DNA of 52,625 bases, filler included, from Sphacelaria rigidula (taxonomy: Eukaryota), in the NCBI GenBank assembly GCA_964200075.2. It is 3 parts of 3 records of this genome, joined end to end, with 100 filler letters (N's around TTAATTAATTAA, not from the genome) between each part and the next. Parts side by side here need not be neighbours in the genome. Positions count along the whole stretch, not along the records: positions 17,579 to 35,052 come from CAXNAA020001073.1; 2 more parts are not named here. One strand, 5' to 3'. Made by a program: the position numbers and the translations under genes. The first letter of the stretch is position 1; every line of letters starts with the position of its first letter. The notes under the pieces are model-generated. The model had not been told where the DNA came from. It saw only the letters and a program-made list of their open reading frames with translations, and made no database searches. Below are positions 1 to 52,625 of the stretch, piece by piece.

Positions 1-1133
1 TCTCGTCGTTGTATCGTCAAAGGTTAACCGGGCTTCGAGTATTGACGAGGGAAGCCGCGGGCAGCGTCTGAATGTGACTAGACTATCACATTCACCTTCA
101 TATCGAAAATGGTGGGAAAAAAGTGGGGTGTTCGGTTTTCGCCCGGAGCGGGGGAGTAGGTGAAGTGTATCCTACCTCGTATTTTTTTTTGCGGGGTTGG
201 CAGCTGCTGCTTCGCAATCAAGAGGTGAGTGCTCGTGTACGTTAAATCATTCCGGGTGAAAAGGTGTGTTGCCCAAAACAGAGGCAACCAGTGATGGTGG
301 GGAAATATTCGAGAGCTGAGAGATCGGATTCCATTGGGAAGTAATAAGAAATAGTAACATCTATCGATAGCCGTAACGAAGGTAGTTATTACTATCAATG
401 GCTATCGATTGCAGGGTTGGGAATCGTGTTTAAAAAGCAGCGCTTATCCCACTCGAAACATTCGACATATTGATATCTCAATTCCTATTAAAATATGTCA
501 AAAAAAGCATATTGTAAAGCAGCGACTATCGACAGGCAAACCGAAGGGCCAATCGATTGGTATAATACCTATCGACCTGTGGTCCCCACCAAGGTATTGA
601 AACGCAATACCCTATTGTTTGGACTAGGGAAAACACGCTGATTTCAGAAATAATCATTGATAGAAATCCTGGGTGACATATTGAAAAACAAATAGGCACT
701 GATTGAACAAACTAAAAGCTATCTAATTTAGGAACAGATATCGATAGAATAATTCACGACCTATCGACGTACACAATAGATATCTATCTCCGATGTCGTG
801 TACTATTGAATGGACCAATAACCTATCAAATAGGATATTATCCAGGGTGTGGTGTGCAACCGAAGTTGTTCAAGATGGAGTCGTTGACCGACCCCTCAGG
901 GGTGTGTTACACGGCACCCTTGTGACGGAAATCATCGCGTCTTACTTGATTTTGAACCGATGTTCTCCAAGCCAAGAATGCCGTACTCAGTTGATCAGTA
1001 GCTACGGCTCGAGCTATCACTGTTTATTCTGGTACAGTATTGAGATACAGAAGTTTATAGTGGTCAGCATCGGAAGTTTTCAGAATTCGTAGTTGTTGTA
1101 GTTCTTGAATTTTTCCCGAGAATTATTCTTCAT

Positions 1134-1630
1134 TACTACTTGAAAGTGCTAGCGCCGGCAGATTTAGGGGAAAGCGTAGGCCGAGCTCAAACTGCAGTCC
1201 CCAAGTTGGTGTTTTTGGGGCGATACAGACTAGACAGACACCCCGTATATCAGGAGGGTGTTGTTGACCGTCTTTGGTCCAATAAAAAAAGTTGTCCGGC
1301 TCTTCCGCAACGAAACGATAAATGTTCATGAAAATGAATACGTTTACAATTCTCCACAATAACATCAAGATTGTGTTCCTCTCCTATACTGCACAGATGT
1401 CAGTCGAGCATTTTTTGCGGATAGCCTCTTTTCGGGGTTTTTTCACATAAAATTTTCCATGAGTACTCGAAAGTGCTAGCGCCGACAGTTTCGGCAAAAT
1501 AAGCAGACCGTGCTCAAATCACAATGCCCAAGTTGGTGTTGCGGGGGCGATACGGAGGAAAGACCCCGTTTATCAGGAAGGTGTTATTGACCGTGAATGG
1601 TCCAAGAAACATAGTTTTCCAGCTTTAGCG
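1134..1630 (+). repeat. Diverged ~170-bp direct repeat (1134-1303 and 1461-1626)
   Basis: Shared GAAAGTGCTAGCGCCG...GCTCAAA...CCCAAGTTGGTGTT...GGGGCGATAC...ACCCCGT.TATCAGGA.GGTGTT.TTGACCGT...TGGTCCAA. Confidence 0.75.
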
Positions 1631-2597
1631 CAGTGAATAGGTGGAATTAAAAAAAAAACTGTCCTTTTTGAGTCTTCACTTATATGATGAAAATCGAGTC
1701 GGTCCACCGAAAATACCGAAAACCTAGAACCTGGGGTTGCACTTTTGCAGAACCCTCGAAGATCGGCCAAGCCGGTAAGTCACTCAATATTGATCGCCGA
1801 TATTTGTCGTTTCAATATTCGTCAAGAGGATAAAAATATCTCCAGATGCCCATTTAGTCACTGTGATGAGTGGTGGCAAGCGAAACGAATTTGGGAATAT
1901 CTTTGAGAAACCAAGAAATTACGGATTCTGCATACTTCTGACGCTGACTAACGTATGCGAGCTTATGCCTCGAAGTCCGTGCTATGCCGCAAGTGTGTAC
2001 CACAGCAAGGATCGTCGCGCCGCTGGTTTATGTTGCCCTTCGTGACCAACAGCCCAAACACGTCTTGGCTAATAACCTGGGTTATTCCATATAAAAATAA
2101 AGCACCGCTCCCTCAAACAAAAGCGTTCCTGCCACAAACGAAGGCCCCGCCGCTCCTTTCCCTTGAAGGGTGTACTCATGATCATGCATGTCATAGTCAT
2201 CAGACCATTGACCTCGCATCCTTACAAAGCCGGGACGGAGCACGCCGGGTTTTCGCCGGACCAGGCTCCCTTGAAGGGGGGAGATTATCGCACCGACCAA
2301 TCAGCATGCTTATTTTTCGCTCCCTTTTTCGCTCCCTTTCATTCTTTTGTCTCGACAAGCAGACGGAGCCTTCGGCCGTGTCTTGCCAACTTGTTTCTCG
2401 ATCCAAAACGTGCGGTGGAAGAGAAATTGCTCGTGTCCATATATTTTGTGAGATGGGCTAGAACAAAAATGCGGTGGACGCATCAGATACGAACAATTTC
2501 TTTCTCTGACGCAGATTTTCGATCGAAGGAAAAATTGCACACGTCGGACGCGTCATTACCCGTCGAAACGAGTGCACTCGTGGATGTTTTCTTGAAA

Positions 2598-2892
2598 CAC
2601 AACGAGCATGACTCGTGTGCTCGAGTCATCATTTTTTTTTACAACGAGCAATGACTCCAGTGCTCGCCCTATTAATTTTTTCCTCAATGAGCAGTGACTC
2701 GAGTGCTCGCCCTATTAGTTTGTTTCCACCACGAGCAATGACTCAAATGCTCGCCCTATTAGTTTGTTTCCACAACGAGCAATGACTCGAGTGCTAGCCC
2801 TATGAATTTTTTCCACAACGAGCAATGACTCGAGTGCTCGCCCTACTATTTTTTTCCACAACGAGCGATGACTCGAGTGCTCGCCCAATGAA
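2598..2892 (+). repeat. Tandem array, 7 units of ~43-44 bp (ACAACGAGCAATGACTCGAGTGCTCGCCCTA plus T-rich linker)
   Basis: Units start near 2598, 2641, 2684, 2728, 2772, 2815 and 2858; each has the dyad CGAGCA...TGCTCG. Confidence 0.9.
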
Positions 2893-3987
2893 CACTTTTG
2901 CATGGGACCGACCCCCCACTAACACAGGATCGACCATGTGTTGGTGAAATGATGAAAAATAAGTCAGGGAGCGACCTGCCCAATCACGGCGAGGCGAAAC
3001 TCATCGACCAGACCCGAACGACCAGCGCGGACTCCGTTGCCGAGTGTGATGTCACTGCAAATATAGTTTCGGGGCCCTATTCCTGGCCCAGATAAGCCTT
3101 CCCAGGTTTCTAAAGCCAGGGTGCTCGGAGCATGGCTTACCGTATCACTTGCATTCAGTATAGCGTTCCCGGGGTTTTTCAGGAGTTTTTTCGGGTCGCC
3201 AGCCTATACTAAACCGTAGTAATTACACTAACACAGGGTGGCGTGGGAAAACCGGGAAGGAGTGTACATGCCACAATGTGGTCATTTTCACGAGGCACCA
3301 AACCCAGGTGGGTCGTGAAAAGACAAAAAGAACTACCGTAATGAACTCTGCTTATCCCTCTGCCGATGACTTGCAGAACACTGTGAACATGTATGCAGTG
3401 GGCGGGGATGAATAAGCTGTGTATAGGCAGCTGATCTCCGTCGCTGAGAACTGCCCAGAACGTGCAAGGGAGTATGCAGCGGCAGCTACTGCTGCAGTCG
3501 GAGAGGCGTACTGCACTTACTGTACTGTACGGTACTATATATATGTGCGCCGCAACGCCAATACCCTTTGAAGAGAATTTGTTGCATGCAACAAAGAAGG
3601 AAATTGGCCCACCCCGACCACACAGGGCTGTGTGGCAAGGTGATGGGGACATTATTATCATCCAAGGCCACAAGTGGCGGGCGGCCCGCCGGTCGCCGCA
3701 TCCTGTTCAAAGCTCTCTACCGCTTGCTACATCAGATGTACATAACCTAATGCGCACCCTGCACCTGAAAAGAGATTGGATGGAACTTTCGGTCGCTATA
3801 TCAGATGTACAGAACGTAATGCGCACCCTGCACCTGAAAAGAGATTGGATGAAGCTTTCGGTCTTCTTCATAACCCTGCCGTTACATACGCGGATTTTCA
3901 GCAACATGCCACTATTTCGTGCAGACTTTAGACACGTCATTCCTAACCAGCCTCATTGGTTTTTCTGGGGACCCAGTCCCAAAGGGG
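2893..3987. mobile_element. Nested 1.1-kb insert, possibly piggyBac-like
   Basis: Splits one repeat unit between TGAA (2889-2892) and TTAA (3988-3991). The right end CAAAGGGG|TTAA is piggyBac-like; the left end CACTTTTG is a degenerate match. Contains a 69-bp tandem duplication at ~3730-3865. Confidence 0.45.
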
Positions 3988-3999
3988 TTAATATTTTCA

Positions 4000-4316
4000 A
4001 CAACAAGTAATGACTCGAGTGCTCGCCCTAATATTTTTTTCCAGAACGAGCAATGACTCCAGTGCTCGCCCTATTGATATTTTTTCACAACGAGCAATGA
4101 CTCCAGTGCTCACCCTCTTAATATTTTTTCACAACGAGCAATGACTCGAGTGCTCGCCCCACTATTGTTTTTCCTCAACGAGCAATGACTCGAGTGCTCG
4201 CCCTATTAATTGTTTTCCTCAACGAGCAATGACTCGAGTGCTCGCCCTATTAGTTTGTCTCCACAACGAGCAATGACTCGAGTGCTCGCTCTATGAAGTT
4301 TTACGGCCAACGAGCA
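4000..4316 (+). repeat. Second half of the same ~44-bp tandem array (7 units plus a partial)
   Basis: Units start near 4000, 4043, 4087, 4131, 4175, 4219 and 4263, in the same orientation as the left block. Confidence 0.9.
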
Positions 4317-5879
4317 GCCCAACGAGTGCGAGTGCCACGAGTCGCACTCGTGCTCGTCCGACGTATGAAAAATTGATGCGGCACGATCTCAGTACCACAC
4401 ATCCCTTCCGAGACAAAGGAGGGTTGCACTCATGACCTCACATGCCGCGTAGTCATACGATCATTGTCCTCGCATCCCTACAGAGCCGAACGGGGTAAGC
4501 CGAACTTTCACCAGACCAGCCTCGCAATCAATCACCTAGCGCTAAGCGCCGTGATGTCTTCGACGAGTCGCATGAAGGGTGAGCTGCATCCCGCTGAGGT
4601 TCTTCGACCCAAAATGTACAGATTATCATGTAGTATATGGATGACAGCCTCCCATGAGTTGCTTCTTATCTGGTATCGCCAGTTGAGGAGATAGCCACGG
4701 GTTACACTGTCTCATGGGTGTCTTACCACTTGAACACTTGTTAGCATGATCATCCTCTTGGCGCGGACTTGAGATTCTTCATCCTCCGCACAGTATGATC
4801 TAGCTCGAATCCCAACATGGTTATACCGCACAAAAACGCAATAAACAAGGAAAATACGGTATCCTGGTTGGCTAGCTAACGCCGTGAGTGGGATGTTTTA
4901 CAACATCGTTGCCAACCAATGCCGACCCTTTCAAGGGAACGAGACGGAGGCCGGGGGGGGGGGGGATATCGCAGCGACCAATCAACATGCTTGTTTCGTT
5001 CGTTTCTTTTATTGGATCGTTGAGATCATTTGACCGTTTCGGGACTCACAAGATTCCAAGATCTACTGGCCAACCTGAGGACATTTTACTCAGCTGATCA
5101 ACAGATACGGGTGGAGCCAGATGTGGGTTTTAGACAATCCCAGAACACATTTCGAACACTAGGATCGAGCAAAAAAATTACAAGATCAATCCTCATTGTT
5201 TGGGGGGGAGGGGGGGAGGTATCGCAGGGACTACTCATGTCGACCTGAGTTTTTCTTCGATCCTGATCTGCTTTTGTCCCGATAAGACACGACTTACTTG
5301 CACCAACTTCTATGCGACCTGGAAATGAATCGTACGAAAATGGGACATTTGAATACTTGAAGGCGTTTTCCCCTCCAGATGCGGGTTTAGAAGACCGCTC
5401 TTCCTCGGGAACATTGTCTAGGCTTGATGAGGCGGACCCAGAGCAATTTTCGGTTTCTTCCGCACGTTGTATCTCGATACGGACCCACCTTCCCATTTTG
5501 GTTTCAAGTCTTCGAATTTGATATTCGACAGGAAAATACCGAACATCATGTGTGACTGCTTCTATTCACACTACTCTTATGGAGCCGATCCATATTCAGA
5601 GAAAAGATGACGAGCGGCCAAACACGGCGAAATCATGTCGTGTCGAAGAAAAGGACGGAACATCACGGCATACAGAGTACGATACAAGAAAGACCGTGGA
5701 GCATATTGCTAGTTTGTGTTTCGAGGAGCTGCCCACTCTGTCAATCAAATGACGGAAAGTTTCGGCAAATTTCGCCTCCTGATTCACATAGTGGGCAGCT
5801 TGAGCAACTGCGGTCTAGTAAGATACCCCGTGGTCTTTGATACTGCACTCGATATTCCTAGCTCCGTAGAGACGGCTCT

Positions 5880-7300
5880 ACTCATCAGCGCGGCAGGTCA
5901 ACGTTATCAGCAGACCGCCAGGCTTGTCTAGTTTGGTGGTGCTGTCAGCGCGGACACGGAGGTGAACAACTCCATCGAAATCAACCGCCGCATCAGCACT
6001 GGGTGGGCACGCCTCCAAAAATATAGTTTCCAACTTTACGTTCGGCCCGACCACCAGCTATCTCCAAACATCCGACGGCTTCAAGCAGAGGTGGTGAAAG
6101 CTGTGCTACATGGACGCTGCACTCATAGGACTTCAAGAGTCTGTGCATTGCCCACTACAAGGGTTTGCTGCAAATGGTGGGATTCCGCAGGGAGGAGCGA
6201 ACTGGACGCAAGACTATTTCGTACAAAGATAAGCTCGACATGACAACCTACCTACGAACGTATCGAGACGCATGCGCGAGCGTCAAGTCTGCTTCGCGGG
6301 GGCCCTCATCCGGTAGGACGAAACAGGTATTCCCAAAACGTATCATCCTCGGGCGGTCAGCCGCACAAAAGCCTTAGGAGGCTGGTCGTCCCCACTAAAC
6401 ACTGGGAGGAGGACGTCCAGGAGAACCTGCGCTGACCAGGGACTCTTCCGTGCGAGGGAGCACGGCGAAAATGATTCATCTACGGTGTGGAGGTCGAAGG
6501 CGCGCACGATTGAGTGCCTGCGGCGAAGAACACGGGCAAATGGAATCTTGGGGTGCAAAAAAGGGGCGGCAGACTTCGAGGACACGGGGCGACGTGGGGA
6601 CGGACGAGAATAGGACCTTCGCCACAAACGAGAGGCTGCTGCGTCGGGAGCCGCCGGTCGGAGAGCTGCCACCGCTAGAACAACGACAGCAACAGCTCGC
6701 GAGGAATCCAGGATGGAAGCGGTCGAGAGAATGTCCCGATTTATACCCGACTAGAAATGAATTGAGGAAGCTAGGTTGACACGTAAACTGATGAACCCCT
6801 GTCTTTTTCTACCGGTTGTTGATTTTGGCCTTGGCCCGTGGTGTTGCGGTGTTCCCTACTTGTGCATTTGTACATGCTCTGCTGTCCTGCATCCTTGCTC
6901 TTCATCACTCTCGCAGTACCCTCCTTCTCTGTTCTCTGTTCTCTCCCCGACTCTCTCTCAACCTCTCTCTGTTTTCTCTACCTGGTATATGCAAATTGCA
7001 GACTGGTGCCTCCCTTCTGTGAAGCTCATGATTGAGATACGAATTTGTGTGATTTTGCGGAAGGCCTTTTCCACCACGAAGCCATGTTGCAGAGGCCGGC
7101 CATTTCCAGTGAATTTGTTGTCTTCGTTTGCTTGCTTGTTTGTTCTTGTACCCTTCTATTCTCTCTACTTGTCTTCAGCGAGTGTTTCCGTCGTGATCAT
7201 CTTGGGTACGTCCAGCATATGGATAATGGCCACGATTGGATCCCTGGAGGATCAGTCAATGTGCGACCATCAATCAGAATCAAGCAATAAATCAACGATA
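5880..7300 (+). mobile_element. Degenerate 5'-truncated RTE-like LINE (post-RT C-terminus, 3' UTR, CAAT tail)
   Basis: Decayed (F)VYLGG motif at ~5925, then EINRRISTGWARLQKYSFQLYVRP...RLQAEVVKAVLHG, GFRREERTGRKTISY and PKRIILG, with frameshifts. Followed by a pyrimidine-rich 3' UTR ending in CAATCAGAATCAAGCAAT. Confidence 0.8.
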
Positions 7301-9194
7301 ACCGGTAGCCCTGCTTCTCCACAATGTTGACACCCGTGACACTCAAACAAAGCACGGCGTACTGGTATGCTCAAGGTATCCTCCTTGGGCTATCGCATGT
7401 GTCCATGGTTGATCTGTTGTGGAAGTCAGCAACGCAAACGTGGTGCACTGTTGCCGTACGCGGCGTATGCAGAATATGAGCCGTTCCAACTTGTAGTCCT
7501 TTCATAATTTTGCGTCTGTAGGCGACTTGATTCCAAAAAGGGTCTTCCTTCTGTTTCCGGTTGATCAAAATGGCTCGAGACACAAGATCAAGAGAGCGGG
7601 ATACCCCCGACTGCATGTAGATGAGAGATGTGCATGTGCGATCTGATACGAAATCATCCGTTTTGTGTCCAGAAGATTTACGTCTTCGCTGCGCAGGGCG
7701 CGGAATGAACTCGCCACCTCACTTCACATCGGCCACATGAGATACGCTATGGTTCAACCCGTTCGCCGACGGCACAGGATCAATACCCATCTACAACGAC
7801 AAAATATTTCGGTTTCTTTCCCGCGAAGTTGGCACTCCGAACCCCAAAATTGTTACTTGGCATATTGTATAGCGGCATAGTCGTATCTGTTACAGATCCA
7901 ATAAATGAAATCTCATCCATTCTATTTGGAACGACCACGCGGATGTGCTATTGCGCACACGCACATGGTAGGGGGCTACGGTAGCTTCTGTTGCTCTCCT
8001 ATTCGACCCCACGATTGCCAGCCTCGTTTTGAAACAGCCTCGCCAGCTGACAGTCCCGGGATATCCAGGGTTTTTCAGGGGGGAAGGGGGGGTGGTATTT
8101 TTTGAGGGGGGCATAGAGATCGGCGGGGGCGGGTTCCCCGATCAAGGGACGCACTCCCGGCGTCTACCTACCGTGTACGCCTGCGGGAAAATTCTAGCAA
8201 GAAGATGAAAAACGTAGAATGTCGTTGGAGGCAACAGAGACAGTACGTCTGACCAACCAAACGCAAGCAAACGAGCAGCTATGTTCCATTACATATTGCC
8301 AACTATTGCCCAGTAGCGGCAATGGCTTGCTTCAACATTTTTAGAAGCCAGTGCTGAAAATACGAGAGATACACTATTTCCGTCAGTCTTCTATGCGCAT
8401 GCCTCCTCTATCATCATGGGTAGGGCTGCATCAAGCGCACCATGGCCATGGCCGCGTACGCGCTTGATACCCTGCGACAATCATATCGGTTGCTGATTAT
8501 ATCCTTAGTCGGAGGCTCTGCGGTGCCCACTGGTGTCTGTGTGAATCTACTCTGCTGCCCTGACTCCCTTGTGCCTTTTCCTTTTTTCTTCCTTTTTTCT
8601 TCCTTTTTTTTTCCTCTTTTTATTTTTTCATCGTTTCATTGTAGTTTATTTTATTTGCTCTGTACTTTCCTCTTCTTTTCCTTTTTTCTTGTTTTAGGTC
8701 GGCCATTTCTTTCTGTGCTTTGCTTGTGTTGACTCTTTCATCACCTTTTCTTTCTTACGACTTAGTCTGCTATGTCATTCTGTTCGACCCCCCCCGGATT
8801 TTTTTTGTTCCTTCTTTTTCTCAGAGCGTGTTTCAGTGTCGTTTTTCTTGGGGACATATTTCATGAGACCACGGCTGGACCCCTGGGGGGTCAGGTAAAG
8901 TGCGTCAACCAATCAACCAATCAACCAATCAATCAAATCGTGGTGGAGCAGTACTGCGGGAGGCAGCCCAACGCCGTTACCCACCAACTCTTGTCGGTGT
9001 GCGTGAACCACCCCGGACGTGTCTCAGAGCTCGCGACTAATCTCCTGCAGCCGTGGGTCACTACATACTTGTACTACACCACTACCCCTCCTGTCCGTGA
9101 AGAGGCGTTTCGCCTCGTGAAAAGCGATGGTTCCGAACCACGATACCGGCGTAGATGAAAGTAGACAATCTGAGCTGGGGTGGCGGGCGAAGAG

Positions 9195-9290
9195 TAGAAT
9201 ATAAAATTACTCCTCTGTTGTACTGTACTGTGGGTTGTTTCACAGAATATAAACCACTCCTCTGTTGTACTGTACTGTGGGTTGTTCCAC
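9195..9290 (+). repeat. ~48-bp tandem duplication
   Basis: AGAATATAAA..ACTCCTCTGTTGTACTGTACTGTGGGTTGTT.CAC occurs twice. Confidence 0.8.
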
Positions 9291-9707
9291 AAGAAAAAAA
9301 GAGTGCCGGAGTTCAAGCAGCTCTTGGGTGCTCAACGCTTCTATTTCCCCTCTACGATGGCGGGAAAGACAGAGTTCACAATTTTCGACCAAGAGAACTC
9401 GATCGAACCCCTGATCATCGCCTGCTCAAAGCTGGTTTAGTGTATGCTGCGAAAAATTAAATCAGGGTAATTTAGAGACGTATTCATATTATTCCACAGA
9501 GCAGACCCTCTGTGGTAGCACCGCACTTATGTGCAAAGAGCAGCGAGACGACAGACCCAGTGCACGCGAAGCCCTTAACAAGAACACGGTGGTGATGACC
9601 CCCATGTGCAGAGAAGCTGAATATCAAACAAAAACCCGACCACCATGCAAGTGCAAAACAAAATCGGCAACCCGCAACATCCCCTTGGGTTCGTTGTACA
9701 TACATAC

Positions 9708-9821
9708 CTTACTGTACCGCTTTGCCTGACGAGACAGGAAATGTGGGAAGCTGTTCCCCGCGTGGTGCTTGATCGCCATCCGCGCCGCGTTCATGACAGC
9801 AACCTCCACGTCCGTTGCTGC
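9708..9821 (-). CDS. Isolated candidate internal exon of an unknown gene
   Basis: ACACAG acceptor and AAG|GTATGT donor; 114 nt, phase 0, protein-like AATDVEVAVMNAARMAIKHHAGNSFPHFLSRQAKRYSK. Confidence 0.35.
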
Positions 9822-10527
9822 CTGTGTAGTCGCATGTATTAGAAGCACGGATCAAGAGAACGAGGGCATACGTCCGGTTCGTTATGTACGCTTGTACCAT
9901 ACGCGATCCCGTTACAGTGATCATGAGCAATCATCGGAATTCACAGAGGAACCGAGAAGCTCGTTCATTGGACTGCTTCTGTTTTGCCTTCTTGCCAAGC
10001 AAAAACTGAACAGTGCAGATTTTGGCGGTTGGGTGTCAACGTGTTCCCGGAAAGAGACCCAAGCGGGGTTGAGAAAGATCCAAGGGCAGGTCACGAGTAG
10101 AGGTTGTACCTTTGAATACTCGGGTAAAATACCCGAGTATTTACTCCGCTCAATCTTTGGGTATAGATCACGTACGGTCTCAATACTCTACTCAGACTTT
10201 GAGTTGATTGGGCACGGCCTCAAATACTTTACTCAAAGTTTGGGTAGATTGAGTACGACCTCAAACACCTTAATCAAAGTTTGGGGTAAGCACTCTCAGT
10301 AATTCTGGAGTATAGAGTATTACTTGGTCATGGCTTCAGTACTCTTCTCCTATTTCGGGTGGAGTGAGTATGACCTCACATTATCTACTCAAATTTTGGA
10401 CAGATGATTGAGAACGACCCCAAACACTCTACTCAACTATTGGGTACGAGCTGGACCAGCCTAGAAGCGAATTTATAGTTTGCAGGCCTATTCGCCGGCC
10501 AATATTTAGAGTTGGAGCCTAAAATTT

Positions 10528-10765
10528 GGTATGGAAAATGAATAGGGCATAATGATAAAATCTTACCCGTGCACATGCAAGGTTTTTTTTCATGATTTGA
10601 GGGCATTTTACTGATAAATGAAAACTGATTGTTGCCCTCAACTCATGAACTTAAAAAATGTGTGCACGGGTAATTGAAACTGATTATTGCCCTTGACTCC
10701 TGAAGAAAAAATCTTTGTGTGCACGGGTACTTTTTTGTCATAATGCTCTGTTCATTGTCCATACC
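10528..10765. mobile_element. MITE with ~45-bp imperfect TIRs
   Basis: GGTATGGAAAATGAATAGGGCATAATGATAAAA...TACCCGTGCAC is inverted against GTGCACGGGTA...TCATAATGCTCTGTTCATTGTCCATACC; there is an internal short duplication. Confidence 0.65.
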
Positions 10766-11339
10766 TTGTGTATTGATTTTTCTAGTGGGACGTCGCTAGG
10801 GCATTGAACCAATTAAAAAAGGGTAGGTTGGTATTTATATATATATATATATATATTCATCGGTTTATTAGGGCGTTCTAGAACGGTTACGGCCATTGTT
10901 TTACGAGAACGCCCACACCTTCCCCCCCCCCCGAACAGAAATGAAGGCCCATTTTGTTTTGCATTCAGCGTACCTTTGCGGTTCTCCATAGAGTTTTAAA
11001 TCACAATTCGAAAAAATGAGCCAAAAAGTGGAGATGAGGCCTACGAGCAGTGTTCATTTCTCCTCAAAACTCCCCTGGAAAAACGAAAAGAAAATGAAAA
11101 AAATTGAAAAAAATGAAAAAAAAGCTGTTACATTTTTTTGTTTTCATCATGATGCACTAGAGGTTCTCCATACGAAACTTCATAGCACGACCCTCGAAAA
11201 CTGAGACGCGATATCCAGATTTAGGTCATCTAGTGCCTCTGCTCGTAAGATATTGTTTTTCGTGAAGAACCTTATGTGCGCCATATCTCGAGGTAGATTA
11301 TTACGAATACGAATTAGGATAAGATAATAAGGGTATATA

Positions 11340-12483
11340 TACGGCTGTGAACTGGCTGCTCTGGCCAGTTAAGTTTAAACTGGCCGCGCCAGCGTCCACG
11401 GTGCTCCGTCTCGAAAGGGAGGCGTGGTCAACGGTCAAACGACTAAGGCAAGCAACAAATGAGTACCCCCCCCCCCCCTGCGGCGGTCGTAGCACTTTTT
11501 TTGTTTCACATTAATTAAGAAAAATTCCATAAATAGCCATTTTGGGCGACTTGGGTGAGGTAGCGCCCATGATTGTTGGCCCTATCTGCCACCACAAGTT
11601 GGACGCAAATTGACGGTGCAGATAGTTGCGTCTAGCTTGATTGAGCAAGCTTTGCACAGCATTGTGGCATTTGTCTGGTCTTGTTCTTGTCGTGTAAGTG
11701 TGATGTGCAATGTATTGCCGAAACCCATAAAAAATGTAACTTGGCCTTACTCGGCTCCGAAGGTAAGCGAAAAATTAGAGCTTCATGAACACGAATTTTA
11801 ATTTTTAATATACTCTATATTTTATTTTATTTTTATTTCATTTCGTTTTTTTTTCATTGTGTAAGATTTAGACCCCCCCCACCCCCCCCGAAAGACTCCA
11901 GGATTTAAGAAAGGGGCATCGGGTCTTGACTTGTTTTTTTGGGCACTCTCGGATGACATTCAAATCCCATTCAAAGCGGTGAGCGAATCGAAAACAGTTC
12001 ATCTGTAATATGCAGCAGCCGACTCTCCGTGAGGAGAGGAGGATGCAAACAAGCCAAGGCTGGCAGCACGCGGAGACAAAAGCGCAAAATGATTGACGTC
12101 CGGACCCACAAGCACGCATGCAGTCGAATTGCAAGTCATGGTGTACTCTGTATTTTGTGGTCGCGGATTGCAGATGTATGTCGTGCTATGAAACGACGAA
12201 CCTGGCATATGTTCGCAATATCACTTCGATGTGTAGTGACCACGAGTGCTGTACTGTCTGTACCTGTACTGTTGTCAGGTGCGGACCCCAATCCTGTTGC
12301 CATTTTGTTCGTAATCATGTAAGTATCTTTGTTATAAACGCAATATACTAAAAATGGTATAAACATAGCCGGTGACGGCAAACTTCAAATAAACTGGATA
12401 AACTGGGGTCCTCATCACCAGTTCCAGTTAAACTCCAGTTCCAATTTAACTGCCAATACAAACTGGTCCAGTTCACAGCCCTA
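11340..12483. mobile_element. Non-autonomous hAT-like element
   Basis: TIRs TACGGCTGTGAACTGG and CCAGTTCACAGCCCTA match 15/16; flanks GGTATATA / GATATATA form a 7/8 8-bp TSD; AACTGG/CCAGTT subterminal motifs cluster at both ends. Confidence 0.7.
11400..11478 (-). repeat. Short G-tract-anchored dispersed element, subfamily B
   Basis: Reverse strand reads (G)nTACTCATTTGTTGCTTGCCTTAGTCGTTTGACCGTTGACCACGC...CGAGACGGAGCACC; other copies at 32630-32706, 34905-34980, 35153-35225 and 47588-47664. Confidence 0.8.
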
Positions 12484-13584
12484 GATATATATCTGCCCGT
12501 GCTGTAGGGAATGTCCACACCAAAAATCATCGTCATCCGCTGAATGAATCGTTCCGGATTTCATGTAGATATTAGTACAGACGCTATCTCCGGCATAATA
12601 GAAATTACTAGACATGGGGCTTTAATCAACGAGAAAATATCTTCCAAGACTTTTGAGCAGATGCGCACCTTCCCCTTGATCGGTTAATACGATCATATGC
12701 GGATCACGGACCAACTCGTCTGTGTCGATGACATACTGCCCTAAGGTGCTTAAATCCGTTTCTAGGCTGGCCCAGCTCGCAAGCTATGTACTAAACACTC
12801 GAACCAAGTAATATCAACCATGGACATTTGTAGCCCTACCCCCGTGAACTCTACTGAGAAGATTATGGTTTGGGTATGTGGGTAATAAATAAATAAACTG
12901 TAGGGCACTAAAACCAAGAGAGACTCGAATGGACACACTACGAGTACTGAACATCGGAATACTTGTGTTTGGCAACCCCGACGCCTAAGCAAAAATCGAG
13001 CACAGAAGCATGGCGCCCTTCCAACATCAAATTTTGCCGACCTTGGGTGCGAGTGCTTGATGACAGTCCCGAGTGCAACTTCGAGTGAACGAGGGAGCGA
13101 TGACGGAGAACACCACGATGTGATTTATACTGTGTACCCCATCACCCATCATCTCCTCCTTCGCATCGGTGTATGCACCGCGGTGCCAGTCTCTATCGCC
13201 CGCAGGCCTTTGAACTGCTGACGCAGATCGCCATCTACGTGTGTGTACAAACACGGAGGTAGTATTGTACTGTACTGTATATAGTTTTCTCGGAGCAATC
13301 TGTTTTTTTTCTCACACATCATGTAGACCGGCGACCAGACTAGACGGGATGGCAACACTTCTGACTGTCTGTTCGAAGTTGAAAGTCAACCAATACTAAA
13401 ATAGTTTGATTTTGAGATGACCCGAACCGTTAGCCCGTCCAAGCCATAGGACAACCCTCGAGTGAGGGGGATGCCGGCGTTGCCAATTTGGACACAAATG
13501 CGTTCTCTATAATAGGAGCACTTGGGACTGTCGTCACCCTCACTAAAGATGCGAATTTCGGTGTTCAAGACTCAAGTCAAGTGT

Positions 13585-13937
13585 TGTCGGCCCATATATT
13601 CTGGACGCTGGTCTACACTTTTCTTCGGTGTATGTGGGGGCATCAGTCCCCGGAGTCACGCAGGAGGAAGGTCACCACACAGGAGTTTTTTGTTTGTTTG
13701 TTTTTTTCTCCATCTTCCTTTCGTGGTGCTTGTCTTTATTTCTTATCGCGCGAGGGGCTCAACCGTCACTTTCCCTCGTCGACCATTACAGGTCGAATTT
13801 TGTGTAAGTGCGCGACATCGTCGCTCTCTACTGTTGGGCATTATGTGAGGAGAAATCCCCGATCGCTCCGAGATTCGAACCCACGACCCAACCGTCGAAA
13901 GGTGTCGAGGTTACCATCTAAGCCACCGGGGCGACCG
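13585..13937 (-). mobile_element. tRNA-derived SINE, copy 1
   Basis: Head GGTCGCCCCGGTGGCTTAGATGG (A box) ... GGGTTCGAATCTC (B box); the ~350-bp body is shared with copies at 28024, 36725 and 45140. Confidence 0.8.
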
Positions 13938-16340
13938 CCTATGTTAAGTAAGAAGAATACTTCAATATCGCTCAAGTTGTATGAGTATCTCACCGGAGAT
14001 ATGGTATCTCAAACTCGTGGTTCCCGTGATAGATTTAATCGCATATTACTATGAAATTTACGGGGAATCTCGGGTTTGAGGTACCTCCACCAAGGGTGAT
14101 ACTGCAGCTGCATAGCTAGTGTGTGGGTCAACTGTTTGTTGAAGCACGCTGAGCCGAACACGGCTAACCCCCCGCCCCCGAGACAGGAGTAGATATGAAC
14201 TCATACATTTGCCGGGATGGGGTTGCGAACTTCACCGCGGCAGCAACTCGTTTACTTCCTCAAAGTGGAGATCGTGGCGTTTAGAAAAAGGGAACGGGTG
14301 CTGAAGTCGTTATGGGCAGCTCTTCTTGCTGCGGCGGTGCTGTCCCGTGGTGTACTTTGCTTTTCGAAACACTGACGATCATGATGCTGACTGGAACTCA
14401 AGCCCCAATTCAACGCAGGCCGAGAGTTCTTGGGCAAAGGGGTGCAGAGGGAGTTCTGCTTCCTCTTGCTCACGTCAGCGGCTGAGGCGTCTACTTCAGC
14501 CACAGCGCGTGATGCACACGTTGCGTGCTGTCCAAGCCCTTGGGAGTATGAGCATGAGCGTCCAGTCTGGAGTGGTCCGGATGTAATGATGGTCCGCACT
14601 TGGGGTACAAACAAAAAATATTGCAACCGTACGTCGTACTGTCCACTGGATTTCGGCGCCGACCTCCCGTGATGAAACTTTTCCAGTCCGTACTACAGCA
14701 GTACAAACTATACTGTACGAGCATACGTTTGCCCTTGTTCTGTTCTGTGGCACAGTACGGCGCGGTATATCGCTGGTAATGCTTTTCAAGTCGTGGCACT
14801 AGCAGTAAGTTATCGGCCGGGTGTCGGATGACGGGTGCCCGGTGTGGCGTCACCTCTCTAGTGGGGTCATCTTCACATGCACCCTAACCGCAAATGTGCG
14901 GGGATTTCGCGTAGTGGTCCAGGGTCGTTCTTATCGATAGGGTAGCTTAACCCTTCGAGCAATGAACCTCGTGTCGGTGCAAGAGTCGGTCGAGAGGAAA
15001 GTTTCGAACACGGAGCACCCTTCCCGCCCGCCCCCCCCTTCCGTAGAGCCATTTTCCTACATTTTTCCTGATTTTTTTTTTTTTTGTTTAAAGAAAAATA
15101 AACATTGACAAAAACTGAAAAGTCTGGTGGACTTTGCGCGGTTCGCATATTTGCTTCTGTTCCTTGCCCGCCGTCCTGTCCCGATGATCTCGGATGCTGG
15201 CAACGCTCACACGCATCTATGTACAATACACGAGCGCACGCTAGCGACAGCCTGTAGCCAAAGTAGCAACATTATCTCACGCCTCCCCAACTTAGCCCGG
15301 ACTAGTGGTAGATAGTCGAGGTACACGACACGGAACATGATCCCATATAATATTATCTGTGACATGGTAGGTGATGAGCTTGGAGCGGCGTGTCCGTCAT
15401 CTCAGCGATCTCCATGCTAAGAATCTCTGTACACGGCAGCTGGCCGCATCCGCCAACGCCTCGGCAATAAACTAGGGGACAGCAGGCTGGGTGTCCCCCC
15501 CCCCCGCCCCGTGCAAAAATTGAATTTTCGATCTTGGGGCCTACGCGTGTCCCGACATGTTGTTTTGACAGACCCTCGGTCGGTGTATAGTATTTCGGCT
15601 GACAACCCCGAGGGGTATGTTCAACCACGTATCGCACCGTGCTTTGTTTTTGTTCGAAAGACATGCAGTGGCAACTTTTAGAATGCTCCGTATGACAGCT
15701 GCCAGCGCAACAGCGCAAGGCGTCAACCCCATCATAACATCAGGCATTTACAAAGGCAACACACATGCACCTTTCGATCACGTGTGAGTGCGTGTTTGTG
15801 CACCATCTCCTCGTCGCATATTTTCTGGTAGCGGCTAACCCCCCTCCTAACTTTGTCTATGGTAGATACAACGAATGACGCATGCATGTTCCCTTGTGGC
15901 GCCCTTTTCGCCTTTTTCATCGGCTGACGGTACAGTGAAGCTGCACCTCTGTAGTGAGACCGAAGATGTTTCACCTAACCACACGCACGTCGATCACACA
16001 AGCGCAGCAGCTATTGTTGAGATCCAAGCCTCGGTATGCGCGCAAATACAACACAGACCTCTTGTATGCCCTCATCCGTGCCGGAAGATCGGACGCACCC
16101 CGCCGGAGTGCAAGCGTCGTTTCGCTGGCGTCCAAATAGGGAAGAAGACGGGCTGAAAAGCATGGCTGATCCGGGTGGACAACGCTTAGCCCCCTCGCGG
16201 GCTCCGAGTGTGCTGTTTATACACAGGTGCTGATCATGCACGCCCCCAGCCCCCACCAGGATATCGCTCACATCCTTCAGCAGGGGCTTCATCGGCATTA
16301 CTCCCACCGCAATCGCCGGGTGCATGACATAGGCGCTTAC

Positions 16341-16510
16341 CGCTGTCTTTGCCAGATACGGTGGGGGGGCAGGAGGAGAAGCCGCAGCAGCAGCAGCGGC
16401 GGCAGCAGAACCACCATTGCTACTGAAAAGCGGCAGCAGAAAGACGCCCGCGGCTGCCGGCATAACCATCATGAGATGACCAAAACGATGAAGCATGCTT
16501 CCTTGTTGTC
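16341..16510 (-). CDS. Candidate internal exon (poly-Ala/Pro), possibly the same gene as 9708-9821
   Basis: TTTGTACCCCCAG acceptor and GCG|GTAAGC donor; the only open frame reads QQGSMLHRFGHLMMVMPAAAGVFLLPLFSSNGGSAAAAAAAAASPPAPPPYLAKTA. Confidence 0.3.
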
Positions 16511-17384
16511 CTGGGGGTACAAAGCAGGTGATGCCTCTCACGTACACGCTGCCCTGTCGATCAGTGCTAAATCTGCTTGGTCCGGTTTCCGCACAGAAAA
16601 AACGAAATTTCCGGACACCGCACAATGAAGTCGGAAACCCGCAGTGGCAGCAAAGAACTGACGTCATCGACACATCCGTGACGGATGGTGAAAAATCCGG
16701 CAAAATCCGAAAAATGTGCGGCGGATTTGTGCATGAGACGCGTGACAAGATCTTCTGACCTTCTACGAAGATCGCATATCCGTGTCTCGCACCAAAGGGT
16801 ATGACATTCTGCCACACTCCTTGTCACGCACTCTCCTCGTCTTGCTGACTTGCTACTACGGAGCAGCGATTCATTGCGGTCTCGCAGACGACGCATATTG
16901 GTTGTCAAGCTTAATGCTTGCTTGGTGTTGGGAGACATTCTCCACCGAAAACCTGGACCACTGTAGATTGCCCCTGCTGCGTCTCGAGGAACAAGCACGC
17001 CAAGCGGTCAATGACGCAGGCGCTCGATGTGGTGTTCAGCGTGCGAATACGATACGTACATCCGGCAAGGAACGTTATAGCATTAATGGGACCTTTTTGT
17101 CGAGCGAGTGTTTGCATGATAGGTGCTCGAACGAGGGAATATACATGTTGTGTAGAAGGTTAACTCGATTCCTTGTCATTGACATCATTGCATGCATGCG
17201 CACGGAATAAAGACACAAACACACCGGAGGGTCACCTCCAGCGAGTGAGGAACGCGGTCAGGCCAGCTGACTGTACTCATCGCTACATAGCCATGCCCCA
17301 TACAATCCTCAGACTACAGTACCCACCCGTAGATTTTAATCTCGGACCGCTTATCCCGAACAACGAACTTTCCCACTTTTTCCG

Positions 17385-17415
<31 letters not shown>

Positions 17416-17478
17416 TCCCAACAAGTTAAGTCTGCGAGTTTTTTTACGCTTAAATCGGGGGGGGGGGTGTGGAGGTTT

Positions 17479-17578
17479 NNNNNNNNNNNNNNNNNNNNNN
17501 NNNNNNNNNNNNNNNNNNNNNNTTAATTAATTAANNNNNNNNNNNNNNNNNNNNNNNNNNNNNNNNNNNNNNNNNNNN
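17479..17578. other. Artificial contig linker (N44-TTAATTAATTAA-N44)
   Basis: Exactly 100 bp; the core has stop codons in all six frames; identical to the linker at 35053-35152. Confidence 0.97.
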
Positions 17579-18240
17579 CCATCTTAATATTCTGTTCTTT
17601 TCCATGAAATTTCGACATGATGTTCTGGACTTTTTTGTCAACGCTCCTTCGTTCCCCCGAGTACGCCCCCCCCCCCCCGTGTGTTTTTTTGTTTTTCTTC
17701 GTGAGTTATTGGCAACGGAACATTTCAGAACGTTTTTTTTCCGGAACAAAATTGCCGATAACTCACGAAGAAAAAAAATAAAACGCAGGAGGAAAGATTC
17801 GGTATCTGCACATACGTCCTGTACATCGTGTCAAAATTTCTTCGAAAACAGCTTGAAGATGAACAGCATAAATGCGTTTGAATTATTGGTAACTGGTCCA
17901 CCTCCATATACTCTGGTAACCCGTTGTCGACGGAATGACGCATTTTCTTCGCTCAATTTTGGATCGTTTTCGATGAAGTTTTGACATGATGTACAGGACG
18001 TTTGTGCGAATACCGAACCTTTCTCCCTTCCTCTTTTTTATTTCCTACGTGAGTTATTGGTGACGAAAAAATCAGAAGAGTTTTATTCGGAACAAAATTG
18101 CCAATATCTCACGAAGAAAAAAAAACAAAACATAGGGGGAAATGTTAGGTATTCGTTGGGTATTCGCACATACGTCCTGTACATAGTGTCGAAATTTCAT
18201 CGAAAACAACCCAAAATTGAGCGAAGAAAATGCGTTTCCA
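17579..18240. mobile_element. Two tandem fold-back MITE copies (~300 bp each)
   Basis: 17937-18237 is palindromic (CGCATTTTCTTCGCTCAATTTTGG...TGTACAGGACG vs CGTCCTGTACA...CCAAAATTGAGCGAAGAAAATGCG); 17579-17880 is a diverged copy cut at the contig edge. Both would lie in intron 1 of the proteasome-like gene. Confidence 0.7.
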
Positions 18241-18631
18241 ACATTCCTGGTGGCTTCTTGGACGGTCCAGCTTGTAGTACTCGAGATAAACTCAATTTTT
18301 TTTAAACTACGCTCGAACTACGTACGAGTACCAATTCCGCATACTTTTGACTTTTGATGCCGACCGCTTAGTGTCGGCTTAGGTTGGCAGCAAATGGGTG
18401 GCAGTGTTCCCTCGCCTGTACCTGATCGTCACATTTGTCCTTTTCGACAATACCGTACTTCCACTCCAGACAGTGCAATATAGCACAGCACTTGTATAGC
18501 CAGTTATACAGCACAGTACAGACAATGCCGTGAGGCAAGCTATCAGACAGTCGCTGCATGTGCTGTGTTTTCCACACAAAACGCGTCTTGTATCCACGGT
18601 GGAAGTTGTACTCAAGCAGGGGAGATCTCAC

Positions 18632-18850
18632 CAAAACCGCGTTTGACGCATACTCGATTTGGGTCAAGCTCCCACGAGGGCTGAAGGTCGTCAGCGAGAA
18701 CGAGTACGGTGTGTCGTCCCTGCTTATAGCTCCTCCTCGGATTGCCCAGGCTGCACCTGTCGAAGCTGACCATCGTTGAGATGTAGATATCGCGTTGGCA
18801 AATGCTAAGGCAGAGACCCAGAAACCCCAGTGAATCCAATACAGCAGCAT
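18632..18850 (-). CDS. First exon of a 20S proteasome alpha-2-like subunit with an N-terminal signal/transit-like extension (remaining exons not found on this contig)
   Basis: ATG at 18850; 73 codons MLLYWIHWGFWVSALAFANAISTSQRWSASTGAAWAIRGGAISRDDTPYSFSLTTFSPRGSLTQIEYASNAVL, then a GTGAG donor. YSFSLTTFSPxG.L.QIEYA..AV is the proteasome alpha N-terminal signature and is closest to alpha-2 (PSMA2). No downstream proteasome exon was recognised before the contig start at 17579. Confidence 0.8.
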
Positions 18851-19259
18851 GTCGACAACACACCACCCACAGTTGAAGACCCCTACGTCTCTTGTTCAGT
18901 TCCTCGATTTGATTTTCTGTAGTTCTAGTAGTGCTAGAGCCGCCATAAACTGGCGTAATGGACCGCGACCCAGTCTACATGGGAAGATAGCACCGCGCTT
19001 CGGAGGGGGAGCGGCGCTACTTCCGGAATCTTCAGTCACATTCGATTATAGTTGTGTAGTACCCGTTGTTGCATTTCGGGGTTTTCGTAGTGAATAGTTG
19101 GCACCAAGAATTTTCAAAATTATAAACAACGGGCAAACCTCACGACGACGACACAACAAGCATCACATTCGGAGTTTAGCAATCAACACCCGTGCTTCGG
19201 CAGTCCTTGATTTGTAAGTGGACACCTGTATCTTTGATAACCTTTGGGAAAGTCATCTA
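18851..19259. promoter_or_regulatory. Putative bidirectional promoter / 5' UTR region between the proteasome-like gene (-) and CDC45 (+)
   Basis: Two divergent ATGs (18850 minus, 19260 plus) are separated by only 409 bp that contain no recognisable repeat. No specific motif is claimed. Confidence 0.5.
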
Positions 19260-22200
19260 ATGCTGCTGGATCAGGCACGCCTGGATTTTGCTTACGAGCA
19301 AATCGTTCAGGATGCCGCAAAGGCTCGGGGAGCGTGCACCGTCATGGTGTTCGTCGCTCCCAACTGCGATGCCATGTGTGCATGCCGAATTTTGTCATAC
19401 ATGCTTCGTGCGGATGCGGTATCGTACAAGATCAAGCCGGTTTCTGGTTACGGTGATATAGCTGCCGCAAATGAAGATCTCATCAGGGTGAGCGCGACCG
19501 CTTGCAGTACGAGAAGTCGAGAGTGCCGCGGATAGTCAGCACCGATTCATCCACCGAAAGTTCATCAGTGATGTTCTCACCATGGCACACCATCGCGTAC
19601 GAGGAGCGGGTTGAGCAGCGAGGCAGTGGGCAAATAAGGAGTTGATGCCATACTGGCCCGTTGGATGTGTTGCTTCAAGAGTTGCCACGGTATGATGCGT
19701 TCCTCGGCGCATCTGCTACTCATGAGCCCGCTCGAAATGTTCAGGGGTAGATATCTCTCGCAGCTCAGAGATATGCGCCCTAAACCTTGTTTTTGAAAAG
19801 TTTAGCCCGTTGTACCTGTGTACAGTAGCAACTCGTGACGGTACAGGAGTAGTAAGCGCGGTATATCTCAAACACCCCATGAGACAAGTCACTTAGTCTC
19901 CTTGCCCTTGCCTGTCTTGCTTTCCTGGTTTTGGGGTCGGTTCATCAGGGTAATGAAGACATCCGCAGTGTGGTGATGATAAACTGCGGCGCTATCTGCA
20001 ATGTCGTCGACCTGTTGTCCCACTTGTCACCGGAGGCGTACGTCTATATCATCGACAGTAACCGCCCTATCCACCTGGCCAACGTCTACCCACGAAAAGA
20101 CAGGTATAAACGTACTACCTCCATCACAGGGCATTTTGCTGTACTGTTGTACTGTCGGATTCACTCAGCCGCCCTGATCGTGAGAAATATTATTCATGAT
20201 GATTGGGGCCCGGGCACGACTCTCATCTCTTCTGTCACTCGAAATATCGATACCTACAAGTAACCTACACTAAATATTCAATAGTTGGGATACTGTAAAC
20301 CGTTCGAGAATCCGGGACTGCTGCTAGTCCCGACGGTCCCGTGGAGGATGACAAAGTCGTGGACAAGAAAGACCATCGCCGGATGCTCGGGCGCTGAAAC
20401 GAGTTCACGTGTTCTCTTATTTGACCAAAATTATGGCAACAGCCATGGTTAAGCAGCCAAGTGGGGGTTTTGTTTCACTCTGGCTTGTGTTCGTGCAATA
20501 TTTATTGTGAAAAGTATAGCTGCGCCCTGTACACCTTCGTATTCCGCTAGCGTTATCATCGATGCTTGCGACAGCAGAGATGCATACGTGATTGCAGGGC
20601 AGCTAACTGCTGAAATAGTGGTGAAGTGTAATCATGCGCAGGAGGGTGCACGGGCGATAAGCGTGTAAATAGATAGCCTAGCGGTCCCGGATCCCTTGTT
20701 TATATGAAGGCGTTGTCTCGCTCACGAGAACAAACGATTCTGAGCCCTCGGCAGAGGGGAAATAGAACAGGTAATCTTTTGACCGTCAGGGTGGATCATC
20801 TTGGGCTTGTGGTCATTCGCAAGCGAAGAAATCGTTTCAACAAGTAGTCCACCCTGGTAGCCACAGGGTCAACACTCAGCGATTACCACGCGTGTATTTT
20901 GCGACATGAGAGTTCTGTTGTGTTTCATGCCACGTCCATGGAGAGATGTCGATGACACCGTCAACACAGTTATGGGTTCCGATAAGGTACATTTCATCGC
21001 GGGCGTTACCCACCTTACTCTGTCACAGCTACGTAAATGATGTGCATGTGCAGAATACATGTACAGGGAAATATATTCTATAGCAGTCTGTCAAGGACTG
21101 AATACCCCCCCAACAAAGGAGTATGCTAGAAAATTAGTCTGGTCGTTGATATGTCGAGTATTTTTTCGAGATCACCACAACCAATTAGGGACTTGTACGC
21201 TTATCCACGTGCATTTCGATGACGTGGTTTCATTCGCATCGTGACATCTCTCGTGAGTCGGGTGAGGTGAATGCACGGCGTTCAGTGTAACGTTGGCGCG
21301 CAGCAGTGCATGGGATAGGTTCGTTGACCTGTATGGCCACCATGACCCCCGAGACGACCTGTTTTTACTTCAGCACCTACAACACTATTTTCCAGTCTCC
21401 GGCGTGATCCCGGCAAGTGAAAACAAAACCCCTCGTCATGTGTTTTCCCCGGCTTTACTGATTTTCTTCTCATTGTAACAAAGAGTGGTGGTGTTCGTTG
21501 ACGAGGCCAACGGGGATGTCGACAACATCCCAAGCGACGGAGAAGGTCTAGACGGAGATGACGACACCAGCGATGAGGAGTCTGAAGTTGACAGCGATGT
21601 AAGTAGCACTGAGTGTTCAGCAGCGATGTCTTGACAACTCTGGTCACAGTCACGCTGTGATATCGCTGTATTTGCAGCCATTGCTCGAGGATGATCTTGG
21701 ATGCGGAGAAGATTTGTCTAGCGTTCCCATATGTAGTACTAGTCTGTACGCAATTCAGGTGCTTGCTTAATTGCGCCCGTTCTGTCTTCCTCCTAAAGAG
21801 AGGTTATGTCATGCTACATGTAACTCTACAAGAAACTGATATCCCTCGTCAGTCCGAATACGCACCCTTCAAGCGAATGTGTAGGCTACAAGATCAAATT
21901 TGGTTCAGAGGGTGCTGTAAAGTAAAGGCGGTATGTAGAGCAGGACGTCTGCGCTGGCTTCCCTCAGTATCTTCGCCCACCACATCTCGTTAGAGACACG
22001 AACGAGGTCTGTGCTCGAGGCTCAGACTAAATCAGTATATTAGCGACTGGTGTAACCGTGTTTCACTCTTGGCGTGTTGCAACAAATATCACAAGTCATT
22101 TGCCATTCGTGCCAACTTCATCGACAGGAGGAAGAGCTGCGGAGCAATGAAAGCGACGGTGATGATACAGACGACGAAGACTCGGATGATGGCGAAGGTG

Positions 22201-25200
22201 TAGCAAGGCCAGAAGATAAGGAGAATCTGTCGCCGAATCGCTCAGATCGTTCAATCTCAGGCAAGGCCTCGGATAAACCGGAGGCAGAAGATTCGCATAG
22301 GCGTAGGGGAAGGAAACGAAAGCGTCAGGCGGAGACATCCGTTGGCGTAGCGCGAGACGTGGCGGCGGCGAGGCGACTGCGCATTCGGCAGTACTACAAT
22401 GGAGCGACGCATAGCTCTGCTTCAGCTGTTCAGCTCTTCGCCATGGCGATGCAGGTGGCTACGAGAGCACTTGCATGTTTTGGGTTGTTTGTCCGGTTCC
22501 AATATATATATATATATATATGCGATTGATGGCAAACCGTTGCATGCCAAGCAATCTTCAAGCTTTGAATGTTCGCTGTTCACAATTGCGGGAGAGCCAC
22601 GATTGACTTGGAAGCGTGATCTCGCCCGTATTTCCAACACGCAGATGTGTCCGGCATGTATGAAACATGAACTGAAATTGAAACATGACAAAGGTGGTGG
22701 CTGCTGTTGATGCGCATTTATCAAGTTTGGGCATCCTGCTAAAACAGAACGACGGCCGACATGGCGGCAGGGATGTCAACTCATAGTCGTGATGATTTTC
22801 GACCTTTCGGTACAATAAAAGAAGTGTCCACTTCAACAGAGTACATGATCTGTGTTGCCGTCTGCTGATGACTGTTATGGGGGTGATGGGGGCCATAGCG
22901 ACAAAAAAACCGTGGGCAAAAAATAAACGTAAAACGCGGAGGAATGATGAGGAATAATGAAGACGCCATCGACTGGCCGCATCTGCTGTGCCGAACCTCT
23001 GCAGAACCTGTGCCGAACAGAACACACGCTCCATCCCAAATCACCAAGGTTTAGTATGCGACAGCTGTAATTTTTTCCATCGCGTCGTTCCCGAGACAGG
23101 AAGCAAAGCGGACCGGCACTTCACAGCCCCCCGCATCCACACCAGACCTAGTAACACGCGCGGCCGATTTGCTCAATTCGCCACAGCGGACCCGAAAAGC
23201 CCCAAGACGTTGAAGGACAAGCGTTTTGCAGTACATTTTGTGTTTAGTACAGCGGTTTGCAGAGTGCTGCGGCCTCTGCGGCACGCTCACGGAAATCTGC
23301 CCCGCGAGTGACTAGGTCTGGTGTGTGGAAAGCACACGTATCAAGCCGCAGTCCAATACTCTTGGTTGCCGAGAAAACTGCGTTGAAGGATCGACACAAG
23401 CAACATACTGCAACAGAAGGGGCACAACAACACGAGCAGCAGTTTCTATCCTCCTGTTGTTGTGCCCCTGCGTACAGGTGTACAGCAACATCAGTGACAG
23501 GCTTGTCGTAAAATGTACTGTAATAATAGTAGATTTCATATCAGCGAGGTCGTTATTTGGAAGTAACGCGTGAATTTGTGATGGTTGGCTCCACTACGAG
23601 CCATTTTTTCTGCAGAGAGGGGTCGGTGTACATTTTCCCGATATGTAGTGCCCAAAATCGGCCCTCATTCACCCCCAAACTGTATCTCAGCCACTTTAGC
23701 CGTCCCTTTTGTTCGCGTGCCTGTCGTCCTCACAGCTCAACAAAGACACGAACGACCTTCTATGGCTGGCTATTGTGGGGCTGACTGACCAGTACATCCA
23801 CCAGGTAACACAGAACCGTGACCGTGTATCATCTGAAACTCACCTCTTGATAGCATTTTGTACACCTTCCAATGGGATAGCATAGTTGCTCTTGCAATGC
23901 GTTTGGCCATTCGACATCGTTACCGGCAAACCTACGGAAGAGTTTATGGCTATCATATTTCCGACCTTCGGGGTAGCGCCGTGCAGTTGTATGAGGGTGA
24001 CTAGCCGGTCCCGAGATCTGTTGAAGGCCACTGGGCGTAATATGATCAATTACGCCCGCCCTTCAATTCGGCCATGTCGCTCACCGTCCGCAGAAAATCG
24101 ACCAAGACGTTTATCACCTGGTGGTGGCGCAACTGCAGCAGCATGTCGTTGCCAAGAATAGCAAGACCAGCATGGAGACGAGTTCCGCCGATGGGAAAAC
24201 ACTGGTGCCGGTATCGGAGATAGGACGAATAACCTGTGACATGGAGTTTCGGTTCATGTTGCACCGCCACTGGTCACTCTACGAGGTGCGCATGCCGTAA
24301 TCAGCCGCGGTGCTGATATGATACAGAGCGAGAACTATCTCCTGCCGTCGAAGGCACTCCTGACCACCCCTGTTGCAATCAGTACAGTTTGACAACAAGA
24401 ACACAACGGATACATTCAGACACCCGTTCGAGAGGGTTGACCGGTCCGTCTGCACATACCCTAGAGCGTGGTGATTTCATGTCCCGGAGTCGATCGTGTC
24501 AAGGCCAAAAGCTAAGGAAATTGGCGCCAGCCGCAAATTAAGGTACCAGCGTGTAGATTGAGAGTGAGAGTTGACAAACTCAAAGAAACAAAGATTTCAC
24601 GATCAGCCGCAGGCAGCACTCAAGATGCGTTTCGAAATGCAAGCATTTTTTGTGAGTTCGATCTTTTCGTGCTGAAAGAAACGTGTTTTCCGTAACATCA
24701 CGAGTCATCTGTACTACATTGCCTGCATCGCACTAATCGAAAGGCCGAAGACCATCACGCTGTTATGGCCAGGGGTAGGTACCTGTAGATGGCGTCAGTT
24801 CGGCTCCGGCTGCGTCACGTGTCGTGCACGCAAACGAAACGTATACTGCACAGGCTGTACTGCATTGTACTATCTGTAAGTAGCGCTCGCCTGCGAAATA
24901 TGATGTATGAGTGTAGCGCGGCGTTTGTTCGTGTATGTGCTTTGTGCTTTGTGCGATGGTTTCTTTCAAGTGCTGATGCCGAATATGTGACCTCGTCCTC
25001 GCAAAAGTGCACTGTTTCGCATTCATGCCATTCAGTTATGTATTCTGCGCAGAAGTTAAGATGGCGGGTCCAACTCGCCTGTGGCCAAGCTGTGATGGAA
25101 GGCTGAACGGTTATCTATGGGGTTTAATTCGTACTTTTAATTTTTCCATGGAGCACCTACGAGGGTGGTCCTCATGAACTGTAGATTCCTGATGGGGAAG

Positions 25201-26575
25201 AGTGTCTGAAAAATGTGACCAAATTCATACACTCCTTTTGACAACTGAGGAAATGAGAGCGGCTTTTTGTACCGACTGCAGCAGAAGTGTGACGGGTCAC
25301 GGAACTCAAATCACAGATATCCGAGTTACATAATTCTTACATTGGTACTAAAAACGCCAGTCCACGCGTTACCACAATACTTGAATGTATTTTCCTTTCT
25401 TGTTTCGTCTTGTATCCCTCTGCTGTCGTATTCGTGGTGCAGAGCATGTATTTCTCCAACTTCGTTGCCTCCAAGCTCAACGTGTGGAACTCGAACGGTC
25501 GTCATCGTCTTGAAGAATTTCTCGCAAAAATGGGGTTCAGTCTGGAGCAATGCAAGCAGAAGTATCCATTTATGAGCTGCCAGCTACGCCAGCGCCTGAG
25601 GGACCAAATACAGAAATACGCCGAAGAGTACGGCCTCGAGGACGTCTTTTACGGTGAGAGGGTTGAAGACTCTGAGGGACTATCGTCAACTACGTGTATG
25701 CGCGAAGGATGTGATGAGATACGACCGCATTTTCGCTGAAAATTCCCTCGAACATTCGCCTTTGTCTGCCTTGACCAGGTTCTTATCAGCGATACTGTGG
25801 TTTCAAGAACCCACTCAGCGCAGCAGATATGGTGTATTGCATCACCGCTCTCACGGAGCACAAGGAAGAGGCGGGAAACTACAGTCAACAGGTTCGTCTA
25901 TTTGTAATTGCTAGCTATGATGGAACATCACTTTTAGCCATGCCGTCGTTTTTGGTTTCATGGAACATGCTTATGTCTTATATCAGTTTCCCGTGCGCTG
26001 TCTTACAGGGATTCGCGATCGACACGACAGATCCGGAAGACGATGAGCAGGGATGGATCGACAGTTTCAACACTGCTTACGATGCCTTGTCAGGGAAGAG
26101 TCTTGCGCTCCTTCAGCAAGGACTTTCGCTGAGCATGTCCCTCCAGAGAGCTGTTGTTCAGCAAGCAGTGACAATGATGGAAAAGAGGAGCTTGACTTTG
26201 TTCAAACATTTTCGGTACGCCTTCATCCGGAGCAGCGAGACTGACGAGCGACTCTTCACGCAGCCAATGGCCTTGAGAAAATTGGCCGCATTCCTCATCG
26301 ACGTACACCGTGAAAACGGACGATGGGCCGGCGACAAGGCGAGGCCGCTCGTCATAATGGCAGAGCGCACTACGTCCTACCTCGTGGTTGGGGTAACGTG
26401 TCCGAAGAAAGCTGGCACGGTGATCAAGAACCGATTCGGGGCGTGCTTTCAACTGGCTGCGCAACAAATCCAAGCTCGCGCTAGGCACGATGGATTTGAA
26501 GCTAGTGTGATGGAGATCAACAAGGAAGATGTACATGACTTCATTCAGGCTTTGCACGACACAATGAGCGCGTAG
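19260..26575 (+). CDS. CDC45: Cell division control protein 45 (CMG helicase subunit), 9 exons, 658 aa
   Basis: Exons with GT-AG boundaries and consistent phases: 19260-19487, 19949-20103, 21484-21598, 22128-22454, 23736-23804, 24094-24285, 25443-25653, 25779-25891, 26009-26575 (1977 nt = 659 codons with stop). CDC45 motifs: VFVAPNCDAMCACRIL, VVMINCGAICN, YIIDSNRPIHLANV, an acidic loop plus basic NLS-like RRRGRKRKR, LLWLAIVGLTDQY, FRFMLHRHWSLYESMYFSNFVASKLNVW, FLAKMGFSL, SAADMVY, KNRFG..F, ARHDGFEASVMEI. Confidence 0.95.
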
Positions 26576-28023
26576 TGGGGAGGCACGGTACATGTTTGTT
26601 GTTGCGTAATTTCACGTACAACTTGGCGAGCTCCGACAAGGCATGGGACCCGTGGGTGTAATGGTATTATAATGATGCTTTTGCAGGATACTGGACTGCC
26701 CGGAGTATTTGTTGCGCCATACTGCGCATGCTGTCTGAGTTGTCGTTCTTTCATCCAGCCGCGCTCCCGATCCCCATGGCTGATTCTTGCTTTGAGGCGT
26801 CCTAGCGAAAGTAACTAACAATACCTGCCGCACATTATGAGTGCACCGACCATGGGCTACATCGTCTGCACATAGACGTTGATCGATGACGTTAGCCCTA
26901 ACCTAATTGATGAATCCTGGCGGATCAAATCGGACCAGGGCCGTCCTTCGTGCATCAAAAACGATCACAACCGACCCCTCCAACCATCTGCGATCTAGGC
27001 GGACAGTGTTGATCAAGACGCCCAGCTCGTGGGACACCGCGCTCCGAGTCGTCTCTTGTACATCTGGCGTGTCTCGTTTTCGCCTGTTATGAACCGATGA
27101 CCCCATTCCGAACGAAATTACCCTCTAGCAGGTCGTTCAGTACCGTCGTGGCCCTCGCCCGGAGTCTCCGTGGACATTTCACAAACTTGACTGTGGCCGC
27201 TCCTCTTCCTGCGAAGAAAATCACTTTTTTTTATTTCGTTCGAGGAAGAAAATGATGTCTAAATGGAGGCCATCATTCGGATAAACATTTCACAAGATCA
27301 AAACTAGTGAAAAAGAGAGCGTGGGTGACTCGCCTGAAAATGTATACGTGAGATTGAGGGAAGCGCGGTCAGTAAGTGATTAAAATGTTTTAGTTCCGAA
27401 ATACCCTTCCACGAGGCCCGATACGCTCTCTGTCGTGGTAGCTGCAACCACATGGCAGTGTTTCAGGAAAAGAAGAGCACACGAAGTATGAAAAATTCGT
27501 CACGTGAGAGTGATGAATGAAATTCAACGCTAGACTCTCACTTTCACGAGAATGTTGATGCCTCTTAAATGCACGGCACATGCAGACCATCAAGTCTAAC
27601 GAGGTGCATGCAGACTAAAGAATACTTGGATCTAACGAGGTGCTCAACGCAGTTTAATGCGACATGGTACACTATACTAGGTTCTTCGCAACATGCTCAT
27701 CGTGATGGATCACGCGCTCTCCGTAGACATTGATTGGTGACCGGCAGTAGTAAGTAATGGTGTTTCCGAAAATGACTTCCCCATGACTTTGACGATGCCC
27801 TGCATCCTCGCGATGCTGATGTCTGTCATCATTCCTCTTTTTCGCTATATGATGTACACGCTACCCTGCCTTCACGGATTTTGTGCAGTCTGCATATCTG
27901 TGTGTAGTTGATGACCAAAAACTACCCCGCCTCGAGAAGTCAGGCCTGCCAGTTCGCGTACAAAACTGGAATCCCGCAACAAGCGGTTTTTCACATTTTT
28001 TTTCTGAAACCACTTACACACGG

Positions 28024-28400
28024 CCGGTCGCCCCCGGTGGCTCATCTGGTAATCTCGAAACCTGATGACGGTTGGGTAATGGGGTCGAACCTCGATGCAG
28101 TCACACACGATCTGGGATTTTCTCACACAATATATACGCCCAACGATGGAGAGTAAATATATGTCTTGGGTACACAAAAGTCAGTGAGGGAAAGGGACTG
28201 CCGAACCCCTCTCGCGGCCAAAAAACAAACACCGTTGAAGGAAGGTGGAATAGTAGAACAAATTTAAAAAGAAAAGCTCCTGTGTTGGCCTTCCTTCTGT
28301 GTAACCCCGGCTGGTGCGCCCACATATCATACCGAAAGGACGTGTAGACTGGCGTCGAGGATACAGATAACAAACCGTCCGCCAAATCCCATGGGAAGCA
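28024..28400 (+). mobile_element. tRNA-derived SINE, copy 2
   Basis: CCGGTCGCCCCCGGTGGCTCATCTGG...GGGTCGAACCTC...GATCTGGGATTTTCTCACAC; body homologous to the other copies. Confidence 0.8.
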
Positions 28401-28819
28401 GCCGTACGCATGTGCACGTGTGTCCTTGCTCAACCACCGAACCTGACGAGAGCCTCATTACAGTACGCGTGTTGCACGTCAGCACAGGTGGTGACTTGGT
28501 TTCTCTGCGTATGGACGCAATACGACCTGGGCCAGCTGACAGCGATTTTTGGATGAAGAATCACGATACGTTTTTGGGAATTCGAAGAGTTGAGTGAGGA
28601 CTGCCGTCACATGCGGCGCGCTGTCACCTGTCATCCCCACGATTATTTTGATTTGTTGCCCCCGTTGCTTTCACCACGCCGCCGTTGGCCACCCGACATG
28701 TAGATTTGCGTTGGCTGTGTTCTTACACGGTAGTGCTGTAGACGATACTGGGTTGTGACGCCTAGGACACGAATGCCGCCGGGTAGCCATGGTTAACGCA
28801 CGACTAGCTGCATTTGAGG

Positions 28820-28892
28820 CACCCCGATCGTGTAACGGTACTAGTGACACCATAAGGTCGGAAAAAACGCGGGTTCGACTCCTGCCAGACGC
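28820..28892 (+). pseudogene. Degenerate tRNA-like sequence (tRNA pseudogene or SINE head)
   Basis: T-arm GCGGG-TTCGACT-CCTGC (perfect B box) and A-box-like TCGTGTAACGG; no convincing acceptor or anticodon stem. Confidence 0.35.
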
Positions 28893-29454
28893 GTCTATTA
28901 ATAGTGAGGTTTGCTCTCGAAAGTATCTAACATTCTATCAATAGTGTGGGTTGTTCTCAAAAGCATCTGATATCCGTCCTTGGAAAAGCAAGCAGAAGAA
29001 GCGAAAATAGTTTTGACGAGTTGGTTAGATGACGAGAGTCGATGCGGTCCGGGAGCATTGATCCAATCTGCGATACCAAAATATTATGCGTATACCTGGG
29101 GAGAGATGGGTTGATTCCCTGCACTATGGACTCGTTCCGATGAAGGGAATGACCTAGACGTGAGAATACGAAGCAGAGGTGCGGAAACACGGTCGCTAAA
29201 CACCTCAGATATTACTGCCGAAACGCAGTACATGAAAAAAAAGGTACGTAATTCATTGTCAATCGCAACCTCTATCGCTCAGCACGACTGCAAACTTCTA
29301 TACTACGGACCACGTGTGGGAAGATGTACTGACCGCGAGCATCCGCTCATGTAGGACTCGCCTGACGAAAACTAGTCTATGCATCTAAAGACACTTTACA
29401 CGGCATGGGTACGTGTCTGCTCCTTGAAAAGCGACGGCTGTGATCTGACGGTTT

Positions 29455-30609
29455 TCATTCTCCTGCTTTTTCAGCCGCCGCCGCTTCCTCCGCTTCCTCC
29501 GCTGCTTCAGCTGCAGCCTCTTCTGCTTCTTCTCTCGCGGTTTCCTCCTGGTACGCTATGAGCTCCTCTTCTGTGAGCTTTCTCACCTCTCCAAACTCGA
29601 AGTGACATTTGAGTTTCACCGGTTTCTGTTGGAGAACAAAAGCGCAGTATGGTTGGATGCACAATGATGACCACGATAGTTTTTTGACTTGTTGCTCAAC
29701 GAACGATAGTCATCTGACGGTTCACTGTGTGGAGTAGTCAGTCATAGCAAAGTAACGCCAAAAAAAGCGACGGGTATGGTGCGTCAGACCCCGATTGCAC
29801 AGCATGCAGCACAAGCAGCGTAGACAGTTTTCCCGTTGCGGATAGCATGTTCTTCAAAAGATCGGTCCTTCGGAAGACGCACCCTTTCCAAGAGATGCTG
29901 GCTGGGTGCACAATGAGGTCGAGAACTGCTTCACCAACATGCTTGCAACTTGAAAAGGGAAAGCGACAACATTGACCCTCTCTAGAGGACACTGACAAAC
30001 AGGCGGATGTTCCTGCTGACTCCGAGATCGCTACTCGGGACACCTCTCAACTTGCGGCCGTCAGTGATTTCTTGTGCTACAAGCGCACCAGTTATTTTAT
30101 CTTCCGCCAAAATAGACCTGAGAAAACCGCACAGGGAACGAGCCTATCAAACAAAATGCCGACATTGCCAGGACGATCGACTTCAGTGTGTTCAGTGCAG
30201 AGTAGCTGCGACAGACTTCGAATCGTGGTGTATTCCTCGACGTATGAGTATAAACATGCGTAGCGAAGAGGGGATATCTGCTGACTTGTACTGCTGGGCA
30301 ACATTTACCCTGCAACAAGGGTTGACATTGCTTCTATACTGACGGCAACATTAGTACAAACAAATAATGCAGGGAAGTCAGCATCCGTGTGCAGCCCCAA
30401 TCTAAAAGAGAGGGGGAAACTAGGATGCGATTTGAGATCAATGTGCATTATAGGAGTACCTCAGCAGATCAAATGCAAATCTTAGCTGCCCTCACCTTGA
30501 ATGCCACCATCACCGGCCTGTTCGCCGTTACTAATCCTCCAGTTTTCCTGCTGACCAGCTTAAGCCATGTGATCTCCCCAATATTACCCTCCGGGTCATA
30601 CCCTGTTTC
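29455..30609 (-). CDS. 3' exons of an unidentified protein with a Glu/Ala-rich acidic tail
   Basis: Exon 30609-30496 (CAG|ETGYDPEGNIGEITWLKLVSRKTGGLVTANRPVMVAFK|GTGAG) joins in phase 0 to 29625-29455 (CAG|KPVKLKCHFEFGEVRKLTEEELIAYQEETAREEAEEAAAEAAEEAEEAAAAEKAGE*). A possible upstream exon lies near 32115-32018. Family not recognised. Confidence 0.55.
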
Positions 30610-32295
30610 CTGCTCAAACATACAACCACACAACCACAGGCGAGTGCCATGTTGCTCTCAACCTGGTCGTCCACGATGGTGTTGTATGTGAACGAAACGG
30701 CACACTAGTGCTTGCTACCTCAATGCCGTTTGCCACAATGGAGACCTTCAAAGGTGGACAGGACAAGGCAGACAATGCTCGTTGTACGTCACAGTATCGA
30801 ATGTTTTGTATGGCAGTGAACGTCGGTTCCACTACAGCTGTCTGATGGCTCAATCCTGTGGGTGTGGTCCCCTGATGGCCATCGCCATTTCAAGTATTTT
30901 TGCGGCAACATTCTTGCCGCTTCCAAACACCAAAGGTACGATCTTGTGGGCGAAGCTTCAGGTTGCATACTTCTTCACCAACGCAAATGTGGTTAATGGA
31001 TAAAAAAACGTATACCCGTGTCGCCAACTACCCAGTATTTGTTCGTTATATACGTACAAGAGTGTATGAACCACAAGCGGTGCGATCGTCGTCGATGGAC
31101 CGGTCATGGACACGACAAGTCACAGCCCATCGTTCGGCACTCTCGTTTCCCCAGGTTTTGAAAAAATATTCGAACACACCACAGAAGACTTATCGCCTGA
31201 CACGCGCAATATTTAATAGTAAGTTTTGCGGGGGGGTTTTCTGGCCCATCATTGGGATTTCTCAAACTTCGGGGGTACCTGTGTTGTTTGTGTGTTTGGT
31301 CTGTGCTGCCCTGTTTCTAGTGGTGCGTTTCATGACGGGGGGTGCTCTAATAGTTGCAGTCCATTCATTAGTTCAGGTACCAATGACTGTAGTTGAAGAG
31401 TGCAGCAGTAGAGTGTGCTATGCATACATACAACTCCAAGTGGCCACGTGATTGGGCTCTACGCGTACAACCACAGCATTTGTACAACGTGCACGACGGG
31501 TGCACCAAATGAGTATCCTCGTAATGCTTTTCAGGCTATCATTGTACTGTATGATGCAATATACACGATCAACGGGTCTTTCTAGGGTGCGATCTGCTTG
31601 ATTTGCTATTCAGATTCAAATGCTTTCATGACCCAATCGGCTTCTTGGAACTCCACTCACTTGTTTTGCCGACATTCGATAACGACACTCCAAACCACGG
31701 GAGCTACTACCATGTACAGTACAACCCCCCGCCACCTCCCCCAGAAAATGGATAAAATATGAATATGGTTTTGTGTAAAGTACGTCCTGTGTAAAGTACA
31801 GAAAAAATGAAACGAGCGTCCCGATGTTTGAGGTGTTTCTATAATGATGGGAGCAGGAACAGTGCCCCATCAGTGTGATCTAGAGAGGATGCATAGCCAA
31901 TGATCGAATTACTAGGGCAAGGAACAAATGAGTACGTCCCGCAGTCCCCACCGCGAAATACCACCCTGCCGGGTAGAATTATGACTCACAATATCGTCAC
32001 CAGGGGCCCGCTTCATACCTCACCTCTCACGTCATAAATCTCGAAACGTTGTTGGCAACCCCCGCGGAAGCCTCGCTCGAAATACCCAAACGACATGTCA
32101 GTTCTCCATTTCGGACAAGTAGATACTGTCAGACAAGAGTCAACAACCATAGACGGCCGCAAGTAGCAGCAAAAAGGCAGGAGACGCTGCTGTCGCCAAA
32201 GCGGCTGCAGGCGGGAGCGGCATCGGGTGACACCCACGGTTACCCCTTTTTCATCATAACCCTCCCTCGAAGATCACCCCCTCCCCCCCCTCCCC

Positions 32296-32706
32296 CGGTA
32301 CTCATGATTTATGGCATGGCATGCAGCACACTCCCCTCCCCGGTACGGGCTAGTCATATGACCACTGACCTCGAATCCTTACAAAGCCGGGACGGAGCAC
32401 GTCGGGTTCTTGCCGGATCAGGCTCGTAATCAATCACCAACTGCGAAGGGCCGTGATGCAGATCATCCCTCATGCGATTTGCCAAACACATCAGGGCGCT
32501 TTGCAGTTGGCGTTTGATCGCGAGCCTGGTCCGGCGAAGAGCCGGGGTGTTCCGTTCCGGCTTCGTAAGGATGCGAGGTCAACGGTTTTATAACTACGAC
32601 ATGCGATACCATGGGTAAACCACCCGATACGGTGCTCAGTCTCGAAAGGGATGTATGGTCAATGGTCACATGACCAAGGCAAGCAGCATAATTAGTACGC
32701 CCCCCC
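32296..32706. repeat. Cluster of three short elements (A+ 32296-32450, A- 32480-32610, B- 32630-32706)
   Basis: The A copies match 2168-2270 and 4420-4520 (GTACTCATGA...GACCTCGCATCCTTAC..AGCCGGGACGGAGCAC...GGACCAGGCTC); the B copy matches 11400. Confidence 0.75.
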
Positions 32707-35052
32707 TCCCGGTTATAGGTCGTTGGGCGTTCCAGACCATCATCACGAAGGGGTTACTATGCATCACCACCACTTCGAAAATCACTCCATCATGTCAAGT
32801 TCTTACCAGACAATAATATCCCCCCGCGGTACATAGCGTCATTTGCGGTAGTTGAGAAACCAGAGTGTTGCCGTCATGAGGGGTTGCTACACTTTCTCGT
32901 GTGGCAGAAGCAATACAACCCTCAACCTAAAAGGACAAGCAAATGGATTTGTAGTTGAAGTTCCAGGAGGAGTCAAAGCTCGAAAATTCGTTCATGAGCC
33001 AAAAACCACCGCGACGGCAAGGGTAGGGCGACTTCCCTAATCCACCCCAAAAACACCGCGGTATTTCGGTAACGTGGGGTTTTGGTGCCGTCGGATTTCC
33101 AGTAATGATAGGCACCAAATACCTAGGAAACCTCCGGGTAGTTTCCCTTCTTCATGTCGTGGAAACGCTCCGGACGCCCTCAAACTTGGCAGTTTGGCAG
33201 GTATTGGTCATATCGAGGAAAATATTTCAATGCTTATCAGCTCTTCACCGGCTTCCTGGTTTGGTTGCGATACTCGAAAACGTGATGCAGCTTTTACCGC
33301 ATTAACGTTCAAGATACCTAAAAAAGACGCGTTTATACGACAATAAAGTAGTTAAAAGTTTGCACGTTTGAAGCTCACTTCATCGGACAAAAGCGCAAAT
33401 GTTCACGCCGATTTTTTGGAGTTAGACTTCAAAACTTTCACGGTTAGGACAAATCATCACGACTCAAAATCACCAAATTCACGATTTCTTCGGCCTGATT
33501 GCCCAAAAGGGAGAAAAAGTTGATCGCTGGCCCAAGGGGTATCCACGCAACTTTTTCGCCATTCCACGTGCCTGGGCTGCGTGTACCTGGGTTGCAACAC
33601 TGAAATAAAGCCTAGGGATTGATTCGTGACGAGTCGACTCATCATATTAAAACCAAGTAATTTTCAGACTTATCATTATTTGTCCGACCCTTGGAAACTT
33701 TGCACACATTTTGTATACTTCGGGACATTTCAAAAACTTGTATGAAGGGGGGTTTTCATTTTTTTTCTTCGCCAGATATCGGGGTTCCCAGAGGGGCATG
33801 TGGCTCGCCAGGACACTCGAACCCCGGAAAACTGGCGAAAAACAAAGGTCGGGAGACTCCATTCACTGCAAAAAATCGTAATGTTCCATGGTATTATTAA
33901 CGTTATATCCGTCACATCAGCTCGATCTCTCGAACCCGCGGTCACAGGGTGCTCGGAGGATATCATCCATACCCATAACTCAAACAGCCCGCAGAGGAAC
34001 GCGAGAAACAAAACATCTCATGTGCGCAATTTGTATACGGTAGTCCAGAGCTACTTCTCATGTATAAAAACCCTCTTATGAAAAAAGCCGTTTTAATAAC
34101 GGAATTTTTTTAAGTAGCCCTTCTTACGTGATCGACGTGATCAACATTGGAAAAAGCAATGTTCATCGTTCTCTACACGGCGTGTGGGCATAATTTCAAA
34201 TTTTGGGGCGCGCGAGAGACACACGTTACTCTGCTGTCGTGTCGTGGTGTACGGCTCGCACTGTCTGCCTGTACTACTGTAATATGTTGACCGAGCAATA
34301 CATGGTGGGCTACGTGCCGCAAAACGAGCAATGAGAACATCACCTTGCTGTACCAAGTGATTGTAGAACTGATGGTTGGGCTTTTCTGCTACACCGTAGT
34401 ACTCGATCGTAGGGACAGCGCGGACAACAGTACAGACAGAGGTGTATTGTATGCATTGGCTGTAGTACTACAAGAGTAGCACTATCCATAGTCTTGTGTG
34501 TACTGTCAGTACGGTCCTGTTTCTAGAAGGCTTGGGTGCGTAGGAAGTCTGTAGTACATGGCGACGTCTGTTCGCAACACGCTGCATGCTCAGACCTGAA
34601 CTGAGCTACAAGTTTGATGCACCGTAGTACTCTAACTCCCAAGAATCGGCGTGCAATACTCGCGGGTAAGTGGATTCTGGGTGACGAGCGTGGACCAGCC
34701 TGAAGGCGGTTGCGCAAATGCCATGATTCGAACTAGCGGTACAGTACTGTAGTTCGCTGGAACGGCGGTACACATTGCTGTACCCAAGCAGATTTCGACT
34801 ATATATCGTGCAGACTTCAAAGTGTAGAAATCCGAGTTTTGAGCTGTTGAAAGTGTAAAACAATCACGATAGAACCCTAGTTTGCCCCGATAAAACCGAC
34901 GGTTAGGGGAGCGTACTCAATTGTTGCTTGCCTTAGTCGTTTGACCATTGACCACGCATCCCTTTCGAGACGGAGCACCGGGCGGTTAGGGGGGGGGGGG
35001 GGGGGCTGTGGGGGGTGGGGCGGGGGGGCGGAGAGGGGGGGGGGGGGGGGGG

Positions 35053-35152
35053 NNNNNNNNNNNNNNNNNNNNNNNNNNNNNNNNNNNNNNNNNNNNTTAA
35101 TTAATTAANNNNNNNNNNNNNNNNNNNNNNNNNNNNNNNNNNNNNNNNNNNN
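35053..35152. other. Artificial contig linker (N44-TTAATTAATTAA-N44)
   Basis: Same 100-bp structure as 17479-17578. Confidence 0.97.
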
Positions 35153-35289
35153 GGTGCTCCGTCTCGAAAGGGATGCGTGGTCAATGATCAAAGGACTAAG
35201 GCAAGCAACAAATGAGTACGCCCCCATGGTTAGACACCCATGAGGCAGTGTATGAGGAAAAACGTTTGGGGAATTCAAGTGATCCGATC

Positions 35290-36270
35290 GGACCCCAAAA
35301 ATTGTCTTTCATGTAGGACCCTAACATTTCGGTTATCGAAATCCAAATTTGTATGGCGTGTAGTAGTTGTCAATAGCTACCAGCAAGAAGTGGAGAAATG
35401 GAACCAGATTTCGAAGATTTGGTGTGGATACGAAGATTTCAATCCTCCGGGTTCTCGTCCCCAAAAAAATCCATCCTCAAATTGAAAATCCCGTGTTCGT
35501 GGGGCAATTCCTCGAAAATTGTCGTGATGGTTGATATTGTTGAAGAAATAGATCAACACTGACGAGAACCGAAAATTATGGTGGACTTCGCGAGGTTCGT
35601 ATATTTGCTTCTGCTCCTTGCCCGCTCTGTCCCGATGACCTCGGATGCCGACCACGCTCTGATGATGAATGTCTCTGGTCGAAATTTCAGCTCCTCACTC
35701 TCAAAATTCAGCCAGGCGTTGCTGTTTACCGGTCACTAGGAATTCTTGGCTGGCTCAGCTATAGTACTTTCTCAGAAAAAAGTGTCTGCGGCGCAAGTAG
35801 GACGAACAGTACGCAAGAGTAACACAACGAATGGGTTAACCTGGAAACACGGGATTGTACAAATCGGGGATGGATGTTTTATTGGGGATGAGAACACGGA
35901 GAATCAAAATCCTGATATCCACACCAAATCTTCGAAGTATGCTTCCATTTCTTCACTTGCCGGTAGCTATCGACAACTACTTCACGCCATACAAATTTGG
36001 ATCTCGATAACCGAAATGTCGGGGTCCTAAGTGAAAAGGCTTTTTTTGGGAGATTTTACGTGTCCGATCGGACGCCAAAGTTGGTTTTTCAACTAGGACC
36101 CCAACATTTCGGTCATCGAAATCCAAATTTGTATGACGTGTAGTAGTCGTCAATAGCTACCAGCAAGTGAAGAAATGAAAGCATACTTCGAAGATTTGGT
36201 GTGGATACGAAGATTTTTTTTCTCCGGGTTCTCATCCCCAATAAAATATCCATCCCTAATCAGTAAAACC
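35290..36270. repeat. Three ~170-bp copies in alternating orientation (+ 35316-35485, - 35860-36030, + 36095-36260)
   Basis: Shared GGACCC..ACATTTCGGT.ATCGAAATCCAAATTTGTATG.CGTG.AGTAGT.GTC.ATAGCTACC.GCAAG...CGAAGATTTGGTGTGGATA; copies 2 and 3 form an inverted repeat. Confidence 0.85.
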
Positions 36271-36724
36271 CGTGTTTGGCCCACAAATTCAAACTGAAGT
36301 GCGCCTCGCGCTTTGATTTTTATCCAGACGTTTTTTTCACTAATTCGCACCATCAGTCGCTCTATAGTCTGGGATACTGTGCATATTCACACATGGCCTG
36401 GCGGCGGTACCCGTTTGTGGCCCCTTGTTGGGTACAAAGATCAAGGTACCTGGCATATAATACGATTGCCCTGAAAAGTGATGGGCGTGTATGTAGCTAG
36501 CGTCCAAGCCGAGAAGAACGATATTGCTGTTGCTGTTTCGGTTCCTAACCCGTCGCCATGCAAAAGAAAGTTACCGGGTAGAACGAAAATTATCGGGAAA
36601 GCATCTACTTCAAACCTCTTCGACAGATTGAGAGTCTGGCATTTGATTGAATGAACTTTTCAAGGAACACGCTGTTCTCATGTGTTCCATCCACGGATGA
36701 AACATTTTCATGTCTGAATGTGTG

Positions 36725-37078
36725 AGTTGTTCTCCTCCCATCTATTCTGGACGCCAGTCTACACCTTTCGGTATATGTGGGCGCACCGGCCGGGGTTACA
36801 CGCAGGCGAGGAATGTCAACACAAGAATTTTCACTTCTTTTGTTTTAGTTCTCCACCTCTTCCTTGTGCGGTGCTCACCTTCATTTTGTATCGCGAGAGG
36901 GGTTCAGTAGTCCCTCTCCCTCGTTGACCGTTTGGTCAAATTTTGTGTACCCATGACATAGTCGCTCTCCACCGTTGGGCACTGTGTGAGAAAAAATCCC
37001 GATCGCTCCGAGGTTTGAATTGACGACCCGGCCGTCAGAAGTTTTCGAGGTTACCAACTGAGCCACCGGGGCGACCGG
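36725..37078 (-). mobile_element. tRNA-derived SINE, copy 3
   Basis: Reverse strand reads CCGGTCGCCCCGGTGGCTCAGTTGGTAACCTCGAAA...; shared body. Confidence 0.8.
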
Positions 37079-37783
37079 ATATATCATGAACGTCGTCTAA
37101 TGAATGGTGCCGATTCAAGAGAGCATCTACCCTAGCGGTCGAATGGTAAATAAAATGACGATGCGGGACACGTTTAGATCAAGATTTGTTAGCTGCACGA
37201 GTACCAAAAAGGAACGATATGTTCTGTTGAAAACTAACATTCAAGTAACGGCAATGAGGATATCAGTCACCGAAACATTCCGCTTACTGATGCGCCACCG
37301 TACATCGATCAGGTTGTTATTTCAGGTCAGACATGATGACATGCATTATAAAAATATTCTTCCGATTAATACGTTGAATGCCAGCGTAGGGTATTGATCC
37401 GTCACGATTTCACGTAAACGTATGTTGGTGCTTCTTCGCTTTCGGACTATAGTACAGATCCAACGACAACTGATCGCAACGGTCCCTGACCGCTAGGGCT
37501 CGCAATTTGGGTCACACGGTAACTTTTCAAGTCAAAATGAGCTGAAAAAACCCACTCTCAATCGAATGCTAGACTCTCGACCTGGCGAAAGGGATATTGG
37601 GATATCGATAACGCACCTCAGAAACGGACCGTGCAACACTCATACGGTACTTTCGGAATTCGATACCCTACGTAGTACAATGGAACCCTGACGTAACGGA
37701 CACTTTCGGGTGTCAACACCTCCTATCCGCTGTATTAGTACACCAGACAGATACTCCTGAAATTCAGGGAAGTCCGCGAGGCA

Positions 37784-37805
37784 CTAACCCCTAACCCTAA
37801 CCCTA
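37784..37805. repeat. Short interstitial telomere-like (CCCTAA)n
   Basis: CTAACCCCTAACCCTAACCCTA. Confidence 0.55.
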
Positions 37806-38163
37806 GGCGCTCTTGAAGTTTTGCCAGGTACTCATCATTTTGTCGCCCGCTCAAACGTTTACGCGTAAAAATGTCTTCTTGGGTGATCGACGCGAAACTA
37901 TGGATTCACACCCTTGATCCCGTGGCGGCCGGTTTTACAACCATCGATGCCGCGCAGTGACACCGGTATTTTCTCCTGCTCTTCTGACTGTCTTTCGTAT
38001 GCGGACTGGTTTCCTTTTGGATGCATCTCCCACACTAAATGGGGAAGAAAAAATGAACAGCATCATATAAACAGCAACGGGGGGGGGGGGGGTACCTTCA
38101 ATTTATCCTTCGTTCAGATGAATGTATCCCAAAACAACAATCCTTCGACCGGAACCACATTTT

Positions 38164-38173
38164 NNNNNNNNNN
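38164..38173. other. Internal scaffold gap (10 N)
   Basis: Run of N between two G-tract-flanked repeats. Confidence 0.9.
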
Positions 38174-39121
38174 ACCGGTGAAGCCAAGCACCGCAACGGT
38201 CACGGTGCGCGGGGGGGGGGGGGGGGTACCCTTACTTTATCCTTCGTGCAGGTCATTTATTCCTACAACAATATCTTCTGCAACGATCACCCATTTTTGC
38301 AGCACGTTCGACGCGTCCGACCAAGATCGGTCTCTTCCTGTCGGACGCATCCCCATCATGACGAGGCCCGTCAGTCGCTACTACTGCTCTGTACACGCAG
38401 TGCATCAGCCCCTGCATTCTCCGCAAGAACACCGCAAGGAGGTCGTTTGCGGTTGACAGATGGTGGGAGCACCGCCATCCGCAACTCGGTTATGCCGCCT
38501 ATATCTGACACCAAAACTCCTGTGCGGAAGGCACACTCTTTCTGGGATTGATACACCTAGGTCTTGCTACTTGTATATCCACTTGCACATCGCAGTAGTG
38601 CGGTAGACGACGCCACCGGGTGGGTCCTCGGGAGCGGACCTCCGTCCTACACCTGCGACGAACTCAAGTCTGTGCAAGATCCTAGAATCTTGGGATCTCC
38701 ATTAGTGCTGACTTCTCAACCGACGGACAAAAGTTGGCCTTAAAAGCATGGTGTTGTAGCCGGGTTGACATATTTTCGTGCACAAATATTACTCATGTAT
38801 CATGAATTTGAAGCTCTACTTTGAATATCTGTAATAAATGCAATCAAGCTGCTACAACTTGACAGAACATACAACACAAAATACAGAAGAAACACGGAAC
38901 AACCTTCCCGTATCACCGGGCAAAAAATAAATAAATGAACGTGTGATCCAGAATCGCCCTTCGCGTCTACAAAATAACGCAGACCTGAGTTCAAAATCCA
39001 CACCCCGGTAACGCAACGCACGCGAAAAGCGCTTTCCGAGCACCCTCGTAGTCACAAGTCAACAACTATCTGCAAGTACAAGTCACATCGAACCCTCTCT
39101 CTACAGCCCCCCTTCTTCTCT

Positions 39122-39577
39122 CTACCTCCTCGAGGTGCCACCGTAACCAGCCTGACGCCGAGTCGCTCCCCCCCCTCCACCTCCGTCACCGCCGCCTGTC
39201 GGGCGATACCCACCCGCTCCCCCACCTCCGTGAAACGCACCCCCAGCATCAGCACCGGGATACCGTCGACGCCGCACGTACCCCCCTCGGTTACGCGGCG
39301 AACGCATGAGGTAACCCAAGGCCGCCCCTATCCCACCCCCCGCCCACCACGGGAACAAACCCCCCCCCCCTGCGGTCCCCGCGTCAGCTGGCGGGGCTGA
39401 TGGGGCCGTGCCAGAGCTGCCCTTGGAAGGAGGGTCGGAATGCGAGTTCCCGCCTCGCCAGTTGTCTCCACCGCCCCCGCCTCCCCCGCCGCCACCGCTT
39501 CCTCCTCCGCCTCCCCCGCCTCCGAAGTTTCCGCCGCCGCCCCCACCGCCGGGGGGCCGTGGTGGGCCTGGAATCAT

Positions 39578-39611
<34 letters not shown>

Positions 39612-41218
39612 AAACGGATACGCCACAAAACCATTGGTGGGCCCCCGAAGAGGGGGGTTTTTTTTCCCCACGCAGGCACTGCCGACGAGACTTACCTGAT
39701 ATCCTTTGCCCTACGATAGCTGCCGTATTTTCGAGTCGCTGATTGAGTCTGCACTGTTCTCTAAAAGTTGTGAACATAAAAGTGGCGAACCTTGTCTGGA
39801 TCAACGAGCTACTGACCGCACCTCGAACAAATTCGATAGGATGCGCAACTACTTGCACCTGAGGCTGAATCCACCTCTCAACACGATCACATCCATCCTG
39901 CCGAGAGTCATCGCTGTGCTGAAATAAATACAAGGGTGCCATTGCCAATACCCCTTGTGGGGCCTACTATTCAATCACCTGTCCACACACAAGCAACTCC
40001 ACGGGCCAACGCACGCAATGCCTTCAATGTTTCGTCTTCAGTACTCGTGAACATACTCCGGCGGTTGTACACAACGCAAACGGCGCTGGACTCTACTGGC
40101 CGCCGGAATATCACCACCATCCGCACCCGAACGCATCAACACCAAAAAGCTTATCTGCTCTCACCAGGGGGGGCATTCATGAACATCTGCTGCAAAAAGT
40201 TGTACCCCATGTACCCAACAACGCCCAGCACAGCCCACGTCATCAGGCGACTTGTGCGGTCATTGGTCCGGCTTTCCTGTCTCCACGAGTCCCCGTCATC
40301 ATCCATTCGAGACGATCGCGAGCGGTGATTTTGGCGTGAAGTTTTGAGGGAGTAGATAAGCTGACAGGAGCCCTTGAGGATGTACGGATCCTCAGGGTAT
40401 TCATATCCCTCGCAGCCAACCTGCACATACAGCGGGCCACGTGATAATATTTCCGTACATAAGTTTTCTCCTTCTAATACGTGTTGTTTCGGGGTACCAA
40501 ACAGGTAGTATTGTCTTTACATTTCAACACATATTACCTCGAGTAAAGCATTTTTACCTGTGCGCAGAGTACCCTCGGGTTCAGAGTGAGCAAAGCATTT
40601 TACTTTCTGCCTTGGCTGCTTGTTGGAAACTCAACATAATCCGACTAGCTCGCCCAACCGAGTACGACCAAGGCCACAGCCTTGCAAACGAGCGTGAAGC
40701 TGTCCGACAGACGCGCGTCATTCATACCGTCTAGAGAGGAGAAAATTGGAACACCGGTGAACGTGTCTTAAGTTTTCGTTCAACACATGCTCGTTCTTGA
40801 CCGACGTTAAACTCCAATTCCCATAAAAATGTGTCTGCACTTGAGAGGGATAGGGCGAAACTCTCAAAACGCGGCACAATTAGAAGATGATTAAAACCTT
40901 GTTGTCTGACTACACTAATTTCTCACTTCCCTGTATAGCACAGTCAGCAAAGAGGACGGACGCCCGTCACAAATGGACCAGAAATTCCTAAACAGATAAA
41001 CTCCAGTCACTCGCGAGTCTGCCGAACCCAGAGCCCGAAACCAGGCAGCCTCCTCACTCGTGTTATCTGTATGGAGCTACGAACAATGACACAAACCTCG
41101 ACAGACGAGAAGGAGTACCCGTCGGGCATGCTAGTCTCGCATTTCCAAGCTGCGTCAAAACCATCTTGCCCCATATTGTAGCACTGGACCATCTCGGGCG
41201 CCCAGTCGCCGCATCCTC
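39122..41218 (-). CDS. SARAF: SARAF/TMEM66-like store-operated calcium entry regulatory factor (5' exon(s) not identified)
   Basis: Phase-compatible exons: 41218-41097 (GGCGDWAPEMVQCYNMGQDGFDAAWKCETSMPDGYSFSSVE), 40420-40165 (VGCEGYEYPEDPYILKGSCQLIYSL, then TM segment LMTWAVLGVVGYMGYNFL) and 39567-39122 (Gly/Pro-rich tail with GAALGYLM, ending AGYGGTSRR*). QC.N.G.DG.D..W.C, CEGY..P.DPY.L.GSC.L.Y.L and the terminal GYGGT.RR are SARAF hallmarks. Confidence 0.88.
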
Positions 41219-42238
41219 CTGCCAAGCGTTGACGGGCGGGGAGGGGGGCAGGGTACTTATTTTTTACAGTGCAAAGGATAACGACAAAAACATATGGAAG
41301 CATGCCATGCTGCTGGAGGGCGTCCGTGTGCGATCTGTGTTGATGCATCGGCCGTTTCTGGCCTGATTTGGTGACTTGTTGACACTTTTCATAAGCAGCA
41401 GTGTTCGGTCCCGAGCAGCAAGTTCCGCAGTACGTGCCCAAGGTGAAAAATGATACCAATCTCTCCTCCATATACAGACGATCATGGACTATTATTAGAT
41501 GGGTTCACCAAACGCAATACTATGACACCCAGTGAAGGACACCGTGCAGACACTCACGTATAGTGCAACAGCGTATGCCATAGCACTGGAACATGACACT
41601 ATACTTGCAGAATACGGGAGAAGATTCCGTCAGTGGCATTGCAGGTAGAGAATCCCCAGTGTGTGAGACACGAAATCTTCTTGTGTTGGCGGGCACAGAA
41701 ATGAGTGGTAGGGTCTCACGTGCTGTGCCTCATGTATAGATTTGATTGGTTGATTGTCGAAAATTCTATTATTCCCGAGAGATCCAGCCGTGGTCACAAT
41801 ATAAACGTGCCCGAGGTAAACAAAGCGGACATACACCAGGGCTATTCCTTTTCGATATCATGGAGGCACTTGCGTAGTAGAATTTGTACGTTCCATTAGA
41901 TTGAGTCATGTTCCGCAGTTTCCATTGTCCGAGGCTCAGAGGGGAGGTCATCGCGGGAAGAGGGGTGGGCACTGTCAGCATCAACAGCTGGTTTCACGGA
42001 CGACGTGCGGAGGTGGAGAAAGCTGCATCACGCACGAGATTCGTCACAGCACACATCGCAAGCGATTGCTACCGAACAGAGGTAGCGTCCCGGTAGTACA
42101 TGCCGGGCCCCACCACGTGCGCACGGATCTTGAATCATACTTGTATACAGTATATATTATAATACTGCTTGCTGCCTGTGTATACGTGGTATACCACCCC
42201 TTGCTGCGCCACATTTTTTACAGTTGTTGGGGTTGAAG

Positions 42239-43247
42239 CTAAGCGTACAGTTGCCCTAGGTGGCGCACGCAGGAGTAAAAGGCCGCCTCCGCCGCTATAA
42301 TGGCTGTCTGTATCTTGGGCCAAGCTGTATGGTAACACAGCCGCGATGGCGCGAAAGCCGCCTGTAATATTTCACACCGTGGAGATTTTTACACACTGTT
42401 GTCTCGAAGTGTACACCGCGCAGCCCACTACAGCGCACATTGCAGTAGGCAATAATTTCTATACTGTGCCAGGTGCACTCTTTGACACTGTATACTGACT
42501 GTGGAAAGCTCTTGTCCAGGGTATGGTACATTTCCACATACTAGGTTAGGTGGTGAGATCATGAAATAATCCGCAACACATGGCCGAAGTGAAAGTGGGA
42601 GGCATCACCGAAATATTCATGTGCAAACCCTGTGCGGCCGTAGTTGAACTTCAAACCGCTAGAAGAACACCACTACAACCATCACTCCGGCTGCCAGACT
42701 GTTTGCGCGCCCGTCCCGGTAGTCGTGGGACTACCTGCAGCGGGACGTCGCCCCCCTTGCGAGGTATGCCGGCAAGGGTCTGTGGCACAACCCACTGGTC
42801 GCGCGACACGAGCTTGACCTTGACCTGAAGCGTATTTTGGAGCGGGAACGTTAAGCTCCCAACCGTCAGATATACAACGGAGCCTAAACGATGTTTCTTT
42901 GCTGGGTTTCTTCGAGCGTTCACCCATAACTGGGTGAAGATTCATGATGAGGTCGGCAGAATCCGTTACTGCGTGCGTGCCCGACTAGTACCACACCCAC
43001 TATAATCGTCATCAGGTAGCAAGTGCTGAAAAAAAAAACGACGCGTCGTCGGTGGTATCCACCGTTTAAATGCAGACTGGGCCCTCAGCACCTTCCGCTG
43101 CCGCAGCTGTGACTGTGACACCTTCCTCTGGTACCAATCTACACATCTTCAAGTTTCGGTGTTCTCTCAAGCGAGGTGCGGATTCTCTTCCCGCCTTCGC
43201 TTCCAAAGCACTACTCCATAATATCGAAAAGGGGACAAGATTGGCTC
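42239..43247 (-). CDS. Candidate 3' exons of a hypothetical protein upstream of SARAF
   Basis: Three stop-free segments with plausible splice sites join in phase 0: ~43247-43078 (RANLVPFSILWSSALEA...AEGAEGP), 42824-42735 (VKVKLVSRDQWVVPQTLAGIPRKGGDVPLQ) and ~42361-42239 (AAFAPSRLCYHTAWPKIQTAIIAAEAAFYSCVRHLGQLYA*). No family recognised. Confidence 0.35.
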
Positions 43248-44165
43248 TCTGAAGGAAACTCGAGAACGGCGACGGACAACTCACACACTCTAAATGCCGG
43301 CTGAGAGAGGACAAGCGTGTGGAAGATGGAACACGCAAAGAGCTACCGAACAGTGTTTTCCCGAAGCTGAAAGCTCCCGGTGCTTCACGTATCTCATCTG
43401 ATTCATCTCCTCGTCAAGATGGTCGATACCGTAGCGTTACATCTACTTCAATAATCGAGTACATGGCGTGGGAAGTGATACGTACAGTTGCAGTGGAGGC
43501 ACCGAGAGTAGATGAAATACGGGCCAAGGCATCAACCCCTGTTATCTCGGTGTTGTAGCAGTGCCTTCAGAGCACACACACACACATACACACACACTTG
43601 GGGGAGGGGTAAATACGCTATATATGCTACGTATAGCAACAGAAAGGAAAACGACGGCACAGTAATGAGCATACGCTTGTACGAGATCAAATAGTACTCC
43701 CCCAATTTGATGTATGAGACACCAACGGTTAGTGCGTGTGTACTCAACGAAGAAAGTCTCGTTTGAACACTTACGATCTGGAATACGACAAGTCGGTAGT
43801 GCAGCGCGCGTCAGCCCTCCTCTGCGTTACATCCACGTGAATTAAAGTATTGTCTCCTACACCACACCTCCAGATGAGGGATTTAGGATGGATACGCCGG
43901 CAGACTGTTCAATACCCGGGATATGCTGGTTCCCACCCCCTCTGGTGATGAAAGATGGTTTAATTGACAAAACGATGATTCACGCATGAACAAGGCGACG
44001 AGTTTGTACGTGCTACTTCCGATCGACCGTTCAATATGCGACGTTTCTCCATTTCATGCTGTCTGGTTGGTCGTGCTGCGCACCCAATCAACGATGATTC
44101 CGTTTATTTCTACCCTTGTACCCATCACATCGCTGTATCGCATCGGATTATATCGAGAAATAATC

Positions 44166-44240
44166 GTATCGTGACGTATCGTATCGTATCGTAACATATG
44201 GTATCGCACCACATCGCATCGCATCGTATCGTATCGTACG
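44166..44240. repeat. (TATCG/CATCG)n pentamer microsatellite
   Basis: CGTATCGTATCGTATCG...CATCGCATCGCATCGTATCGTATCG. Confidence 0.8.
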
Positions 44241-45139
44241 AGTACATGACGCTGGCACCCAGGCAGTCCGCCGTCATCGGCTATACACCGCGACACAACG
44301 GTCTCGTCCTTTTTAGAGCACAACCTTCATACTGTACGTATGCCTGCAGTAGATGTCGCGTATGTGATGCTTCTACGTGGCATGTGTGTTGCGTCTGCTG
44401 CCCTCGGGCGAGTTGCACGGCACCTGTCAACTTAGGTGTGCAAAAACAAACCAGCTGTGCGAGTGGTCTCCGCAGAACCAGCATGTTGTCCTTAGAGCAT
44501 GAGTTTTACAAAAAGCTGGACCTGGCATCGCTGCAGATATCGTTCACTGCAGATTTATACTGCGCTGCGCTGCATCAGCACCTCGTGGCTGGGCTCTCTA
44601 TTCGCGCGATATCCGACGAGGGCGAATGATCACAGACCACTGATGCATGGAGCCCACGACAAGAAGGTAATCACTTCAACACCGTGATCGCAGGGCACAT
44701 GGTGCTATCCTGAATCAAAACAAAATAATTGCTTCGAATTCCTCATAAACTTCTCGGCCGTCGCGCCCCGATGGTCGATCGGGTACATCAACATTAGCTC
44801 AACAGCGGGATGGCCCTCGTGGCTTCCAATCAGAACGCCACCATAAATTTTTCTGGTTTCCATCATCCGAAGACATAATTTTTGCATGAAATAATGCCAC
44901 TCCGAAAAAAACTCGACGGGCTTATGAAGAAGCCTCTCCGGAAGAGAAGCAGCAGGCGAAGAAGTTTTTTTTTTTTTTTTTCAAGTTTGGTTCGACCTGC
45001 CTTTTTCAAGACTAAGCCCGGTATGTTTGAACACCCGACGTGCAATAACGCGTTTTATAGAATTTCGATTACACTACAACACGAGCGAGGCGGTTACTTC
45101 TTGTGGCATGCCTCTGTACTACTTCGATGCCTCATGTAT

Positions 45140-45506
45140 GTGTGTGTTGCGTGTTGTCACCCCATCTATTCTGGACGTCGGTCTACATCTTTCGGTATAA
45201 TATGTGGGCGCATCAGCCGTGGTCACACAGGAGGAAGGTCAACACAGAAGTTTCTTTGTTTCTTATCTCGACTTAGTACTCCACATGCCTCCCGCGATGC
45301 TTGCCCTATTTTCTACATCTCGAGGAGGCTTCAGCGACCCCTTTCCCTCGTCGACCGTGATGTCGAATTCTGATGACATAGTCACTTTCCGTTGTTGGAC
45401 ATAATATGAGAAAAATCCCAGATCGTGTGACTTCACCGAGATTCGAACCCACGACCCAACCGTCAGAGGGTTTCGAGCGTACCAACTGAGCCACCGGGGC
45501 GACCGG
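45140..45506 (-). mobile_element. tRNA-derived SINE, copy 4
   Basis: Intact A box TGGCTCAGTTGG and B box GGTTCGAATC; shared body; CA-rich tail. Confidence 0.85.
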
Positions 45507-45650
45507 TGTGTCTGCACGAGGTCACGGTAAGTTACCCAGGTATTATTGGAGTCAATTGCCGATACACTGAACAGCCCCTCTCAGAAGGCAGTAAAAACAT
45601 ACCGTTTATTTTGCTTCAACTCCATCAAAAATCAGACACGCCATGCTTAG

Positions 45651-45753
45651 CCCTTTGACCGCGATGGGTAGGTCACCTGCTGAATCGGCATCAATACTCA
45701 CCTGAAAAAAGTATACATGATACAGATGGACTACCCGCACCGCGGTCTAAGGG
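45651..45753. mobile_element. piggyBac-like mini-MITE (103 bp)
   Basis: TTAG|CCCTTTGACCGCGATGGGTAG ... CTACCCGCACCGCGGTCTAAGGG|TTAA: CCC...GGG termini, ~20-bp imperfect TIR, TTAA-like target site. Confidence 0.65.
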
Positions 45754-47587
45754 TTAAGGCAGCAGATTTGCAATAAACGTGCGAGCAACCAGCAGTCGCT
45801 ATCGATACCTATGAAATACCCACTTTCGCACCCTTTGATGATTCATTTATTGTCGAACAGTACTTCAACTAACCCCCCAGGGGTCCAGCCGTGGTCACCC
45901 TGTGAACGCCAAATCACCATGCACCGGTACCGGTACCCATTACCCATGCAGCACAGATACAGAACGATACGACAAATCATGCCGTTTCTGTTCCAGTCAA
46001 ACCATATTATGGGCACTAACTAGTGCACAACCCTAGAGTCCACATATCGCGATCAACCCTTTTCCTGCTCCAACCTCTAGTTGGCTTCTGAACGGACGGG
46101 TGGTTTGCTGGAGTTCAGAAAAATTGTCTCTGGTGGAGAGACAGCGCCTCCAGAGCAGGTGCCGTTGCCACGCACATGCCGCGCGTCATGATTTATCACA
46201 CATTAGCCGCCGCGCCCTGGTGGTGTACCGGTAAAACTGAAACCATTAGATCCGTGAAAGTATCGGTGCGATTCCCGGGAGAATAATCCGGGTTTTTCTC
46301 CCGAAAAGTATCGGATTTCCGACGAGGAAAATGTGGGACCATGAGTATCAGGAAGAGTGATCTGACAAGAGTCGACGTGGTGCGGAAGCGGCTATCCAAT
46401 CCACGTTAGAAAAAATTGCAAGGCGTGTACTGGGTTTGGTCCCTTGAGACGACGGATACGTCCCGAGGCAGGGGAAGGGTTGAAAGTATGCGAGAAAAAG
46501 AAAAGAAACCAAGCAGCAGCGGCAGCGGCAGCAGCGGCAGCAGCGGCAGCATGCTGCCGTTGAGAATAGCAAGACAGTGGGACGAGAATCGGGCGAGCAG
46601 TATATGCGGCCATGTGTGCAAGAGGATATCAGCAGGTAACAACGTGTTCGTGAGATTGAGAGTAGTGCGCGGATTGAGAGTGCCCTGGATCATTCTCTTC
46701 AACTTAGCCAAGTTCATCACGTGTGTGCTTTTTTTTGCCTCCGATCACTGCCGTGTGCCTACAGCTACACGTCGATATCCTACTCAGGGATATAAAGGGC
46801 CTTAGTGGCAAGCTACTGCAGAAATAATATCGGGCCTCGCGGAGGTGCATTTCGGAACTGAAACGATTCATTCACTCATTGGCCGCTTTTCACTCTGTCA
46901 TATCCTCTACTCTCAATTTCACGAAAACATTCGATGCGCGGAGGGGGTTGCATATAGATGTATCCAGACCTGCCCGCGGGGGGCGACGCCGCTGGCCAGC
47001 TTTAACCACGTACACCGACCTAGCACCTATCCAATCACACCATCCAAGCTCTGGTGTATGGGTTCATGTCAGGGGCAGCGTCAGCAATATAGAGTTTAGG
47101 GGGGCTGGGTCCCTCAGTCACTGCCTGAAAAAAAGGTAATCAGAAATTGCAAAATATGTTGGTGATATTCGACCGAAAGTGCTGGTATCTGGCTGGATAG
47201 GTATACCAACTCTCTGATGTACAGTAGCTTACATCTGAAATAAGAGTTTTTCGTAGTATTTTCGTAGTCGAGGATATCCCAAAGTATCTTCTCGTGCCAC
47301 CGCTCATCCCAGGGAACGTTTGATCCCAAAGATCGGGGATCGGGAGATACTAGACACCCCCCTCCACATTCCGGAATAACATCATATCTGCGCTCATTGT
47401 TAAACGACGTACGGGCTGACCGGTTTTCGCGGGGTCCTGAGACCCTCCGGTCCAGGTTTTGACCCTTGTGTATTTTTGATCGACTGAAGAAATCTCAATG
47501 GCTTTGGGCTGACCGGTTTTCGGGGTTCTGAGACCCCTCGGTCCCAGGTTCTGGCCAATCCGCGACATCAATATGCAAGGCATGTAC

Positions 47588-47664
47588 TGGGGGGGCGTAC
47601 TCATTTGTTGCTTGCCTTAGTCCTTTGATCATTGACCACGCATCGCTTTCGAGACGGAGCACCG
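47588..47664 (+). repeat. Short G-tract-anchored element, subfamily B
   Basis: GGGGGGGCGTACTCATTTGTTGCTTGCCTTAGTCCTTTGATCATTGACCACGCATCGCTTTCGAGACGGAGCACCG. Confidence 0.8.
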
Positions 47665-48569
47665 TTCCTGCTCCCAATAGAGATACCTCCGACATTTAGG
47701 TGCTCATTACGTTCCTTCAATACACTACACCAAAACATTTCACATATCTTGTCCCCGTCCTGTTTTGCCGTCAGTGGTCACCATCCATCTCCTAGTATTA
47801 TTATTATTATTATTTCCGCACATTAGTCCGACCTCTCGAACCTGCGGTCACAGACGTAGGCTCATCTTTCCAATACCGTCCCTGCTATTCCATACAAGAC
47901 ATAAAGTCCTCCACCATTTGTTTTAGACTCCAGCCTAATTACAACAAACGCAATCAACTCAAATATGACCAAAATGAATATAAGAAGAGAGGCGCCAAGA
48001 AAAGCATGAGAAGTAGCTTCCCCGAGTTCAACGGGGTGAAGAAAAAAAAACCCTTCAGATCTGCTAAGAAAAGCACATCGACAGAAAAGGGAAATAAAAT
48101 AAAAGACAAGAGAACACAGATGACACAAAGGGATTTGCAAGGCCACGGAGCGGGGGGCAACTCAAAAAACATCCTCAGGCACACTCATAAGATCACCACC
48201 ATAGCTGTTCGGAAAGACCGCAGACGTACTAGTGAGAGTACCTCCCGATGGACTAGTGGTTACTTTTTGAGGGTCCTCGGTAGGCACTGGGGGAGCAGCA
48301 CAGCAGAAAGTTCCTTAGCGTGGCGTGCTTTTGTCCAGGCTGCCCATGTACATGTTAGTCCGCTCCTCTACAACTCGGGACCAGTCGGATACATCTTGGG
48401 CAACCTGCGTGCAAAATGTCGCATTTATTCCGAAGTACGAGCAGTCCGTGATACAGTGTTGTTGCTCGTCGGCCTGCCCTGGTCTTCTCCCCAGCCATGA
48501 CTCGGCCGGCGTGTAGGAGGGTTCGCTTCACCACTGTGGCCTCAATGCACTCGCAGCTATTAATAGTTC

Positions 48570-49140
48570 GTTCGAGGAAATAGCCATCGTTTTGTTGCTA
48601 CTGTCAAATCCATCAAACGATTTCGTGCCACCTCCGTTCACGTCCCGCACTTCTCCCTCTAGCACGTCCTGTTATTCCTTGTATATTTCACCCTCCGCCA
48701 CTTTATGAGTTCTGCTCTCCATGGCTTTGCCACAGGGGCAATTATGTGCATCTACCTCCTCCTCCTCTCGACTACTGGTATATTCCTTTCTTCTTTCTGG
48801 CAGGTCCAGGTCCCCCACCCTAAAATCGCAGTTCGCAGTTTCGATTTTTTCGCCGCGTTCATGGGGTCATGCAAATATGGTATCATCCCTATCCCATCTC
48901 TCAACTCCTCGTATATCTTTAGGTGTTCTTCCTCTTCTACTTTGCGTCTGAGCGCTTCTTTCCCTCTTACTTCTATCATGTCTCTTACTCTTGTCCTGTA
49001 CCCCGCGCCTTCACCCATGGACAGTATTTTGTCTTCGTTTCCTCCCATCTCCTTCCATACTTCCTCGAATTCTTCATACCACCTTATTCCAACCTGCCCT
49101 TTCGTAGTTTTCTTCCATACAATTCCGATCACTCTTGTGA
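48570..49140 (-). mobile_element. Degenerate LINE ORF2 C-terminal fragment
   Basis: WYEEFEEVWKEMGG...EEEHLKIYEELRDGIGMIPYLHDPM..AK..KLR, then frameshifted GDLDLPER...AHNCPCGKAMESRTH (zinc-knuckle-like C..H motif), typical of non-LTR ORF2 ends. Confidence 0.7.
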
Positions 49141-50123
49141 ATGAGTTCAAGGACCCTTGTTTTTTTTCACCTATATTCATTGCGCTAGAGCCGAAAAAAA
49201 ATGTGTTCTGGACCGAAAGCGGTCAATAACACCCTTTGTCAATTTACCCCGGAAGTCGTTCAATATTGAGCGCAAAGACGATTCTTGTGTCGGAATGTGG
49301 AGCGGATGCCGAGTATATCCCGACTTACAAACGTTGGGGTCAAGCGCTCGCTGGGATGAGCGGTGGCACGCGAAAAAATCATTGAAAATCGCTGACTACG
49401 AAAAAAGTACAGAAATTTCCTATTTTAGATGAAAACTAGCATATAGTGCATGACCTCACATTTGCTCTCCATGGTTCCGTGATTGTCGCACTATACGGGG
49501 CATTACCTGTTCCTAAGCTAGAGTAGGGATGGACGAGTTTTCAGCAACAGGCGCTAGTGAAACGAGATTCACCGAGCGGCGCGGCGAGAATGTTTTTGGT
49601 GGGGCCGAGAGCGGACAGCTTCCGCACGTGGGCGATGAAGGTGCACGAAAGAGATGGCTTGCTGTGATTGTTTTCAAGGTTATATTCTGCAGGAGACGGG
49701 TATGCTAGGTGGGGTATGAGATTCCTCGTAGAACTTACAGAACTGTCGGGTAGAATATGGATGTTGTAAAGGAACCCGTACTCGCATCCCGCACCCAGGT
49801 ATTTCTACAAGGGTAAACCCTGATCCCGGGTAAGGGTGAGGATGCATGCAACATGGGGCGCGTTCATGACGTGTGCCAACCGCGCATGCTGGTTCACAAA
49901 AAAACGCAACACAAACAACAAATGTAAATACAAATGATGGGGAAATTTGTCACCGTAGAACCCTGAACTCCGCTACAATCAGAAATTGGACATAAATGCA
50001 TCTATTTGGTGCGCACGGTAGAAGTAGAAACCGAAACGGTATTCGATATACCGAAATAAAGAGGAACACTAATTTTCAACTCAGCCAAACAAACCGCATA
50101 AATGAAACAAAATTTATTGTATA

Positions 50124-50473
50124 TGTGGGAGATATCCCTTTACAGTGACATATCAGAGACAGATGTCACACATGTATACAGACCCAGCGCAAGCAGGGAC
50201 AAGTTAGGAACGTTCCGCAAGGACCAGATCACCGAGAACCCTGTAATGCCGACGTAACCAGAGAACTCGGGGTGATGCCAGGCAGAGCCTAATATGGGAC
50301 GGTCCAACATCCCCCGAGGCCATGGTCGCCTATGGCGACCACTCCTCGTATGACCCTCTTCTTGCCTATATATACAAGAGGAAATCATTGCCAGCCTCGG
50401 AGTTCCTTCGGCATCAGGACGGCAGTCTCCCTCCGTAGGTCTCCGACTACTCTAGCGATACGCCTTCCTTACA
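50124..50473 (+). mobile_element. Candidate solo LTR (350 bp)
   Basis: TGT...ACA termini flanked by a 4-bp direct repeat TATA (50120-50123, 50474-50477); internal TATA-box-like CCTATATATACAAG at ~50365. Confidence 0.5.
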
Positions 50474-52288
50474 TATATGCTGCAAGAACTCGTTGCAACT
50501 TCGAGATGAAGAAGAGACACCAGGCTGCGGCGAGATGAAGTGCATGTTGTGCAGGCGACAGGGAATGAAGCGACTGAGGACACCTGGACGCAATCTTGGG
50601 GTGATGGAACTATAATTCGAGCCCAGAGCTGCGAGCACGAGCCACATGACCACAGGCAACGTCAACTTCGAGGCAGACAGCGTCATTTGCAGTGCACGTT
50701 CTGTTGAATCTCAGTGCAAAGGCGAGGCCAGCATATTGGGGAGGGCAGACGGTGGCAAGTGGACAGCCGAGCAGTACATCCTGTATATCCAGCATAAGCC
50801 AAGTCGTCTGGGCGGGACCATAGACGAAGCTCGGAATTTGGTCATCAGAGCAGTTCTCGTGGAAGTTACAAACGGGCGCGTAGTGGAGCTTGAGGACGGG
50901 ATTAACATGCACATAACCGCACGCCAGGGTGCCGAGCTACAGGTCATCGGGGAAAATAAATGGAGGTGAAATATGGTCGCACTGTTTTAGAAAGTTATCT
51001 CCAATGTTTGCGACTTGTCGCATATCCATGAGTGGAATAGATCTACAGCAGAACTGAATGCACGACTTTCACTTCTTCGTGCCACCTGCATTCGATTTGA
51101 AATGGCTTGGGAAGGGAGTTTCTGCGCAAGTGAACGCGTGCTCCGGCGACAGAAATGTGAACGACGTGAATCACCGTGCGAAGACGCTGTGTGGGACGTC
51201 CGCAACACAAACAGTGGGCAATATAGCGCAGCGGGGGGTTGCAACATGGGTGTCACGGAGACAGCAGCGCAGCTTGTGCGGAAGAGCATATCCGACTGCG
51301 CGAGGGTGGACAGTAATCTAGCGAGTCGAACGCTTGATGCCGACCTGGAATTGGGGGTCCCTGGTGTGAAAAAGTACGTGCGATAGTCGTCCATGTCAGA
51401 GCTGACGACGTTGTTTGTGTCCACTTTTGGCAATCGCGTAGACTCTACGGCGATGGAAAAAACCGCGGACGGAGGTCGGTACTCCAGAGATGCCATGGCC
51501 ACGAACATGTTGAAGCACGATGATCGCAAAGAAGGCGCTGGTCACGTGGTTCGCCCCCGATCACTATCTGTAGCTCTGTCTGTAGCTCTCCCAGAGTTTG
51601 CAAAGTGTATGACGTGCGAACGAAGGCGACGTCTTGCTGTCTGTACAAAACGTGCGCATGTCGGAGAAGCACGGTACGCCATTGGCTACACATGCGACGT
51701 TCGGCAGTGAGGGTGCCGGACCTAACCAAGGACTTACCGATGACGGGTCGCCCGCGCGCGAGTCACCACGAGTCCTTTCGAACAGGGAACACCCTTCTGA
51801 TGCCCACCCTCTGGAAAAGCGTGGAATCTCAATCTTGACGGGGGGAACCGTCTTGCTCTGAGGACACGGTCATTTACCGGATAGACGGTCACCTTGTCGA
51901 CATCGTCTTCTGCCCTGAGGCCTCCCGTCGTCGACTGGATCCCCCCGAACTTTCGGCGCATTAGCCCCGGGCACTGTCGATACACGATAAATTTCGTGGC
52001 TCCGCGTTGCGCCCGAGTAAGGTCACCGGGAATGAACCCATATGCACAAACGAACGCGATGACTGGTCGCCCGCGCGCGAATCACCACGAGTCCATTCGA
52101 ACGTGGAATACTCTTCTGATGTCCACCCTCTGGAATAGCATGGGATCTCAATCTTGACGGGGGGAACCGTCTTGCCTAGAGGTGAACTGCACAAGGGCTT
52201 GGAACCGGCACAGAAACGGCTTGTTTCAAAAGATATGTCCGTCGATCAAGACTCTCCGGGCACCATGTACGGAATTCGCCTGGTTTTA

Positions 52289-52568
52289 CTCAAACCTTCT
52301 ATATGCTCTGAGGACACGGTCATTTACCGGATAGACGGTTACCTTGTCGACATCGTCTTCTGACCTCAGGCCTCCCGTCGTCGACTGGCTCCCCCCGAAC
52401 TTTCGGCGCATCAACCCCGGGCACTGTCGATAGACGATGAAATTCATGCGCCGAAAGTTCGGGGGGATCCAGTCGACGACGGGAGGCCTGAGGTCAGAAG
52501 ACGATGTCGACAAGGTAACCGTCTATCCGGTAAATGACCATGTCCTCAGAGCATACAGAAGATTTGAG
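52289..52568. repeat. Long inverted repeat (123-bp arms, 34-nt loop)
   Basis: 52289-52411 is the reverse complement of 52446-52568 with about 4 mismatches; a third, direct copy of the arm lies at ~51856-51961. Confidence 0.9.
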
Positions 52569-52625
52569 GTTCGATGCCCGGAGCGATCTGGGATTTTTTC
52601 CTACACCATGTCCAACAGTGGAGAG
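52567..52625 (+). mobile_element. Partial SINE copy at the window end
   Basis: GGTTCGATGCCCGGAGCGATCTGGGATTTTTTCCTACAC...CCAACAGTGGAGAG matches the SINE from the B box onward. Confidence 0.6.

Follow-up and report, generated by a model that had tools for sequence, protein, structure and literature searches.

We infer that a gene of Sphacelaria rigidula (assembly GCA_964200075.2), which begins within the analysed window, that is the whole stretch of 52,625 nucleotides including filler, very probably encodes a subunit of a cap-less 20S proteasome core in the periplastidial compartment (PPC) of ochrophytes. The product is a nucleus-encoded paralogue of proteasome subunit alpha-2 with a predicted localisation and a predicted cleavage. 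More specifically, a signal peptide would bring the chain co-translationally into the chloroplast ER before being removed at ANA|I, after residue 20, and the transit-like part that follows would mediate passage through SELMA into the PPC. There, a non-aromatic +1 residue would retain the protein with no onward transfer to the stroma, and cutting of the transit-like part after RGG would leave 8 residues before the alpha signature, against 7 in the host copy. The mature subunit would take its place in an alpha ring that sits on beta rings of the PPC, in a particle degrading PPC proteins, probably fed by PPC Cdc48 because no 19S cap is known in the PPC.

The consulted sections of Moog et al. (2011, PMC3101018) describe such a set in Phaeodactylum tricornutum, in which alpha2, two alpha7, beta2, beta3, beta6 and beta7 carry predicted PPC signals. 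GFP placed alpha7-1/2, beta2, beta6 and beta7 in the PPC, alpha2 being predicted, and those sections report no 19S subunits with predicted PPC signals. A PPC-targeted alpha-2 is already on that predicted list and so lacks the novelty that the original prediction gave it. In the available parts of PMC5070193 and PMC5756292, heterokont PPCs hold the 20S core alone, and an HbYX-bearing PPC Cdc48 has been proposed as its partner (PMC5070193 and PMC3101018, same sections). The accessible text of PMC12412216 treats SELMA with no mention of the 20S core or brown algae, and that of PMC5462543 has no mention of the proteasome.

Like the Phaeodactylum set, the gene reported here is a nuclear second copy that has a predicted signal-plus-transit-like leader and is accompanied by a leaderless host copy; alpha2 appears on the predicted list there, and the genome here has corresponding extra alpha and beta copies. 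Unlike the diatom gene, it is intron-bearing and of brown-algal type. The diatom PPC alpha2 and this protein are likened by type and predicted leader, as no named diatom occurs in the clade described below. Stork et al. are said to have widened the PPC subunit list in 2012, so subunits from brown algae may have been published before. If our assignment is right, the PPC 20S system known from diatoms also occurs in a genome of brown-algal type, with support at the level of splicing.

Gene structure and transcript coverage

Translation of the window on the minus strand from 18850 to 18632 gives a proteasome alpha-2-like peptide of 73 codons, precisely the peptide on which the original prediction was built. 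Since the frame is followed by a GT donor at 18631-18630, 18632..18850 (minus strand) represents the first exon, which ends in phase 0. Exon 1 sits on contig G000:C1073, about 1 kb from the contig end, and the 5' part of intron 1 (17579..18631, minus strand) reaches that end and the N linker. At 17579-18300 the intron contains a repeat-like element in two diverged copies, to which the break in the contig is probably due. The linkers, of the form N44-TTAATTAATTAA-N44 at 17479-17578 and 35053-35152, separate distinct contigs. Because the window is made of contigs joined in this way, positions 1-17478 are not 3' of the gene and neighbourhood across linkers is no real synteny; tblastn of orthologues against the whole window revealed no additional exon of the paralogue.

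The remaining exons had been suggested to lie on another contig, where they were indeed recovered. A homologue search returned 5 matches among 53 candidates, including one full-length orthologue, P0003 (291 aa). With P0003 as query against the genome, residues 75-130 and 128-290 were placed on contig C24898 at 68% identity. Exon 2 (G000:C24898 5062-4902, minus strand, 161 nt) and exon 3 (G000:C24898 4401-3900, minus strand, 502 nt), both outside the window, join the 219 nt of exon 1 in one GT-AG combination to form an open frame of 293 aa. The ends of C24898 and C1073, when compared, had no overlap and shared dispersed repeats only.

Four of the 8 matching sequencing runs were compared: X1 and X2 (study P1), X8 (study P2) and X5. 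The small assemblies X1, X2 and X8 cover only 18631 to 18956, 18943 and 18958, respectively, with zero mismatches. In these runs the intron is uncovered, and all three transcript-like contigs continue past 18631 into the first letters of exon 2. By contrast, the large run X5 spans the entire stretch and may be the source of this DNA. The alpha-2 paralogue is a real, intact and expressed nuclear gene, the runs being classed as RNA by an automated guess together with spliced cover; none of those listed is recorded as RNA. The transcript-like contigs, from two studies, start 93-108 nt 5' of the ATG and delimit a 5' UTR at 18851..18958 (minus strand) as far as they extend, such contig ends being unable to fix the true transcription start. 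In X8, 40 extra 5' letters beyond 18958 do not match the stretch; they occur in a single contig and are possibly an artefact.

Because the contigs span the extension, the leader is present in the mRNA, and the downstream transcript start that would have undermined the original prediction is not what these runs contain. A cytosolic product, with the extension left untranslated or cryptic, is accordingly scarcely credible. An in-frame upstream ORF (18896..18946, minus strand, 16 codons, with its stop 46 nt ahead of the main ATG) could lower initiation at Met1, and a chance AG stands a few codons before the signature; against this, the extension is covered with no gaps or joints, and orthologues keep the same frame through the leader. 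Furthermore, exon 1 has no in-frame ATG between Met1 and its end, so no leaderless form retaining the signature is available. The continuous contig cover also rules out a hidden upstream exon joined at the AG that precedes the signature. The start context of the upstream ORF (18946-18896) is weak, and one of the three transcript contigs begins just past its ATG.

Head to head with the paralogue, on the plus strand, lies CDC45, whose first coding exon (19260..19487; Pfam PF02724, E 4.5e-16) falls within transcript contigs at 19139-19488; these continue from 19950 onward, and this first splice is visible in the same transcript-like runs. The gap between the divergent transcript sets (18959..19138, about 180 bp) is a probable common promoter of the two genes. 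CDC45 is known here as a neighbour only, and no functional link is claimed.

Identity, phylogeny and companion subunits

Residues 49-71 (18638..18706, minus strand) match the alpha N-terminal signature PF10584 with an E value of 7.6e-08, better than the curated Pfam cut-off, and the PF00227 domain follows. The top PDB matches of P0003 are alpha type-2, the nearest of the seven alpha types, and its predicted model (mean pLDDT 67) is a proteasome alpha/beta sandwich with a disordered N-terminus. The protein resembles solved alpha type-2 structures in its YSFSLTTFS signature and, through its orthologue P0003, in the top matches and the modelled fold. Unlike them, it has a 48-residue leader, an acidic insertion of about 20 residues and a C-terminus that stops short of the last helix of host alpha-2; it falls in a separate clade and, over the domain, is about 41% identical to host-type ochrophyte alpha-2 (92 of 224 positions against P0249).

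Y49, P58, Y67 and K107 are present in the paralogue, and the lysine is invariant in the clade alignment. We take these residues to be the equivalents of Tyr8, Pro17, Tyr26 and Lys66 in Thermoplasma numbering. They would be compatible with a gate and with a pocket at which an HbYX-bearing PPC Cdc48 could dock. Gate and pocket residues, together with the ring-contact motif around GGVRPFG, are retained throughout the clade.

Two FastTree phylogenies were built, one from 138 sequences (those of 184 with adequate domain cover, plus this protein) and one from 159 chosen sequences. In both, the paralogue clade has a support of 1.0, sits on a long stem and stands apart from host ochrophyte alpha-2, including that of Phaeodactylum. 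Its placement inside the alpha-2 clade has a support of 0.997 in the 138-sequence tree and 0.55 in the 159-sequence tree; deep nodes lack resolution in both trees, neither of which contains a sequence labelled as red-algal or nucleomorph. Brown algae are the nearest named relatives and are represented by Ectocarpus, Scytosiphon, Hapterophycus, Choristocarpus and Discosporangium. The other named members are Chrysoparadoxa, Phaeothamnion and Tribonema, alongside unnamed environmental or transcriptome proteins. At the level of sequence, the paralogue is shown to be present ochrophyte-wide, with no named diatom sequence in its clade among the trees and named members. The top Atlas cluster for the query is a diatom-rich proteasome cluster (0.93), which serves as a lead only.

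The genome also contains the host counterpart. A first exon on contig C13367 encodes 7 residues before the signature and is 82% identical to the Phaeodactylum host alpha-2; its downstream exons were searched for in the genome and not found. With a clade of its own and this leaderless alpha-2, as far as its first exon, in the same genome, the protein is the second alpha-2 paralogue that had been proposed, and not the only alpha-2 gene.

A census of PF10584 in the genome gave 10 matches among 23 candidates, five with a short or no leader and five with hydrophobic leaders. Besides the gene described here, the leader-bearing loci comprise alpha1-like, alpha3-like and alpha4-like genes and a divergent one (L024:1854-2479, L020, L021 and L022), all with candidate, signal-like leaders that are unspliced predictions. 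The alpha1-like type was confirmed, with its candidate leader on an upstream exon; the alpha3-like, alpha4-like and divergent types are presumed, having been assigned by motifs. Three of the four sisters have fewer than 10 residues between signal and domain. These five candidates constitute a parts list for a possible barrel in a PPC where no 19S cap is known, against three alpha subunits in the consulted sections of PMC3101018.

The corresponding PF00227 census gave 37 matches and, once a bacterial contig had been removed, second copies of several beta types (L029, L030, L031, L034, L035 and L038). These are presumably beta6-, beta3-, beta4-, beta1- and beta2-like, types that we again assigned by motifs. 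The beta3-like and beta6-like copies bear candidate leaders, and one second copy has Thr at the expected mature start; a second beta5 was not seen in this census, which may be incomplete. The candidate leader of the beta6-like copy contains RRGG. The removed contig, C17728, held the strongest PF00227 match, in an intronless row of actinobacterial type (L025, G000:C17728:1-3500), a bacterial contig in the assembly. We take this row to be Pup, proteasome beta, proteasome alpha and Pup-ligase.

The long branch, the insertion and the missing last helix, as well as the count of only five alpha candidates with no second beta5 in a possibly incomplete census, would agree with a PPC protein acting outside a working 20S barrel, as a structural component or chaperone close to SELMA. 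Retention of the gate, the pocket and the ring-contact motif across the clade makes this very unlikely, and so do the second beta copies, one of them with the expected Thr.

Leader peptide and predicted compartment

The extension before YSFS, put at about 47 residues in the original prediction, measures 48 residues. Residues 1-20 (18791..18850, minus strand) form the predicted signal peptide on the basis of hydropathy and the -3/-1 rule. The hydrophobic part is present as claimed, with a core that is only moderate: its best 10-residue Kyte-Doolittle mean is 1.82, among the weakest of eight leaders, the seven relatives ranging from 1.76 to 2.70. Residues 21-40 (18731..18790, minus strand) form a transit-peptide-like region with no acidic and two basic residues, 10 of the 20 being S, T or A, and with IRGG at its end, in agreement with the S/T/A-rich, acid-free part described earlier. 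Two cleavage options had been named, but the sequence offers three A-X-A sites that overlap one another: 16/17 (ALA|F), 18/19 (AFA|N) and 20/21 (ANA|I), the last being preferred.

The leader of P0003 is 49 aa long and shares 19 of 28 residues with this protein at positions 21-48, whereas only 5 of the 20 signal-part residues are identical. As P0003 starts at a like distance and residues 21-48 are conserved, the extension is no chance frame. In the predicted model of P0003 the transit-like part is disordered. All eight clade members compared have leaders, of 26-53 residues, so orthologues do not lack the extension, and complete members of the ochrophyte paralogue clade are predicted to carry signal-type leaders.

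The two proteins have site 20/21 in common (TIA|S in P0003), and their difference at the upstream site bears on the alternative destination. Cleavage at ALA|F would give a +1 Phe and send the protein into the plastid stroma, making it a eukaryotic 20S subunit inside the chloroplast. This site obeys the -3/-1 rule, the stretch after it is acid-free, and P0185/P0040 likewise have FF near the site. However, residue 16 of P0003 is Pro and the following position Leu, so the +1 F option is unconserved in the closest orthologue; the leader has neither of the stromal-type motifs F-x-P and F-x-x-P given in the accessible part of PMC3774753; and the sister subunits have no aromatic +1. Moreover, in the available data, ASAFind gives Phaeodactylum sbeta2, which has F at a candidate site, the score 'plastid, low confidence', although its GFP fusion localises to the PPC. 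A stromal product is highly improbable on this evidence. Across the other clade members the +1 residue is mostly non-aromatic, but P0185/P0040 allow CCG|F, and P0010 has ALG|L. Of the two destinations originally left side by side, the PPC branch (ANA|I, at the conserved site 20/21) is favoured over the stromal one (ALA|F), as judged from sequence comparison.

According to the consulted part of PMC12136025, PPC leaders are most clearly recognised by a +1 residue that is not aromatic, and an acid-free presequence is more a stromal than a PPC trait. The leader here has a non-aromatic +1 at the preferred site, yet also an acid-free transit-like part. It resembles the bipartite presequences of PPC proteins from diatoms and cryptophytes in that source through its predicted signal peptide with a -3/-1 site, its +1 residue at the preferred site and its [LIV]RGG end, and is unlike a typical one in that the first 20 post-signal residues have no acidic residue and an alternative +1 F site exists. 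The weak hydrophobic core, the acid-free transit-like part, the divergence, the insertion and the missing last helix all count against placement in a PPC core.

If the leader acted as a signal peptide only, the protein would stay with its sister paralogues in the chloroplast-ER lumen or secretory path. Several clade members (P0010 and P0042 have fewer than 10 residues between signal and domain) and three of the sister paralogues are almost without a transit-like part, and predictors separate PPC leaders from secretory ones only with difficulty, according to the same part of PMC12136025. We nevertheless consider retention in the lumen improbable, given that diatom counterparts of the subunit set localise to the PPC and that the conserved 20-residue transit-like part here ends in a motif enriched in a set of PPC proteins.

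The RGG motif in PPC presequences

IRGG occupies residues 37-40 (18731..18742, minus strand), 8 residues ahead of the signature, and is a candidate maturation site. All 6 rows of alignment A1, this protein accounting for two of them, have RGG. It occurs in 5 of the 8 leaders compared, 3-8 residues before the signature, P0040/P0185, P0044 and P0072 also having it, and is absent from the P0010, P0042 and P0043 leaders among the eight. Within this genome, three of the four sister paralogues lack RGG in their leaders, where the transit-like part is near nil; the search for it in Der1 and Cdc48 leaders did not find their first exons.

To place the motif in a wider context, the first 100 residues of 31 proteins of the ASAFind 2.0 PPC training set (PMC12136025, supplementary file 4) were counted by hand, a ubiquitin-like fusion being left out of the [LIV]RGG count. 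The motif was present in 9 of the 31 (Guillardia 7 of 15, Thalassiosira 2 of 16) against a chance expectation of about 0.2 from the composition of the retrieved proteins, in a set whose members are mostly predictions and in which one species dominates. As here, leaders end in [LIV]RGG in EF-1alpha, 14-3-3, Cdc48 and Ubc8 of Guillardia and in Der1-1 and TrxH of Thalassiosira; in Guillardia EF-1alpha the motif stands immediately before the start of the conserved domain. A Thalassiosira Hsp70 with a signal peptide likewise has it just before the domain, in the available part of PMC4329603. Of the 101 cryptophyte plastid-set rows (PMC12136025, file 2), three search matches have [LIV]RGG in the leader region; two of these have no aromatic +1, and the third, a +1 F protein, is a counter-example.

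Conservation in most leader-bearing orthologues and enrichment in the PPC set give the candidate maturation site, an aside in the original prediction, better support than stated there, with cleavage itself predicted. We take [LIV]RGG to resemble the ubiquitin C-terminus LRGG, and LRGG is also visible in the ubiquitin rows of the PPC set. As a tentative and rather doubtful generalisation, [LIV]RGG might be a mimic of the ubiquitin C-terminus in many cryptophyte, diatom and other ochrophyte PPC presequences, cut by a PPC deubiquitinase-type protease, and brown algae might in addition have a PPC alpha ring of at least five distinct subunits, fuller than the one reported in diatoms. The motif is the more useful lead: for the removal of PPC transit-like peptides, the consulted sections of PMC5756292 only postulate a 'TPL peptidase', and a deubiquitinase-type protease, if the proposal holds, would be that unnamed enzyme. 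Among the freely accessible papers searched, including the accessible parts of PMC3774753, PMC4494062, PMC6332867, PMC3017844 and PMC5756292, none was found to note RGG in PPC leaders. Finally, the two plastid-set rows with no aromatic +1 (rows 13 and 62) are cryptophyte FBPase-like and thioredoxin-like proteins with LRLRGG, and both may be PPC proteins.
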